Assembly: GCA_965203095.1 (NCBI GenBank)
Contig: OZ241877.1
Span: 896,001-960,000, forward strand
DNA: 64,000 nucleotides
Source of the DNA: Bdellovibrionales bacterium
Lineage (GTDB): Bacteria > Bdellovibrionota > Bdellovibrionia > Bdellovibrionales > UBA1609
Direction of reading: 5' to 3'
Shown here: positions 1-64,000 of the stretch, piece by piece
Layout of the letters: the number at the start of each line of letters is the position of its first letter
Numbering within the stretch: position 1 is the first letter of the stretch
Translations under genes and position numbers: made by a program
Notes under the pieces: model-generated
Seen by the model: the letters and a program-made list of their open reading frames with translations, nothing else
What the model was told of the DNA's origin: nothing
The model's database searches: none

Positions 1-2
1 AA

Positions 3-122
3 CAACATGAAAGTTGCATGGGTGATACTAATAAAGATAGACAGATTGATGAAGTGGATGACTTAGGGGAAGATTGGACAGATGTTGGTGCAAATAAAGG
101 AATTTGTGGAGGATTGCTTTAG
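3..122 (+). CDS. 3' end of a gene truncated by the window edge (unknown product)
   Basis: Open frame from position 3 (QHESCMGDTNKDRQIDEVDDLGEDWTDVGANKGICGGLL) ending at TAG 120-122, followed by a terminator hairpin. Confidence 0.5.
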   Translation, partial: QHESCMGDTNKDRQIDEVDDLGEDWTDVGANKGICGGLL

Positions 123-164
123 TAGTTTTCATAAACAGATTTCAATCACAAAAAAACTATGATG

Positions 165-190
165 AAGAACCGCTAAAAGCGGTTCTTTTT
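165..190 (+). terminator. Rho-independent terminator
   Basis: Perfect 10-bp stem AAGAACCGCT-aaa-AGCGGTTCTT running into a T tract. Confidence 0.75.
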
Positions 191-599
191 GCATTTTCTA
201 CTCCCCTCTATACCCCCTCTTTTCTCCCTATAGAGCAAAAATCTAAAGAAAGCCCAGGAGGCTTTCTGGGTGCGGGGGTTTGGGCAAAAAACAAGCCCAT
301 TTACGAAATAGCAAACATATACACAAAAAAGCTTATATAACTCATAAAAAAAACTTAATTCACTTTTTGTTAAAAAATGACCTGAATTTTGTAAGGTTTT
401 TTCAGTTTGTTCAAGCCGAATTAAAAAATCTCAGTTCCATATCCAACTCATTATGGGGGAGGAAAACAGCATTTCCCTTTGTCTTTTTTAGCTTAATAGG
501 CCCATTAGTGGCGAATGAGTAGCAAATAGAAGTTGAATTTAAATCAAAAAATTATAAGCTAAATGACTCATTTAATTTAACAAATCATTAAAGTTTGTT

Positions 600-639
600 T
601 TGACAAATTCCCCTGCTAAAAGTAAAAGAGAGGGAATTT
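600..639 (+). promoter_or_regulatory. Putative sigma70 promoter of the gliding operon, overlapped by an inverted repeat
   Basis: TTGACA (600-605), 17-nt spacer, weak -10 TAAAAG (623-628); AAATTCCC (605-612) / GGGAATTT (632-639) inverted repeat. Confidence 0.35.
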
Positions 640-839
640 TTTGCATAGTGGATTGATTTTTTAGTAATATTTATTTTAAACTTAAATGGAAAGGAGGAAT
701 GTCTCAGCTATATTGCAAAGCGTCAAAGGCGACAGGGTTAAGGCAGGGCTAAAAGTTCCCGCTTAAACCTGAAACCGCTTTAAAAAGTTTAAAATGCTGG
801 CTTTGCTTGTTTTAAGAATGCTTGAGAGGGGGATCCATC

Positions 840-1517
840 ATGGCTGAACAAATCATTTTGGCCTTTCAAAAAGGTGGCCTTTGGATGTGGGCTATCTTGT
901 TTTTTCAAGTGCTTTCTTTAGTCATTATAGTGGAACGAGTTTGGTTTCTCTTTTTAAAAAGAAAGTTAGGGCATAAAGCTTACTCTGATACATTTTCCCA
1001 ACAAATTATTCGAGGGGAATTGCCTGCGGTCATTCAAAAAGCTAAGGAGGATATTCAAAAACAGCCATTAGCTTTAGCTATTCAATCGGCCACTCAAACG
1101 GCTTTAGACTGTGGCGGACGGGAGGAAATCCAAGGAAAAATGGAAGAAGCCCTTATGGAGGAGCACAGTGCCTTAGAGCAGAGAACTCATTTTCTCGTCA
1201 TGTTAGGCAATGTGGGCACTTTAACTGGGCTATTAGGAACAATTATGGGAATGATCAAAGCCTTTTCAGCTGTCACTTATGCCAACCCGGCGGAGAAGGC
1301 GAGCCTTCTTTCTTCCGGAGTTTCAGAAGCCATGAACACCACAGCTTATGGCCTGATTATGGCTATCCCTGCCCTGTTTATGTTTGCTGTTTTACAAAAC
1401 AGAGCCAATGCCATTCAAGAAGACATGGCGGAAGGAGCTATAAAATTATTTAATTTATTGAGCTATAACTACCAAACTCTGTGGGAGAAAAAATTAAAGG
1501 TGGCCAAGTCATCTTAA
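840..1517 (+). CDS. MotA/TolQ/ExbB proton channel protein (AglR-like)
   Basis: Three TM segments; motifs LGNVGTLTGLLGTIMGMIKAF and GVSEAMNTTAYGL; ATG at 840 follows a GAGAGGGGG RBS (the ORF track starts at TTG 822). Confidence 0.92.
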   Translation: MAEQIILAFQKGGLWMWAILFFQVLSLVIIVERVWFLFLKRKLGHKAYSDTFSQQIIRGELPAVIQKAKEDIQKQPLALAIQSATQTALDCGGREEIQGKMEEALMEEHSALEQRTHFLVMLGNVGTLTGLLGTIMGMIKAFSAVTYANPAEKASLLSSGVSEAMNTTAYGLIMAIPALFMFAVLQNRANAIQEDMAEGAIKLFNLLSYNYQTLWEKKLKVAKSS

Positions 1518-1543
1518 AAAATAAATTTAAATAAGGAGCAATT

Positions 1544-1993
1544 ATGCCCCGCAACTTTAAAAATTTTGACTATCAATTAGATCTCACCCCTTTTATTTCT
1601 CTTTTATCTGTCTGTATATGTTTTTTACTGCTCACTGTGGCTTGGTTTCAAATCGGTTCTCTACCTGTCAAACAAGTCATGGGTGGAGTGGCCGGAGAGG
1701 ATATAAAAGAAGAAGCCTCTTTATGGATCCGCATACAAGGCACTAACAAAATGGAACTGAGTTTAAAAAAAGGCCAAGCCTCTCTTTCAAAAAATATCAC
1801 CCTTTCCGCCACTGAAGAGGGTTTTGACTTCAACTCTCTTAAAAAAAACATTCTGAACTTAAAAAAACAACAATCAAACTTAAACAAGGTTTTTATTTTC
1901 CCACAGGAACAAGCGGTATATGAGGATATTGTAAAAGTAATGGACAGTGCTCGGCAACTGGGCCTTTTTAACATAGGGCTTGCACCCATTTAA
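1544..1993 (+). CDS. ExbD/TolR family protein (AglQ-like)
   Basis: N-terminal LDLTPFISLLSVCICFLL TM segment; C-terminal YEDIVKVMDSAR motif; AAGGAG RBS. Confidence 0.88.
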   Translation: MPRNFKNFDYQLDLTPFISLLSVCICFLLLTVAWFQIGSLPVKQVMGGVAGEDIKEEASLWIRIQGTNKMELSLKKGQASLSKNITLSATEEGFDFNSLKKNILNLKKQQSNLNKVFIFPQEQAVYEDIVKVMDSARQLGLFNIGLAPI

Positions 1994-2018
1994 AAGGCTG
2001 GCACAAAAGGATGGTGAA

Positions 2019-2501
2019 ATGTTTTTTCAATCAAATTCTGTTTTTCAAAGTCGGATTTTCCAAAGTTCTCTTTCGCAAAAAGGGAAACCAGCTAAAAAGA
2101 AAAAGGTTTTAGCAACACTTATGCTGACTTCTCTAATTGATGCCTTTTCCATTTTAGTTGTTTATCTTTTAATGTTTTTTTCAGACACGGGGGAGATGGC
2201 CTATCTCAGTTCAGATATAGATCTGCCCAAAGCCAATGTTATTGAAAGGCTGGATCGCCGTTCTATTGTTCAAATAAAAAAAGATGGCTATTTTGTAGAA
2301 GATCGTAAGCTTTCTGCCGAAGAGCTTGTGCCTTACCTTATCCGTTTAAAAAAGAGGCTCAGCCGATCCTCAAGTGATGAAGGGGAGGCCATCACTGTTC
2401 AAGCCGATAAATCGGTCCGATACAAGCAGTTGAGCAAAGTGGTTCAAGCTTTAGGCCACGTCGGGTTTAGCCATATTCAATTTGCAGTTTTAAGTGAGTA
2501 A
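2019..2501 (+). CDS. ExbD/TolR family protein (AglS-like)
   Basis: LMLTSLIDAFSILVVYLL TM segment; C-terminal IQ/VQADK-type motif (ITVQADKSVRY); start taken at in-frame ATG 2019. Confidence 0.88.
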   Translation: MFFQSNSVFQSRIFQSSLSQKGKPAKKKKVLATLMLTSLIDAFSILVVYLLMFFSDTGEMAYLSSDIDLPKANVIERLDRRSIVQIKKDGYFVEDRKLSAEELVPYLIRLKKRLSRSSSDEGEAITVQADKSVRYKQLSKVVQALGHVGFSHIQFAVLSE

Positions 2502-2512
2502 AAGGGGTTAAT

Positions 2513-5500
2513 GTGTTTTTAATTTTTTTAGTTTTTTCCGTTTTTTCTGTTTTTTCTGTAAAGGCAGGGGCAGTGCCATTAGAGCAAAAGTCTACAAAAA
2601 TTATAGAAAAGCCTCTTTCAGCTAAAAGTTATCTCACAGCAAAATTAGATTTTTTGGTTCAATCTCTTCCAGAAAGCCATCCCTCCAGAAATCCTCTTTT
2701 ACTGAGGTTGGCTCATGTTTTATCTTTAAGGGCGGAAGAAAAATTCATAAAAGCCGACAAGGGGGATTGCCCCTCTTGCAGTCTGTCCGCCCGGAATATG
2801 GCCAATAAGGCTCTCTTGGCTTATAAAAAACTGGATCCTATTTTGCACTCTCACCATCCCCTTTTATATACCGAAGCCCTTTTTAAACAGGCTTACTTAC
2901 TTAGTTTTTTAAATGAGCCCCTTCGCTCTTTATCTGCTCTTAAAAAAATCTCTACTGGTTCTCGCCCGCTTTTAAAGGCCAGAGTGTGGTTTAACATGGG
3001 GGAAATTCATTTTGAAATGGATAATTATAAAGCCAGTCTTCAAGCTTTTGATAAAGTTTTAAAACAAGGGGAATCGCCTTGGAGCTTTAAAGCTACTTAT
3101 CAAAAAATTTGGTCCCTGTTTAACCTGTCTTTGTATGAGTTAGCTGTTAATGAATTAGAATTGTTTTTAAAATCTAAACTCTACTCCCAGCCTCGTTTAA
3201 CTAAAGCGGATAAAAATTTAAAACAAAAATTAGAAAGTGAGCTTGTCGCCCTTTATAGCTATGCGGAAGTGAGGGGGCCAAGGTTAAGTTTTCTTTATAA
3301 TTTTTCAAAACACTCAAAAGAAAGCAACAGTTTGACTGAAAAAAATCTTCGCCTGTTCCAACTGGCTAACAGTTTAAGCCAAATGGGCCGGAGGGCTGAA
3401 TCCAATATTGTTTATCAAGTTTATTTGTCAAAATCTTTAAGTTTAAAAGATCAAATGCAAGCTTATCTTGCCATGTTAGATAATGATTATCGTGGGCAAA
3501 AAGATAATTATTTAAAAACCGTTGGCCGGAAAGTGGAAAAGCTTTTCGTTTTGCGACAACAGATTAAAATCTCAAAAAAGTTTGACCTTCAACTAAAAAA
3601 TAGAGTCCAAAAAACTTTGCAGAGTTTTAACCGCTATTTATTGGGCTTTTCTGATTCTGAAAAATCTTATCTTCTCTCTTTATTTCAAAAATACAACTCC
3701 GTTTACCCTAATTCTGCGGACATGTTATTCCTCTCAGCTCATTTAGCAAAAGATTTAAAAAAATATGCTTTAGCTCAAAGTCTTTTTCAAGCCGTGGTTT
3801 TAAATGCCGATTCGTATGAGGCTAAAGACATTTCTAAAAAAGAGCTTAAAGAAAGCTTAAGCCTTTTACAAATGGAAATGGCAGAACAAACTCAAAACCT
3901 TAAAAAAAGAATAAATGCTTATGATTTTTATATCCAGAACGGTTCCCGCCGAGGGCGAATCTGGAAAGCTATGTATCAAAAAGCTTATATCAATTATGAG
4001 AGAAAAGAATACAAAAAATCAGCCTACTCTTTTATGGATTTGGTTTTATCTTCTAAAACTGGGCTGGCTGGTAAAGATATAAAAAAATTGCGTTTAAAAT
4101 CAGCTCACTTAGCCCTTTCTGCTTTAGATCATAGGGGGGGAGAGGAAGAGGAGTTGGCTCGCCTATCTGGTATTTTTATGAAGGAATTTCCTAAAAATCG
4201 TCCAGAGTTTGTGCGAATTTATCACTCCGCTTTGTTAAATACTGTTAAAAAGTTGGTTTCTAAAAAAGATTTTTCTCAACCCGTTTATAAAGCCTCTTCG
4301 GATAAAAATATTTTAAAAGCTTGGTCTGTTTTAGAGGATTTTTCTATTAAAGAGGCTAAAGGGGAAGAGGCATTGTCTTATTATTTTAATCGGCTGATTT
4401 TGGCTAAAGAGCTTTTAAAATTTAAACCAATGGATAAAAGTATTCAATTTCTTTTATCCAATAAAGCTTTATCTAAAGAAGATCGAAAAACAGTTTTGAA
4501 ATGGAAGCTCTGGCTTGCAGAGTTAAGGCTTGACTTTAAAGAGGCTTTAAAAATTGTTCAGGAAATAGAAACGACTAAACCCTCCGAAGAGCAAATTTTA
4601 CGGTTGTCTCGTCTGGCAGAGCTTTCCGGAGAATCTCCGGTCCCTTACTATTCCGCTTTTATTAAAAAATTTCCTAACTCCTCATCTCTTTTAGCTGTTT
4701 TAACCTCTCTTGTGGAAAAATCCCTTCACAAAAACAGAAAACAAGTTTTAATAAAACATGCACAATTTTTTAAAAATCAGCCAGAGACTTTAACCCACTT
4801 GGTTTTAAAAATTGATGAGGGCCAATTAGATAATCAATTTATGAAAGCTTTTACTTCTCTTAATTTTATGAAAAATTCTTCCTTAAACTTGTTTTTGAGG
4901 AGAAAGAACACTATAGAGCTTTTTGAAAGTCAATTAGCAAAGCTGGCTCAGTTATCCTTACCACCTCATCTTGAGGGAAGAAAACTCAACCGCAAACTTA
5001 AAAATTACACAAAACAAATTGAGTTATTAAAAAGTCATGCCAGCTCGGCTTTAAAAACAAAAGATTGGACAGTTAGGGTTTTTGTAATCTCTAAATGGAG
5101 GAATGAAATATCCCGGTTTTATAACTCCGTTATGAGTTTATCTCTTCCTCCGGGTTTAACTGAACAAGAACAAAACCAATATAAAGGGCTACTCAGTGAG
5201 AGAATGAAAATTTATAAAGTGCACATTGTTCAATTAGAGGAGGAATTAGAGGGATTGTGGTCGAGGGATTTTCTTAAAGATTATAAAAAAGCTTTCCAAC
5301 ATAAGGTTTTTCATGGGCCTTTAAAATGGGAAATAGAGAAAGTTTTGACAGTGCTTGACGGAGAACCGGCAAAGCAAGCACAAAGCCTACTTCATTATGT
5401 TAAAACTCCAGATCCAGAGCAAAAAACAGCTACAGCTTCTTCCCATTCCACTCAACATCTTTACAAAGCTCTTAAGGAAAACCCTTTTGATCGAAGTTCT

Positions 5501-5605
5501 CTTAATGAGCTACTTAAACTGGAAAAAGATAATGAGGTTTTATCCTATTACTTAGCCAATCGGATTAAAGAGTTAAAAAAACAAAACCGGTGGATTAAAT
5601 TATGA
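2513..5605 (+). CDS. Large periplasmic TPR protein (GltD/AgmU-like)
   Basis: Signal peptide, TPR-like helices (KARVWFNMGEIHF...), C-terminal LPPGLTEQEQNQY motif, position directly after the motor genes. Confidence 0.7.
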   Translation: MFLIFLVFSVFSVFSVKAGAVPLEQKSTKIIEKPLSAKSYLTAKLDFLVQSLPESHPSRNPLLLRLAHVLSLRAEEKFIKADKGDCPSCSLSARNMANKALLAYKKLDPILHSHHPLLYTEALFKQAYLLSFLNEPLRSLSALKKISTGSRPLLKARVWFNMGEIHFEMDNYKASLQAFDKVLKQGESPWSFKATYQKIWSLFNLSLYELAVNELELFLKSKLYSQPRLTKADKNLKQKLESELVALYSYAEVRGPRLSFLYNFSKHSKESNSLTEKNLRLFQLANSLSQMGRRAESNIVYQVYLSKSLSLKDQMQAYLAMLDNDYRGQKDNYLKTVGRKVEKLFVLRQQIKISKKFDLQLKNRVQKTLQSFNRYLLGFSDSEKSYLLSLFQKYNSVYPNSADMLFLSAHLAKDLKKYALAQSLFQAVVLNADSYEAKDISKKELKESLSLLQMEMAEQTQNLKKRINAYDFYIQNGSRRGRIWKAMYQKAYINYERKEYKKSAYSFMDLVLSSKTGLAGKDIKKLRLKSAHLALSALDHRGGEEEELARLSGIFMKEFPKNRPEFVRIYHSALLNTVKKLVSKKDFSQPVYKASSDKNILKAWSVLEDFSIKEAKGEEALSYYFNRLILAKELLKFKPMDKSIQFLLSNKALSKEDRKTVLKWKLWLAELRLDFKEALKIVQEIETTKPSEEQILRLSRLAELSGESPVPYYSAFIKKFPNSSSLLAVLTSLVEKSLHKNRKQVLIKHAQFFKNQPETLTHLVLKIDEGQLDNQFMKAFTSLNFMKNSSLNLFLRRKNTIELFESQLAKLAQLSLPPHLEGRKLNRKLKNYTKQIELLKSHASSALKTKDWTVRVFVISKWRNEISRFYNSVMSLSLPPGLTEQEQNQYKGLLSERMKIYKVHIVQLEEELEGLWSRDFLKDYKKAFQHKVFHGPLKWEIEKVLTVLDGEPAKQAQSLLHYVKTPDPEQKTATASSHSTQHLYKALKENPFDRSSLNELLKLEKDNEVLSYYLANRIKELKKQNRWIKL

Positions 5606-5871
5606 GGATAGTTCTGTTTCGTTTTTTGCTTGTGTGCTTTCTCACTTTCTTTTTGTGGGAGGGGCTTTCTACTGTAAAAGCTCAAAAGCCCGATCGCCTG
5701 TTAAAAAAAACCAACTCCTATTCTTTTCGCCCCCTTCTCATACAAGGGAAAAAGCAAGTAAATCAACAAACAGATATGAAAGTGGAATCAGGCAGTATTG
5801 TGGAAAGTCAGCTATTTTTTGTGGATATAGATTTTAAAAAAAGAATTTTTGAAAGTGAGTTTAAGGAATGA
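5602..5871 (+). CDS. Small secreted protein (GltF/CglF-like)
   Basis: 89 aa with signal peptide; KKT..Y.F....IQG ... DF...I..S pattern reminiscent of CglF; overlaps both neighbours (ATGA). Confidence 0.55.
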   Translation: MRIVLFRFLLVCFLTFFLWEGLSTVKAQKPDRLLKKTNSYSFRPLLIQGKKQVNQQTDMKVESGSIVESQLFFVDIDFKKRIFESEFKE

Positions 5872-7043
5872 GACATTTAGCTTTAAAAGATAAAATGGGC
5901 CGTTTGATTCGGACTTTCCTCTGTGAAACAGATACGGCCTGTTTAGTTTACCGTAAAAATAAAGGCCGATTAGATATATGCTCCTCTCCTCATTTTTTTG
6001 AGGAGGATTCTGTCATTCTTATTGACAAGTGGGATCTCAGTAAAATGTCAGGGGCACAGCCCTTGCCTTTTTTAGATGGTTTTGTGGAGCTTTGTGAAAA
6101 TGTTTTGGCTGAACCAGTAGCTCCCTCTTGCCAGAGGGCGGATCTTCATCATCGCCTTTGGTCTTCTTTTGCAATTGTGACGGCTGGATTTGCCATTTTT
6201 GCTGGAACTCTGTTGAGCTTAAACAGGCTTATTCCTTCGGAATCAGATAAAAAGCCAATCATTCCTCAAACTGTTCAAATTGTTAAAGCTCCTGCTGTAT
6301 TCTCTCCAATGGAAAAGGTTTTTATTGATAAAGCCTCTATGTCTCAAAAAAATCCTGTTCAAAAACAAAAAAAACCTGTTCAAAAATCTTTAAAAAGAAT
6401 GGGGGCTCTTTCTGCTTTAGGGAGTTTGTCTAAAAAAGACAGCTCTCAAAAAGGAGGTTTAAACTTAAACTCGAATAATAAAGTGTCTGCGGGGCCGGGT
6501 CTTCGATCTTTGGCTGGTGCCGGCAGTGGTGGGGTTCAAGATTCCCTTTACAATCAAGGGCTATTAGCTAACGCTTTAGGTTCTGGGGGGAACATTCGCG
6601 GGGGAGGGGGCCATGGCACAAAGGGAACTCGCCCTGGTGGAGGACAAGCAGGATACGGTGCTCTCACTTTTATAGGCTCAGGGGGAGCCAGTGAGTTATC
6701 TTCTGTATTAGGTGCCGTAGCTCCAGCTGGCTTTGATTATTCTATTATAGAGCGGGAGATAGTGAAAAAAAGTAAAGAGATCAAAAACTGTTATGATAGA
6801 GCATTAAAAACAGAACCGGGCTTAAAGGGTTTATTTAAAATCCATTTTGCTATAGGATCTAAAGGCCGGGTGGTTTTTTCTAAAACTCATCCCTCTTCAC
6901 CTGTTCGTTCTAAAAAAATAAGTTCATGCATTTTAAAAATTGTTAATCAAATTCAGTTCCCTGTTAAACTCAATCAAACTGTTAATGTGGTTTACCCTTT
7001 TAATTTGAGCACTTTAACTGCAAAAATGGGAGGCTTGCAATGA
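5868..7043 (+). CDS. AgmX/PglI C-terminal (TonB-C-like) domain protein (GltG-like)
   Basis: Single TM, Gly-rich linker, C-terminal IKNCYDRALKTEPGLKG...F.IG..GRV...CI...I..IQFP motif. Confidence 0.85.
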   Translation: MRHLALKDKMGRLIRTFLCETDTACLVYRKNKGRLDICSSPHFFEEDSVILIDKWDLSKMSGAQPLPFLDGFVELCENVLAEPVAPSCQRADLHHRLWSSFAIVTAGFAIFAGTLLSLNRLIPSESDKKPIIPQTVQIVKAPAVFSPMEKVFIDKASMSQKNPVQKQKKPVQKSLKRMGALSALGSLSKKDSSQKGGLNLNSNNKVSAGPGLRSLAGAGSGGVQDSLYNQGLLANALGSGGNIRGGGGHGTKGTRPGGGQAGYGALTFIGSGGASELSSVLGAVAPAGFDYSIIEREIVKKSKEIKNCYDRALKTEPGLKGLFKIHFAIGSKGRVVFSKTHPSSPVRSKKISSCILKIVNQIQFPVKLNQTVNVVYPFNLSTLTAKMGGLQ

Positions 7044-9988
7044 TCCGTTATTTGTTTTTAATTTTTATTTTAACTCTTCTGGCTTGTAATCCTGATCCAT
7101 TAGAGAGTTTTCTGCCTGAAATTAGAAACGGATCTTTACATATTGGTCGCCATTTTATGCCTCTTTTTGAAAACTCTCTATATGAAAAAATCGTCAAAGT
7201 GAATATTGATGGCCAAAGCACTTTAATAATGGAATGGGCTGAGGACAAAATAAAATCTTATAACATTCATGTCCGGCTCCTACATGGTCTGGAATCAAGA
7301 TATGATATGGAAATCAACAGTGAAGAGATCCCTATCATAATGGAAGGGGCCAGTTTCAACTTTAATTCAAAAACTGGGCGAGGGGTTTTAAAATGGAAAC
7401 CAAGTAAAACTTTTACAGGGCGAAAAGCTTACCGGCAAATATCTTTGACTTTACCATTGGAGTTTAGGGATCGTCGCTCTTTATCATCAGAACCTGATTT
7501 TGTTGTTAAAAGAAAGATCACTGTCATTGTTTATAAAAGTTTGGATCCTCCAGAGATTTATAAAATTGAAACCAGTTATGGTATTTATGAAAAGTTAGAT
7601 GATGGGAATTTTTATACAAGATATGGGGCTAAAAGCTTAGATTTAAGCTACTATGATCAAATATTTGTTGGCAGGAGGGAGAAAAAAGAGCTGTTTGATA
7701 ACATAAGATTTTATAGTGAGGGCACTTATGATTTTTTTCACTCATCTACAACCCCCCATAAGCAACCTACCAGCTGGGAAACTGCAGAAGAAAAACTTTT
7801 TGATTTGTTTGAGCTTTACGATAAATTTAAAAAACCTGTCCCTGATGATTTGATTAAGTTTATAAACCTGCCTTTTTATATAGTAGATAAAATCAGGCAG
7901 AACGATGAGGATTGTGATCGCTCACAAACTGTTCCTAAAAATCAAACAGAACATTGGTGTCTTGCTGAATTGAAAGAGGGAGAGAAATTAGATTTTGACA
8001 AAGATCTTTATGTAAAACATTATCAAATTCCTCAATCTATCTCATTTAAGAATTTATTTTATAAAATGCAATCTGTTTACTTATGTGAAGTGTATCATAT
8101 TATCAGCTCAGCCTATATTCTCAATTCAGCCTCTTGGAAGAAGCGAGATATGTGTTATCTTTCATTAGATGAAGTTAAAAAAATCAAAAACTTTCTCAAT
8201 GAAAAAGAGATTGTTTACCTCTGTAAAAGCTCCAACACTTGCGATCTTGTAGACACATCTCAATGGCAAGCAGATTTTTTTAAAATTCCAGAATCTATAA
8301 AATGGCAATTGGCTGGGCTAAAACCCCTTAACGATAATTCTATCCATATTCCTTTAATTAGAAATGAAGAAAGTGGCTATTCCGCCAAAAATCTTGTTCA
8401 AATTTATGTCCGAGATCACAACCAGTTTGGGAAAGCACCGTTTTTAATCCCTCATCAAAGGCCCGGGCATTTTCTTTTTTGGACAACTCCTATAGACATG
8501 GATATCAAGTGGAATGCAGGCATATTTGAGTCTTTAGAAGGAAATGCTTGGAAGTTAAACTATAGTATTAGATTAGATGAGACAGAGGAAAGCAAAAATC
8601 ATTTTCATCAGTTCCCGATTAGTTTTCAACCGGTTTCGCAAACGATACACGGTTCTCCTATTTCTTTACGGTTTAATATTCTCCAAAAAGCCATAGCACG
8701 ATATAGCGAGCTGTTTGATCCGGAAAAGGATATTCAATTTTCTTCAACTTATGATGGAAATAATTGGTTAAATAGCTCTTTTTCTGCTATTAGCCGGATA
8801 AAAACACAGTATATCTTTCCAGAGGATTTTTTATCTAATATTCGCCAATCCATTTTGTTTGACAGTATTCCCTTTTTTAAAATTGATAATAAGAAAAGCT
8901 TATTGGATCACCTTTACCTTCAACCACTGACTCTTCGATTTAAAAGTAATATCTATTTAGTTCATGACACGATAGAAAATGAAACACTACATCCCTCCTC
9001 CAGCGAATCCCCCTCAAATAACACAACAATAAATGAAACAATACATTATGGTCAATTCTCCAGTGAACCCCATTCAAATAACACAAACACACTCTCTCCA
9101 CTAATCACAGTTCAAAGAGGAGTTTATAAAAAAAGACATTGTGATTGTTCCGATTGGGAAGAATTTAAAAAAGATAATCAAATTTATATAGAGGGAACAT
9201 GCTTTTGCGAAGTGAATCTGCAATTGGATTCAGACTCTACTATTTTAAAAAGATCTAATGACTCTACCATCTCTTTTTACTTGTCTTATGATTACTTTCT
9301 TGAGGGCAATAAAAATGTATTTTTAAATAATAATTTTTATAAAAATACTAATCAAAGCGATATTCCCATAAGTTTGTATAAGGAACCTTTTGTTCCAAAA
9401 TACAATCCTCCATCAAAATTAGATTTTTCATCCATAGCTCAAAATAGGTTTCATATATTTTTTAATTTACAGCCCACTTTAAAATGTAGTTCTTTGGCCA
9501 ACTCTTCAGATCGTGTTTGTGAAATAAATTATCTTTTAGATCAACGGCCCCAGCAAAGCACAATCAATCAACTGAACAAAGAGCAGTCGCTTTTTTCAGA
9601 AGAAGGGGTGCGGGCTGTTTTGTTTTGTGATGAAGGTTTAGCTGTGGGATCTGGCTCAAAGGCAGGTAATAATTGCCCCTGTTCTTCCTCTCTAATTTTT
9701 AATAAAACCGGGCTACAAATGCAGTGTGTGTTTAAGAAAAATCAAACAGGTTCCCTCTCCATCCATTTAGAGACAGATAACCCTTATATTTATTTTATAA
9801 ATATAGATAAAAAACATAATGAATCTGCCTATCAATCTTGTTTAAATTCCTCCTTCCCTCACCCTGGCGATTGCCGCCGGTTGGCACAACAAAAAAAGGG
9901 GGAGGGGCAAGTTCAAGAATTTTTAAGCTATGGTGATATTGATAAATCTCACAAGCACACTCCAATAAAAACCTTTAAAGTGCCTTAG
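7040..9988 (+). CDS. Large Cys-rich lipoprotein with an N-terminal Ig-like segment
   Basis: Lipobox LLAC; EGASFNFNSKTGRGVLKWKP resembles putative-Ig (He_PIG) motifs; many Cys pairs. Confidence 0.7.
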   Translation: MIRYLFLIFILTLLACNPDPLESFLPEIRNGSLHIGRHFMPLFENSLYEKIVKVNIDGQSTLIMEWAEDKIKSYNIHVRLLHGLESRYDMEINSEEIPIIMEGASFNFNSKTGRGVLKWKPSKTFTGRKAYRQISLTLPLEFRDRRSLSSEPDFVVKRKITVIVYKSLDPPEIYKIETSYGIYEKLDDGNFYTRYGAKSLDLSYYDQIFVGRREKKELFDNIRFYSEGTYDFFHSSTTPHKQPTSWETAEEKLFDLFELYDKFKKPVPDDLIKFINLPFYIVDKIRQNDEDCDRSQTVPKNQTEHWCLAELKEGEKLDFDKDLYVKHYQIPQSISFKNLFYKMQSVYLCEVYHIISSAYILNSASWKKRDMCYLSLDEVKKIKNFLNEKEIVYLCKSSNTCDLVDTSQWQADFFKIPESIKWQLAGLKPLNDNSIHIPLIRNEESGYSAKNLVQIYVRDHNQFGKAPFLIPHQRPGHFLFWTTPIDMDIKWNAGIFESLEGNAWKLNYSIRLDETEESKNHFHQFPISFQPVSQTIHGSPISLRFNILQKAIARYSELFDPEKDIQFSSTYDGNNWLNSSFSAISRIKTQYIFPEDFLSNIRQSILFDSIPFFKIDNKKSLLDHLYLQPLTLRFKSNIYLVHDTIENETLHPSSSESPSNNTTINETIHYGQFSSEPHSNNTNTLSPLITVQRGVYKKRHCDCSDWEEFKKDNQIYIEGTCFCEVNLQLDSDSTILKRSNDSTISFYLSYDYFLEGNKNVFLNNNFYKNTNQSDIPISLYKEPFVPKYNPPSKLDFSSIAQNRFHIFFNLQPTLKCSSLANSSDRVCEINYLLDQRPQQSTINQLNKEQSLFSEEGVRAVLFCDEGLAVGSGSKAGNNCPCSSSLIFNKTGLQMQCVFKKNQTGSLSIHLETDNPYIYFINIDKKHNESAYQSCLNSSFPHPGDCRRLAQQKKGEGQVQEFLSYGDIDKSHKHTPIKTFKVP
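8977..9087 (+). repeat. Imperfect in-frame tandem duplication (~54-57 bp unit)
   Basis: AAATGAAACA...CTCCAG(C/T)GAA(T/C)CCC..TCAAATAACACAA occurs twice; encodes NETLHPSSSESPSNNTT / NETIHYGQFSSEPHSNNTN. Confidence 0.75.
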
Positions 9989-9996
9989 GAGCAGTT

Positions 9997-10680
9997 ATGA
10001 AGAGAGCATTGTTTATTTTAATATTCTTGCTTTTCCAGCCTGTGAAGGGAGAATCAATTGATGAATTGGTTAAGGATGAAAAGGCTTTGGAGTCCAGTTT
10101 TCGTTTTTCAAACTCTTCTCTTCAAATTGTTCAAAAACGATGGTTAGATCGGCGATTTCTTTCTGAATTGAGTTTGGCTTTTTCCCACATTCTTAAAGGG
10201 TTTGAACATCTTAACAGCAGTTCAATATCTGCTGGCTATCGGTTTTTTTTAAATAATCACTGGAGTTTTGATCTAAAATATTCTTGGTATTTTCATTCTA
10301 TCACTTCACAGGGAGAAGACGAAATAGTCCGCTGGAACCGTATCCCTTTGGAGATGAGATACCCTAAAAAACATTCCTATATGGGAGGAATCAGCTGGTA
10401 TCCCTTATACGGGAAATCGGTTTTTTATAATCATTTAGTTTATTTTGATTTGTATTTTTCTCTTTCTATGGGTGTTATAGAGCTTATTCGTCAGGAAAAG
10501 TTCTCACCTTCTGGTTCTGTAGCTATGGGAATTGTTTTTTGGTTAAATAAAAATTTTAATGCCCGGATAGAGACCCAAGGGTTTTATTATACTTACAGCC
10601 ATTCCGACAAGGGTGGAAACCCCAGCGATATTCATGAGTATTTTTATAAAATTTATATTTCCACAGGAGTTTTGTTTTGA
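9997..10680 (+). CDS. Outer-membrane beta-barrel protein (GltA/GltB-like)
   Basis: Signal peptide; IVQKR...R..SEL and W.PLYGK...Y..L.YFDLY motifs typical of the myxobacterial/Bdellovibrio barrel family; C-terminal Phe. Confidence 0.8.
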   Translation: MKRALFILIFLLFQPVKGESIDELVKDEKALESSFRFSNSSLQIVQKRWLDRRFLSELSLAFSHILKGFEHLNSSSISAGYRFFLNNHWSFDLKYSWYFHSITSQGEDEIVRWNRIPLEMRYPKKHSYMGGISWYPLYGKSVFYNHLVYFDLYFSLSMGVIELIRQEKFSPSGSVAMGIVFWLNKNFNARIETQGFYYTYSHSDKGGNPSDIHEYFYKIYISTGVLF

Positions 10681-12188
10681 AATATTTTGTTTTGCTTTTA
10701 TTTTGCCTTTCTTTTCCTGCCCAAAGCCTCAGTGTGTTGGATATTTTAAAGGATTCAGATCACTCTCTGAATTTACGAAGGGAATTAAAAACAGATATAG
10801 CCTCTTTGTTTCCTCCCTCTAATAGGCCGGAGGCTTTTATAAAGGCTTTTGAAGCAAAAGATTTTAAACAATCTCTCAAGCTGTGGATGCAACTCAATTC
10901 ATCAAGCCCTACAGAGACAGCACTTTATGCTTATTTACTTTTTAAAAATGGGTTTGAGTTCTTATCTTTAAAAAAGCTTTTAGAAATAAATCAGCCAAAA
11001 AAAATTCATCCCATTGTTGTTGGCTTATGGGCAAGGGGTATTGATAAAAAAAAACTGTTTTGGGATCGGTTTTTTTTTCCTGTTTCGCAAAAATGGCATG
11101 GCTTTTTTCCAGCAGAAGTAATATTTAAATTTAGTTCTAAATCTTCTTTAAAATTAAACAAAGATCAGGCTTATGTTAAATCTTTATTGGCTCTTCCTTT
11201 AGATTCACAAATAGATCTTTTTCCTTTAGAGTGGTTTTTTGTTTTAAGCCTCATTCATCAAAAAGATATGGATTCAGCAACTAAGATTTTAGCTTTTTTA
11301 ATTGAAAAAACAAAAGACCAATATAAAAGAGATAAGATTCATTTAACCATAGCTCGGCTTTTAGCTCATATTGGCGAAACTACAGCGGGTTTAAATTATT
11401 ACTCGAAAATTCAAAACTCATCTTATTTTTGGCTTTTAGCTCAAGAGGAAAAAGCCTGGATTTTTATCAACAAAAAAGATCATTACAAAGCTCATCAAAC
11501 CGCTTTAGCTTTTGAATATGGCCCATTCAAAAAAGAGGCAGATCCTTATATGTTTCTTGCCTTAACTATCTCTCAACTCAAAACTTGTGATTATAAAGGG
11601 GCTGTTAGCTCCCTGTCGGATTTTAAAAATTTATTTTCAAAAAGAAAGGCAGAAATAAATAAAATTCTATCAGAAAGCTCTTATGAAGCTTTAACAAAAA
11701 AGCTTTTGGATTTTTATCATTCTAAAATTCCTTATTACAAGATAAGCTCATCTGGCCTGTTTTATCGGTTGAGAAAAGACAAATTTTTAAAAAACCATAT
11801 TTTACTCAGTCGTTATATAAGAGACAAAACTTTGCTTAGGGAAAAAGGCTTTAAGCTCCTACAAGATCAAGAAGATCAGATGATGGCTCAAATAGAAAGC
11901 CGGATTAAAAATAGAATGCAGGTTTTACTAAAAGAAGAGTTGGAAAAAATAAAATCAGTTGGACAAAAGCTCCATATTGTTGAGGCGGAGATCTTATACA
12001 GGGTTTATGGCTTTCATTCCCTTTTAGCTAAAGCTAAGACTCGGCAGGAAAAGTTAGTCTCTTTTAACTCCTCATCAGCAAACTTGATATATTTCCCCTA
12101 TAATCCTAATGAAATTTGGTTAGATGAGCTATCTTATTATCAGAGCCGGCAAAGGGGAGGTTGTCCTTCAGTAAAATACAGTTTGTAA
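10677..12188 (+). CDS. TPR protein (GltC-like)
   Basis: Signal peptide; TPR-like helices; C-terminal YFPYNPNEIWLDELSYY...C motif resembling GltC. Confidence 0.72.
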   Translation: MKYFVLLLFCLSFPAQSLSVLDILKDSDHSLNLRRELKTDIASLFPPSNRPEAFIKAFEAKDFKQSLKLWMQLNSSSPTETALYAYLLFKNGFEFLSLKKLLEINQPKKIHPIVVGLWARGIDKKKLFWDRFFFPVSQKWHGFFPAEVIFKFSSKSSLKLNKDQAYVKSLLALPLDSQIDLFPLEWFFVLSLIHQKDMDSATKILAFLIEKTKDQYKRDKIHLTIARLLAHIGETTAGLNYYSKIQNSSYFWLLAQEEKAWIFINKKDHYKAHQTALAFEYGPFKKEADPYMFLALTISQLKTCDYKGAVSSLSDFKNLFSKRKAEINKILSESSYEALTKKLLDFYHSKIPYYKISSSGLFYRLRKDKFLKNHILLSRYIRDKTLLREKGFKLLQDQEDQMMAQIESRIKNRMQVLLKEELEKIKSVGQKLHIVEAEILYRVYGFHSLLAKAKTRQEKLVSFNSSSANLIYFPYNPNEIWLDELSYYQSRQRGGCPSVKYSL

Positions 12189-12246
12189 ATAAGCTCCGCT
12201 TGTTTTTGAACAAGCAATTTAAAAGGATGTGTAAGGTTTAATAAAT

Positions 12247-13425
12247 ATGAAAATTTTTTTTATTTCTCTTTTTTTGATCTTTTTTATGATTTCTTGCGAT
12301 AGTAATAAAAAGCTAACTTCTCATTTTAAATCAAGAAAAACAGTCATTTTAAAAAAACAATCCAGCCATTTTATACAAGAGATCAGTTTTTTATTTATTA
12401 TAGATACTTCAAGCAGTATGGCTCCGTTTAACAATAAATTAGCTGAAAACATTAATTTGTTTTTAGAGCCTATTTTTACTAATTACCCTCATTATAACTA
12501 CAATTTTGCTATTACAACAATGACACCGTCTAAGTGGTTTTCTACAGGTCCTGAAGGGGCAAACTGGCCTTTGTTTTTAAAAAGCAATATAAGAGATTGT
12601 GGCGATATTGATCCTTCTTTGTTTATTCATCAAGCAAGCGATGTGGGGCGTTATTTTAGCTATTCTGTTAATGATTTACAAACCTATTCTATTGAAAACT
12701 TGGTTTGTATCTTGTCACATAATATCCAACATGCTATGGGTTTTGACAGTAGTGCTGAGTCGTTTTTTCAGTCCATTACTTACATCGTTAAAAAATCTCA
12801 TTTTGATTTTAAATCTCATTTTTTTGGGAAAGATAAACTGTTAGTTCTCTTTTTTATTTCAGATGCTTGGCAAGGTGTTGACTACAACAAAAAGCTATTA
12901 GCAGGTGTTCCCTCACCGGATAAGATAATTTCCGATGACATTCTGAATTTGCTTCAATCGGTTATGGGGAGTCGTTCTCAAAATATTCGCTCTTATGCTG
13001 TGGCTTTAGATGATAGAAGAAGAGACCAATGTGGAACTGAACGGGGAGGGAAGCTTCCCACATCTTATCCTTTTCACTTATACCGTTTTATAAAAAAAAC
13101 CAATGGTTTTAGAATTTCCTTATGTGATGCTAAATGGGGAAACCAACTGACCGATGTTTTTCATAGTGTAAGTAAGGTCTTTCATGCCTCAGATTTATAT
13201 CTTGATGAGGTCCCTAAGTTGGACACATTGGAAGTTTTTTTAAACAATAAAAAAATCCCAAAATCTGCGAAAGCGGGTTGGCGTTTTTCTCCAGAAACTT
13301 TATCTATTAAATTGGCTCCGGATTTTGACTTTATGCCTTATATACTTGATGAAAAGGGTCAATCCATTGAAACCAATGAATTTACAATCAAATACATACC
13401 TCTTAACATTGAGCTTTTATTCTAA
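12247..13425 (+). CDS. VWA-domain lipoprotein (CglB-like putative adhesin)
   Basis: Lipobox MISC; LFIIDTSSSM MIDAS (DxSxS) motif; LFFISDA; several Cys. Confidence 0.72.
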   Translation: MKIFFISLFLIFFMISCDSNKKLTSHFKSRKTVILKKQSSHFIQEISFLFIIDTSSSMAPFNNKLAENINLFLEPIFTNYPHYNYNFAITTMTPSKWFSTGPEGANWPLFLKSNIRDCGDIDPSLFIHQASDVGRYFSYSVNDLQTYSIENLVCILSHNIQHAMGFDSSAESFFQSITYIVKKSHFDFKSHFFGKDKLLVLFFISDAWQGVDYNKKLLAGVPSPDKIISDDILNLLQSVMGSRSQNIRSYAVALDDRRRDQCGTERGGKLPTSYPFHLYRFIKKTNGFRISLCDAKWGNQLTDVFHSVSKVFHASDLYLDEVPKLDTLEVFLNNKKIPKSAKAGWRFSPETLSIKLAPDFDFMPYILDEKGQSIETNEFTIKYIPLNIELLF

Positions 13426-13429
13426 ACCA

Positions 13430-13882
13430 CTATTTTTTCCAGTCTCTTTTATTCTCCTGCCATTGGCTAAAAATCTCATCTTGAATTTGATACATTTTTT
13501 TTGCAGAAGGCCCTCCTTTTTCGTGTTGATAGCCTAATAGATGCAAAAAACCATGCAGGACAAGGTAGGAAGTTTCCTCCTCCACTGTGAGTTTATGGGC
13601 TTTGGCTTGGTTAAGGATCTTTTCCCCACAAAGGGCCAATTCGCCAAAACTTTGTTTTTCTAAAGGAGCAAAACTCAAAATATCTGTTGGACAATCTTTT
13701 TTTAGAAAAGTTTTGTTGAGTTCTTGTATCTTTTTTGAGGAGACAAAAGCAATTACAAGCTTGGTTTTTTTTTCAATAGGCCAGGTCTTTTTCTTCTTTA
13801 AAGCAGATTCAAGAAAGAGTAAAAAATCTTCCAAAAATCTTTTAGATACCAGGGGATTTTCCCCAACAATTTCCAGTTTCAT
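13430..13882 (-). CDS. ybeY: rRNA maturation endoribonuclease YbeY
   Basis: PTDILSF and HGFLHLLGYQH motifs; start taken at ATG 13882 rather than 14062. Confidence 0.93.
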   Translation of the reverse strand: MKLEIVGENPLVSKRFLEDFLLFLESALKKKKTWPIEKKTKLVIAFVSSKKIQELNKTFLKKDCPTDILSFAPLEKQSFGELALCGEKILNQAKAHKLTVEEETSYLVLHGFLHLLGYQHEKGGPSAKKMYQIQDEIFSQWQENKRDWKK

Positions 13883-13894
13883 ATTTTTTATATA

Positions 13895-14058
13895 GTTGCT
13901 CGCGAAAAACTCCTGCCTAAAAATCCTCCGGATTTTTAGGCTCCCTCTGAGATTGTTATTTCCCGGAGGACTTTTTAGCTGTTTTTGTCCAAAGCCCGCC
14001 CCATGAGGGTCCAAGGTATTTCCGTCCCGAAATGGAGCGGGTCTTTGGACAAAGAAAC
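13895..14058. repeat. Palindromic intergenic element (REP/MITE-like), copy 1
   Basis: Perfect 12-bp hairpin GCCTAAAAATCC/GGATTTTTAGGC (13915-13941) and a long hairpin TTTGTCCAAAG-CCCGC...GCGGG-T-CTTTGGACAAA (13984-14053); shares blocks with 37395-37490. Confidence 0.6.
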
Positions 14059-14157
14059 TCAACTCAATTTTGTCAGCGAAATAGCGAACACATACAGGAA
14101 TGACCCCCTACTTTATATTGAATTGACTGGATTAAAAATTCAACCTATATTTTTCTT

Positions 14158-14826
14158 ATGTTTTTATTTAAAAGAAAACCTTCTAAAAAATCTTGGCTTT
14201 TTTTATTAGTAATCCTTTTCTTGATTTTATGTTTCGCCTTGATCTTTAAAATAAAACCTTTTTTAAAATGGCCATCGGCAAAGCTCAACTCCAGCACCCT
14301 TATTAAAACCTCTTCAATTAAAAGCCTTTGTCGGGAGGAAGTTTTTTTAGGCTTTCCCTCTAAAACTGCAAGCTCTTCACAAATAGACAAGCTCACAAAG
14401 CTTATGGATAGCCCTATAGAATGGGTTTTTAAAGATATTCATGAACAGATAGTTGACCTCTACTGTTTCAGGGGGAAAAAGCCTCTTGTAATAAACTTTT
14501 GGGCTACATGGTGCCCTCCCTGTGTGGAGGAGTTGCCCTCTCTTTCTGAATTGGCAAACAGACATTCTGATCAAATTTTTGTTTCAGCCATTAGTGCAGA
14601 GCCTCAACAAAACATTATTCATTTTTTAAAACAGTCTTTTCCTGCCCTCAGCCCTCATCTTAAAATTGCTCAAGTCAGTAAAGAAATTCAATTAGAGCGA
14701 TTTCCGGACGACCAACTTCCTGTCACTTATATTTTTGACAAACAGGGCTTTTTAAAAGCTAAAGAGGTGGGGGCAAGAGATTGGTCGGATAAAGAGCTTG
14801 TCCGGCAACTCCTCCATCTCCCTTAA
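14158..14826 (+). CDS. TlpA/ResA-like thiol-disulfide oxidoreductase
   Basis: N-terminal TM; INFWATWCPPCVEELP; LPVTY cis-Pro motif. Confidence 0.9.
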   Translation: MFLFKRKPSKKSWLFLLVILFLILCFALIFKIKPFLKWPSAKLNSSTLIKTSSIKSLCREEVFLGFPSKTASSSQIDKLTKLMDSPIEWVFKDIHEQIVDLYCFRGKKPLVINFWATWCPPCVEELPSLSELANRHSDQIFVSAISAEPQQNIIHFLKQSFPALSPHLKIAQVSKEIQLERFPDDQLPVTYIFDKQGFLKAKEVGARDWSDKELVRQLLHLP

Positions 14827-14843
14827 ATACCCATGAACCAAGG

Positions 14844-17594
14844 TTATAAGCGGGATATACAGTTTTTGATGATTTTCTCTTGAGTGATTTTATGAGCTTT
14901 TTCCGAACCTTCAGCACTGGCGGCCAGCTCTGGCCTTCCCTCATAATGAATTTCCAAATTTTGGCCTAAGTTTTTTAGCAAACTCTCTAAACGATCTTTT
15001 ATAAAAAACCATGCTCCTCGATTTTGAGGTTCTTCTTGAAGCCAAATAATTTTTGAAAGACAAGGGAATCCGTTTAAAGCCGGATTTAAAGCAGTATCGG
15101 GAAAAGGATAAAGTTGCTCTAAACGAAAAACTACTGCTCTCTTTTTCTTAGAGGAATTTTCTCTTTTAGAAAGTTCCGAATAAAAATCATAATACACCTT
15201 GCCACTACAGAGGACTAAAGTCTCAATATCTCTTGGGTCTTGCCCTTCTTGATCCCAAATCAATTCTTCAAATTTTCCATAAATCAGATCCTCTCGGCTG
15301 GCCATCAGTTCTTCCCTTCTTAAAAGAGATTTTGGAGTCATAATAATTAAAGGCTTTCTCTCTTCAAGAAGGACTTTTTGCCTTCTTAAGGCATGAAATA
15401 AATTGCTCCCTTTTGTGAAATTGCAAAGCCTCATGTTGTTTTGAGCACAAAGCTGTAAAAATCGCTCCATATAAGCACTGGAATGTTCCGGCCCCTGCCC
15501 CTCATAACCATGGGGCAATAGCAAGACAATATCTGTTTTTTTCAACCACTTCATTTCCCCAGAAGAAATAAATTGATCGATTATAATTTGAGCACCATTG
15601 GCAAAATCCCCAAACTGAGCTTCCCAAAGAGTTAAAAAATCAGGGGCTAAACAAGAGTTGCCATACTCAAAAGCCAAAACCGCCATTTCAGATAATGGAG
15701 AGTTATAAAGGCAAAATTCCTGATTGTTGTTTTTAGCTAACTGTTTTAAGGGCGAAAGGGTTTTGCCCGTTTCATAATCGTAATACACTGCATGGCGGTG
15801 GGAAAATGTCCCTCTCTTGGAATCTTGCCCTGTCAAGCGGACGGAAAAGCCCTCTTTTAACAAAGAACCATAAGCCACCAGCTCACATGTTGCCCAATCT
15901 AATTTGTTTTCCGACAAAGCTTGCCTTCTTTTTTGAAGGATTTTTTTAAACTTAGGATTGAGATTTATTCCTTCCGGTTCCATAGAGATAATTTTTAAAA
16001 CTTCTTCCAGTTTTTGTTTTTCAAGAGATGTGCTTTTAAGAGCTTTTTTTGTAATTTTGTCCTCATCCCCCACATAATCTTTTTTTGAAAAAGATCTTTT
16101 AGATTTTCTGAATTGCTTAAGTGCATTCTCCCAATGGCTTTCTGCTTGCTGGATCAAGCTCTCTGCCTTTTCACTGTTTAAAACATTCCCTTTAATGAGA
16201 TCTTCTTTATAATGGATTAAAAGGCTCTGGCATTTTTTGATTTTTTTTGACATTTCCGGTTGAGTAAAAGAAGGCTCATCCCCCTCATTGTGCCCATACT
16301 TCCTATAACCAATCAGATCGATAAAAACATCTGAACCCAACTCTTGACGAAAGCGACAGGCCATGTCCATAGCTTTAAGACATGAGGGCAAATCATCTGC
16401 ATTCACTAAAAGCACCGGTGCTCCAATAGCTTTAGCCATATCTGAGGCAAATAGGCTGGATCGCCCCTCAATGGGATCGGTTGTAAAACCCACTTGGTTA
16501 TTTAAAATAATATGAATAGCCCCACCCACAGTATAGCCCTTGAGTTGAGATAGTTGCAGAGTCTCACTTACAGAACCTTGCCCGCAAAAAGCGGCATCGC
16601 CATGAATGAGAACAGGCAGAACAGATTTTCTTTGTTGCGTGTCTTTATTTTTCCGCTGAAGGGCACGGCTCACCCCACAAACCACTGGGCCAATAGCCTC
16701 TAAATGACTGGGGTTATAAGCCAAATACAAAGAGCAAGGGCCACTTTTAGTCTGCCTTTGAGAGGAAAATCCCACATGGTGTTTTACATCACCAGTCCAA
16801 TCGCCCTCTTTAAAGGTTAATGACTGTTTTCCTCCATCAAATTCTGAAAAAATAGCTTGAGGATTTTGCCCCAAAATATTGACAAGAACATTAATTCGCC
16901 CTCTGTGAGGCATGCCTATTGTTAGATTTTTCATCCCCATACTGGTCCCTTTTTCTAAAAGATAATCCAACATAGGGATTAGGGCGTCTAAACCTTCTAA
17001 AGAGAATCGCTTTTTCCCAAGAAAATAAAAATGAACAAATTGTTCCCAAGTGACAGCTTGGCTCAAGCTTTTAAAAGCTTGGATCTTTTCCTCCTTAGAG
17101 AGAGAAAAATCCTTTTGCTCAAACTCATTAAAAAACCAGTTTCTGACTTGTGGAGGGCAAGCTCCTACTTGAAGAGCTAATGTCCCGCAGTATTTTTCCT
17201 CTAAAAAAAAGAGAACATCTTTTAGAGGTTTTTTTATGCCTAAAAGGCTTTCTGTAATGGCAAAACTTTGGGATAAATCTTTGTCTGTGATTTGAAAATT
17301 CTCCAAAGTGGGAAAGCCTTTGTTAGGGTTATCTCCAAGAGGATCGAGCTGGGCTTTAAGATAGCCATGATCTCTATAATGTTGAAACAACTGAAAAACC
17401 TTTAACTCTTTTTCTAAGGAGGAAAAGCTTTGTTGGCTATCCATACCGGAATGCAAGCCTTGGAAAAACCATCGCCAAGAATCCTCTACCTTTGCCGGAT
17501 CTTGCAGATAGGCTTTATAAAGCTCTTCAGAATAACTTAAGTTGGCTTGGCTTAACTGATCTTCTGCTCTATATTTTGGCATACTTGCACCCAT
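14844..17594 (-). CDS. sucA: 2-oxoglutarate dehydrogenase E1
   Basis: GMPHRGRINVL, NPSHLE, HGDAAF, YGHNEGDEP, WEAQFGDF, LPHGYEGQGPEHSS motifs. Confidence 0.97.
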   Translation of the reverse strand: MGASMPKYRAEDQLSQANLSYSEELYKAYLQDPAKVEDSWRWFFQGLHSGMDSQQSFSSLEKELKVFQLFQHYRDHGYLKAQLDPLGDNPNKGFPTLENFQITDKDLSQSFAITESLLGIKKPLKDVLFFLEEKYCGTLALQVGACPPQVRNWFFNEFEQKDFSLSKEEKIQAFKSLSQAVTWEQFVHFYFLGKKRFSLEGLDALIPMLDYLLEKGTSMGMKNLTIGMPHRGRINVLVNILGQNPQAIFSEFDGGKQSLTFKEGDWTGDVKHHVGFSSQRQTKSGPCSLYLAYNPSHLEAIGPVVCGVSRALQRKNKDTQQRKSVLPVLIHGDAAFCGQGSVSETLQLSQLKGYTVGGAIHIILNNQVGFTTDPIEGRSSLFASDMAKAIGAPVLLVNADDLPSCLKAMDMACRFRQELGSDVFIDLIGYRKYGHNEGDEPSFTQPEMSKKIKKCQSLLIHYKEDLIKGNVLNSEKAESLIQQAESHWENALKQFRKSKRSFSKKDYVGDEDKITKKALKSTSLEKQKLEEVLKIISMEPEGINLNPKFKKILQKRRQALSENKLDWATCELVAYGSLLKEGFSVRLTGQDSKRGTFSHRHAVYYDYETGKTLSPLKQLAKNNNQEFCLYNSPLSEMAVLAFEYGNSCLAPDFLTLWEAQFGDFANGAQIIIDQFISSGEMKWLKKTDIVLLLPHGYEGQGPEHSSAYMERFLQLCAQNNMRLCNFTKGSNLFHALRRQKVLLEERKPLIIMTPKSLLRREELMASREDLIYGKFEELIWDQEGQDPRDIETLVLCSGKVYYDFYSELSKRENSSKKKRAVVFRLEQLYPFPDTALNPALNGFPCLSKIIWLQEEPQNRGAWFFIKDRLESLLKNLGQNLEIHYEGRPELAASAEGSEKAHKITQEKIIKNCISRL

Positions 17595-17781
17595 TCTATT
17601 TTAGAAGTGTTTAGATTCAACAGGAATTTTTTAAAAAAGCCCTTAAAATCCTTTTCTTGAAGAGATTTTTTCCACTTCAAGGGCTGTTTTTCATGATAAA
17701 ATAGTGCTGGAATTATGGGCTGAGGGTAGCCTTTTTGCTGAATGTGCTGTATAAACAAGGCTCTAAAAACCGAACTATCAC

Positions 17782-18549
17782 ATGCTAAACAAGTGGACAC
17801 TTTTTTTTGCTCAAGTTTTTAGCCATGCCGGCTTAGTCTATTTGATTTTTGTCGGGAACTGGCAGGACTGGAGTATTTGCCTGCTGGTTTATTTTTTTAC
17901 AGGCTGTTTGGGCATGACTGTGACTTATCACAGAGGGCTTTCTCATAAAGCTTGGGCTATGCCAAAATTGTTTGAATATGTGGGCACAGTTTGTGCCAGC
18001 ATTGGCCTTACTGGAAGTGCTATATCTTGGGTGGCCATCCATCGAAAACACCATGCCTTTACAGATACAATTAAAGACCCTCATTCCCCTTCTCATAAAG
18101 GTTTTTTCTTTTGCCAATGGCTTTCTATGTTTATCCCTGTAGAGGTGAAATATGTCCCTGATCTTTTAAGGAGACCTTTTTATAAATTTCAACATAAGTT
18201 TTACTTTTTAATTAGCTTTGTTTATGCCGGGGTTCTTTTTTCTATTGATCCTTTTTTGATTGTGTCGGCTTGGCTGGCTCCGGCGACCATCCTTTGGAAT
18301 GCTGGTTCCTTTATCGTCACATTGGCTCACCTTGGAGAAAAATCTCTTGAAACAAAAAGTGGTTTATCTAAAAACAGTCCTCTTTTAGCTCTCTTGGTTT
18401 GGGGGGAGGGTTGGCATAAAAATCACCATTTAAAGCCAGAAAGCCCAAGTTTTGGAAAATATTGGTGGCAATTTGACCTCGGATATTATATAATCCTTTT
18501 GGTCGAGTTTATTGGAGGGATAAAGCCAAGGCTTAAAAAAGCGAGCTAA
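17782..18549 (+). CDS. Membrane fatty-acid desaturase (delta-9-like), copy 1
   Basis: His boxes HRGLSH, HRKHH, GEGWHKNHH; DPHSP motif; hydrophobic segments. Confidence 0.92.
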   Translation: MLNKWTLFFAQVFSHAGLVYLIFVGNWQDWSICLLVYFFTGCLGMTVTYHRGLSHKAWAMPKLFEYVGTVCASIGLTGSAISWVAIHRKHHAFTDTIKDPHSPSHKGFFFCQWLSMFIPVEVKYVPDLLRRPFYKFQHKFYFLISFVYAGVLFSIDPFLIVSAWLAPATILWNAGSFIVTLAHLGEKSLETKSGLSKNSPLLALLVWGEGWHKNHHLKPESPSFGKYWWQFDLGYYIILLVEFIGGIKPRLKKAS

Positions 18550-18663
18550 CCCTTGCTTTTTTGTGCTGGCTTTCTGTCTCGCTTAAAAAAGGCATAAGGA
18601 TCCTTATCCACTTTAAGAGAGTGGTTTTTAAAAAGGAAATGATCATAAATTGGAGTTTAAAAA

Positions 18664-19395
18664 ATGAGTCCAACATTAAAAATCAAGAGGAAAAATCGTC
18701 ATCAGTGCCCTATTTTTGCCAAGCTTAAACTTCAATTTGATATTGGAAAATTAAGAGAAGATCTTAAGTTTTTAAATAAGACAAAAACTTGGGATGGTTT
18801 AAGTAAAGAATATAATGCTCTTTGCGAAACTCATAAAAAACTCCCTCAATATTTCCTAAAAGAAGAGGAAAAGCCTGATGAAAAAGCCGGCTACTCTCAA
18901 TTAGCTGTAAGTGAGTTAGACGAGAGCTTTTGTATTTCGCCCAACAATGAAGAGGAATCCCCTTGGGCCCGGCGAATAGCTAAAAAAAATAAATTGGCGG
19001 ATGAAAGGTTTTACCGCAAGCCTGTTCCAGGGCTACCAAAATATTTCTCTTATGTATTGGATCAATTCCGTCCTTTTTTGCATCGGTCCCGGTTGGCTCG
19101 TTTAAAACCAGGGGGAGAAGTTAAACCCCATATTGATTACGACACCACTTACAGCATCCGTTTACACATCCCTATTGAAAGCAATTCTAAATGTTTTAAT
19201 GGCTGTTTTGTAAAAGGAGAAAACATTGCCCTCAACCTCCCTGCTGATGGGGGCGTTTGGTTTGTCAATCAGGGCCTAAAACACTACGCCCTTAACAATG
19301 GCGAAACCGATCGCATCCACTTAATACTGAGTGTGGATAGCCAAAAATTTATTTCTCCAGAATACTTATCAAAATCTTTGGAGATGAGGTGTTAA
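18664..19395 (+). CDS. Fe(II)/2OG oxygenase, aspartyl/asparaginyl beta-hydroxylase-like
   Basis: RSRLARLKPGGEVKPHID, RLHIPI and H.A.N.G..DRIHL motifs (HxD...H triad plus Arg). Confidence 0.85.
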   Translation: MSPTLKIKRKNRHQCPIFAKLKLQFDIGKLREDLKFLNKTKTWDGLSKEYNALCETHKKLPQYFLKEEEKPDEKAGYSQLAVSELDESFCISPNNEEESPWARRIAKKNKLADERFYRKPVPGLPKYFSYVLDQFRPFLHRSRLARLKPGGEVKPHIDYDTTYSIRLHIPIESNSKCFNGCFVKGENIALNLPADGGVWFVNQGLKHYALNNGETDRIHLILSVDSQKFISPEYLSKSLEMRC

Positions 19396-19401
19396 AAAGT
19401 C

Positions 19402-20265
19402 ATGTGGTTCTTTTTCAAAAAAACAGGGTTCCCATTCCGATGGACTAAAGCGGTTAAAATCCGAATTTTACAGTTGGTTTTTTTTGTTGTCTCTATAATG
19501 GGAATTTTAACTCTCTCTTTCCAATGGACTTTGTTGGGTCTTTTCAGTTATGTTTTTTTGGAAACTGTGGCGGGCAATATAGCTTTACATCGTTATTTTG
19601 CCCATAAAAGTTTTGAAACCTATACTTTTATTGAGCCTATTTTTAGATTCCTTTCTCATTATATTGGTTTGGGATCTGTTGTGAGCTGGGTAGCGACACA
19701 CAGATACCACCATAAACACAGTGACACGGTAAAAGACGCACATAGCCCTCACCATCAAGGCATTTTTAAAATTATATTTGGGCTTTGGAATTTGAATATA
19801 GAAAGAAAAATGATTAGAGACATTCTTCAAGACAAAAAATTACTCAAATGGCATCGTCACTATTTTAAATTTCATATTTTTATTATAGGGCTTTTTATCT
19901 CTATTGATTTTATTTTTAAAAGTCACTTTTTTTACTCTCTTTATGCTTTGCCTAATCTTCTCTGCCTTTTGAGTGGCTATGTTTTGGTAGTTATCACACA
20001 TAGCCACGGCTACCAAACTTATCCCACAGGGGATGAAAGCCGGAACAGCTGGATAGCCAACATTTACACTTTGGGCGAAGGTTGGCACAACAATCACCAT
20101 GCCCAGCCAGACAATTACCAGTCAGGGGAATTGGCCCATGAATGGGATTTGCCGGCTTTACTTATCCGATGGCTTTTTCTTAAAAAGGAGAAAGGCTTTT
20201 TAGCAGACTCCCCCTTGTCAGAGGGAGATGAAAAGTCTGTGATTAACTTAGGAAAAGTTAAATAG
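19402..20265 (+). CDS. Membrane fatty-acid desaturase, copy 2
   Basis: His boxes HRYFAH, HRYHH, GEGWHNNHH. Confidence 0.92.
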   Translation: MWFFFKKTGFPFRWTKAVKIRILQLVFFVVSIMGILTLSFQWTLLGLFSYVFLETVAGNIALHRYFAHKSFETYTFIEPIFRFLSHYIGLGSVVSWVATHRYHHKHSDTVKDAHSPHHQGIFKIIFGLWNLNIERKMIRDILQDKKLLKWHRHYFKFHIFIIGLFISIDFIFKSHFFYSLYALPNLLCLLSGYVLVVITHSHGYQTYPTGDESRNSWIANIYTLGEGWHNNHHAQPDNYQSGELAHEWDLPALLIRWLFLKKEKGFLADSPLSEGDEKSVINLGKVK

Positions 20266-20266
20266 T

Positions 20267-21028
20267 ATGAAAAATATAAACACTTTGCGAGGGCTTTATT
20301 TGATATGTCATATCGCTATTATCCCTGCCATTCTTTTAGGAAGTTTCTCTTGGTGCTTGTGCTCTATCGCGACTTACTTTGTTTTGCAAATTTTAGGCTT
20401 AAGTGTTGGCTTGCATCGGTATTTTGCTCATAAATCCTTCAACACAGGAAAATACCGGGAGTTATTTTTATTATTATTTGCTACAATTACAGCAATGGGT
20501 AGCCCCATAAGTTGGGCCGGCGTGCATCGTTTTCACCATTTACATTCCGATACAGATAAAGACCCTCATTCTCCACACAAAAAAAGCCTTTGGCATATTT
20601 TGTTGGGTTTATACAATAAAAATATTAAAATCCCTCCTTCACTTATAAAAGATCTTTTAAAATCCCCCGCATTGCTTTTTGTGCATAAACATTATTTTAA
20701 AATTTTAGCTGTTTGGGCATTTTGCCTTTTTTTGATTGGTGGTTCCAAAGCTCTTATTTTTATTTTTTGTATTCCCATTGTTTTTATTTACTGGGCCACT
20801 GCTATAGGGCTTATTTTGGTTCACACTCAAGGCTATAGGAATTTTGAGACAATTGATCGATCTGTCAACTCTTGGCTTGTCAGCCTTTACACACTTGGCG
20901 ATGGTTGGCATAATAACCATCATAAATATCCTGATCGCTACAAACATGGTTTAAAATGGTGGGAGCTGGATCTGAGTGCTGTTTTGATCTCTTGGTTTTT
21001 CCAAAAAAAACTGGCCTACACTGCTTAA
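20267..21028 (+). CDS. Membrane fatty-acid desaturase, copy 3
   Basis: His boxes HRYFAH, HRFHH, GDGWHNNHH; DPHSP. Confidence 0.92.
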   Translation: MKNINTLRGLYLICHIAIIPAILLGSFSWCLCSIATYFVLQILGLSVGLHRYFAHKSFNTGKYRELFLLLFATITAMGSPISWAGVHRFHHLHSDTDKDPHSPHKKSLWHILLGLYNKNIKIPPSLIKDLLKSPALLFVHKHYFKILAVWAFCLFLIGGSKALIFIFCIPIVFIYWATAIGLILVHTQGYRNFETIDRSVNSWLVSLYTLGDGWHNNHHKYPDRYKHGLKWWELDLSAVLISWFFQKKLAYTA

Positions 21029-21034
21029 TTTTAT

Positions 21035-21640
21035 ATGAAAAAGCTCTCTTTACAAAAACAATCAGCTGGCCTGAAAATTGCAATTACAGGCCACACTTCC
21101 GGCATAGGGAAAGGGCTATATAACTTTTATATAAAGGATCATCAAGTGATGGGTTTTTCCCGATCTAATGGTTTTGATATTGAAACAAAACAAGATAAGA
21201 TCTTGGAAAAATCAAAAAACTGCGATATTTTTATCAACAATGCTTACAGTGGCTTTGCTCAAACTGACTTGCTTTTTAAATTATGGGATTTTTGGCGAAA
21301 TAAGGAAAAGCTAATAATCAATGTCAATAGTATGATCCGCGATTTGTCTTTCCCCTATATAAAAACCCCGCCTTTTTCTAAATACAAAATTCATAAATTG
21401 GCCCTATATCAAGCTGTGCAAGAGCTACAACAAAGCCCTTCAAAATGTCAAGTCAGCCAAATCACCTTGGGTGTGGTGGATACTTCATTTTTTATACTTA
21501 AATCTGCCCTAAATAAAGACAATAAATTGGTTTCAGAAAAAAAGATGAAAATAAAAGATGTAGTTGAAGTAGTTAATATGATTGTGACCTGTTGGAAAAA
21601 AATCAAAATACATGATATAGTTGTGGGAGAGACTAAATGA
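21035..21640 (+). CDS. Short-chain dehydrogenase/reductase (short atypical SDR)
   Basis: ITGHTSGIG Rossmann motif, INNA, catalytic YxxxK (YKIHK). Confidence 0.85.
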   Translation: MKKLSLQKQSAGLKIAITGHTSGIGKGLYNFYIKDHQVMGFSRSNGFDIETKQDKILEKSKNCDIFINNAYSGFAQTDLLFKLWDFWRNKEKLIINVNSMIRDLSFPYIKTPPFSKYKIHKLALYQAVQELQQSPSKCQVSQITLGVVDTSFFILKSALNKDNKLVSEKKMKIKDVVEVVNMIVTCWKKIKIHDIVVGETK

Positions 21641-22437
21641 AAAACTCTTTACTTTTTTCAGAAACTTATGAAAAACTCTTCAATGAGATTCAAAAAAACA
21701 ACCTTCTACCTATTGGGGAAACAGGAACTCTCCCTATTCATAAAAGCAAAAAAGATGTTGATTATCCTAAAATCATCAAGTTTCAACATGCTTTTTCTCA
21801 TAACAAGCTTTTGGAAGATTTCAATACCACTAAGTCTCTATTAAAAAAATATGGAGAACCTGCTTTTGGAGGCTACAGTTCCTACTTTATCCAAACTCAA
21901 TATTCAGAAGTTTTAAAAATGTTGGGAGAGTTAGGTTTTTCTAAAGACCGTTATGAAGTTTACCAACTGAGCTTGAGTGGCCAGTCTGAACTTTTACCCA
22001 TAGTTGGGGATTACACTCGCGACACTCTCAATAAAATAGGCAGGAATTTTTGGCAATTGTATGTGACGGCAAAACCGGATTGGTCTTTAAAACCTCATAT
22101 TGACCATAAAGATATGAGCAAGTTTGGTTTTAAAGTTTTCCTACCTATCAATGAAGACCGCTATATCGGTTGGATTTGTAAGCACAAAAAAATACAGATA
22201 TATAAACTGTTAAAGGGGATCCCTTATTTTTTAAATGTGACACTGCCTCATTTTGCAGTAAATCCTACTTCAAGCAAGTCTATTGCCTTAAATTTTCATA
22301 TTGCTGAGGACAAAGGCATCCTCAAGGGAGAGGAAATGGAACCGGAAAAAGATATAACTTGGATAGAAAAACAAATTCCATGGATAAAGGAGTTATATGC
22401 TAACTTTGATCAAAATTGTAAGCTCATTTTTAAATAA
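21637..22437 (+). CDS. Second, divergent Fe(II)/2OG (AspH-like) oxygenase
   Basis: LKPHIDH ... F.P ... YFLNVTLPHFAVN; same motif layout as 18664-19395. Confidence 0.65.
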   Translation: MKNSLLFSETYEKLFNEIQKNNLLPIGETGTLPIHKSKKDVDYPKIIKFQHAFSHNKLLEDFNTTKSLLKKYGEPAFGGYSSYFIQTQYSEVLKMLGELGFSKDRYEVYQLSLSGQSELLPIVGDYTRDTLNKIGRNFWQLYVTAKPDWSLKPHIDHKDMSKFGFKVFLPINEDRYIGWICKHKKIQIYKLLKGIPYFLNVTLPHFAVNPTSSKSIALNFHIAEDKGILKGEEMEPEKDITWIEKQIPWIKELYANFDQNCKLIFK

Positions 22438-22882
22438 ATTGAGAGGCTTAGTTTTTAAAAAAATCCCTCTTCGTCAAATTTTGATTTCTGTTATTCTGAT
22501 GGTTTATATTTCTATCTCTCATATTATTTTACCGGCTTTTAACAAGAGCCATTTTTTGTTTTTTTCAGATTGGGTTTTGTTTTCGTTTACACCTTTAGAG
22601 TCCGTTTATGACATTTCTTGGGATGGAGGCAAAAGCTTTCTTTTAAGAGATCATAGGCAAAAAATCCCGTTTTCATTTCAAAATCAAGATTCTTTTAAAG
22701 GAAATAAGTTCATTAACTCTGTATTGTTTAATGATTATAAAACTCTCAAAGAAAAGTTTGTTTTAGATATTAAAACAAAATGCCAGTGTGAAAACCTACA
22801 ATTTTTTAAATTGAAGGGCAGTATAGCCGATCATATCATTTATAAAAAACAGCTTGAAATATACTGGAAAAAAGCACTGTGA
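22397..22882 (+). CDS. Membrane-anchored hypothetical protein (SdpA-like / HTTM partner)
   Basis: One N-terminal TM followed by FFSDWVLFS, similar to the PF..W.MFS motif of HTTM-associated proteins. Confidence 0.5.
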   Translation: MLTLIKIVSSFLNKLRGLVFKKIPLRQILISVILMVYISISHIILPAFNKSHFLFFSDWVLFSFTPLESVYDISWDGGKSFLLRDHRQKIPFSFQNQDSFKGNKFINSVLFNDYKTLKEKFVLDIKTKCQCENLQFFKLKGSIADHIIYKKQLEIYWKKAL

Positions 22883-23712
22883 GCCGGATTTTCTCTCAAA
22901 TTTACTATCTTCTGCTTTTTTGTTCTGGCTATTATTGGGCCTATGTTTGGTTAAATGAGCTTTCCACAGAAGGCATAAAAAAATATCTCTTATTTGCTGG
23001 TTTTTTAAACTATGTTCCCGTCCCGGCCTACCTGTTCCCTTTGTTGGGCTTGCTATTTTTTGTCTTTTGTTTGTTATGTGTTTTATCCCCTGCTGTAAAA
23101 GCTTTTAAACGATTTGAACCTTATTTTAAGATTTTAACTGCGATGCTTTATTGTCTTAATATTTCCATCCTTTTTTCTTATTATGAACATATTATTATAC
23201 ATCATCACTGTTGGATGCTCTCCTGCTGTATTATGTGCTTTCACTGCTCTAATAAAACTTTAAATTCAAAAGCCAATTTATTGGCTTTAAATTTGAATCA
23301 ATCTATTTTGTTAATAAATTATTTCATCTCCAGTTTATGGAGGATTCGCTCTTATACTCATTCGGAATCTTCTTTTTTAGATATAGTGATGGATTATATC
23401 GGGTATGGTTTGGCTGGTGCCAGGGCTGAGCCTTCATTTCTATTGCAAATTTTGTTGGATAAGCCTTATTTTTTGGCCTTTAGTTTTGTATGTGTGACGA
23501 TGTTTCAGCTATCTTGCCTGATTCCTGCTTTTTTAAATTCCCGCCGGTTATTTGTTTTATACGGAGCTTTGCTTATTGGATTTCACTTAGCAACGGGAAT
23601 TACTGTGGGAGTGTATTGGCTTTTTTCCATCCCCTCTATTTTATTTTTTCTTATTGTTGCTGAAACCTTAAAGAAAGAAGAGAGAAAGCTTTTGCTGAGG
23701 CAGAGATCTTAA
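22879..23712 (+). CDS. Polytopic membrane protein, HTTM/SdpB-like
   Basis: About 7 TM segments; HHH, YFISSLWRI (cf. YF.AG..KL) and GFHLATGITVG motifs. Confidence 0.55.
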   Translation: MSRIFSQIYYLLLFCSGYYWAYVWLNELSTEGIKKYLLFAGFLNYVPVPAYLFPLLGLLFFVFCLLCVLSPAVKAFKRFEPYFKILTAMLYCLNISILFSYYEHIIIHHHCWMLSCCIMCFHCSNKTLNSKANLLALNLNQSILLINYFISSLWRIRSYTHSESSFLDIVMDYIGYGLAGARAEPSFLLQILLDKPYFLAFSFVCVTMFQLSCLIPAFLNSRRLFVLYGALLIGFHLATGITVGVYWLFSIPSILFFLIVAETLKKEERKLLLRQRS

Positions 23713-23798
23713 TATACTGATCACAGTTGAAATTTCCGGGCAAAACAAAGAAAACGGGAATCTTCAAATAAAATCCGTATAATTTTGCTTGATAAGTT

Positions 23799-24785
23799 TT
23801 AAGGACGATCAGGAGCAGTTGGAGCCATCGGAGGATTTGCAGGAGGATTTGCGGAAGGAGAAGATTTAAGATTTATTGACTTAGAAATCGTTTTAAATAA
23901 ATTTGTTTTTGAAAACTCCTTATTGTTTTTCATATAATCATAAGCTGTTCCTCCTTCATTATTTTTAACCATGACACTGGCCCCATGATCTAAAAGGAGT
24001 TGAATGACTACGGGATCAATAAACTTGACCCCTGTAAACTCATTAGGGACAGTGGCAGAAAAGATAGGGTTAGACTGAGATTTGCTTTTAAATTCAATAT
24101 CAGCACCTTTAGTTAGCAATAGTTTAATAATTTTAACATCTCTACGGTTGTAAAGAGCCCAATGCAAAGCACTGGCTGAAAAAGTGCTGTCCGGCTCATC
24201 AATATTTTGAATGTATTTTAAAACAGTTTGAACAAACTCATAAGCTTTATCCGTCCTAATTATAGCCCAATGCAGAATTGTGGCTTTAGACTCAGAGCCT
24301 CTTCCTGTTTTTAAAGTAGGATCTGCTCCTGCCTGCATAAGAATATCTATTATTTCAGGATATTGCCCGTCCCGAACAGCCATTACCAGCATGGTCTCAC
24401 TGGTATCTGAGCGGGCGGAATTGATATTCGCAATGCTTTTTAGTTGCTCCTTTAATTGTTCCGGTGTCACTTTATTATGAAATTCTGTGGTGAGATATTC
24501 TGGAATAGCTTTAGGTTCTGGTTTTTGAGTTGAGGCTGGCACAACCTCTTTTACAGCGGGTGAGGTGGGGGGAGCTACTTCTTTTACCCCTTTTACCTCC
24601 GTTAAGGCCGGTGAGCTTGCTGGGGTATCTGAGGAAGGCTCCACTGGCAAAGCGATATTTTGAGAGAGAGCAGGATCTATCTCCCTCACATTCTTTTTGT
24701 CAAACATATATAGGTAATAGCCCGCATAACTCAACCCTATAAGGAGCAATATTAAGATGAAAAGATATTTTATTGTTTTAGCCAT
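23799..24785 (-). CDS. Membrane-anchored ankyrin-repeat protein
   Basis: N-terminal TM, Pro-rich linker, ankyrin units (TILHWAI, ALHWALY...IIKLLLTKGADIE, LLLDHGASV). Confidence 0.88.
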   Translation of the reverse strand: MAKTIKYLFILILLLIGLSYAGYYLYMFDKKNVREIDPALSQNIALPVEPSSDTPASSPALTEVKGVKEVAPPTSPAVKEVVPASTQKPEPKAIPEYLTTEFHNKVTPEQLKEQLKSIANINSARSDTSETMLVMAVRDGQYPEIIDILMQAGADPTLKTGRGSESKATILHWAIIRTDKAYEFVQTVLKYIQNIDEPDSTFSASALHWALYNRRDVKIIKLLLTKGADIEFKSKSQSNPIFSATVPNEFTGVKFIDPVVIQLLLDHGASVMVKNNEGGTAYDYMKNNKEFSKTNLFKTISKSINLKSSPSANPPANPPMAPTAPDRP

Positions 24786-25250
24786 AAAATTTTCCTTAGA
24801 ATAATGAAAGTTTAGACAGCTTAAAATTGGATTTTAGGCTATGTCAAGCTTGTCTATCCTTCCCCTTTCAACAGGTTAAATTTGTTGGTCAAGCTTTCAA
24901 AAGTCCATTTTGTTCTATCATAAAAAATAATTATGGTAAGTATAAATAATAGCGTGTGACAATATCCTCTTCATTGGCTACTCATGATGGATATTCAGCT
25001 CTGACTATTCGCCCTTTGAGGGCTGTTCTTTCTTAATTTTCTTTAAATATCCAAATTTAAATTTTTAAGCTTAAAGCCTTTAAAATAAGCCTTTTGGCTC
25101 AATTTCTGAGTAGTCGGCCCCGCTCAGCTGATCAAACAACCTATAAGCTTTGTAAGCAATTATTCCTAAAAAAGCCCGTTTTTGACAAGCCTTGTCTTGA
25201 CTTGAAACATTTAAAGAGAAAAATAAACTGGCAAGAAAATAAGGTTTTTT

Positions 25251-25568
25251 ATGGCTGATTGGCTAACACTTCAGGAATATTCTAACCAACAAGGGGTGAG
25301 CATCTCCACCCTTCGCCGGAAAATCAAAGGGGGGGAGATAAAATCCCGCATTCAAAACGGTCGCTATCTCCTAAAAGTCCCCTACCCATTAGAGGATTCC
25401 CTCCCTAAAAATGAGCTTAAGGCTTATTATCAAAAGCTTTTATGTCAAAAAGATAAAGAACTAAAAAAACTAAAAGAAGATCGGGAAGACCTTATCCATC
25501 TATTGGATTTTTTAGAAGAGGAAAAAACGGATCTGTTGAATCTTCTAAATAAAGCCCATTGGGATTAA
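25251..25568 (+). CDS. Small helix-turn-helix plus coiled-coil protein
   Basis: WLTLQEYSNQQGVSISTLRRKIK (MerR/excisionase-like HTH) followed by a heptad-rich tail. Confidence 0.7.
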   Translation: MADWLTLQEYSNQQGVSISTLRRKIKGGEIKSRIQNGRYLLKVPYPLEDSLPKNELKAYYQKLLCQKDKELKKLKEDREDLIHLLDFLEEEKTDLLNLLNKAHWD

Positions 25569-25654
25569 AAAGGATGAGGAGTGGCCCACTCCCTTAAAAA
25601 ACAGTTTTATTTTGGCAAAGCCACTTTCTGGTCAATTTAAACAAAGGTTTAAAA

Positions 25655-26515
25655 ATGGATCTCTTAGAAGACCAAGCTAAATTCTGTTATATTCAGCCTA
25701 ATCAGCCCTCTATAAGCATCCCATTTACAAGAAGTCTTTTTGATAAAATCAGCCCCTATCAACATATACAAATCTTGGAAACAAAATTTGCTGGAAAGGC
25801 ACTCATTATTGATAATTATTTAATGTCTTGTGAAAAAGACGAGTTTATTTACAGTGAATTGATAGCTCATACCCCTTTATTTAGCCATCCCCATCCAAAA
25901 TCCGTGCTCATCATTGGCGGAGGCAATGGGGCCACAGCCCGTGAAGTCTTAAAACATGAGAATCTTAATCAATGCATAATGGCTGAGATTGATGAAATGG
26001 TTGTGGAGGCGGCAAAAGAGCATTTAAAATTTTCCTCCATGGCTTTTGATAATCCCAAACTGGATCTTCATATCGCCGATGGGAAGGAATTTATTGCTCA
26101 ATATAACTCTGCTTTTGACATTATCATAGTGGATGATTCGGGAACGGCTGTAAGCTCCTCCCTTGGAACTAAAAGCTTTTATAAAAATGCTTATAGAGCT
26201 TTAAAAGATGATGGCATTATTATATCTAACTGTATGAATTTATTTGAACAGGCAGACAAAGCTAAAATCCTTTTAGAAAAAGTAGCTCAAAGTGGATTTA
26301 AGAAAGCAGGGTTTTATTTTTATCACAATATTTATTTTCCTCCGGGCTTATATTCTTTTCTGTTGGCTTCTAAAGAGCCCCATCCCGTAAAAAACTTTGA
26401 TCCAAAAAGAGTGAGCGGTAAGTCCTTTCGCTATTATAACAGCGATATTCATGTTGCCGGTTTTGCCTGCCCACAATTTATAAAAAATATCCTTGGGGAT
26501 TTATGGACCCTGTAA
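25655..26515 (+). CDS. speE: Spermidine synthase-like protein with divergent active-site motifs
   Basis: SPYQHI, DEFIY.E, VLIIGGGNG, EID, RYYNSDIH...F..P.F motifs. Confidence 0.85.
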   Translation: MDLLEDQAKFCYIQPNQPSISIPFTRSLFDKISPYQHIQILETKFAGKALIIDNYLMSCEKDEFIYSELIAHTPLFSHPHPKSVLIIGGGNGATAREVLKHENLNQCIMAEIDEMVVEAAKEHLKFSSMAFDNPKLDLHIADGKEFIAQYNSAFDIIIVDDSGTAVSSSLGTKSFYKNAYRALKDDGIIISNCMNLFEQADKAKILLEKVAQSGFKKAGFYFYHNIYFPPGLYSFLLASKEPHPVKNFDPKRVSGKSFRYYNSDIHVAGFACPQFIKNILGDLWTL

Positions 26516-26558
26516 AAGATATTCCTTAAAAATTAAAAAATTCAATAAACAGCGAAAA

Positions 26559-27863
26559 TCAAATCACGGGTCTTTTGTCTTCTTCAATAAAGAACTCCAA
26601 CTTTTCAAATTCCTTATTCCAAAAAGTTTTGGCCTTCTTCATGCTTTCTGCCTTAACTGCAAGGTGACCCCTCATAGCACTTAGAAAATCATTTCTTTCT
26701 CTAAAAATAAGGTCTCCCGGCTTTAAGGGAAATTTGGACTCCACCACTGAAGAGGAAAAGGGTTTTTTTTGAGAAAAACTCAATAACCTGCCTTTAGGAA
26801 AAGGCAGTCTTTTAAAAACAACATAATTTTTGGGCTGGTTTCTTTTTTGAATGTCCACTTCCTCCCCTAATAAAGCTCTAACAGCTCTCTCACCATAAGA
26901 GACATCCTCATAACAAATCCTTAAAAAATCAATAGGCAAAGAGTTAAACCGAGGGCTGGCATCTAAAAGATAAAGCTGATTATCTGTAGAGTTCAAAACA
27001 CAGTCAAAAACAAAAGGGCCATAAGGTAAAATGGGATCTTTAACTATTTGTTGGCTTAAACATTGAATTTTATCTAAGACTCCTTTTCCCTCTTCATCAC
27101 AGAAAGGGGCAAAAAACTCGTTTTCACTACGAAAAGGAGGCTTTGCCGGCACCACTTCATAAATCAATGAAAGCTCCATCCCATTTTTTGCTTTAATGCC
27201 TGTCACACAAAAAACAGATCCCGGTATAAATTGCTCCACAAGATATTTTGAGTGGCAGTTATCAAAAAGATAATTGGCATATTCTCCCTTTTTTAGTTCC
27301 ACTCGATCATTGGCATCTGGATTTTCAAAATCGGGTTGAAAGAGCTTACATAACTCTTCTGGCCTTTGGCTTAAAAAAACACCGCAGGAACCACTTCCGC
27401 CATCTGGTTTTGCTATTACAGGAAAATGAGCTATCAAAGAAAGATCCAGATCAGACTGTGTAGATAAAGCTTGAAAAACAGTAGGAGTCTTTATGCCTTT
27501 TAAATTAAAGTGCTTTAAATAACGGCTTTTTCTCATCCAAAATCGAGACAGTTTTTTGTCTAAACCTGGAAATTTCAAACTCTCATTTAAAAAACCTAAG
27601 ACTAAAAAAAGATAACCGTTAATGCCACAAGAAGGGACTATAAAAGATATGTTTTTCTTTTCCTTAATGATTTTTAAACAAGAAGATATATTGCTTTTGA
27701 CATTTATTAAGGCTTTCAGTGGATTTGTGAAATCAGCTGAAGAAGCCAGTTCCCTCTGAGAATAGCGAACAGGGACTGTGTGGGATAAGTAATTTGACTC
27801 TCTCAAAGCTGAATCTATATTCTTATCATTCAGTGAGGATAAGAGGATCAAACAGGATCTCAT
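26559..27863 (-). CDS. ATP-grasp domain ligase (L-amino acid ligase-like)
   Basis: FPVIAKPDGGSGSCGV, YLVEQFIPG and YLLDASPRF motifs. Confidence 0.8.
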   Translation of the reverse strand: MRSCLILLSSLNDKNIDSALRESNYLSHTVPVRYSQRELASSADFTNPLKALINVKSNISSCLKIIKEKKNISFIVPSCGINGYLFLVLGFLNESLKFPGLDKKLSRFWMRKSRYLKHFNLKGIKTPTVFQALSTQSDLDLSLIAHFPVIAKPDGGSGSCGVFLSQRPEELCKLFQPDFENPDANDRVELKKGEYANYLFDNCHSKYLVEQFIPGSVFCVTGIKAKNGMELSLIYEVVPAKPPFRSENEFFAPFCDEEGKGVLDKIQCLSQQIVKDPILPYGPFVFDCVLNSTDNQLYLLDASPRFNSLPIDFLRICYEDVSYGERAVRALLGEEVDIQKRNQPKNYVVFKRLPFPKGRLLSFSQKKPFSSSVVESKFPLKPGDLIFRERNDFLSAMRGHLAVKAESMKKAKTFWNKEFEKLEFFIEEDKRPVI

Positions 27864-27912
27864 AATTTTATTAAAAGAAAAATAGAAAATTTTTAATTCC
27901 CATCAGCAAAGC

Positions 27913-30285
27913 TTAAGCCGCACCACCAAGCCCTTCTTTATCCACAAAATATTCTTTTAATTCGGTTGATTTAATTAAGGGTTCTGCCAACAAAGCCTTT
28001 TTAAAAACTTCATCTAAGCGAGAAACCAAAATAAAATTCATTTGGGCTTTAATTTCTTTTGGCACATCATCTAAATCTTTTTTATTTTTTTCTGGCAAAA
28101 GGGCAGTTTTAATTCCATTGTTAAAGGCCGCTAAAACTTTTTCTTTAACTCCACCTACAGGCAAAACTCTTCCTGAAAGAGTGATTTCACCCGTCATAGC
28201 TACAGTATTTTTTAAAGGAATATTGGTGATTAAAGACAAAAGGGCACTGGCCAAAGCCACCCCAGCAGAAGGACCATCTTTAGGTATAGCTCCCTCTGGC
28301 ACATGGATATGTATTTCATTTTTGTCAAACCACTCCTCCTCTATATGAATATCTATGTTTTGAATATAAGATTTAATATAAGACAGAGCGGCTTGTGCTG
28401 ACTCTTTCATTACCTCCCCTAACTTTCCTGTCAAAATCAAGCCTCCTTTCTTTCCTTTAATTTTAAGAGCTTCAACGTGTAGGATTTGCCCACCCACTTC
28501 CGTCCAAGCCAGCCCTGTAGCAATCCCTACCTGAGCAGATTTCATAAGCTCTTCTGGAAAAAAACAAGGGCTACCCAACATATCCGTTATTTTATTTTTA
28601 TCTAAAATCCGCTTCTCTGTATTGCCTAAAACAAATTGCTTAGCTGTCTTTCGGCATAAAGCGGACAACTGTCGTTTTAAATTCCTTAATCCCGCCTCTT
28701 TAGTGTAAGAGTGGATCAGGCAGTCTAAAGCCTCTTCTGTCAAACAGAGCTGATCTTCAGATAGGCCATTATTCTTTAATTCTTTAGATAATAGGCTTTG
28801 ACGAGCTATAGCCTTTTTTTCCTCAGCTGTGTAGCCGGATATTGAGATCACCTCCAGCCGATCTTTTAAGGCTGGAGGAATATTTTGAATTAAATTGGCA
28901 GTGGCAATAAAAAATACATTAGATAAATCAAAATTTAAATTCAAATAATGATCTTTAAAGGCATGGTTTTGCTCTGGATCTAAAACTTCTAAAAGGGCAG
29001 AGCTGGGATCTCCTCTAAAATCAGAGCACAATTTGTCAATCTCATCCAATACGATCACTGGGTTATTTGTCTGACAGGCTTTTAGTGCTTGAATGATTTT
29101 TCCCGGCATAGCTCCTACATAAGTCCGGCGATGTCCTCTAATTTCTGCTTCGTCTTTTATCCCTCCTAAAGAAATGCGATGGTAAGCTCGCCCCATAGAT
29201 TGAGCAATACTTTTGCCTAAGGAGGTTTTTCCCACTCCGGGAGGGCCTGAAAAACACAAAATAGGGCCTTTTAAATTTTTTGGATGAAGATGACAAACGG
29301 CTAAAAATTCTAAAATCCTTTCTTTAACTTTTATTAAGCCCAAATGATCTTTATCTAAAATGGCTTGTGCATTGTTGAGATCTAAGTTATCCTGGCTCTG
29401 GCGGTTCCAGGGCAGGTCTAAAATCCAATCTAAATAATTGCGAACCATAGAAGCCTCTGAGCTTTCTGTATGCATTTTTTCCAAACGGGACAGCTGTTTG
29501 AGAACTTCCGATTTGGCCTTTTCTGGCAGTTGATTTCCTTCTAACCTTTGTTTAAATTCTTTAACTTCTTCCTTTTTATAATGACCGGCAGGAGAAGACA
29601 TAAAACTTCCCGGTGAGGGTAAAAAAGGTTTAGGAATTTCTTTTTTTATCATCCTTTCCAACCTTCCTCTCAACTGGGAAATTTCCAGCTCGTTTCGAAC
29701 AGTTGTTTTTGTCCAATAGATTCGTTCTGAAATATCAATAATTTCCAAAGATTTTTGTAGATCCATGGCCCTTAAGCCCAGACTACTGATCAACATATCG
29801 CAAAAATGGCCAGGATCTTTAACAGAGTCCAAAACAAGAGTGAGAGTTGGTGATAAAGATTCTTTAATTTGAGCGAGTTGTTTTAAGTCCTGTTTAATGT
29901 CTTGAATATTTTTTTTATCTTTTTCCTTTAGAGAACCCTTCTTTTTTTCTTTTTGAAAATAAGTTAAATAAACAGTGTCCCCCTCCGCACGATCTATAGA
30001 GGCCCGTTTCAACCCTTGTATTAAAATTTTAACACGACCATCTCCTAAGTTCCGCATTCTCATAATGAGGCCAACACAGCCCATCCTATAAACTTTTTTA
30101 GAATCTGTTTCTGGTTCCTGAAGGCAAGAGAAAAAAATCATTCTATCTCCCTCAAAAGCCTTTTGAACTGCTTTTTTAGCCTGATTTTCATTGATAAAAA
30201 GAGATATTATAGATTGTGGAAAAACCACTGTGTCTTTTAAAGACACAAGAGACATTTGCTTTGGAAAATTTAACTCTATTGCCAT
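27913..30285 (-). CDS. lon: ATP-dependent Lon protease
   Basis: GPPGVGKT Walker A, LDEIDK Walker B, PKDGPSAG catalytic Ser, LON N-domain. Confidence 0.98.
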   Translation of the reverse strand: MAIELNFPKQMSLVSLKDTVVFPQSIISLFINENQAKKAVQKAFEGDRMIFFSCLQEPETDSKKVYRMGCVGLIMRMRNLGDGRVKILIQGLKRASIDRAEGDTVYLTYFQKEKKKGSLKEKDKKNIQDIKQDLKQLAQIKESLSPTLTLVLDSVKDPGHFCDMLISSLGLRAMDLQKSLEIIDISERIYWTKTTVRNELEISQLRGRLERMIKKEIPKPFLPSPGSFMSSPAGHYKKEEVKEFKQRLEGNQLPEKAKSEVLKQLSRLEKMHTESSEASMVRNYLDWILDLPWNRQSQDNLDLNNAQAILDKDHLGLIKVKERILEFLAVCHLHPKNLKGPILCFSGPPGVGKTSLGKSIAQSMGRAYHRISLGGIKDEAEIRGHRRTYVGAMPGKIIQALKACQTNNPVIVLDEIDKLCSDFRGDPSSALLEVLDPEQNHAFKDHYLNLNFDLSNVFFIATANLIQNIPPALKDRLEVISISGYTAEEKKAIARQSLLSKELKNNGLSEDQLCLTEEALDCLIHSYTKEAGLRNLKRQLSALCRKTAKQFVLGNTEKRILDKNKITDMLGSPCFFPEELMKSAQVGIATGLAWTEVGGQILHVEALKIKGKKGGLILTGKLGEVMKESAQAALSYIKSYIQNIDIHIEEEWFDKNEIHIHVPEGAIPKDGPSAGVALASALLSLITNIPLKNTVAMTGEITLSGRVLPVGGVKEKVLAAFNNGIKTALLPEKNKKDLDDVPKEIKAQMNFILVSRLDEVFKKALLAEPLIKSTELKEYFVDKEGLGGAA

Positions 30286-30342
30286 AAAAAACCCTCTTAT
30301 GACATGCTTTTCGGATTTTTAAAAAAAATTATTTAACTTTTT

Positions 30343-32328
30343 TTATTTTACTGGCATAGAGTCCAGAATATGGCCCTTCTCTGGATCCGTTTTGTAAATC
30401 CTTAAGGGGTAGTTAAAAACACGATTTGAGATAGATATCTCATGGTAAGCCCCTGAAAAAGAGGGGATTTTTTTTAGCTCTTTTTGCAAAGCTTGTCGGG
30501 ATTTGACCCCCCGACTTAAAGCCTGCTTGAAAAACAGGCCGGCATTGTAAGCTCTTTGTTCAAAAAGCCCTGGGGTTTGGGCATAAAGTTTGACAAATTT
30601 TTGATAAAATGAGGATTTTTGAATTAAAGAGTGATTTTTCTCTAAAAGATTGGCGAAAACCAAAGGCAAGCCCTCTGGCCATCGGCGGATCTGATCCGGA
30701 ATCCAAACATCTGTTCCCAACAAGTAAATATCTTTAACCCCAAAATATTTTATATGATCCGCTATTTTTTTTGTCTGATCTAAAGAGTCGGGAATAAATA
30801 AAGCAGAAAAGTCTATTTGAGGAGACAAAACATTTTCCGGTATAAGCTTACGGGAACGATCAGATAGAGAAGGATTTTCATCTAAAAGTTTTGTTTTTAA
30901 TTCTTCAAACTCTTTTTCTCGGCCTTTTATATTTAAACGGAAAAGTTTTTTAATAGGTTGCTTGAAATCGGCCTCTCCAGATCTGTAAGTCTCATGCTCA
31001 ACAATTTGCCCTCCCTCCTGTTGAAACATCTCAGCAAAAAGCCGTGCGTATTCTCTTCCATAAAGATCATTTGGCGACAAAATGGCTATTTTTTGAATTT
31101 TCAACTCCTTTCGGGCTTGATCTATAAGGGGTTTTAAAAGCCGGCGAGCGGGAACAGCATTTTGAAAAACAAAATCCTTATCTAAATTCAAATCATTTTT
31201 TTGAGAAAACACTACAGCTGGAGTGGCCCAAGCTGAGGCCCTTTGGGCTATCACCTCTGCTGTTCCGCTGGTAAGCCCTCCAACCAAACCAATAACATGG
31301 TATTTGTAAAACAGACTGTCCAAATGGGCACGAACCACATCGGGATGACTTTGGCTGTCCATGACAACAATTTGCCAAGGAGAATCTTTTTCTATGTCCA
31401 AAGCCATATAAAGACCTCTTAAAATTTTTTGACCTAAAGCCTTCCTCCGCCCACTGAGAGGGACTAAAACACCAATCAAATAAGGATTAACTTTAGATAT
31501 TTTTTTAGCTAACAAAAGATGATTTTTAGCCGATTGTTTTAAACTTAAGGCAAGAGGGGCTGATAAAGATTTTTTAAAATAATTTTTAGCTTTAGAGAAA
31601 TCTTTTTTTTCAAAAAAATGTTTCCCATTAAGATACAATATATAGCCTTCAAAGGGGCCAAAAAGCTCTGCTTTGTCCGCATATTCATTTAAGGTTTTAA
31701 CTGGTAAAGAGCGGATGAGGTTTTCCCCTTGCCTCTGCCATTTTTTCTTTTCTTTAGGATGGGAAGATAAAGAGGACAAATGAGACAAACTGATAAGCTG
31801 ATATTTTATCCATTTTTTTTTGTTTTTCAAAAAAGACCATTGCAAGCGAGCTGAAGCTTTTTTGTTTTCTAAAGTCTCTTTAGGATGATTCAATAGGTTT
31901 TCCAAAGTTTCTACTGCTGGAATGATCTTCCCTTCTTGAAATAAACATTTAGCAGAGGCACGATAAACCTCCCATCGGCGGGAATAATCAAAAGAGGATT
32001 GTAAAGCCTGATGATAACTTAAACAGGCTAATTTGTGTTTTTTGTTTTTTAAAAAAATTTTGGCTTTTAATAAGTAGCCGTCTAAAGCAATGTCCGCAGA
32101 TTGGTTGGCCTGAATAAAAGAGTCAATATTTTTTATTCTTTGTTTCCAAGGGAGATTGGTTTGTTTTTGAATGGCTTGCCAACTGTTTTGCTTTGCTTGC
32201 TCTGTTTTTTTGGCAATAGATTTTTTAGGAGGGGTTTTAAACAGCTGGTTCTTTTCTAAACCAGTGCAACCCACAAGAAAAAAACTCACTAACAGAGTTT
32301 TTAAAAATAAATTTTTATTTATATCCAT
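30343..32328 (-). CDS. Penicillin-binding protein activator LpoA/LppC-like lipoprotein
   Basis: Lipobox LVGC; TPR-like N-terminus; IGVLVPLSG periplasmic-binding fold; DFSALFIPD. Confidence 0.8.
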   Translation of the reverse strand: MDINKNLFLKTLLVSFFLVGCTGLEKNQLFKTPPKKSIAKKTEQAKQNSWQAIQKQTNLPWKQRIKNIDSFIQANQSADIALDGYLLKAKIFLKNKKHKLACLSYHQALQSSFDYSRRWEVYRASAKCLFQEGKIIPAVETLENLLNHPKETLENKKASARLQWSFLKNKKKWIKYQLISLSHLSSLSSHPKEKKKWQRQGENLIRSLPVKTLNEYADKAELFGPFEGYILYLNGKHFFEKKDFSKAKNYFKKSLSAPLALSLKQSAKNHLLLAKKISKVNPYLIGVLVPLSGRRKALGQKILRGLYMALDIEKDSPWQIVVMDSQSHPDVVRAHLDSLFYKYHVIGLVGGLTSGTAEVIAQRASAWATPAVVFSQKNDLNLDKDFVFQNAVPARRLLKPLIDQARKELKIQKIAILSPNDLYGREYARLFAEMFQQEGGQIVEHETYRSGEADFKQPIKKLFRLNIKGREKEFEELKTKLLDENPSLSDRSRKLIPENVLSPQIDFSALFIPDSLDQTKKIADHIKYFGVKDIYLLGTDVWIPDQIRRWPEGLPLVFANLLEKNHSLIQKSSFYQKFVKLYAQTPGLFEQRAYNAGLFFKQALSRGVKSRQALQKELKKIPSFSGAYHEISISNRVFNYPLRIYKTDPEKGHILDSMPVK

Positions 32329-33244
32329 GTTTTTTGTTTAACTCCTGCACTATTTTTTGAAACTTTAAAACTTTAGGATAAATAAAAGGAGAATCTTTAA
32401 ATTTAGCTACATAAATTTTTTGTTGAGCAAAAGGTAAGCTCTCCATTTGTCTTTGAATTTTTAAGCCGTCTTTTTTTGGGTAATCTATAAAAATTTTTGT
32501 AAATAAATCTCCTTTATCTCCTTTTAAATTTTTAGGAAGGCCATAGCCCTCTATTTTTAACAACTGTTGGTGGCGGACTGGAGGCTTTAAATTCACATTT
32601 AAAAAGCCGTAAGGAGAGGGTATTTTAATAGAGCCTCCCTGAAAAGCCAAAACAAAAGGTATTGGCATTTCCACAATCAGATCAGCTGAACCTTTAACAA
32701 TATGAAATATTTTGTGTGGCCGGACTTGAATGCGAACATAGAGGTCGCCCAACTGTTTTTTGCCTTCACCCCCTCCTTTACCTTTAAATCGAAGTCTTTG
32801 GCCCGACCGTGCCCCTAAAGGAGGTTGAACCTTAAGAAAGCTTTTGAGTTTTTGGCCATTGACCAATTTAAGGTAGTGAATGATTTTTGAACGGGGCCGG
32901 CACAAGTCCTCTAAAGAGATTTTTAAAGTGATTTCCAGATCAACAGGCTTTTCCTTCACCGGAGCGGGCTGGGCAGGCACCGGAAATGGCATAAGCTTTT
33001 CCCTTCGGTTTTTTTGAAATAAAGCCAACTGCTCGTTAAATTTTTTTCTTTTTGTTGGGTCTTTTAAAATTTGATAAGCAGAATTGATTTGTTGAAACTT
33101 TTTTTCTGCCAGTTTATTTCCTTGGTTTTTGTCGGGATGATAAGTTTGAGCCAATTTAAGGTAAGCTTTTTTGATTTCCTGGCTTTTGGCTTGAGGAGAC
33201 ACATTTAAAACAAGATAAAAATTAGTTTGACTCTTCCTCTGCAA
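32315..33244 (-). CDS. DnaJ-class chaperone without zinc finger (CbpA-like)
   Basis: J domain with HPD motif; C-terminal GDLYV / G.GLP...GDL domain; no CxxCxGxG repeats. Confidence 0.9.
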   Translation of the reverse strand: MQRKSQTNFYLVLNVSPQAKSQEIKKAYLKLAQTYHPDKNQGNKLAEKKFQQINSAYQILKDPTKRKKFNEQLALFQKNRREKLMPFPVPAQPAPVKEKPVDLEITLKISLEDLCRPRSKIIHYLKLVNGQKLKSFLKVQPPLGARSGQRLRFKGKGGGEGKKQLGDLYVRIQVRPHKIFHIVKGSADLIVEMPIPFVLAFQGGSIKIPSPYGFLNVNLKPPVRHQQLLKIEGYGLPKNLKGDKGDLFTKIFIDYPKKDGLKIQRQMESLPFAQQKIYVAKFKDSPFIYPKVLKFQKIVQELNKKHGYK

Positions 33245-33254
33245 AAGAGACTCC

Positions 33255-33956
33255 TCACCGGCTTTCCTGTTTTTTTGCTAAAACCACTTGGGCTGGACGG
33301 ATCACTTTACCATGCAGTTTATAGGCTTTTTTAAAAGTCTCCGCCACATGCCCTTCGGGAAAATCAGAGGTTTTGATATAACTTAAAGCCTCTTGGTAAG
33401 CGGGATCAAAAGCTTTTCCTTTGGGATCTAAGGTCTCTACACCAAAACGGCTCAAAACTTGGGAGAGCTTTTTTTGGATCATTTCCAATCCTTTTTTTAA
33501 ATTCTCAAATGACTTTTCTTTTTCAGCAGAAAGCATAGCCCGATCCAAATCATCTAAAACCTCATTAGCTAAAGACTGGATCAAAGACTCTCCTCCATAG
33601 CGAATCAAATGAATTTTCTCCTCCCCAGCTCGCCGTTTAAAATTTTCAAACTCTGCTCTTAAATACAAATTGTTTTCTAAAGACTTTTTGAGTTTTTCTT
33701 CAAGCTCTTGCCGTTCTTTCACTGTTAAAGAGGAAGGGCTGATTTTTTCTTTTAATAAACGAGAAGGTTTGAGTTTTTTATGAGTAGTCCCTTCAGGGCG
33801 GGGTTGTTTTTCCATAAAATGATTCTTGGTCTTTGGCTTGGAAGCTTTTTTTTGAGCCGGTTTTTCTGTTTGAGAAATTGTATGAGAGCTGGTTAGCGAG
33901 TGAGCTTTATTTGTCGGTTTCAAAAGCTTTTTTTTTGCTGATTTTTCACTGTTCAT
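33255..33956 (-). CDS. grpE: Nucleotide exchange factor GrpE
   Basis: LRAEFENFKRR, FDPAYQEA and Y.LHGKVIRPAQVV motifs. Confidence 0.95.
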   Translation of the reverse strand: MNSEKSAKKKLLKPTNKAHSLTSSHTISQTEKPAQKKASKPKTKNHFMEKQPRPEGTTHKKLKPSRLLKEKISPSSLTVKERQELEEKLKKSLENNLYLRAEFENFKRRAGEEKIHLIRYGGESLIQSLANEVLDDLDRAMLSAEKEKSFENLKKGLEMIQKKLSQVLSRFGVETLDPKGKAFDPAYQEALSYIKTSDFPEGHVAETFKKAYKLHGKVIRPAQVVLAKKQESR

Positions 33957-34181
33957 AAAAGTTTTATTCCTTTTTTATATAAAATAAAGCCTTTCTTTTT
34001 ACAAAAATAGAGCCTTTTCTCTTTTTTGTTAAGGTTTTTTATAAGAAATTTTGATTTTTATTATATTTAACATTTAAAAAAGGTCAAACAAAGGGCTTTT
34101 TTGCCGGCTTTAGGCTAAAAATCTATGATTTTTTCAATAAAATAGCTCTTAATATCTTGTTAAGGGCTTTTTTGCTGTAAA

Positions 34182-34712
34182 ATGGAAGTCATGCAAGAAA
34201 GCTCTAAAACATCTTTTAGAGAATACATTTCCAAAGAGCTGGAGCTTATCTCCTCCTCACTACCTTTTAATGTGAAAAACTACCTCATTGATTTACTGTG
34301 CTTTTATATCTCTTCCGATCGGTTTTTTGAAAAAAAAGCCGGCCAGTCTAAGTCTTATGAAAGAGCCTTAGCTGACCTCTATAAAAAAAGCCAAGCGGAA
34401 AGCCAACAAAGGGAAAAAATCTATATCTTTAAAAAAATGGGGGATTTCAGCTTGTATATTAGTGGTTTTTTTCGAGAAGCTGTAAAAAGAAAAATTGTCC
34501 ACATCAGCTATTATGAGATTATGGGGAAAAATGCTTATAATTTTGTCAGTTATTCTTATGGATCGAGGCCCAATGTTTTTAAAGAGTTAGCCTTAGAGTT
34601 TAAACATTTATCTCAAATTTTATTTTCTCTCCAAAAACGATCGGCAAAAAAACAGGATTCTAAGTATTTGTTAAATTTTTCCACCCCTCCTTCTAATCAA
34701 TTTTTAAACTGA
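34182..34712 (+). CDS. Conserved hypothetical protein
   Basis: KKMGDFSLYISGFF...YYEIMG..AY...VFKELA pattern seen in a proteobacterial uncharacterised family. Confidence 0.75.
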   Translation: MEVMQESSKTSFREYISKELELISSSLPFNVKNYLIDLLCFYISSDRFFEKKAGQSKSYERALADLYKKSQAESQQREKIYIFKKMGDFSLYISGFFREAVKRKIVHISYYEIMGKNAYNFVSYSYGSRPNVFKELALEFKHLSQILFSLQKRSAKKQDSKYLLNFSTPPSNQFLN

Positions 34713-34781
34713 ATCTCTAAAACTTAAGAGATTTTAATAAAATCAGTATACAAAAACAAATATTTCTTTTAATATGAGAGA

Positions 34782-35072
34782 ATGTTTGGTTTGGGTGGGA
34801 TAGAAATTCTTATTTTGATTGTAATTGCTTTTTTGGTTTTTGGGCCAAAAGAATTTCCCATAGTTGTAAAAAATTTTGTCAAACTCTTTAATGAGTTGCG
34901 ATCAATTTTTACAAGTGTTGAGTCAGAGTTTTATGATCTCAAAACAGAAGGCCAAAAACATGTTCAGAAAATCACTAAAGGCTTAGAAGAAGATTTTAAA
35001 GCTGTTGGGAGCATTCAAAAAGAAGATAGTAAAAAATCATCACAACAAGATCTAAATAAAGACGAAAAATAA
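34782..35072 (+). CDS. tatB: Twin-arginine translocase TatA/TatB family subunit
   Basis: MFGLGGIEILILIVIAFLVFGPKEFP N-terminus plus amphipathic helix. Confidence 0.8.
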   Translation: MFGLGGIEILILIVIAFLVFGPKEFPIVVKNFVKLFNELRSIFTSVESEFYDLKTEGQKHVQKITKGLEEDFKAVGSIQKEDSKKSSQQDLNKDEK

Positions 35073-35154
35073 GTTTTTAAAAACCCCTTGACCAATATTT
35101 TTTATTCGCCTGTAAACCTACCTCTGTCCTTTATCAAATAAAAGCCAGTCCTGC

Positions 35155-37233
35155 TCAAACCAAAAAGGGGGCTATCAACAAAGCCACTATGGACATAAGC
35201 TTAACAATAATGTTCATGGAAGGGCCGGTAGTGTCTTTAAAGGGGTCCCCCACAGTGTCGCCAATCACTGCTGAGGAGTGGCTGGCTGAACCTTTAGCCT
35301 CTCCTTTTATTTTGCCCTGCTCAATATATTTTTTAGCATTATCCCAAGCTCCTCCGGAATTAGCCATAAAAAGAGCTAAGGTCACACCTGTGACTAAAGA
35401 GCCTGCTAAAGCTCCTCCTAAGGCGGATGGCCCAAGGATAAAACCAATAGCTACCGGGGTCAAAACAGCCGTCACACCAGGAAGAATCATTTCTTTAAGG
35501 GCTGATTTAGTCGATATCTCCACACATTTTGCAGTGTCTGGTGCCACTTTGCCCTCTAATAAACCTTTAATCTCTTTAAACTGGCGACGAATTTCATCCA
35601 CCATCCGGCTGGCCGCACGGCCAACAGAGGTCATAGTCAAACTGGCACAAAACAAAACCACCATAGCCCCAAGAAAAAGCCCTGTCACCACTTGTGGATT
35701 GGTAATGTCCATAGTGATATTTGCTCCTTTAGCTAAAAGGGCCTGTTTAAAAGCTACAAAAAGAGCCAAAGCCGTTAAAGCGGCAGAACCAATGGCAAAA
35801 CCTTTCCCAATAGCGGCAGTGGTGTTGCCTAAAGCGTCTAACTGATCGGTGATTTTTCGTGTTTCAGGACCTAAGCCCGCCATTTCTGCAATACCGCCAG
35901 CATTGTCCGCCACAGGGCCGTAAGCATCGATAGTCATAGTGATTCCCACAGTGGCCAGCATTCCCACAGCAGAGATGGCAATCCCATACAAGCCACAAGT
36001 CCAAAACGAAAAAGCAATAATTGTAGAAATTATAAATAAAGGGATGGCACAAGACTCCAAACCCAAAGCCACACCAGAGATAATGTTTGTTGCAGGCCCC
36101 GTTTTAGAAGCTTTGACAATGCGATAAACTGGCCGGCCCGCAGTGTAAAACTCCGTCACTTTACCAATTAAAATACCGCCCACTTGGCCCGCTAAAATCA
36201 CATAGAACAGTTTAAAACTCGCCCCATTAAAAAGCAAAAAACCAGCAGTCATAGATAAAAACAACAAACCACTGATCAGCTCCGCACCAGCTAAGGCCAA
36301 AGAAGGTTTTTGCCCTTTAAGAACCTTTATGCAAAAAATGCCAACAAAGGAGGAAAACAAACCCAAAACAGCCAACCATATCGGCAGAATCATTAAAAAA
36401 GATCGAGGAAGAGTATCAAAAAGCTCTGTAATTTTACTAACACTCATTGTGACGGCCAAAGTGATGGAGGCCACCATAGCTCCGACATAGGATTCAAAAA
36501 TATCTGCACCCATTCCCGCCACATCTCCCACATTGTCTCCCACATTGTCAGCAATGACACCGGGATTTCGAGGGTCATCTTCAGGTATGCCGGCTTCCAC
36601 CTTACCTGCTAAATCCGCCCCCACATCCGCGGCTTTGGTAAAAATTCCTCCTCCTACACGGGCAAAAAGGGCGATAGAGGACGCTCCCATAGAAAAGCCA
36701 GATATAATAGACAAAACAGGAGAAGTTTTTAAAAAATCATCCAGCATATTTCCTATGTCGCTAAACCCAAGAGGGACAGAAGAAAACAACAAAAAACCTA
36801 AACCTAAAAGACCTAAGCTGGCTACGGAAAGCCCCATCACTGCCCCACTGTTAAAGGCCACTAAAAGGGCTGGACCTGTGCCCGACTCCTTAGCCGCTTG
36901 AGCTGTGCGAACATTGCCTAAAGTGGCTGTCCTCATCCCAATACCTCCCGCTAAGGCCGAACAAAGTGCACCTATAAAAAAGGCAAATCCCACATTCCAT
37001 GAAAACCACAGGCTCAAAAGCAAGGCCACCACAGCAACAAAAATGCTCAAAATACCGGCTTCTGCTTTTAAAAAGGCCATAGACCCAAGGCGAATATGCT
37101 CAGCTATTTCTTGCATTTTTGCAGAACCAGGAGCTTGTTTTTTAATATCAAAATACAAAAAGCCCGCTAAAGTAAGCCCCGCACCGGCAGATAAAAGAAT
37201 AAACAGTAAATTTTGAAATATTGAAAAATCCAT
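35155..37233 (-). CDS. hppA: Membrane-bound pyrophosphatase, K+-dependent, probably Na+-translocating
   Basis: [43 protein letters not shown] (Ala marks K+ dependence); ADIFESY Glu position. Confidence 0.96.
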
Positions 37234-37394
37234 TACTTTTCCTTATGGCTATTCTGGTTTGTAAGCTTTTAAAAGCTAAGGCTCTATTCTCGTCCTTTTT
37301 ATTAAAGTTGAAAGATCAATTGTTTTTTTAACCAGCAACATTTTTACATTCAACATAAAAATAAGTTTTTTTATAAGCTTGTCAAAGCTTTTCT

Positions 37395-37490
37395 GGATTT
37401 CCGTTTCATTTCCGTCTCTCATTTCCGTCTCCAGGGGAGCCTAAGCTTTTAGGCAAATGGAAGGGTCCAAGGTCTTTTTCTCGCGAACAA
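37395..37490. repeat. Palindromic intergenic element, copy 2 (degenerate)
   Basis: ATTTCCGT x3; GGGAGCCTAA-gctt-TTAGGCA; AGGGTCCAAGGT; TCGCGAACAA; all blocks shared with 13895-14058. Confidence 0.55.
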
Positions 37491-37558
37491 GCTGGACTTT
37501 TACTTATGCGATCTTTTAAATGTAGACTTTTTTATGGACGACTATAGTATAAAACATT

Positions 37559-37930
37559 ATGAGTTATAATTTTTATAGTGCTCTCCATTTGGGGGCGATT
37601 TTACTCTTGGGGCTGACACTGGGCGGGCTTTGGGGTATTTACACTCATCCAAAAGACAACAAAAAGCTGAAAGCCGTTTTGGTAGGTGCAAATGGCTTGA
37701 GCCTTTTCTTGATTTTTTTTGCTGGTTTTGGCTTGATAGCCAAAACTTCACTGGATTTTCCCTGGCCTTGGTGGATTTACGGGAAAATGGCTATTTGGCT
37801 GATCTTAGGTTCTTTGCCTTTTTTTATTAGAAAAAGTTCTCAAAAACAAAAAATTCATCGTGGGCTTTTGCCTTTGATATTTTTTCTAATGCTTACAGCC
37901 CTTCTCATTGTCCGCATAAAGCCAATATAA
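37559..37930 (+). CDS. Small 4-TM membrane protein (SirB2-like)
   Basis: Y...H in TM1; W...K..IW motif; four hydrophobic segments. Confidence 0.7.
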   Translation: MSYNFYSALHLGAILLLGLTLGGLWGIYTHPKDNKKLKAVLVGANGLSLFLIFFAGFGLIAKTSLDFPWPWWIYGKMAIWLILGSLPFFIRKSSQKQKIHRGLLPLIFFLMLTALLIVRIKPI

Positions 37931-38041
37931 ATTGGCCTCTTCCTTTTGAATCCTTTGTTTTAATTGCCTATAACTGAGACTTGTATAAATATAGAATTAT
38001 TTTCTTGTTTTTCTAACAGATCTTTTGTATGCAGGTCCTCT

Positions 38042-38464
38042 ATGGCTGAAAAAGAGAGTTTAAGATTGTATGAACAGGTGGTAGTTCTCCATATAGACAG
38101 CTCCGAGCAGGAGCAGATGGAAGTTTGCCAACTGACCGCTAACATTGTTGAAAAACAAAAGGGGGAAGTTTTTAGGGTGGACACTTGGGGATCACGCCCG
38201 ATAGCCAATCCTAAGGCCAAAAAAGCCAGTAGAGGTTGGTATTTTTACATGTTGTTTTCCGCCTCTGCCAATGCCATAGCGGAGATCAGAAAACAACTTT
38301 CCATTAACAAAAAAACCCTTTATTTTCACCAAGAGAGATTGCCCAAGAAGGAAACTCCAGAGAGTCATGTAAAAAAATTTCTCCAAGGTTTAGAGCAAAC
38401 GGCAGAAAAGGAAAGGGAAAGAGCAATTAGAAAACAAAAAAGACAGCGGGGGAACAGGCCTTAA
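38042..38464 (+). CDS. rpsF: 30S ribosomal protein S6
   Basis: LYEQVVVL...GEV..VDTWGSRPIA.P...GWY.YM.F; start at ATG 38042. Confidence 0.85.
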   Translation: MAEKESLRLYEQVVVLHIDSSEQEQMEVCQLTANIVEKQKGEVFRVDTWGSRPIANPKAKKASRGWYFYMLFSASANAIAEIRKQLSINKKTLYFHQERLPKKETPESHVKKFLQGLEQTAEKERERAIRKQKRQRGNRP

Positions 38465-38482
38465 AACCTGAGTAAACACTAT

Positions 38483-38983
38483 ATGAAACTGATTTTACAA
38501 AAAGATGTGAAAAACCTTGGCAAGGCCGGGGATCTGGCACAAGTCAAAAAAGGCTATGCAAGAAATTTCCTCATTCCTCAAAAAAAGGCTATTCTTATAA
38601 ACAAAAAAAATCTAAAGGTCTGGAAACATCAACAAACTATTATCCTGGCCTGCAAAAAAAAGGCTGTGACTGATCGCAAAGTTTTAATTGAAAAGCTCTC
38701 CTCCATAAAGCTGGATTTTGAAAAGGAAAGCCAAAAAGATGGCCGGCTGTTTGGTTCTGTGACGGCTCATGAAATTTCTCAAGCTTTAGAAAAAAGGCAT
38801 AAGCTCAGTGTGGATAAAAGGGATATATCCCCTTCTACATTAAAAAGCACTGGAGAGCATAAAGCCACTATTCAATTAGATTCGGAGCATAAAACAGACA
38901 TTAGTATTTATATCAAAGGCAAACAGGTAAAGGAAAAAGAGGCCCCCTCCACCCCTTCTCAAGAAGAAAATTTAGACAATTAA
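38483..38983 (+). CDS. rplI: 50S ribosomal protein L9
   Basis: MKLILQKDVKNLGKAGD..VKKGYARNFLIP; GRLFGSVT. Confidence 0.97.
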   Translation: MKLILQKDVKNLGKAGDLAQVKKGYARNFLIPQKKAILINKKNLKVWKHQQTIILACKKKAVTDRKVLIEKLSSIKLDFEKESQKDGRLFGSVTAHEISQALEKRHKLSVDKRDISPSTLKSTGEHKATIQLDSEHKTDISIYIKGKQVKEKEAPSTPSQEENLDN

Positions 38984-39075
38984 TGTTTTTATGTCTTTTC
39001 CGATCATCAAGTTTTAGCGGGCTTTAGAGGCTCTTTGGATAAAAAAGAGGAAGGGCAAATTGCAGGAGAGCTAAT

Positions 39076-40209
39076 ATGGATACTTTTTTCACCAGTGAGT
39101 CGGTTTCAGAAGGGCATCCGGACAAATTAGCCGATCAAATAAGCGATGGGCTTTTAGATGCTTTTTTAAAACAAGACAAGAACAGTCGTGTGGCCTGTGA
39201 AGTCTTTTTAGCTAAAGGCTCAATCATTATCTCTGGGGAAGTGGACAGCAAAGCCTCCGTTGACATTGCTCAAACAGCTAAAGACATTATCCAAGCTATT
39301 GGCTATGATTCTGTGGATAAAGGGCTGGATTACAATGCTTGTAAATTTAAAATTCTTTTAAGCCCTCAAAGTGAAAATATCCGAACAGCTATTGGTTCTG
39401 GCGAAAATCAAGGAGCAGGGGATCAAGGCATTATGTTTGGCTATGCGGTGGATGAAACAAAAACGGCTATGCCTTTAAGCATTCATCTGGCTCACGATCT
39501 GGTTAAAAGTCTCTCTCTATTAAGGAAACAGGGGCATAACTTCCTATGGCCGGATTCCAAAAGTCAGGTGACTGTTCGGTATCAAAACGGTGAAATTAAA
39601 GACATTTCTCATGTTTTAATATCCACACAACATGATCCTTCTTTCAGCTTAAAAAAATTAGAAGAGTTCATTCGTGAGGAGCTTATTAAAAAAAGCATTC
39701 CTGAAAAATACTTGACTGAAAAAACAAAAATTATTGTCAACCCCGGAGGGATGTTCTCCTTGGGCGGGCCAGAGGCAGACTGTGGTCTCACTGGGCGAAA
39801 AATCATTGTGGACAGTTATGGAGGGCATGGTGCACATGGTGGGGGGGCTTTTTCCGGAAAAGATCCCTCCAAAGTGGATCGTTCTGGTGCTTATGTGGCT
39901 CGGCATATTGCTAAAAACATTGTCAAAGCCGGCTGGGCTAAAAAGTGCTTGATCCAACTGTCCTATGCTATAGGGCAAGCAGAACCTCTCAGTATTTGGA
40001 TTCAGCCTTTTAAGACTTCTGCCCTCAGCCGGGAGGAGATGGAAAAACAGATCACTGATCTTTGGGACCTCAAACCTTCTTCTATTATCAAAAGTTTAGA
40101 TCTTCTTAAGCGATCCTATTTGAAAACAGCATGTTATGGGCATTTTGGCCGGGAAGAGGAAAATTTTACTTGGGAAAGAACAGACAAAATAAAAGACTTA
40201 AACAAATAG
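39076..40209 (+). CDS. metK: S-adenosylmethionine synthetase
   Basis: FTSESVSEGHPDK, GAGDQG, GGGAFSGKD, YGHFGR. Confidence 0.98.
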   Translation: MDTFFTSESVSEGHPDKLADQISDGLLDAFLKQDKNSRVACEVFLAKGSIIISGEVDSKASVDIAQTAKDIIQAIGYDSVDKGLDYNACKFKILLSPQSENIRTAIGSGENQGAGDQGIMFGYAVDETKTAMPLSIHLAHDLVKSLSLLRKQGHNFLWPDSKSQVTVRYQNGEIKDISHVLISTQHDPSFSLKKLEEFIREELIKKSIPEKYLTEKTKIIVNPGGMFSLGGPEADCGLTGRKIIVDSYGGHGAHGGGAFSGKDPSKVDRSGAYVARHIAKNIVKAGWAKKCLIQLSYAIGQAEPLSIWIQPFKTSALSREEMEKQITDLWDLKPSSIIKSLDLLKRSYLKTACYGHFGREEENFTWERTDKIKDLNK

Positions 40210-40509
40210 TTATTTTTTATTTAAACTTTTGTTAAATAAACCCACTTTAAACCAAAGTCGCTTTTTAGCTTTAACCTTAAACCTCTTTTGTGTTCTGGGA
40301 TCCGTCCCCGTATAGGCTTTATACTTTTTTAAACCAAAGGATGCAAAATTCCTCAGCTGAACCCTCTGGCCTCGTAAAATGGCTTGAGCTATCTCTTGAA
40401 AAACAGTGTCCACCAAAAGAGAAGCTGTTTTGATAGTCAAATTCTTTTTCTTAGCTATTTCATAAACTATATCTTGTTTGGTTTTGAATTTTTTGGTAAT
40501 CTTTCTCAT
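40210..40509 (-). CDS. HU/IHF family DNA-binding protein (IHF-beta-like, divergent)
   Basis: TKQDIV..IA, RVQLRNFASF, Y.G..P.T...V.AK...FK.G; start at ATG 40509. Confidence 0.85.
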   Translation of the reverse strand: MRKITKKFKTKQDIVYEIAKKKNLTIKTASLLVDTVFQEIAQAILRGQRVQLRNFASFGLKKYKAYTGTDPRTQKRFKVKAKKRLWFKVGLFNKSLNKK

Positions 40510-40583
40510 ATTACAGACCTCAAATTTAAAGGGCAACTCTCTTCATCCTTTACAAAATAAACAACATTTTTGTCAAGCTCAAA

Positions 40584-42260
40584 TTACATTAATTTGTAAT
40601 TAGGGCCACTTCCTCTCTCTTTAGGAGTCCATTTAGGGCCTAAAATGTCCGTGGCTTTGCAGTCTATACAGTTAGTGGGGGAAAGGCTTAACTCGCCTTC
40701 TTGTTTATAGACCCCGGCAGGGCACATTCTTTCATAAAAATGAGCCACTTCTAATGGTAAATCATGTCCCACAATTAAATGAGAGGGGATTTTGTCCCTA
40801 GTGCGATTCCCGGAAAGATAAACTATAGAGGATTTATCAGAGCTGGCTGAAGGAGGCCATTTTATTTTTTTCTTCACTTCACTGTCTGTTTTTAGTTGGG
40901 ACTTTTTAAAATTTTTAGGCCAGCGACCTTTTGTAAAAGTAATAAGACCCGCCCAGAGGAGCCCTAAAAATAGACCTTTTTGAAAAGACTGCCTTAAATT
41001 CCGAGATTTATAGAGATCTTTAAATATAAAACTGTTTTTTATTCTCTGATCATAATCTTTTAAACTTTCTGCTGAAAAATCTCTCTCTTTAAAAGCTTTA
41101 AAAAGAGTTTCAGCTGAATAATATCCTGAAGCCATAGCGTAGTGAATCCCTTTTAAAGAAGCCATATCCACAAAGCCTGCACTGTCGCCTAAAATCAAAA
41201 GCCCATCTCCGGAAATCCGGTGAGGGACAGCCTGCCAACCTCCTTCTGGAATAGTTTTTGCTCCCCATTCCACACATTTTCCGCCTTCAAGATATTTTTT
41301 AAATAAAGGATGCGTTTTTATCTTTTGCAGTTCATCTTGAACAGATAAATCCCCTGAGGGGGAATCTAAGCCCGCAACCAAACCCAATGAGATAAGTCCC
41401 TCCCCTAAAGGATAAAGCCAACTGCCTCCAAAAGTGTGGTGAGGGAGTGGCCAACCTATGCTATGAACAATTTTTTCCGGATCTTTTGGTGTTTGCCAAA
41501 TCTCCTTTACCCCTAAGGCATAAGTTTGAGGGTATAAACTCTGAATGTTTTGGCTCGAAAGATAGGCTTGACTGAGATGCCCCCGGCTCCCTTCAGCTAA
41601 AACAACCACTTTAGCAAAAATTTTATTGGGAGGATTAAAGTCCGCCTCTTTGGATCCGTCTTTGTTTCTGCCATATTCTTTAGACAAAACCCCTTTCACC
41701 TTGTTTTTATCCATTAAAAGTTTATCTGCCGGAAAAGAAGTGAAAATGTGCACACCCCTCAACTCAGCCTCTCGTGCTAAAAAACGAACTATCTCACAAA
41801 GAGAAGCTGTCCAATGACCCTGGTTTTTCATCCCCGGCGGAACAGGGAGAGGAAAAAACCGGTGCGAACTAAGATAATAAAAAGATTCTTTTTTGACTTC
41901 TTTTCTAAAAGGAAAATCCTTTATTTTTTTATCGGGAAAAAGCCAATGAAAAACCAAAGGATGAACTACAGCTCCGGAAAGGCTGTGCCCACCAATTTGA
42001 TCAGCCTTTTCCATAATGCCTATTTCTATATGGCATTTTTGACTTTTAGATAGATGGGCTAAATGAATGGCGGATGAGAGGCTGGCCGGGCCGGCCCCTA
42101 CAAATAAAACATCTAATTCTATAGAGTTTTCTTTAGACACTTCCCCTACAGGGGCAATAAAATCTTTAATGTTTATATTGGCTTGATAATCTGAAGGCCG
42201 GAAAACTTTCGAAATTTTCTTCTCCATTGGCCGGCGATAGAGAAATTTTAAAAAACTCAT
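40584..42260 (-). CDS. Electron transfer flavoprotein-ubiquinone oxidoreductase (FixC-like with C-terminal Fe-S segment)
   Basis: DVLFVGAGPA FAD motif, GGHSLSGA, GAKTIPEGG, KGIHYAM, CPAGVY...CIDCK. Confidence 0.92.
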   Translation of the reverse strand: MSFLKFLYRRPMEKKISKVFRPSDYQANINIKDFIAPVGEVSKENSIELDVLFVGAGPASLSSAIHLAHLSKSQKCHIEIGIMEKADQIGGHSLSGAVVHPLVFHWLFPDKKIKDFPFRKEVKKESFYYLSSHRFFPLPVPPGMKNQGHWTASLCEIVRFLAREAELRGVHIFTSFPADKLLMDKNKVKGVLSKEYGRNKDGSKEADFNPPNKIFAKVVVLAEGSRGHLSQAYLSSQNIQSLYPQTYALGVKEIWQTPKDPEKIVHSIGWPLPHHTFGGSWLYPLGEGLISLGLVAGLDSPSGDLSVQDELQKIKTHPLFKKYLEGGKCVEWGAKTIPEGGWQAVPHRISGDGLLILGDSAGFVDMASLKGIHYAMASGYYSAETLFKAFKERDFSAESLKDYDQRIKNSFIFKDLYKSRNLRQSFQKGLFLGLLWAGLITFTKGRWPKNFKKSQLKTDSEVKKKIKWPPSASSDKSSIVYLSGNRTRDKIPSHLIVGHDLPLEVAHFYERMCPAGVYKQEGELSLSPTNCIDCKATDILGPKWTPKERGSGPNYKLM

Positions 42261-42317
42261 AACTGTTTTAGCTTATGTAAAAAAAGAGTGTTTGTCCAAT
42301 AAAGAAATTTTTTAAAG

Positions 42318-43331
42318 CTATTTCTTTATTGGACTCTTTACAACCGGTGGAATATGTTTTTTTGAGGTGAGGCAATCTTCCCTTTCAAGAAACAAAAGCT
42401 TATATATGAAATACAAATTACCAAAAGGGATCCAAAGCCACAAACTCCACCAAACTGATTGATTTAAGCTTTTCAACCTTTGAATGCAAATGCGAAAGAG
42501 AATGAGAAACAGTGCAAAAGAGATTATCATAAAATCATAAAAAACTCCTCTTTCTTGAAGAACACCTCTGACAACAATGAGACTTAGCAAACACACTGTC
42601 GACAAAGCCATATAGGACAGGCTCAAATCGCTGTCTTCCGACAAAGATTGTTGGTCTTCTTTAGGCGATGATCCCTTTAAAGCTTTTTTTGACAGTTTTT
42701 TAGGATTCTCCTCTTCAATGGGCAGGCTACCTAAAGTTCTTTTGAAAATCCACCATTTCAACCTTATATGGTTTCTAAAAATCCGAAAGCTCAATTTAGA
42801 TATGCTTCTCATCCGCCGAGGATAAACCAAAAATAAAAACATAATAAAAAGTAAAATGATCTTTAATATATGAATAATGAATTGGATGACTGTGAGTTTT
42901 AGAATTTCTAACTGCCCTGTGGTCAAAAAGAAAAACAAAATCCAGAAAAAAACTAAGAGAGCAAAAAGCCATCGAAAACCAGATCGACTTAAAGGCTTTT
43001 TCAGCTGAAAATCAGGATTTAAAAAAACATGCCCCAAGGCAAAACAAAAAAAACAAAAAGCAGTTAAGAGCACAAGGTTTTGTGTTGAAAGATAAGTTAA
43101 GACTCGCCAACCATCCCAATAGACAAACGAAAGAAAAAGGATAAAGATAGCCCCTAAGGACAAAACGGAAATTACTGTTTTGTCCTTAATCTTTTCTTTT
43201 ATTTTTAAAAAAACAGAGGATTTTAAAGTGGATTTTGCTTTTTTTGATTTTTTTTGATTTTTTTGTTTTGTAGACAATTGAAAAACTTTCCTTAAAAAAT
43301 TTATGCCACTCCGCCCTATTAAGCCCACCAT
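42318..43331 (-). CDS. Membrane protein with a C-terminal DUF805-like segment
   Basis: Multiple TM segments; ICIQRLKSLNQSVWW.L...IPFGNLY resembles the DUF805 RRLHD.G.SGW motif. Confidence 0.65.
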   Translation of the reverse strand: MVGLIGRSGINFLRKVFQLSTKQKNQKKSKKAKSTLKSSVFLKIKEKIKDKTVISVLSLGAIFILFLSFVYWDGWRVLTYLSTQNLVLLTAFCFFCFALGHVFLNPDFQLKKPLSRSGFRWLFALLVFFWILFFFLTTGQLEILKLTVIQFIIHILKIILLFIMFLFLVYPRRMRSISKLSFRIFRNHIRLKWWIFKRTLGSLPIEEENPKKLSKKALKGSSPKEDQQSLSEDSDLSLSYMALSTVCLLSLIVVRGVLQERGVFYDFMIISFALFLILFRICIQRLKSLNQSVWWSLWLWIPFGNLYFIYKLLFLEREDCLTSKKHIPPVVKSPIKK

Positions 43332-43920
43332 TAAGGCAAGGAGGCAATTAAGCCTTCACAAAGTAAAGGATTTAATAAAAAACATGAAAATAAAGCCAGA
43401 GCAAAGGGAGGGTCAACTCTTTTCTTCACAAGAAGAAATCATTTCTTTTTGTTTTTTGTTCATTTTTTGTAAAAAATCTAACCATTTTAACAAGATGAAA
43501 GATACAAACTCTTCCAGCTTTAAAACGGTCATTTTGACCCATTTCAAATAAAGCAGGGTGAACCATTTTCTAACCATATTTTTTTTAAATAATCTATATC
43601 TCATAAACCCATCATCAAAAAGTGGGGTAAAGCTTTCCTACAGGGGCAGAATAACAAATTTTTCCGAAAAAGAAAATTTTTTTTAGAAAAAACTTCATTT
43701 TCATAAGCTAAAAAGGCTCTTTACCACATAAAAAGCCTGTTTTATGGGTTTTTAAGGCTTTTTTATGCCATAAAGGATTTTTTTCTACAGTTTTTTAGCC
43801 TTTCTGACGATAAGGTATTATAATGATTGTCTTAGTGCTTTTTCTTTTTTTTTTGCCTCTTTCGCCTTTCCTGAAGAGGCAAGAATCCCTAAAGCCTCTT
43901 TAAGCAAGTCCAGCCTTCAA

Positions 43921-46900
43921 GTGGCAGGGCAAACTCAAAAAACTCTTACAAAAAGTCTTAGCCAGTATATCGCAAAAGCAAGATCGGGGCACTTCAGCCA
44001 TTCGGTTTTTAATCCAAAGAAAGATCTTTATATCGCAAAAGCTCTTAAGCCAAAATTAGAAAAAAAGCTTTATGCTCAGGCAGAAAATCCTCCTGGCAGT
44101 TCACCTTTTTTTGAAAAAAGACTTCATCACAGGAGCCAAAGGGCAGAAAATCCTCCTCCCCCCTGCCACATCAACAGAAAATGTTTGAACCAGTTGCACA
44201 ATAAGCTCTTAAACAAGAAGGATGAAGATGGCATACATTTTAACTGCCAATGGGCTTATAAGAACAATCATCTCTGTTGTAAGGACCCTACGGGCTGTTT
44301 CCTCTCTTATGCTACAGATGAGATTAAAGAGGAGTTAGATGATAAGCTCAAGACTCTTGCTGTATCTCAAGCTTGCTCTCAGGAGGGGATTTCTTCTTTA
44401 AACTCTTTTTTGTCTGACTTTCAGGGGGATTTTTGCGAAAAGGGAGTTCGGCATTGTAAAGAGTTTTGTGAGCATACACTTAAGGGGGGATTAAAGAGTT
44501 CTGCGGGAGGAGGTTTTGTGGGCGAAGGTTATCAGCCCTCTGTTTCAAATTTTCCTCTAAACTCCTCTTTTCCTGATGAAGGAAAAGGCTTGCTGGAAGA
44601 GGACAAAAAGGATTTGAGCAAAAGAGAGCTTTCTTCCATAAAGACTCCTTCACTAAAAGAACCTTTACTTAAAAGCCCAGAAAGTTCTATTTCAAAAAAA
44701 GCTTTATCTTCAAAAGCAATGTTGGGAAAGAATAAAGCAAAGCCTCCATTAAAGCCACAGTCAGCAAAAAATCCTATTTTTCCTCAAACTGAGTCTTCAT
44801 CAGGTCGTTTTTCAAAAGGCTTTTCCGGTAATAGAGAGGGAATCTACCCTCATAGCCCCTTTTTTATTGAAGAATCAGGCCCCTCCTCTCACAAAGGGAA
44901 GGCCACTGAGGATAAACTTCCAAAAAGTTTTTTAGAAAAAGCTTGGTCTAAGACAAAAAAAATATTTTCTTCTGCCTTTAAGTGGTGGAAATTTGAGGGA
45001 AAAGAGGATTTAAAATCCGCTTGGTTTTCTTTAAAGGGAGGAGGTCCGCAGGTAGTCTATCAAAGCTTGTTTCAAAGTGTAGAAGCCCCTCAATTAGAGC
45101 CTATATTTGTTCAAGAACTGCAAAGTGAACATAAAAAGCCTGTCTTTAAAAGTTATGATTTGGTGAGGGGAAAACCTGCTGGAGTTTTGATTCGGGTAGA
45201 ATACAAAAAGCCAGAGCTTTGCCTTCGCTTGCGTAGCCCTAAAAACTGTTGGAAAAGGGGCCTTTCCTTCCAACTCAAACTACAGGTAAAAAACCAAGTG
45301 ATTCCCATTCGTTGCCTTTCCTTGGATGTGAGAGAGCCTTTAAAAATACCTTCAAGGCCGATGTCAGAACAGGAATGCTTTTTTAAGAGTGATGATTTTT
45401 TCCCACCGGAGATTTTTTCTAAAATTCCAACTGAAAGTTCTTCTGTCTATAAATTTATTGAATTTCCCACAGAGTCTATAGAGCCTGTGGATTTAAAGAA
45501 ATATATTGACAGGATAGAAACCAGCAATACGGGATACACTTACCATAATTTGCTTTCTTCCTTGGGTTTTAGTGATCGGGTGGTGAAGGATATAGATAGT
45601 GAAAACTCACATGTCCCTATCCGCATAAACATTGTGGATCATGGTAATGAAAAAATGGTTCCTAATCTTTCGGTTTTAAAGTCTAAAGTCCCTTGGGAAG
45701 AGGGTTTAGGGAATTGTGAGAGAAATGTTGAGGATTATTTTAAGGCAAAACTTTCGTCTGCAAATATTTTTTGCGTAAATGTTTTGGAGCTTTGGCCATT
45801 GAATTTGGGCTGGACAAGGATTAAAGGATCGGAAGGAGCAAGCGATATTGCGGGGTTTAAAAAAGGGACTGAGGAGGCTTTGAGAATTAAAATGGCGGAG
45901 GCGGATAAGAAAAGATGTATTTTGAGCAATGAGGAAGCCGAAGCAAATGCCAAAATCCCAGGCTGGGGGGAAAGCAGTAAAAATGGTTATAAAGCAATAG
46001 ATTTAGAGAAAGTCCGAGACTTTGCCTCTTCAGAAGAGATGAAAAATTTTGTGCCCACAGTATTTCCCATTTCAAAAATCAGCTCAGAGGTTTTGATAAC
46101 TACAGGAGGGCAGAATTTTATCCCTGGAAGTTGTGACATAGCTAAAATTGTTCCAGATTATTTAGCTTTCAAGCAGGAGGCAGTCCAATCTCCGGGCTAT
46201 CCTCCGAATACTTATACCAATCCTGATCTTTACCATCGTTATCAAACAAAAGGTCTCTTAGAGGATCTTCAAACTTTGGAGTTCGAGAGGGTGAGAGGAG
46301 ATTTTAGCAAGTTATTTGTGGTGGTTCCGAGGGATTATTTTATCTATCATGGCATTCAAAGGGAAGAACCAGATGATCCGGAGATTTATGGTTGGACCCC
46401 GCTCCCAAAGTTTTTCCAAACGACTGGGGTATATTTATCTGAATTTGATTGGGGTTTTTTGGGAGGGATTGCTTTTGTCCGGGAAGATCAGGTGGGTAAA
46501 GGGGCCTTAAGCCATGAATTGGCTCATCTTTTAGGCCAGAGAAGGGATTTTTATGATCAAGAGCAAAAGTGCCAATGGTTTTCCGGTCATTCCTGGAGAT
46601 CTTGTAAAAAATACGAAATCCCTATAGCTTTAGATTCTTGGATTGAAAATGATCAAAGGCATTGGAGATTTATAAAAAAAAGATTAAGCCTTATGGGAAA
46701 TAATTCCGATCTTGAAGAGTTTAATGTCGAAAAACCTGATTTTGAAGAATCTGATGCTAAAAAGTTTTTAAAAAAAATATGGATGGATCGGGAAACACAC
46801 CAGAGGGTATTTTCGGCTTTAGCCAAGATCAACTCTGTCCTTTATGATTCTAAGAAAGCCAAAACTCCACTACTCAGAGAAATGCTTCGCTCAAAAAAAC

Positions 46901-47313
46901 TTCTAATTTCTGGTTTTTATAATAAAGAGAAGAAAGAGTTTGTAGTCCCTCAAATGAGGCTTTGGGAAACAGACTGGGTGACTTCCTCTTGGTCTGATCC
47001 TCGTCCTCATAGTATTTTAATGAATCCTAAAAGGGAGGTAAATGGCGTTCCTTTAGTGCTTTTCCAGTTAAGAGGCAAAAAGGGCCAGGCCATTCAATCC
47101 ATTTATCGGCCTGTTTTTGATATAGAGTCAGGCTTTCTGTATGAGGGGAAGGATAGGGAATGTGGTTCTGAGCCTTTTGAGTTTTCCATGGTTTCTGCGG
47201 TTTTTAATTTGTCCAATGCGTTTGAGAGAGGTCATGACTTAAAAGATTTGCGGGTGCTGTTGATCAATCCTGATGGGGAGGAAATTTTTTCCTCTCCCTT
47301 GCCTGAGGATTGA
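43921..47313 (+). CDS. Large putative secreted zinc metallopeptidase-like protein (true start may be ATG 43823 via a poly-T frameshift)
   Basis: 1130-aa ORF; Cys-rich N-terminal domain, low-complexity linker, SHELAHLLG (HExxH at 46513-46527). Confidence 0.7.
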   Translation: MAGQTQKTLTKSLSQYIAKARSGHFSHSVFNPKKDLYIAKALKPKLEKKLYAQAENPPGSSPFFEKRLHHRSQRAENPPPPCHINRKCLNQLHNKLLNKKDEDGIHFNCQWAYKNNHLCCKDPTGCFLSYATDEIKEELDDKLKTLAVSQACSQEGISSLNSFLSDFQGDFCEKGVRHCKEFCEHTLKGGLKSSAGGGFVGEGYQPSVSNFPLNSSFPDEGKGLLEEDKKDLSKRELSSIKTPSLKEPLLKSPESSISKKALSSKAMLGKNKAKPPLKPQSAKNPIFPQTESSSGRFSKGFSGNREGIYPHSPFFIEESGPSSHKGKATEDKLPKSFLEKAWSKTKKIFSSAFKWWKFEGKEDLKSAWFSLKGGGPQVVYQSLFQSVEAPQLEPIFVQELQSEHKKPVFKSYDLVRGKPAGVLIRVEYKKPELCLRLRSPKNCWKRGLSFQLKLQVKNQVIPIRCLSLDVREPLKIPSRPMSEQECFFKSDDFFPPEIFSKIPTESSSVYKFIEFPTESIEPVDLKKYIDRIETSNTGYTYHNLLSSLGFSDRVVKDIDSENSHVPIRINIVDHGNEKMVPNLSVLKSKVPWEEGLGNCERNVEDYFKAKLSSANIFCVNVLELWPLNLGWTRIKGSEGASDIAGFKKGTEEALRIKMAEADKKRCILSNEEAEANAKIPGWGESSKNGYKAIDLEKVRDFASSEEMKNFVPTVFPISKISSEVLITTGGQNFIPGSCDIAKIVPDYLAFKQEAVQSPGYPPNTYTNPDLYHRYQTKGLLEDLQTLEFERVRGDFSKLFVVVPRDYFIYHGIQREEPDDPEIYGWTPLPKFFQTTGVYLSEFDWGFLGGIAFVREDQVGKGALSHELAHLLGQRRDFYDQEQKCQWFSGHSWRSCKKYEIPIALDSWIENDQRHWRFIKKRLSLMGNNSDLEEFNVEKPDFEESDAKKFLKKIWMDRETHQRVFSALAKINSVLYDSKKAKTPLLREMLRSKKLLISGFYNKEKKEFVVPQMRLWETDWVTSSWSDPRPHSILMNPKREVNGVPLVLFQLRGKKGQAIQSIYRPVFDIESGFLYEGKDRECGSEPFEFSMVSAVFNLSNAFERGHDLKDLRVLLINPDGEEIFSSPLPED

Positions 47314-47338
47314 CAAAATTGGAGGAATAGTTTATAGT
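47310..47338 (+). promoter_or_regulatory. sigma70-type promoter just upstream of paralog 1
   Basis: TTGACA-17nt-TATAGT; ATG lies 10 nt after the -10 box. Confidence 0.55.
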
Positions 47339-47348
47339 TTTTGACATT

Positions 47349-47966
47349 ATGAGAATTGTTTTGGGCTTTTGTTTTTTATTTTTGAGTTTAAATGCTATGG
47401 CCTGGAAGTGGCTTTGGGAGAGGGAAGATCCGGGCCCCCTTCGTGAGATTGTGCTTTCTGGTTATTACTATGCTGAAGATGAAATGGAGTTAGAAAAATC
47501 GGAGAAGGAATATCGTAGATGGGGTTGGTTGGAAGAAGATGAATCGTTAAAAGACAAAGATCCTCACACAAAAATAGGGAAAGAGCGTTTTGTGAGCTTA
47601 AGAATTAGCTATTGCCATAAAAAGACCCGTCCTGAAGAAAGAGACAAGTTTATTGTGGATCCAAAATTAAGAAACCCGAAATTAGAAACTCCAAAATTAA
47701 GGGCAAGACTTTATGATGAAGAATGGAATTTTTTAACAGAGGATAATTTGTGGAGTTATGAGTATGAAACAGGCGCCAACTTTGGTTGGGGGGTGGAATC
47801 TTATATTCCCTATCATCCGGCGGCTTTTTATTTGAGAGTTGTAAGGCTTGTTGAAGATAAGGAGGTAGTTTTGAGAGAAATAAGAATTAGCAACTTAGAG
47901 TGGTTGCAAAGTGGAGGCAGTAGCTATACATACAGAAATCGTTCCGACTGCTATCGTGCTCCTTAA
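47349..47966 (+). CDS. Secreted hypothetical protein, paralog 1
   Basis: Signal peptide (…LNAMA); GPLREIVLSGYY, LRARLYD.EWN.LTED, PYHP.A.YLR.VRLVEDKE and SGGSSY shared with 48072-48668. Confidence 0.85.
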   Translation: MRIVLGFCFLFLSLNAMAWKWLWEREDPGPLREIVLSGYYYAEDEMELEKSEKEYRRWGWLEEDESLKDKDPHTKIGKERFVSLRISYCHKKTRPEERDKFIVDPKLRNPKLETPKLRARLYDEEWNFLTEDNLWSYEYETGANFGWGVESYIPYHPAAFYLRVVRLVEDKEVVLREIRISNLEWLQSGGSSYTYRNRSDCYRAP

Positions 47967-48034
47967 GATGTTTTTTTATTCCTTCCGCCTCTAACTGAAG
48001 TAAGATTGGACTTTTCCTCTCCACTCCCTTTAGA

Positions 48035-48063
48035 TTGACAAAATCCCATAAAAATTATAGGTT
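48035..48063 (+). promoter_or_regulatory. sigma70-type promoter upstream of paralog 2
   Basis: TTGACA-17nt-TAGGTT; same GATTGACAAAA...TTATAG.TTT..ACATTATG context as paralog 1. Confidence 0.45.
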
Positions 48064-48071
48064 TTAACATT

Positions 48072-48668
48072 ATGAAGTTATTTTTTGTTTTATATTCATT
48101 ATTTTTTTCTTCAAATGCTACGGCTTGGACGGGGTATTGGGAGAGGGCCACTCGTGGCCCTCTTCGTGAGATTGTGCTTTCTGGTTATTATGTCCCCGAA
48201 GATGAAAAGGAGTTTGAGAAGTCGGAGAAATATTATCGTAGAAGAGGCTACTTAGAAGAAGGGGAATCTTTTAAAGAAAGCTCACTTTATGGAGGAGAAG
48301 GAAAAGAGCACTATGGGGGGAAGAGGAAGTATTGCCACAAAGAAACAGATCCTGAGGATGAAGGCTATACGGTGATTTTTAATCCTAATTTAAGGGCAAG
48401 GCTTTATGATAAGGAGTGGAATCTTTTAACAGAGGATTATTTGAGGAGGTTTCAGCCGGAAATGTATACTCCATTTACTTGGAGAGTTAGATCTTATGTT
48501 CCTTATCATCCGGAGGCTTATTATCTAAGGATTGTAAGGCTTGTTGAAGATAAGGAGGCTGTTATCCTTAGACAAACAGGAGTTAACACTTTAGAGCGTT
48601 TGAAAAGTGGAGGCAGTAGCTACCGATATGACAAATTCTTAAAATGCTATCGTGTTTATCACCTCTAA
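48072..48668 (+). CDS. Secreted hypothetical protein, paralog 2
   Basis: Signal peptide (…SNATA); long identical DNA and protein blocks shared with 47349-47966. Confidence 0.85.
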   Translation: MKLFFVLYSLFFSSNATAWTGYWERATRGPLREIVLSGYYVPEDEKEFEKSEKYYRRRGYLEEGESFKESSLYGGEGKEHYGGKRKYCHKETDPEDEGYTVIFNPNLRARLYDKEWNLLTEDYLRRFQPEMYTPFTWRVRSYVPYHPEAYYLRIVRLVEDKEAVILRQTGVNTLERLKSGGSSYRYDKFLKCYRVYHL

Positions 48669-48799
48669 TTCCCTCTAACTCCCCCTTATTCAAAAAGAAA
48701 CAAGCCTTTATTAAAGAGAAACTTCCGTTTTTTCCTGCTCAGTTGTCCTTTGGACCAAATTCATTTTGGCTTAGATGGGGAGGAAGGGCATACTCCTTA

Positions 48800-50059
48800 T
48801 TAAAACAAGCTCTCTATCACATCCCAAATTTTATGCAACTCCTCTGTTGTGATACAGTAAGGAGGCAAAATATAGACTGTTCCCCCTAAGGGCCTTAAAA
48901 ATACACCCTGCTTAAGGGCTTTTTTTGTGGCAGTTTCGGCAAAAGAGGAGTTATAGCCTTCAGAGTCTCTTTTTTGAATCGCGGCCATAGTCCCTTTAAA
49001 GCGAGTGTCTTTTATTTGTGATAGCTTTTTAAAAGCAGAAAGCCTTTCCTGATTTATGACAGAAATGCTTTTCCACTTTTTTATGAGCTTTTTTTGATTT
49101 TTTTTAAACAAGCGGACATTGGCCAAAGCGACAGAGCAGGAAATAGGATTCCCTGTAAAACTATGCCCATGGAGAAGAGCTTTTTCTTTTTTTGAAGATA
49201 AAAAATCCCGGTAAATGGATGAGGTGGCCACTGTGAGGGCTAAGGGCAAAAAACCCCCTGTCAAACCTTTAGAAAGGCATAATATGTCCGGCGGGGTCTG
49301 AATTTGATTAAAGGCAAACAGAGTTCCTGTTCGACCAAAGCCTGTCATTATCTCATCAAAAATCAAATAAGCCCCGGCCTCTTTAGTCAGTCGGCAAACT
49401 CTCTCTAAAGCCCGCTTTGGCCAAACAATCATGCCCCCGGCCCCTTGTATAAAAGGCTCTATAATCACGCCGGCCAGAGTTTTATGCTGTTGTTCTATCT
49501 TTCTTTCAAAATCTTGATAAAATTTCTCTTCGGGATCAAAACTGAAATGTCCTTGAGAACAATGTTGAACAGGGAACAAAAAAGAGCGATAGGCTTTTGT
49601 AAAAACCCCCTTAGCACTAACACTCATAGCCCCTACTGTGTCCCCATGATAAGAGCTTTTAAAACTCAAAAACCGAGTTTTCTCAGGATAAGCCCTTTGT
49701 GCCCAGCTTTGCGTTGCCATCTTTAAAGCCACTTCTACAGCTGTAGAACCATTGTCAGAAAAAAAGAACTTCCTCAAACTCTTTGGCAAAAAAAAAGAAA
49801 GTTCATGAACCAGGCTTTCCGCCTTTTCATGAGTAAAATTAGCAAACAGTATTTGATCCCACTTCCCAACAGTATTTTTTATGGCCCGAACTAACGGGCC
49901 GGCACAGTGGCCGTGGGTGATCAGCCACCAAGAAGAAATGGCATCTAAAACTTGAGACCCATCCTTTAAAAACAAAGTGGCTTTTTTTGCCCGGATCACC
50001 TCTGGCAAAGGTTCTTCTGTATTTTGCATCTGAGTGAAGGGTCGCCATATTAAACTCAT
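48800..50059 (-). CDS. bioA: 7,8-diaminopelargonic acid aminotransferase
   Basis: DAISSWW..HGH, DNGSTAVEVALKMA, YHGDT, DEIMTGFGRTG, SKGLTGG, HGHSFTGNP. Confidence 0.96.
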   Translation of the reverse strand: MSLIWRPFTQMQNTEEPLPEVIRAKKATLFLKDGSQVLDAISSWWLITHGHCAGPLVRAIKNTVGKWDQILFANFTHEKAESLVHELSFFLPKSLRKFFFSDNGSTAVEVALKMATQSWAQRAYPEKTRFLSFKSSYHGDTVGAMSVSAKGVFTKAYRSFLFPVQHCSQGHFSFDPEEKFYQDFERKIEQQHKTLAGVIIEPFIQGAGGMIVWPKRALERVCRLTKEAGAYLIFDEIMTGFGRTGTLFAFNQIQTPPDILCLSKGLTGGFLPLALTVATSSIYRDFLSSKKEKALLHGHSFTGNPISCSVALANVRLFKKNQKKLIKKWKSISVINQERLSAFKKLSQIKDTRFKGTMAAIQKRDSEGYNSSFAETATKKALKQGVFLRPLGGTVYILPPYCITTEELHKIWDVIESLF

Positions 50060-50066
50060 TGGGAGT

Positions 50067-50744
50067 TTATATTTTTTGGTAATAGGGGTTTTGAGTTTTT
50101 TCTTTCATTTTGTGAAAGCTCGCCGCTGTAGAAAGGGGGAGATCAAAAATCTCTCTTTCCAAAGACATTAAAAAAGAGAAATATTTTTGATGCTCAAAAT
50201 GGCTCATGTCTTCTATATTTTTTTCCCACAGGGGATCGGTTTTTTGAATCTTTTTTAAAATAAAATCCAAATGCTCTTGCTCGTCATTTAAAATGGATTT
50301 TAAGGAAAAGACAAAGCCTCTTTTCCCTAACAAGGCATTGTAAAGGGAATACAAAACCATTGCCCTTTTCTCTACAGAATAAGAAGTGTAAAGGTAGCTG
50401 ATAAAGGGGTTAGAGGAGGAAAAATTTAAGCTGTGCTGATCCACCTGCTGAAAGTAAAAGCGGGCAGGATCTGGGACTAACAGATCCGGGGCCTTAAAAA
50501 AGAGTTTTCTCCCGGCCATTTTTTGGGCAATACTTTTAAAAAAAAGGCTGTGGCGGGACTCCTCATGGATATGGCTCAAAAAGGATTGGTTCAATATATG
50601 GGCCGGGAGGCTTTTTAAAATTTTCCGTAAGCCAATATATTCTAAATAAGAGAGCGTGTTCAACCAGCGAAAATGCAAGCTCTCATCCGATATAATTTTT
50701 TCAAGAAGTTTTAAAAGAAGCAAGGTGGTCTTTTTGGCACGCAT
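50067..50744 (-). CDS. bioE: Ferritin-like diiron protein, BioE-like (putative pimeloyl-generating oxygenase)
   Basis: LH.RWLNTLSYLE..G.RKI, EESRH, E.RA..LY, DEQEH (two ExxH); lies 7 nt upstream of bioA. Confidence 0.65.
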   Translation of the reverse strand: MRAKKTTLLLLKLLEKIISDESLHFRWLNTLSYLEYIGLRKILKSLPAHILNQSFLSHIHEESRHSLFFKSIAQKMAGRKLFFKAPDLLVPDPARFYFQQVDQHSLNFSSSNPFISYLYTSYSVEKRAMVLYSLYNALLGKRGFVFSLKSILNDEQEHLDFILKKIQKTDPLWEKNIEDMSHFEHQKYFSFLMSLEREIFDLPLSTAASFHKMKEKTQNPYYQKI

Positions 50745-50873
50745 AGCTAAAAATCATAAGTAAGGCTTTTTCATTTTTTTTCAAGCTTTTTTTTGATTTT
50801 TTTTAGATCTGCTCAAAATTAAAGAATTTGAACCTATAAATGAGACAAATTTTATATTTTTTTCTCTTGACTC

Positions 50874-51509
50874 TTAAAAATCTTCGCTTTCGTCTAAAAG
50901 AGGGTTGGCTGGTTCATTCGATATTCTCCTCATAGCCAATTTAAAGTTTTTTTCAGAGGAGAGATCTCTTAAAAGATAGTCAAAAAGCTCTGGAGTTTGC
51001 TCTTTAATGAGAAAAGCATAGCTTTTTGTTAAAAGATCTTTCTCTAAAATCTGTTTTTTTTGTTGGATGGTTTGGAAAAGACCAAAAAAATGGATCCGGC
51101 AGTGTTTTTCAACAACAGCAGGATAATCGCAATTATCGACAGCACAATAAACTCTCCCTTTCATGTCTTTTAAAATGTGTTTTTCTTCTTTTTCCCTGTC
51201 CAACAGCTTTTGCAACTCATTTTCATAATGTGCTAAGCTAAAAACTTCATTTTTTTCCGGGGCAGGAAGAGCTTTTTTCTTTTGAGCTTTTGTTTTTGCA
51301 GAAAAACTTTTTAAACTGGTTTTTTTAGGCAAGCTTTGAGCTTTCTTGGTCAATGTTTTTCGTTTAAGAGGGGCTTGTTTTTTTGTTTTTTTGTCATTTT
51401 TTTTTGCCCGGTTTTTTGTGGCTAAAGATTTTTTAGCCATAGCCTTTTTCTTTTTAGTAGAGCTTTTGACTTTCGAATCTTTTGTGGTTTTTGTTTGGCT
51501 TTTTAGCAT
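50874..51509 (-). CDS. Hypothetical protein with a Lys/Ala-rich N-terminus and a putative Zn-binding motif
   Basis: Histone-H1-like basic N-terminus; C-x4-C-x8-C-x2-H (CAVDNCDYPAVVEKHCRIH). Confidence 0.75.
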   Translation of the reverse strand: MLKSQTKTTKDSKVKSSTKKKKAMAKKSLATKNRAKKNDKKTKKQAPLKRKTLTKKAQSLPKKTSLKSFSAKTKAQKKKALPAPEKNEVFSLAHYENELQKLLDREKEEKHILKDMKGRVYCAVDNCDYPAVVEKHCRIHFFGLFQTIQQKKQILEKDLLTKSYAFLIKEQTPELFDYLLRDLSSEKNFKLAMRRISNEPANPLLDESEDF

Positions 51510-51513
51510 ATTT

Positions 51514-52413
51514 TTAATTGATATAAATACTTCCTGTCTCTGATTTTAACAAAACAGATCCTTTTTTAAAAGCCCCTTTGAGCCATCCGGAGATTTGAGT
51601 GGATTTGCCGGAAAAACTTCGACCAAGGCCCCTTGCACCGTAAATTCTCCCATTCTCTACTTGAGCAGTGATTTTTGGCGACCTTCTTATAAAAGAGACT
51701 CTAAGTGGGCTATCTCCAGTAGTCAACTCCGCTGTCCCTGGCTGAAGTCGAGCTGTCACAGCTCCCGACTGGCTAAAACCTTTCACATCCCCTTCAAATT
51801 GAGTGATGCGAACTTCTGCCCTATTAGTTATCCAAGAAAGAATGCCTTTAGATTGTTTCACTTTTAAGCGACCTTCATTCAGTTGAAACTCAAAATCCCC
51901 ATCACTTGAGGACAAAAGCCCTTCAGCATAAAAGGCTTTGACCCTTGCAGGGCCTTTGTGCCGGGTGAGGCTAAAAGTGCCTTTTTTTAAGTTTATGTCT
52001 AAAAAGCCCTTTGTCCGAATCGCTTTAATATTCCCTTTAAAGCTGGAGATGAAAAGAGCTTTCGCCCAGTCAGAAAATAAACTCTGAGAAGAAAAAGAAA
52101 ACAGCTGTAAGGCTTTTGAAGGTCCGGAGATCTCTATATCAACAACTGAGGAGGATGAAGGCTCATGCCATGCCCTCCGAGAGTTAAAGTCGGGAGATTG
52201 AATGAGCAAAACCCCTTTTTTTGTTTGAAAAGAAAGCTTGCCATCCCATTTCATTATATAAAGAGAAGAGGGAACATGTTTTACTTTCAAGTTCACTTGC
52301 GGGATTTTGATGCTGATGGCTTGGATCTCTTTTGCGGGAATGCTTTTTTGTGCCCCAAAGGAATGCCAAGGGAGGTAAAACAACAAAAAAGCGATTTTAT
52401 AAACCTGTCTCAT
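51514..52413 (-). CDS. Secreted beta-strand repeat protein (DUF4097-like)
   Basis: Signal peptide; repeated G.i.i...G...i.s..G pattern ending LKSETGSIYIN. Confidence 0.7.
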   Translation of the reverse strand: MRQVYKIAFLLFYLPWHSFGAQKSIPAKEIQAISIKIPQVNLKVKHVPSSLYIMKWDGKLSFQTKKGVLLIQSPDFNSRRAWHEPSSSSVVDIEISGPSKALQLFSFSSQSLFSDWAKALFISSFKGNIKAIRTKGFLDINLKKGTFSLTRHKGPARVKAFYAEGLLSSSDGDFEFQLNEGRLKVKQSKGILSWITNRAEVRITQFEGDVKGFSQSGAVTARLQPGTAELTTGDSPLRVSFIRRSPKITAQVENGRIYGARGLGRSFSGKSTQISGWLKGAFKKGSVLLKSETGSIYIN

Positions 52414-52461
52414 TTTTCAGCAGTTTTTTTGATTAAAAATTCCAGAATCGACCCCACCGGC

Positions 52462-52857
52462 TTAATCACCCGATGAATCCTTAAAGGACATAACAAATAA
52501 TGCAAACACAATACCAAAAGTAATTCCAACAGCATATATTAGTTTTTGTGTTTTTCTTTTTTCATCTTTTTCTTTAGCTATAGGGGCCAATTTGGCAACT
52601 GTTTTTTTCTCCTCTTCTGTTGTAGGAATTTTACATATCGGATTGTAAGTGGTGGTAGGGTAAGAATATATGAAATCCCCTGTAGAACCTATTTTGGTTC
52701 TTGTTCCTATTTGTGTCCCTTGTTGCACTTGCCCTATCAGAGCACACTGTTCCGAGGGGTGTAAAGTCACACAACTTACAAAACAAAATAAGCTCAAAAT
52801 CAAAAAAAAGCTTGAAAAAGCTCTTTTGAACGGATGATTTTGTTTTAGCCTTTTCAT
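52462..52857 (-). CDS. Hypothetical lipoprotein with a C-terminal TM segment
   Basis: Lipobox FVSC, Cys pair, hydrophobic C-terminus; AAGGAG RBS. Confidence 0.7.
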   Translation of the reverse strand: MKRLKQNHPFKRAFSSFFLILSLFCFVSCVTLHPSEQCALIGQVQQGTQIGTRTKIGSTGDFIYSYPTTTYNPICKIPTTEEEKKTVAKLAPIAKEKDEKRKTQKLIYAVGITFGIVFALFVMSFKDSSGD

Positions 52858-53117
52858 ATTTCCTCCTTTATACCAGGATCTCTATCAAACAAGAACTGCA
52901 CATTATCATAAAGAAAACACCAGAGCAAGGGCTAAAAAGAACCTTTTGTGTAAGCTTTTTTATAGCTGGGCCTATCAAATAGACATGGGATTTGCTTAAA
53001 AATCAGGACTTTAGGCGAGGCTTATTAGAGGATTTTTCAGTCATAAAATTTAAGTTTTCCATTTTAAAAATCCGATAATTCTCATGCCAACTTAAATTTT
53101 TAAGAGAGAAAATTCTT

Positions 53118-54281
53118 GTGAGAAATTTTTTTAAACTTTTTATCTTTTTTGTTTTTTTCAGCCTCATTTTACCTCTGCCCCACAGTGGTGCAGTGATTGT
53201 TTTAAAAACCAAAGACCGAGAAGCCCTCATTCACTTAGAAGGGCTAAAAACCAAAGCGGGGGCTTACTTTTCTGCCATTGACCTCTATGGCCAGGAAAGA
53301 GGCTTAGTGCAAATTAAACAAGTGGCTCACTCAAAAGCTATTGGCGTTTTAAAACAAGGGGCTGTGGCTAAAAGATGGTCCTTAGAGCCTGTGAGCCGTA
53401 GTAAAGCTTTGGCCATGCAAAAAAAGGCCAAACGAAAAAAACTTCGCTTAGCTCGTATTGAAAGAGAAAAGATAAAGAGAAGAAAGGCTCGCTTAATGGC
53501 CCGCATGGAAAGAAAAAAGATAAACAGGCAAAATGCCCGTAACCGGCGGGAAAGGCAGAGAAAGCTGGCCCAAAAAAAACAAGCTCTAAGGCGAAAAATA
53601 GCCTCTTATGATGAAGGAGAGTATATTATAAACGACTTTCCTGAAGAAAATAATCAGTCTTCAGAGATTTTGTCATATAATTCTGAAAGCTTTGATTATG
53701 AAAATGATCAAGAAGAAAGTCTTTTCCCAGAAGAAGAGGAATCATCTAAAAACCTTATCATAGGTCTGGCTCCTTTTGCAGAATACAGTATTATGAAAGT
53801 GACCCCGGAGAGTTCTCCAGACTATTCCCTGAAAGGCTATGTTTATGGGGCAAACTTGCTGGTGGATTTCCCCATAAATCACTTTATAAGAGCTGAAGGC
53901 ACCTTGGGCTATAAGAAGAAGGATCTCTATGAGGAAGAAAAAGCTTGTGGGAAAAGTGGCGGATGTTCTTTTATAGTGGATTATCTTTCTATGGGACTGA
54001 GTTTAAAGTTGAATTTAGGGGATTTTAATCGCCATAAGCTTTGGCTGGCCGGAAAAGGGGAGTTGTTTCAACCCCTTGTTATTCCTGAGGAGAATAACAC
54101 CCTGACAAAAGAAAGTTTTGACACTATCCATGGGGCTTTGGGCTTATCTTTGGGTTTAGATTTCGCCACCGGGGATTTTATTATTCCTGTCTCTTTTAGT
54201 GGTTCCCTTCACATGCCACCTACAGAAAGTGTCATTATGGGGAATGCCGGGCTACAAGTGGCTTTAGCCTACAAATTTTAA
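53118..54281 (+). CDS. Secreted protein with a C-terminal outer-membrane beta-barrel
   Basis: Signal peptide; Arg/Lys-rich helix, then an acidic linker; alternating beta strands ending LAYKF. Confidence 0.7.
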   Translation: MRNFFKLFIFFVFFSLILPLPHSGAVIVLKTKDREALIHLEGLKTKAGAYFSAIDLYGQERGLVQIKQVAHSKAIGVLKQGAVAKRWSLEPVSRSKALAMQKKAKRKKLRLARIEREKIKRRKARLMARMERKKINRQNARNRRERQRKLAQKKQALRRKIASYDEGEYIINDFPEENNQSSEILSYNSESFDYENDQEESLFPEEEESSKNLIIGLAPFAEYSIMKVTPESSPDYSLKGYVYGANLLVDFPINHFIRAEGTLGYKKKDLYEEEKACGKSGGCSFIVDYLSMGLSLKLNLGDFNRHKLWLAGKGELFQPLVIPEENNTLTKESFDTIHGALGLSLGLDFATGDFIIPVSFSGSLHMPPTESVIMGNAGLQVALAYKF

Positions 54282-54328
54282 TGGACAAAGCCCTCATTTT
54301 TTAAAAACATTTAAAAGATAAAAATAGT

Positions 54329-55513
54329 TTATGGTTCTTTTTGCAAATGCCTATAGATCTTTCTTAAAATGAGAAGTTTGGACGAAAATTGCTGGACAGG
54401 CTTTCCATTGACAAAAAAGGCGGGTGTTCCTTGGACACGATTTTCTCCCACAGCCTGAGTTGAGCTGAGGAGCTTTTTCCGGAAAGAAGGCTCTTTCATG
54501 CAGAGCTGAAAAGCTTTTTTATCCAAACCCAATTCAACAAACATCTTTTGAAATAGATTCTCTATATGGTTTTTATCCCCCTGCTTTTTTAAAAAAAATT
54601 TTTGATTTTCAAATAAAAAATCATGTGCAAGCCAAGCTTTGTTTTGCTTTTGAGCACACACAAGGGCCTGGCTCAGCTCACAGCTCAAGCCTGTTTTTAC
54701 AAATTCCACAGAGGGGTTGCAAGTGCCGTCTAAAGGGTAAACATAAAATTGAAGCTTGGCCTCTGGTGCATTTTTTAAAAAATGCTCCAAGGCCGGTTGG
54801 ACTTCTTTACAAGCGGGACAGAGGAAGTCAGCAAACTCCACAACTGTCATTTTGGGATTTTTTGCCCCTTTTTCCATTATATAATCCGAAGATATAACTA
54901 AAGGCTTAGCGTTTTGCCAATCAATAAACACGGCAGAAACCAGCTCTTCTTGATCTTTAATATCAAAAGCATTTACAAAATAAATATGAAAAAACAGGCT
55001 TAAAAAAGCCAACCCCGCTGTAAAAGCATAAAGACTTTTCTCTCTCGCGTTTCGCCAAATAAAGCTTATGGGTTCCGAAAGCTCTGGCCGAAAAGCAAAA
55101 AACAAAAGAACCACAACCACAAACGAAAAAACATAAAGTGCCCAACACACAGGGCAAAGCAAAGCATTGACTGAAGAGATGATAGCCATCGCCACAGAGG
55201 ACAAAGCTATCCCTACTGAAAGATAAAAGGAAATGTTTTTCCAATAGGTTGTCCCTCCAAAAAGAAGAAAGAAAAATAAAGAAAAAGAGAGAAACAGGTT
55301 AAAAGCCAAACCAAAATTAGAAAGAGACATTCCAAAAACTTCAGCATAGGGGGAGAGAAGGGCGGAATCACAGTTGATCTTTTCGCTTATATTGCATATT
55401 GCATTATGAGAGCTGGCTCCCGATTTTAACTTATAAGCCCTTTGAGCCAGATAAAAATGCCCTATAGAGGACAAAAAGGCAAAAATTAAGGCAAAAATTA
55501 GGCGATTTTTCAT
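54329..55513 (-). CDS. VKOR-DsbA (thioredoxin) fusion
   Basis: VKOR: C..SEKINCD..L.SPYA...G, CPVC; DsbA-like: EFADFLCPAC, VQGTPAFFVNG. Confidence 0.92.
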   Translation of the reverse strand: MKNRLIFALIFAFLSSIGHFYLAQRAYKLKSGASSHNAICNISEKINCDSALLSPYAEVFGMSLSNFGLAFNLFLSFSLFFFLLFGGTTYWKNISFYLSVGIALSSVAMAIISSVNALLCPVCWALYVFSFVVVVLLFFAFRPELSEPISFIWRNAREKSLYAFTAGLAFLSLFFHIYFVNAFDIKDQEELVSAVFIDWQNAKPLVISSDYIMEKGAKNPKMTVVEFADFLCPACKEVQPALEHFLKNAPEAKLQFYVYPLDGTCNPSVEFVKTGLSCELSQALVCAQKQNKAWLAHDFLFENQKFFLKKQGDKNHIENLFQKMFVELGLDKKAFQLCMKEPSFRKKLLSSTQAVGENRVQGTPAFFVNGKPVQQFSSKLLILRKIYRHLQKEP

Positions 55514-55589
55514 CGTGAACTGATTTTGCCCTCTAAGCGAGAATAAAGCAAAGAGTTTTTACTGGCAGATAAACTAAAATTAAGCTATA

Positions 55590-57314
55590 TTGCTGAGCAA
55601 TATGCCCTCACTTTTAAAGGAACAAGGTTCTTTATCTCTTATTAAAGAAGAGCTGGCCCGCTTTTTAAAACCAGCCCTTCCTTTGAGATGGGCTGAAATA
55701 GTCTCTCTTTTAGAAAAGCCTCGCCAGCCGGAGCATGGCCATCTGTCCCTTCCCCTCTTTGCCCTGGCCAAAAAAATCGGAAAAGCTCCACAGGAATTGG
55801 CTAAAGAGCTGGCTGAACTTTTTAGCCAAAATCTCCCTCCCTATTTAAAGTCCTGCAAAGCCCTTTCTGCTTTTGTTAATTTTCAGTTTCAAGAAAGCTA
55901 TTTTCAAAAAAATATAGAGTTCCTATTAGAAAAAAAAGAGCTGGCAAGCTTTTGTAGGGAAAAAGAAGAGCACTGGCTGATAGATTTTGCTTCCCCCAAT
56001 GTGGCCAAACATATTAACATTGGCCACTTCAGGGCGGCTATTGTGGGGCAAGCTTTGGTGAATCTGGCTCGTGCCTTTGGTTTTAAAGTGACCGGGCTCA
56101 ATCACTTAGGGGACTGGGGAAGCCAGTTTGGAAAGCTCCTCTATGCTTACAAAAAATGGGGGGCAAAGTATGATTTTAAAAATCAAGCTTTTTCATCTTT
56201 AGTTGAGCTGTATATTCGCTTTCACAAAGAAGCGAAAGAGGAAACCCAGAAACAGGCGAGAGAGCTTTTTCAAAAATTGGAAAGAGGAGATCCCGAATTA
56301 AAAAAGCTTTGGTCGCGTTTTGTGGCCCTCTCCTTAAAAAACTATGAAAAATATTGGAAAGCCCTCAACATAACACATGATCTGGTCCTTGGAGAATCTT
56401 TTTATGCTCCCCTTGTAAATGATTTAAAGCAGTCCTTAAAAGATAAAAAGCTTTTGAAAAAAAGTTTAGGGGCAGAGGTGGTTTTTTTAGAAGAAGGCAC
56501 TGTGCCTTGCCTTATCTCTAAAAGTGATGGGGCCTCAACTTATTCTGCCAGAGATCTGGCCAGTTTAATTTATCGCTTTGAAAAGCTTAAAGCTCACAAA
56601 AACATTTATATCACTGGCTCCGATCAAATCTTGCACTTTCAACAGGTTTTACAAGTGGCGGGAAAGCTTAAGGCCCAATGGAAAGAGCAAAGCCTTCATT
56701 TGAGTTTTGGAATGTATCGGTTTAAAGGCGAGGGAAAAATGTCTTCCCGCCAAGGAGAGGCTGTTTTTTTGAAAGATATTTTAGAGCAGGTTGTGGAAAG
56801 GGTGGAAAAGATCATTCAAGAAAGAAATCCCGAACTAAAAAATAAAAAAGAGATCAGCTGGCAAGTAGGGGTGGGGGCTTTGATCTTTAACGATCTGATG
56901 AATGATCGGGTAAAGGATGTGGATTTTGAATGGAGTAAAGTTTTGGATTTTGAGGGCCGTTCCGGGCCTTTTGTTCAATACAGTCTGGTTCGCTCTCGCA
57001 GTCTCCTCCGCCGGAACAAAAAGCCTTTACCTAAAAAGTTTTCTCTCCCTCCAGATGGAATAGAGGAAAAGCGTTTGATTTGGAGACTCTTAAGTTTTGA
57101 AGAAGCTGTTTTTCTTTCTCTCAAAAACTTTAAACCTCATATTTTGGCCCGATACCTTTTGGATTTAGCTAAAGAGTTCAACCGTTTTTACGCTGCTCAA
57201 AGGGTTTTAGGCCACCAGAGAGAGCTGGATCTGCTCTTGTTAACAAAGGCGGTCCATCGCTCTCTTTACAGAGGGCTTGAGATATTAAATGTCCCTCGGC
57301 CTAAAGCCATGTAA
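55590..57314 (+). CDS. argS: Arginyl-tRNA synthetase
   Basis: DFASPNVAK..NIGHFR, NHLGDWGSQFG, KMSSR, anticodon-binding C-terminus ending in M. Confidence 0.97.
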   Translation: MLSNMPSLLKEQGSLSLIKEELARFLKPALPLRWAEIVSLLEKPRQPEHGHLSLPLFALAKKIGKAPQELAKELAELFSQNLPPYLKSCKALSAFVNFQFQESYFQKNIEFLLEKKELASFCREKEEHWLIDFASPNVAKHINIGHFRAAIVGQALVNLARAFGFKVTGLNHLGDWGSQFGKLLYAYKKWGAKYDFKNQAFSSLVELYIRFHKEAKEETQKQARELFQKLERGDPELKKLWSRFVALSLKNYEKYWKALNITHDLVLGESFYAPLVNDLKQSLKDKKLLKKSLGAEVVFLEEGTVPCLISKSDGASTYSARDLASLIYRFEKLKAHKNIYITGSDQILHFQQVLQVAGKLKAQWKEQSLHLSFGMYRFKGEGKMSSRQGEAVFLKDILEQVVERVEKIIQERNPELKNKKEISWQVGVGALIFNDLMNDRVKDVDFEWSKVLDFEGRSGPFVQYSLVRSRSLLRRNKKPLPKKFSLPPDGIEEKRLIWRLLSFEEAVFLSLKNFKPHILARYLLDLAKEFNRFYAAQRVLGHQRELDLLLLTKAVHRSLYRGLEILNVPRPKAM

Positions 57315-57381
57315 AGCCTTCCTTGACAAATCAGGACAACCAGGTTAAGTGACAGAACCAAACCTTTATTGGTTTTGCAGA

Positions 57382-57399
57382 TGACATTATGCTATGTCA
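57382..57399. promoter_or_regulatory. Palindromic putative operator upstream of sucC
   Basis: TGACAT-N6-ATGTCA perfect dyad, downstream of a TTGACA at 57323. Confidence 0.3.
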
Positions 57400-57517
57400 C
57401 AAAAAGCGACTTAAAAAGGATGATCTTAATTATGACGACATTTTTACTTTTCATTATGGAGAAACTAAACTCCTCTAAAATTTTAGATAGGTCTTTAAAC
57501 AAATTGAGATCCAGAAT

Positions 57518-58690
57518 ATGGATGTAAAAGAGTATCAAGCCAAAAAGTTTTTCCAACAGTATTCCATTCCTGTTTTGGATTCTCAAGTGATAGATACTGC
57601 TGAAAAGGCCATTCAAGCCACTCAAAAAATAGGCGGGAAAAGTTTTGTCTTAAAAGCTCAAGTTTTGGCTGGAGGCCGAGGTAAAGCCGGAGGGGTTTTA
57701 GTGGTTAAAACCCCGGAAGAAGTCCAGAAAGTGGCCAACAAACTCCTGCACAGCCATCTTGTGACGGCTCAAACTTCTAAAAAGGGAGAATGGGTATCCC
57801 ATGTTTTGATTGAAAAAGCGGTCTCCATTAAAAGGGAATGCTATTTGGCTCTTTTGTTGGATCCCTCCTCTTCTCAAGTGCTTTTTATGGCCTCTTTAGA
57901 GGGTGGGGTAGATATTGAGGAGCTGAGCACAAAAACTCCAGAAAAAATTTTAAAGCTCAAAATTCCTCCTCACATAGGCTTTTCCCTTTGGAATGCCTGG
58001 GAGATAGGGAAATTCTTAGGCTTTTCTAAAAAAGAAGATATTCAATTCCTTTTTAAAATGGGACAACAGCTTTATAAGCTCTTTATAGAAAAAGACGCGA
58101 GCTTAATTGAAATCAATCCCTTAGCTCAAACTCAAAAAGGAGATTGGATCGCCTTAGACGGGAAAATGAGCTTTGATGAAAACAGCTTTTACCGCCAAGC
58201 CGATCTAAAAAAAATTCACGAAGAGCAAAACCGGAACCAAAGCGAAGATCTGGCCCTCAAACATGGCTTATCTTTCATTCAGCTTGAAGGGGAAATTGGC
58301 TGTATGGTTAACGGGGCTGGGCTGGCTATGGCCACTATGGACATTATCCAACTGTATGGGGGGCGACCAGCCAATTTTTTAGATGTTGGAGGGGGGGCTG
58401 AAGAGGGAAAAGTCAAAAAAGCCTTTGAGATCATTTTGCAGGATAAAAATATCAAAAGTATTTTGGTTAACATTTTTGGCGGGATCATGAGGTGCGATGT
58501 GATTGCCTCAGCTCTGATAAAAGCTCTGGAAGAGGTAAATGTCTCTATCCCTTTAGTGATTCGTTTAGAGGGCACAAGGTCGAAAGAGGGGATGGAAAAG
58601 ATAAGCAAATCTTCTCTTCAACTGATTGTGGCAGAAGATTTGGATTCGGCCGCGAAAAAAGCGGTCCAACTTTCAAACACTGAGGGATAA
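57518..58690 (+). CDS. sucC: Succinyl-CoA synthetase beta subunit
   Basis: EYQAK, KAQVLAGGRGKAGGV, NGAGLAMATMD, ANFLDVGGGA. Confidence 0.98.
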   Translation: MDVKEYQAKKFFQQYSIPVLDSQVIDTAEKAIQATQKIGGKSFVLKAQVLAGGRGKAGGVLVVKTPEEVQKVANKLLHSHLVTAQTSKKGEWVSHVLIEKAVSIKRECYLALLLDPSSSQVLFMASLEGGVDIEELSTKTPEKILKLKIPPHIGFSLWNAWEIGKFLGFSKKEDIQFLFKMGQQLYKLFIEKDASLIEINPLAQTQKGDWIALDGKMSFDENSFYRQADLKKIHEEQNRNQSEDLALKHGLSFIQLEGEIGCMVNGAGLAMATMDIIQLYGGRPANFLDVGGGAEEGKVKKAFEIILQDKNIKSILVNIFGGIMRCDVIASALIKALEEVNVSIPLVIRLEGTRSKEGMEKISKSSLQLIVAEDLDSAAKKAVQLSNTEG

Positions 58691-58696
58691 AAAGTC

Positions 58697-59569
58697 ATGT
58701 CTATTTTAGTAGATAAAAACACAAGGTTAATCTGCCAAGGTTTTACAGGAAAGCACGGGACCTTCCATAGCGAACAGGCCTTACAATACGGCACAAATCT
58801 TGTGGGGGGTGTGACTCCGGGCAAAGGGGGAAGTGAGCATTTAGGAAAACCTGTGTTTAATACTGTTCGAGAAGCCCGGCGGGAGACAAAAGCCAATGCC
58901 TCTATGATTTATGTTCCAGCCCCTTTTGCGGCTCAAGCCATTATTGAGGCCATTGTTGAGGAAATAGAATTGGTGGTTTGCATTACAGAGGGCATTCCCA
59001 TTTTGGATATGGTCCGGGTGAAACAGATTCTTAAAGGGAGCCGGACCCGTTTGATTGGTCCTAACTGCCCTGGGGTGATCACTCCAGAGGATTGTAAAAT
59101 TGGCATTATGCCCGGCTATATTCATAAAAAAGGCAGTTTAGGAGTCCTGTCCCGCTCAGGAACTTTAACTTATGAAGCCGTTTGGCAAGCCACAAATTTA
59201 GGTTTGGGCCAAAGCTCTTGTGTGGGAATTGGGGGGGATCCTGTTAAAGGTTCGGATTTTGTGGATATTTTAAAGCTCTTCAAGGAGGATAGAGAAACTA
59301 AAGCTCTCGTTTTGATTGGTGAAATTGGAGGGGTTGCGGAAGAAGAAGCGGCAGAGTATATTCAACAAGAGTTTAAAAAACCGGTCTCGGCCTTTATTGC
59401 GGGGAGTTCTGCCCCTGTAGGGCGTCGCATGGGCCATGCCGGAGCTATTATTCAAAGAGGGCGAGGGGGAGCTGAAAGCAAAATAAAAGCCCTTAAAAGA
59501 GCCGGTTGCAATATAGCCAATAATCCGGCATGTTTAGCTCTTGCTGTTAAAGACATGCTGAAAAAATAA
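58697..59569 (+). CDS. sucD: Succinyl-CoA synthetase alpha subunit
   Basis: [26 protein letters not shown]. Confidence 0.98.
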
Positions 59570-59578
59570 GGATCGGGT

Positions 59579-59995
59579 ATGGAATTGACTTTTGTTCTCA
59601 TAAAACCTAACGCTATGAAAAAACAAAAAGCGGGAGTCATCATAAACCGATTCCAAAAAGAGGGCCTGCAAGTCGCGGGACTAAAAATGCTAAAAATTCC
59701 TAAAAGCCTTTGTCAAAGTTTTTATCAAGAACATAAAGAGCAAGCTTTTTTTAAAGAATTGGTCCATTTCATAAGTTCAGAACCGGTGATTGTTTTGGCT
59801 CTCCGGGGAGAGGGGGCGATTTTAAAAGTGAGATCTCTTATGGGAGATACAGATCCTAAAAAAGCTTTGCCGGGGACCCTTCGCTACGAGTATGGGGACA
59901 GTATTGGGGAAAACGCCCTCCATGGCAGTGACTCGCTTAAGAGTGCGAAAAGGGAGCTGGCTTTGTTTTTTTCACCAGAAGAGCTTTTTAAATAA
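59579..59995 (+). CDS. ndk: Nucleoside diphosphate kinase
   Basis: TFVLIKP, PGTLR, NALHGSDS. Confidence 0.97.
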   Translation: MELTFVLIKPNAMKKQKAGVIINRFQKEGLQVAGLKMLKIPKSLCQSFYQEHKEQAFFKELVHFISSEPVIVLALRGEGAILKVRSLMGDTDPKKALPGTLRYEYGDSIGENALHGSDSLKSAKRELALFFSPEELFK

Positions 59996-60040
59996 AAATA
60001 TGTGGCTTAAAATTCTAAGAACCTCTATTTAAAAAACAAA

Positions 60041-60805
60041 ATGAAGATAAAAACTTTTTTATTTTTTTGCTTTTTTCTGACAGCTTGCCAAAACCAAGAA
60101 AAAAACATTCGTCAGGCCAGCGATCATCATAAAATTGCCCTGAGCCTTCTGAGCAAATGTGATAAACCCAGAGCTTTAGTCCATCTGCTTAAAGCCAAAA
60201 AGCTCCACCCTAAGGATTTTTTGATTCGTCACTCTTTAGGAGTTATTTATTACTCTATGGGCCAATACCACAAAGCCCTTGTAGAGCTAAAAAAGATTTT
60301 AAAAAGACAGCCAAAATTTACAGAAGCTCGAGTCAATATTGCCAGAATCTATATTGATTTGAATTTGCCAGATCAATCTCTTAAAGAAATTCGATTGGCG
60401 GAACAAGACATTACTTACACAAATTATCTTAAGATCATCAACCAAAAAGCTCTGGCTTATTACAACAAAGGAGATTATGCACATTCTAAAAAGTGGTTGG
60501 AAGAAGCTCTCTCAGTTTCTAAGGGAAAAAATTGTTTTGTGTATCTTCACTTAGGAAAAACGGAAACCGCTTTAGGAAATTTAAAACAAGCAGAACAGCT
60601 ATTAAAAACAGCCCTTTCAATATGCGGAAAAGAAAAGCCAAAATGCGAACCCCCAGAATATGAGGAGCAGTTGGCCTTAGCTCAGCTTTACATAAAAAAA
60701 GGGAATAAAAACAGAGCCAAATACCATTTAAACCTTTTTTTGTTAAAAAGTAAAAAAAGACAGAGGATTGAAAAAGCAAAAAAACTGTTAGAAAAAATCT
60801 CTTAA
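60041..60805 (+). CDS. TPR lipoprotein, PilF/PilW/Tgl-like
   Basis: Lipobox LTAC, TPR repeats, position between ndk and rodZ. Confidence 0.75.
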   Translation: MKIKTFLFFCFFLTACQNQEKNIRQASDHHKIALSLLSKCDKPRALVHLLKAKKLHPKDFLIRHSLGVIYYSMGQYHKALVELKKILKRQPKFTEARVNIARIYIDLNLPDQSLKEIRLAEQDITYTNYLKIINQKALAYYNKGDYAHSKKWLEEALSVSKGKNCFVYLHLGKTETALGNLKQAEQLLKTALSICGKEKPKCEPPEYEEQLALAQLYIKKGNKNRAKYHLNLFLLKSKKRQRIEKAKKLLEKIS

Positions 60806-60839
60806 TTATTCCTCAAAGCGAGTTTAAAAACACAGGATT

Positions 60840-61637
60840 ATGGATTATTCTAAAATAGGAAATCACTTAAAACTTATCAGAGAGCGTAAAGGCTTAAGTT
60901 ATGATCAGATTTTTGAAATTACCCGAATCCAGCCAACTATATTAAAAGAGATTGAGGAGGGATCTTCCAATATTTCTCCGGTTTTTTTAAAAGGTTTTAT
61001 AAAGTCTTACGCCCGATCGATGGGGCTTGATCCTGAAGAGCTTTTTCAACAATTAAAAAACAAAGAGGAGATTAAAGAAAAATCCATAGATAGAGAAACA
61101 AAGGCCCGTGCCTCTGGTTATAGATATAAAAAAATAATTTCTTTTAAAAATATAGTGTCTTTAGGAATTTTTTTAATCCTCCTTTCTTTCGTTCTTTGGC
61201 TGACATTTTCTTTCAAAAAGGAGTTGGCAAAAAAGGATATAACGACTTTAAAACCTCCCTCTTTAAAGAAAAAAGCCTCCGCCGATCCAGAATTGTCTTT
61301 TAAAAACAAACTGCCAGTAAGCTCTCTTCAAATTCCCACAGAAAATGACTTTCCTGCTCCTCCGGAAACTCTTTTTAACAAAATCAAAAACTCTGTTTTT
61401 AAACAAGATCTTTTGATCCAATCCCCTGAGCCTCTAAAAATTTATTTTAAGGCGGACGGAGGATCCATTGTGACAAAAACCCTTGAACCTTTTGTTTATT
61501 TTCACATTAAAGCTAAAAAAAGCATCTATCTTCGTTTTGATGAAAACCGCAACAATATTTTAATTTTTCATAATGGAAAAAAAACAGATACTGGCGGGAA
61601 AGCTTTTTTTGAACAGACTTTTCAAACGCTTTTATGA
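60840..61637 (+). CDS. rodZ: RodZ-like HTH membrane protein
   Basis: IG..LK..RE.KGLS...I...TRI...L..IEEG ... FLKGFIKSYA..GLD; single TM. Confidence 0.85.
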   Translation: MDYSKIGNHLKLIRERKGLSYDQIFEITRIQPTILKEIEEGSSNISPVFLKGFIKSYARSMGLDPEELFQQLKNKEEIKEKSIDRETKARASGYRYKKIISFKNIVSLGIFLILLSFVLWLTFSFKKELAKKDITTLKPPSLKKKASADPELSFKNKLPVSSLQIPTENDFPAPPETLFNKIKNSVFKQDLLIQSPEPLKIYFKADGGSIVTKTLEPFVYFHIKAKKSIYLRFDENRNNILIFHNGKKTDTGGKAFFEQTFQTLL

Positions 61638-62698
61638 AGCGAACAGCTCTTTTTGAATCCCACAAAGCCTTAAATGCTCGTTTTGTGCTTTTTGCGGGCT
61701 GGCAAATGCCTTTTTCTTACAACAGCCCTTCTTTAGAGCATATTAAAACAAGAAAATCCGGAGGGCTTTTTGATGTCTCTCACATGGGACAGATCCGGAT
61801 CCAGGGGCGAGACAGCCTTTCTTTTTTAGAAAAGTTATTGCCTTCTGATTTAAGGTCTTTACAGGAGGGCCAAGCCCTTTACTCTGCCCTTTGTAATAAA
61901 GCAGGAGGGCTTATAGATGATCTGATTCTCTATGCCTTTTCTAAAGAAAATTATCTTTTATGTGTAAATGCTGGCTCTAAGGATAAAGACCTCAGGTGGA
62001 TCCACTCTCATTTAGGAAAAGAAAAAGTCCATCTTCAGGACGAAAGTGACAACTGGGCCTTGATCGCTGTCCAGGGGCCACAGTCACTTGAGCTTTGCTC
62101 TGTGCTTTTTCCCACAATTTTTTTTAAGCAAATCCCTCGTTTTCATTTTGTGGAAAAATCCAATATTTTATTTTCCCGAACGGGATATACTGGAGAGGAT
62201 GGTTTTGAAATTTATATCCCTGTCCATCAGGCAACTCACTTTTGGGAAAATTTTTTAAAAGAGGGGGAGGCTTTTTCAATAGGTCCTGTGGGCTTAGGGG
62301 CCAGGGACACTTTGAGGCTGGAAATGAAATATTTACTTTCCGGCCAAGATTTTGATGAATCAAAAAGTCTTTTGCAGGCTGGGCTTTCTCGGCTGATGAA
62401 AAGCTCTGCAAATTATATTGGAAAAAAAGCCCTTTTAACACAAAAAGCTTCCGGAAACTACTTAGAGCTGAACGCTTTTGTTGTGGAAGAAGCTTTTGTT
62501 GTTCCCCGAAAAGATTTTAATGTTTATTCATCTGATGGAGAAATTATAGGTTTTGTCACCAGTGGGGCAAAATCTCCCTCTTTAGGCCAGATGATAGGTC
62601 TGGCTTATACAAAACAAGATGTAGCGAGTGCTTATTTGAAGTTTCGTGAAACTCAAGCCAAAATTCGCTTTGTTTCCGGCCCCTTTTTAAAAAAATAA
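61634..62698 (+). CDS. gcvT: Glycine cleavage system aminomethyltransferase T
   Basis: FAGWQMP, FDVSHMG, RTGYTGEDGFE, GLGARDTLRLE. Confidence 0.96.
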   Translation: MKRTALFESHKALNARFVLFAGWQMPFSYNSPSLEHIKTRKSGGLFDVSHMGQIRIQGRDSLSFLEKLLPSDLRSLQEGQALYSALCNKAGGLIDDLILYAFSKENYLLCVNAGSKDKDLRWIHSHLGKEKVHLQDESDNWALIAVQGPQSLELCSVLFPTIFFKQIPRFHFVEKSNILFSRTGYTGEDGFEIYIPVHQATHFWENFLKEGEAFSIGPVGLGARDTLRLEMKYLLSGQDFDESKSLLQAGLSRLMKSSANYIGKKALLTQKASGNYLELNAFVVEEAFVVPRKDFNVYSSDGEIIGFVTSGAKSPSLGQMIGLAYTKQDVASAYLKFRETQAKIRFVSGPFLKK

Positions 62699-62743
62699 TT
62701 GGCTTTTAATAGTGGCGTCTCTTTCTGGCAGATTGTAAATGAG

Positions 62744-63586
62744 TTAACTGTTCCAAAGGCGGTTTAAAAGATCTTTAAGTTCATCCGAATTTTTAAAGTA
62801 AAAACTCAGCTGGCCCTTCCCCTTTTGAGACAAATTCAGTCTCACTTTTTGAGGCCATAATCTTTCTAATCGGGATAGGGCTTTTTTAGCCCAAAAAGGG
62901 GGATCCGAAGATTTTCCCTCAGCTTTTCGGCTCAGTTTTTTAACTGTTAAGGATTTTTTAAGGCAGAGCTGGGCCATATCCCTTTGCTCTTTAGGATTTT
63001 TAAAACGCAAAATCTCTCTGGCTTGAGCAAAAGAGAGCTTGGCCTCCTCCACCAACCGCTGAACCTCTTTGTCTAAGGATAAAAGCCTCAAAGAATTGGC
63101 TACAGAGGAACGGGAACGACCTATTTTTTCCGATAGAGCCTCTTGACTCATCCCTTTCTGGCTCATTATTTGTTTAAAAGCTTTGGCCTCTTCTATGGGA
63201 TTCAAATCTTCTCTTTGAATATTCTCTACCAAAGTCCAAAGGGATTTTTGTTTGTTGTCCGGTGTTTTAACAATGACAGGAATTTTCCGAAGGCCCGCCA
63301 TACAGGCCGATCGCCAGCGTCTTTCTCCAGCAATGATCTGATAACCTTCCCCCTTTTTTTGAACTAAAATGGGTTGCAAAAGCCCCTGTTCCTTTATAGA
63401 GGCAGAAAGCTTTGCTAAGCTTTCTTTATTAAAAGATTTTCTGGGTTGGGATTTGTTAGGTTCAATTTTTTCAATATCTATAAGAAGGCTTTGATTCTCC
63501 ACTTGAGCCGGGCCTAATAGTGCAGAAAGCCCTCGGCCCAAACGGCTGTTTTTATTCTGAGGGTTTGTGGGATGATCTGACTTCAT
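62744..63586 (-). CDS. parB: Chromosome partitioning protein ParB
   Basis: LGRGLSALL, QPRK.F, IIAGERRWR, ENIQREDLNPIEEA, HTH. Confidence 0.97.
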   Translation of the reverse strand: MKSDHPTNPQNKNSRLGRGLSALLGPAQVENQSLLIDIEKIEPNKSQPRKSFNKESLAKLSASIKEQGLLQPILVQKKGEGYQIIAGERRWRSACMAGLRKIPVIVKTPDNKQKSLWTLVENIQREDLNPIEEAKAFKQIMSQKGMSQEALSEKIGRSRSSVANSLRLLSLDKEVQRLVEEAKLSFAQAREILRFKNPKEQRDMAQLCLKKSLTVKKLSRKAEGKSSDPPFWAKKALSRLERLWPQKVRLNLSQKGKGQLSFYFKNSDELKDLLNRLWNS

Positions 63587-63646
63587 AAAAACTCACTTTA
63601 GTTTTTTAATGACAGGTTTTTAAACAAAAGAGCCTTTTAATCTTTT

Positions 63647-64000
63647 TCATAAACCCGCTGTTTTTTCAAACTCCGCAGACAGCTCATAATAACTACGGGC
63701 CCCCGGAGAGCGTGGGTCGTATTGAAAAATAGACTGACCAAAACCAGGAGCTTCGCTCAATCGAACATTGCGGGGGACGATGGTTTGAAAAACTTTATCT
63801 TCAAAATGTTGCCGAACCTCTGTCTCAATTTGACGAGACAGGCAATTTCGAACATCAAACATGGTGAGCAAAATGCCTTGAAATTCCAAATCTGGATTTA
63901 AGTTGGCTCTAACCCTTTGAATGGTTTTGATGAGCTGGCTCAAGCCCTCTAAAGCATAGTATTCACACTGGAGAGGCACCACAAAACAATGAGAAGCCGT
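63647..64000 (-). CDS. parA: Chromosome partitioning ATPase ParA/Soj (3' part; runs off the window)
   Basis: VPLQCEYYALEGLSQL, LLTMFD.R, IVPRNVRLSEAPGFG. Confidence 0.95.
   Translation of the reverse strand, partial: TASHCFVVPLQCEYYALEGLSQLIKTIQRVRANLNPDLEFQGILLTMFDVRNCLSRQIETEVRQHFEDKVFQTIVPRNVRLSEAPGFGQSIFQYDPRSPGARSYYELSAEFEKTAGL

Follow-up and report, generated by a model that had tools for sequence, protein, structure and literature searches.

Eight adjacent genes, g1 to g8, in the 64,000-nucleotide stretch of a Bdellovibrionales chromosome analyzed here (the window; contig OZ241877.1) belong to gene families of separate ancestry, several of them shared with large phages, that occur in variable combinations. 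We propose, with about even confidence, that they form a mosaic accessory island held in common with these phages, in which the desaturases remodel the acyl chains of scavenged membrane lipids. Lipid tailoring, suggested for the locus by a preliminary sequence-only reading, is still what the desaturases most likely do.

The eight co-directional genes of that reading are indeed eight open reading frames on the plus strand (Table 1), and all eight frames are intact in this reduced genome. Flanking genes of the block are sucA, speE, lon and one coding for an ankyrin protein. The genes had been described as tightly spaced or overlapping; this is true from g2 onward, with gaps of 6, 1 and 6 nt followed by overlaps of 4, 41 and 4 nt, but not between g1 and g2, which are 114 nt apart. 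Possibly g1 is a transcription unit of its own, although the hairpin in this gap is by itself weak evidence because such sites number near chance (8 against 5.2±2.0 in shuffles). A promoter scan was also at chance level (26 against 21±4 expected). The adjacency to the divergent sucA is real, whereas insertion of the block there is not shown: GC3 of the block genes is host-like (0.28–0.38; genome 5–95% range 0.25–0.44), no compositional sign of recent transfer was seen for them, and the six other genus genomes with enough flanking sequence do not define an empty site, because they carry unrelated genes upstream of sucA. One public contig, possibly from the same source sample, matches positions 14075–26600 without a difference.

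Table 1. Features of the g1–g8 locus, with positions counted in the window.
Feature	Positions	Strand	Description
sucA	14844-17594	-	Divergent from the g1–g8 block
g1	17782-18549	+	255 aa; short Delta9-fold membrane desaturase; passes PF00487
Terminator-like hairpin and T-run	18608-18624	+	Within the g1–g2 gap
g2	18664-19395	+	Soluble AspH-family Fe(II)/2OG oxygenase; passes PF05118
g3	19402-20265	+	Membrane desaturase, second lineage; passes PF00487
g4	20267-21028	+	Membrane desaturase, third lineage; passes PF00487
g5	21035-21640	+	Short SDR oxidoreductase; motifs and family profile
g6	21637-22437	+	Divergent AspH-like oxygenase; HxD...H kept
g7	22397-22882	+	Single-TM partner of g8
g8	22879-23712	+	HTTM-family membrane protein, GGCX membrane-domain fold

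The three desaturases, g1, g3 and g4, are the sole desaturase matches in the genome. As first described, they are divergent (29–40% pairwise identity) and keep all three His boxes; the middle His is also present, as are transmembrane helices. That they are not recent duplicates agrees with the desaturase tree, which rejects their single origin (p-AU 0.0039), places them in separate lineages and thereby rules out a recent triplication of one desaturase. Two of the three interleave with phage genes. The g1 lineage is common to Bdellovibrionota and large phages (a clade of 26 rows, SH-aLRT 99), and g1 itself is 66% identical to the gene of a genus relative and 55% to that of a phage. The nearest relative of g3, within a clade of five (SH-aLRT 99), is phage-borne: g3 shares 52% identity with phage L004 and 43% with the best cellular match. 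No well-supported clade holds g4, which matches SCD1 (E 9e-17). Housekeeping Bdellovibrionales desaturases (360–420 aa) constitute a clade apart (support 1.0/100), and a DHRxHH motif carried by 13/13 of them is found in 0/3 of the window desaturases. The Asp that precedes the second His box in SCD1 and in the same 13/13 enzymes is absent from g1, g3 and g4; since polyyne-type references lack it as well, this residue does not tell enzymes acting on acyl-lipids from those acting on ACP-bound chains. An Asn four positions ahead of the middle His, a metal-water ligand in SCD1, is present in 92/128 other sequences and replaced by Val, Val and Leu in g1, g3 and g4, respectively.

Two AspH-like oxygenases had been recognized at the locus. 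This is clear for g2, which has the H156, D158 and H207 triad together with the 2OG-binding R217 and is 46–50% identical to phage genes. The second one, g6, is divergent: it has no Pfam match and was placed by its match to the g2-family profile (prob 97.9), and the HxD...H triad is present while Ser replaces an Arg conserved among other family members. Against the lipid A hydroxylase LpxO, g2 scores 15 bits (cut-off 500), and it has no TM anchors; the genome also lacks LpxC. The assignment of g5 as an SDR with YxxxK proved correct, with TGxxxGxG, NNA and Y117xxxK121 all present. Shorter than a usual SDR, g5 falls under every NCBIfam SDR cut-off, and a profile of its family finds 154 SDR sequences of solved structure. 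The g5 family is a phage and Bdellovibrionota family with relatives at 14/51 phage loci, a count preferred to the alternative 20/51, which came from a profile built on the same loci.

The membrane pair, also noted from the outset, corresponds to a split HTTM (GGCX-like) protein. The g7 family comprises 103 short stand-alone proteins with no NCBIfam match. None of the nine members of the g8 family, g8 included, matches PF05090 at E 0.05; a word-indexed search with g8 returned itself as the sole match, and the family had no match among PDB sequences. Aligned by hhalign with an independent HTTM alignment that did not contain it, g8 gave prob 96.3 (control 0.2). GGCX was the top hit in a fold search with g8 (Z 10.2, rmsd 4.5, 171 aligned), below the caution level for helical proteins, and the top seven Foldseek rows were all GGCX, at E 0.45–1.2. 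The motif YFxxGLWK of its relatives reads YFISSLWR in g8, so that a Lys kept in 8/8 relatives is Arg; this Lys may be equivalent to the GGCX lysines. The predicted g7–g8 complex scored 0.66 (best control 0.00) and passed a mark reached by 116/157 solved pairs and 2/215 mismatched pairs, with contacts agreeing between model runs at 88% or more and partner pLDDT of at least 79. This pass may stem from likeness to solved GGCX.

A g1-type desaturase and an AspH gene lie within 10 kb of each other at 45/51 viral loci, which are not independent of one another, and at 10/14 Bdellovibrionota loci; the same pairing was found at 0/13 control desaturase loci (0/66 with the family profile). The g1-type gene is directly upstream of the g2 match in 6/6 loci, two of them near-identical. 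Gene content around the pair varies between loci. Three or more desaturases were seen at 1/14 Bdellovibrionota and 0/51 viral loci, and none of the viral loci examined has an HTTM pair. In two loci (L039 and L199) the g1-type gene is solitary, and L054 bears an 8.6-kb island at the site of the former. These solitary genes, together with the absence of a nearby desaturase from 7/7 intact g7–g8 pairs, speak against the initial idea of a single eight-gene pathway. The families do co-occur elsewhere, but none of the loci inspected gene by gene or scanned with profiles, 17/80 metagenome loci among them, repeats the eight-gene set or order. Seven of the eight families are present in a genus relative (G005), on separate short contigs, in a different order and at 27–66% identity, which indicates long retention. 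No description of this gene combination was found in the papers searched, in agreement with its initial characterization as a candidate undescribed pathway.

The host is a small-genome relative of predatory Bdellovibrio, and in its genus neither fatty-acid elongation nor the synthesis of lipid A or glycerophospholipids could be detected, as judged by absence in incomplete genomes (85–94% complete) from which divergent lipid enzymes could escape detection. FabF, LpxC and PF01553 acyltransferases were each found in 0/10 genus genomes, compared with 14/15, 13/15 and 14/15 other relatives, respectively; CdsA and CDP-alcohol transferases were found in 0/4 genus genomes and in 1/1 other. A search for PlsY (0/25) is uninformative, as it also missed relatives with full lipid synthesis. 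Lgt is kept in 10/10 genus genomes, and FadD and cytochrome oxidase are also kept. With no acyltransferase, desaturated acyl-CoA would be barred from its usual route into the membrane, and intact lipids would thus be favored as the substrate. The island is not needed for a lipid-scavenging life, since 6/10 genus genomes have no desaturase match, and auxotrophy does not explain its origin, since the same islands occur in two relatives with full lipid synthesis (G033 and G025). Sphingolipid tailoring was considered and found no support: the one AOS-family enzyme scanned scored best with BioF (340 bits versus 208 for SPT), both below cut-off. Among the papers searched, we found none on a lipid-auxotrophic Bdellovibrionota genus. 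The sequence-only reading had overlooked both the connection with phages and the fact that the host seems to have lost lipid synthesis.

Tentatively, and with less than even confidence, we suggest that the genus as a whole no longer synthesizes fatty acids, lipid A or phospholipids and lives on intact stolen lipids, which some members rewrite in place with a phage-exchanged kit and a split, cell-specific GGCX-like add-on. In the preferred reading, the block would have been assembled from modules that travel independently of one another between Bdellovibrionota and large aquatic tailed phages: the g1–g2 desaturase and AspH core, the extra desaturases g3 and g4, the SDR/oxygenase pair g5–g6, and the Bdellovibrionota-type split HTTM g7–g8. 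Intact membrane lipids would be acquired from prey or host, and the three di-iron enzymes, which depend on O2 and would draw electrons from the general ferredoxin-reductase encoded at C1:1189212-1190276, would put double bonds (or hydroxyls) into these lipids in place, at different positions or in different lipid classes. The g2 and g6 oxygenases may hydroxylate a head group, an acyl chain or a soluble precursor, and g5 would then oxidize or reduce the hydroxylated product. The g7–g8 pair may be one periplasm-facing, possibly quinone-using modifying enzyme, the substrate of which may be unrelated to the rest. The outcome would be an envelope altered in fluidity and in recognition by phage or host, and phage copies are proposed to do the same job in infected cells. 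Because the desaturase Asn, the g6 Arg and the g8 Lys are replaced, some of the proteins may have changed or lost their activity.

Other readings of the locus account for part of these data. A loose kit for a diffusible compound, in which the desaturases act on lipids while the substrate of g2, g6 and g5 is a soluble small molecule (of the amino acid, amine or nucleoside type), appears unlikely to us. It would suit the lack of a TM segment in g2 and g6 and the top solved matches of g2, namely a nucleoside-antibiotic beta-hydroxylase (7V4F) and proline hydroxylases (proline cis-4-hydroxylase, 4P7W), which act on small soluble molecules and so count against a lipid substrate of g2; g2 has in common with these the AspH-type DSBH fold, HxD...H and Arg, but at an identity of only ~20% their substrate is not transferable. 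Related islands also hold TauD, radical SAM, GNAT-like, carbamoyltransferase, aminotransferase and ATP-grasp genes, and a secondary metabolite is one reading of cyanophage clusters given by Iyer et al. (PMC7824862). However, the block has no scaffold-building enzyme or exporter, and the tight g1–g2 linkage across phages suggests a common, membrane-associated substrate. Decoration of attachment structures (phage tail fibers, predator adhesins, surface glycans, lipoproteins) instead of bulk membrane lipid is rather improbable: membrane desaturases are not known to act on proteins, and adhesin and Tat-like genes are absent from g1–g8, even though small proteins with twin-arginine-like leaders are found in many cellular islands and g7–g8 resemble a protein-modifying enzyme fold. 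The phage islands do adjoin tail and head genes, and that of Pelagibacter phage Mosig lies within the host-recognition cluster (PMC7029224), but such proximity may merely reflect a hypervariable region.

Transient or decaying phage-derived cargo that hardly functions, or no longer functions, as a unit is a very improbable description. The spread of the families is patchy (g2 family in 21/301 and g7 family in 9/301 phylum genomes), relatives hold broken copies of island genes, and conserved positions are substituted in g6 and g8; against this stand the undamaged reading frames, the retention in G005 and the host-like codon GC noted above. Alkyne installation was among the options of the first reading, but alkyne or polyyne synthesis by g1–g8 is unlikely. 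Polyynes require a fatty acyl-AMP ligase (FAAL), a dedicated ACP and a thioesterase (PMC9828172), and neither these nor a rubredoxin were found among the eight genes with Pfam and NCBIfam models, the absence of FAAL and ACP having been noticed already. A dedicated pathway that dispenses with FAAL and relies on the single ACP or FadD in trans could draw on the three desaturases, which recall the polyyne triad, and on the retention of an ACP in a genome that is missing FabF. We give it hardly any credence: this housekeeping-type ACP is ~485 kb from the block, the two PF00501 AMP-binding enzymes of the genome lie elsewhere (one FadD-like, the other MenE-like by its menaquinone-type neighbors), and g1, g3 and g4 fall outside the polyyne-type desaturase clade, the references of which are plasmid FAAL-ACP clusters, polyyne-type by gene content only. 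The rarity of loci with at least three desaturases also argues against it.

If the more tentative, genus-wide reading is true, predator and phage share one undescribed lipid-remodeling chemistry. Many large aquatic phages carry desaturase/oxygenase islands, none with an assigned product. The compact cellular copy described here encodes six enzymes but none that would build a scaffold, and its host seemingly makes no lipids; its target must therefore be imported or generic. It offers a small, expressible test case in a cell, while phage Mosig is available in culture for work on the viral copies. That no genome of the genus yielded FabF, LpxC or glycerolipid acyltransferases is surprising beside the full de novo lipid synthesis of B. 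bacteriovorus (PMC7529429), and raises the question of how two Gram-negative membranes are built from stolen lipid.

Several described systems resemble the locus in part. The cay, pgn and jamABC clusters also have three membrane desaturases in one block (PMC9828172, PMC8406139), whereas g1–g8 have no FAAL, dedicated ACP, thioesterase or rubredoxin, their desaturases appear to belong to other clades and the set is not conserved. Ca. Comchoano, a lipid-dependent host associate, has lost fatty-acid and LPS synthesis, as the genus here seems to have, but it retains a transporter fused to an acyltransferase as well as some of the glycerophospholipid route (PMC9418006), while here no PF01553 member was found. 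Compared with GGCX/HTTM proteins (PF05090), g8 has the membrane-domain fold and g7 is predicted to contribute an added helix and soluble domain, but here these are two genes with 13–15% identity, no Pfam match, the Lys-to-Arg change and a much shorter length. Cyanophage carbamoyltransferase/2OG-oxygenase clusters are similarly variable in their oxygenases and transferases, and have been interpreted as serving to decorate surfaces or to synthesize metabolites; the word "desaturase" is absent from the main text of that paper, and the available text gives no cellular predator counterpart (PMC7824862). Cyanophage vFADs, compared here by description, are phage-borne DesC-like membrane desaturases proposed to remodel host lipids; they have the fold of the island desaturases and demonstrated Delta9 activity, and they are single auxiliary genes, unlike the multi-gene g1–g8 (PMC5776448). 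A further parallel is the hypervariable enzyme island of myophages, which has gene families in common with g1–g8 and variable content, although g1–g8 do not lie beside tail genes. In the cultured SAR11 phage Mosig EXVC030M (MT647606), a similar island among tail-fiber genes matches g1 at 32% and g2 at 25.5% identity. The available text on this pelagimyophage host recognition cluster treats glycosyltransferases and gives these enzymes no function (PMC7029224). There, a variable island places a desaturase beside AspH oxygenases and also contains genes of the GNAT, TauD, radical SAM, nitroreductase and methylase types, whereas g1–g8 are chromosomal in a cell and combine three desaturases with an SDR and an HTTM pair.

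All eight open reading frames first described from the sequence alone are present as described. The three desaturases, g1, g3 and g4, score above the Pfam threshold for that family, contain all His boxes as claimed, share 29-40% pairwise identity and are the sole desaturase matches in the whole 1.8-Mb genome. The claim of two AspH-like HxD...H oxygenases is secure for g2, which passes the AspH cut-off; g6 is linked to the g2 family by profile comparison (prob 97.9) and has Ser where six of six aligned relatives carry the family Arg. No Pfam match above cut-off was found for g5, g6, g7 or g8, while the proposed SDR identity of g5 agrees with its classical SDR motifs. Tight spacing holds from g2 to g8, each gene abutting or overlapping its neighbour, but not between g1 and g2, where a 114-nt gap contains a hairpin and a T-run. 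The neighbouring sucA is oriented divergently. One public contig, possibly from the source sample itself, covers the region with zero differences.

Dispersed intergenic repeats touch both block ends (see table); one family (~135 bp) is represented by three long copies plus several partial ones at 78-84% similarity, the other (~75 bp) by about 30 copies across the genome. These repeats could have aided the rearrangements seen around sucA. Next to the block lies a gene for an ankyrin-repeat protein; in the genus relative G005 (locus L196), a desaturase likewise has an ankyrin-like fragment beside it.

Coordinates of the block and of features noted in the window, in its genome (G000) and in compared loci
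Feature	Location	Remark
Block g1-g8	window 17782-23712	+ strand
End repeat	window 17610-17744	
End repeat	window 23710-23785	
Ankyrin-repeat protein	window 23799-24785	N-terminal hydrophobic segment
Spermidine synthase facing ATP-grasp protein	window 25655-27863	2 kb off block; ATP-grasp protein of no named family
Lone ACP	G000:C1:428737-428970	
Three tandem tRNA-Ile(GAT) calls	G000:C1:1739312-1739573	last one atypical
Twin-arginine-like-leader protein	L027:4958-5347	
Twin-arginine-like-leader protein	L028:10846-11250	
Twin-arginine-like-leader protein	L029:18197-18640	
Twin-arginine-like-leader protein	L033:17232-17669	
Twin-arginine-like-leader protein	L037:8190-8696	
Twin-arginine-like-leader protein	L054:7054-7554	
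Two tandem desaturases	L243:7255-8738	phage-like contig
Phage g6-type oxygenase	L160:12951-14168	
Phage g6-type oxygenase	L001:9323-10519	

The sequence-only reading of the block as one dedicated eight-gene pathway is not supported by comparison with relatives, in which g1-type genes stand alone (locus L039 and genus relative G007), g7-g8 pairs occur separately and gene order differs. Relatives of seven of the eight genes (27-66% identity) lie on separate short contigs of G005 in a different order, with g7-g8 adjoining sucA in the orientation opposite to that in the window. Locus L054 has an 8.6-kb island ahead of its g1-type gene, at the site shared with L039. At E 1e-15 the g2 family occurs in 21 of 301 phylum genomes. 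Proteins of 130-170 residues with twin-arginine-like leaders recur in Bdellovibrionota oxygenase islands; none lies inside the window block, and the five scanned had no Pfam match.

The g7 family, 103 short stand-alone proteins, is present in 9 of 301 phylum genomes. A g8-type gene directly follows at seven of nine non-self places, none of the seven with a desaturase within 12-20 kb of surrounding sequence; other HTTM pairs lie inside desaturase islands at 5/14 Bdellovibrionota and 0/51 viral loci. The g8 family matched an HTTM alignment built without g8 (prob 96.3; control 0.2), and in each of two fold searches the g8 model (pLDDT 78) had GGCX as its first match, at modest scores. The predicted g7-g8 complex scored 0.66 (best control 0.00), a pass that may stem from likeness to solved GGCX. 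We read the pair as a putative split GGCX-like enzyme; g8 of the window has Arg in place of the family Lys.

Six viral loci contain relatives of g2 (46-50% identity), and in every one the gene immediately upstream is a g1-type desaturase. A g1-family alignment search yielded 51 viral loci, on contigs of up to 518 kb, with terminase, head closure, tail tube, UvsX and ssDNA-binding genes among their flanks. Searches with the window proteins placed a g2-type gene no more than 10 kb from the g1-type gene at 45/51 viral, 10/14 Bdellovibrionota and 0/13 control loci, the viral counts not being independent because many of these loci are near-duplicates; g5 relatives occurred at 14/51 viral and 2/14 Bdellovibrionota loci, and g6 relatives at 6/51 and 1/14. 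A family-profile search for g2-type genes matched none of the 66 other loci. Variable island genes encode TauD, PhyH, radical SAM, B12 radical SAM, GNAT-like, methyltransferase, nitroreductase and carbamoyltransferase proteins. Among 50,697 annotated phage records, g1 was matched by three and g2 by two; SAR11 myophage Mosig matched both, and its island sits between VrlC and neck genes, a region described in PMC7029224 as a host recognition cluster. In named genomes, g1 finds its closest matches in MAGs assigned to Oligoflexia, Bdellovibrionales and Pseudobdellovibrionaceae, and we accordingly treat the host as belonging to Bdellovibrionota. On one phage-like contig two tandem desaturases directly follow putative tail-fibre genes, with no oxygenase match. 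In phage g6-type oxygenases the N-terminus is extended by a long stretch similar to the GNAT-like island proteins, a hint that acylation and hydroxylation may be coupled in them.

Desaturase trees (FastTree with 131 sequences, IQ-TREE with 61 rows) were built from de-duplicated input that included non-Bdellovibrionota matches in part only. Phage and Bdellovibrionota genes interleave in the g1 clade, g3 is closest to a phage gene (52%, against 43% to its best cellular match), and g4 joins no well-supported clade. A joint group of g1, g3 and g4 was rejected (p-AU 0.0039). Two groups form clades apart from all three: the long housekeeping desaturases found in other Bdellovibrionales and the desaturases of plasmid FAAL-ACP clusters. 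A conserved Asn is missing from g1, g3 and g4, which may mean hydroxylation or reduced activity.

Counted above cut-off, the ten genus genomes share gaps relative to other relatives: FabF (0/10 versus 14/15), LpxC (0/10 versus 13/15), PF01553 acyltransferases (0/10 versus 14/15), and CdsA with CDP-alcohol transferases (0/4 versus 1/1), counts to be read as "not found" because the genomes are 85-94% complete. The gaps are consistent across the ten assemblies and recur in G011, one genome of a neighbouring genus; Lgt is retained in 10/10 and cytochrome oxidase in 4/4. Judged by gene content, this Bdellovibrionota genus appears to be fully auxotrophic for membrane lipids. The window's genome retains one ACP, a FadD-like ligase and a PaaE-like ferredoxin-reductase. 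This ACP is of housekeeping type, without fab neighbours in a genome without FabF; biotin or lipoate supply are guesses at its role.

We give about even chances to the desaturases remodelling scavenged membrane lipids. Without an acyltransferase, desaturated acyl-CoA could not enter membranes by the usual route, which favours intact scavenged lipids as the most plausible substrate. Against such remodelling, a desaturase match is absent from six of ten genus genomes, similar islands occur in lipid-prototrophic relatives, and the solved structures closest to g2 act on small soluble molecules. The last point favours a soluble metabolite, a reading that we nevertheless consider unlikely; decoration of a surface structure seems slightly less probable again, and decaying cargo improbable. 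Alkyne or polyyne synthesis receives the lowest probability of all: the polyyne system as outlined in PMC9828172 and PMC8406139 needs three components (FAAL, dedicated ACP, thioesterase), all of them absent from the block, which makes the alkyne installation proposed earlier unlikely.

B. bacteriovorus combines its own lipid synthesis with uptake of prey lipids (PMC7529429), and Ca. Comchoano is without fatty-acid synthesis and retains an acyltransferase (PMC9418006). Earlier papers mention islands of the desaturase/oxygenase type in passing for myophages (PMC7029224, PMC7824862) and report assays of single phage desaturases (PMC5776448); the Mosig announcement is silent on the desaturase (PMC7892664). 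Our literature search found no report of the Bdellovibrionota island form or of the auxotrophic genus. The locus is real and of a kind already known but lacking explanation; it adds to this kind a compact version carried by a cell, the host apparently making no lipids.
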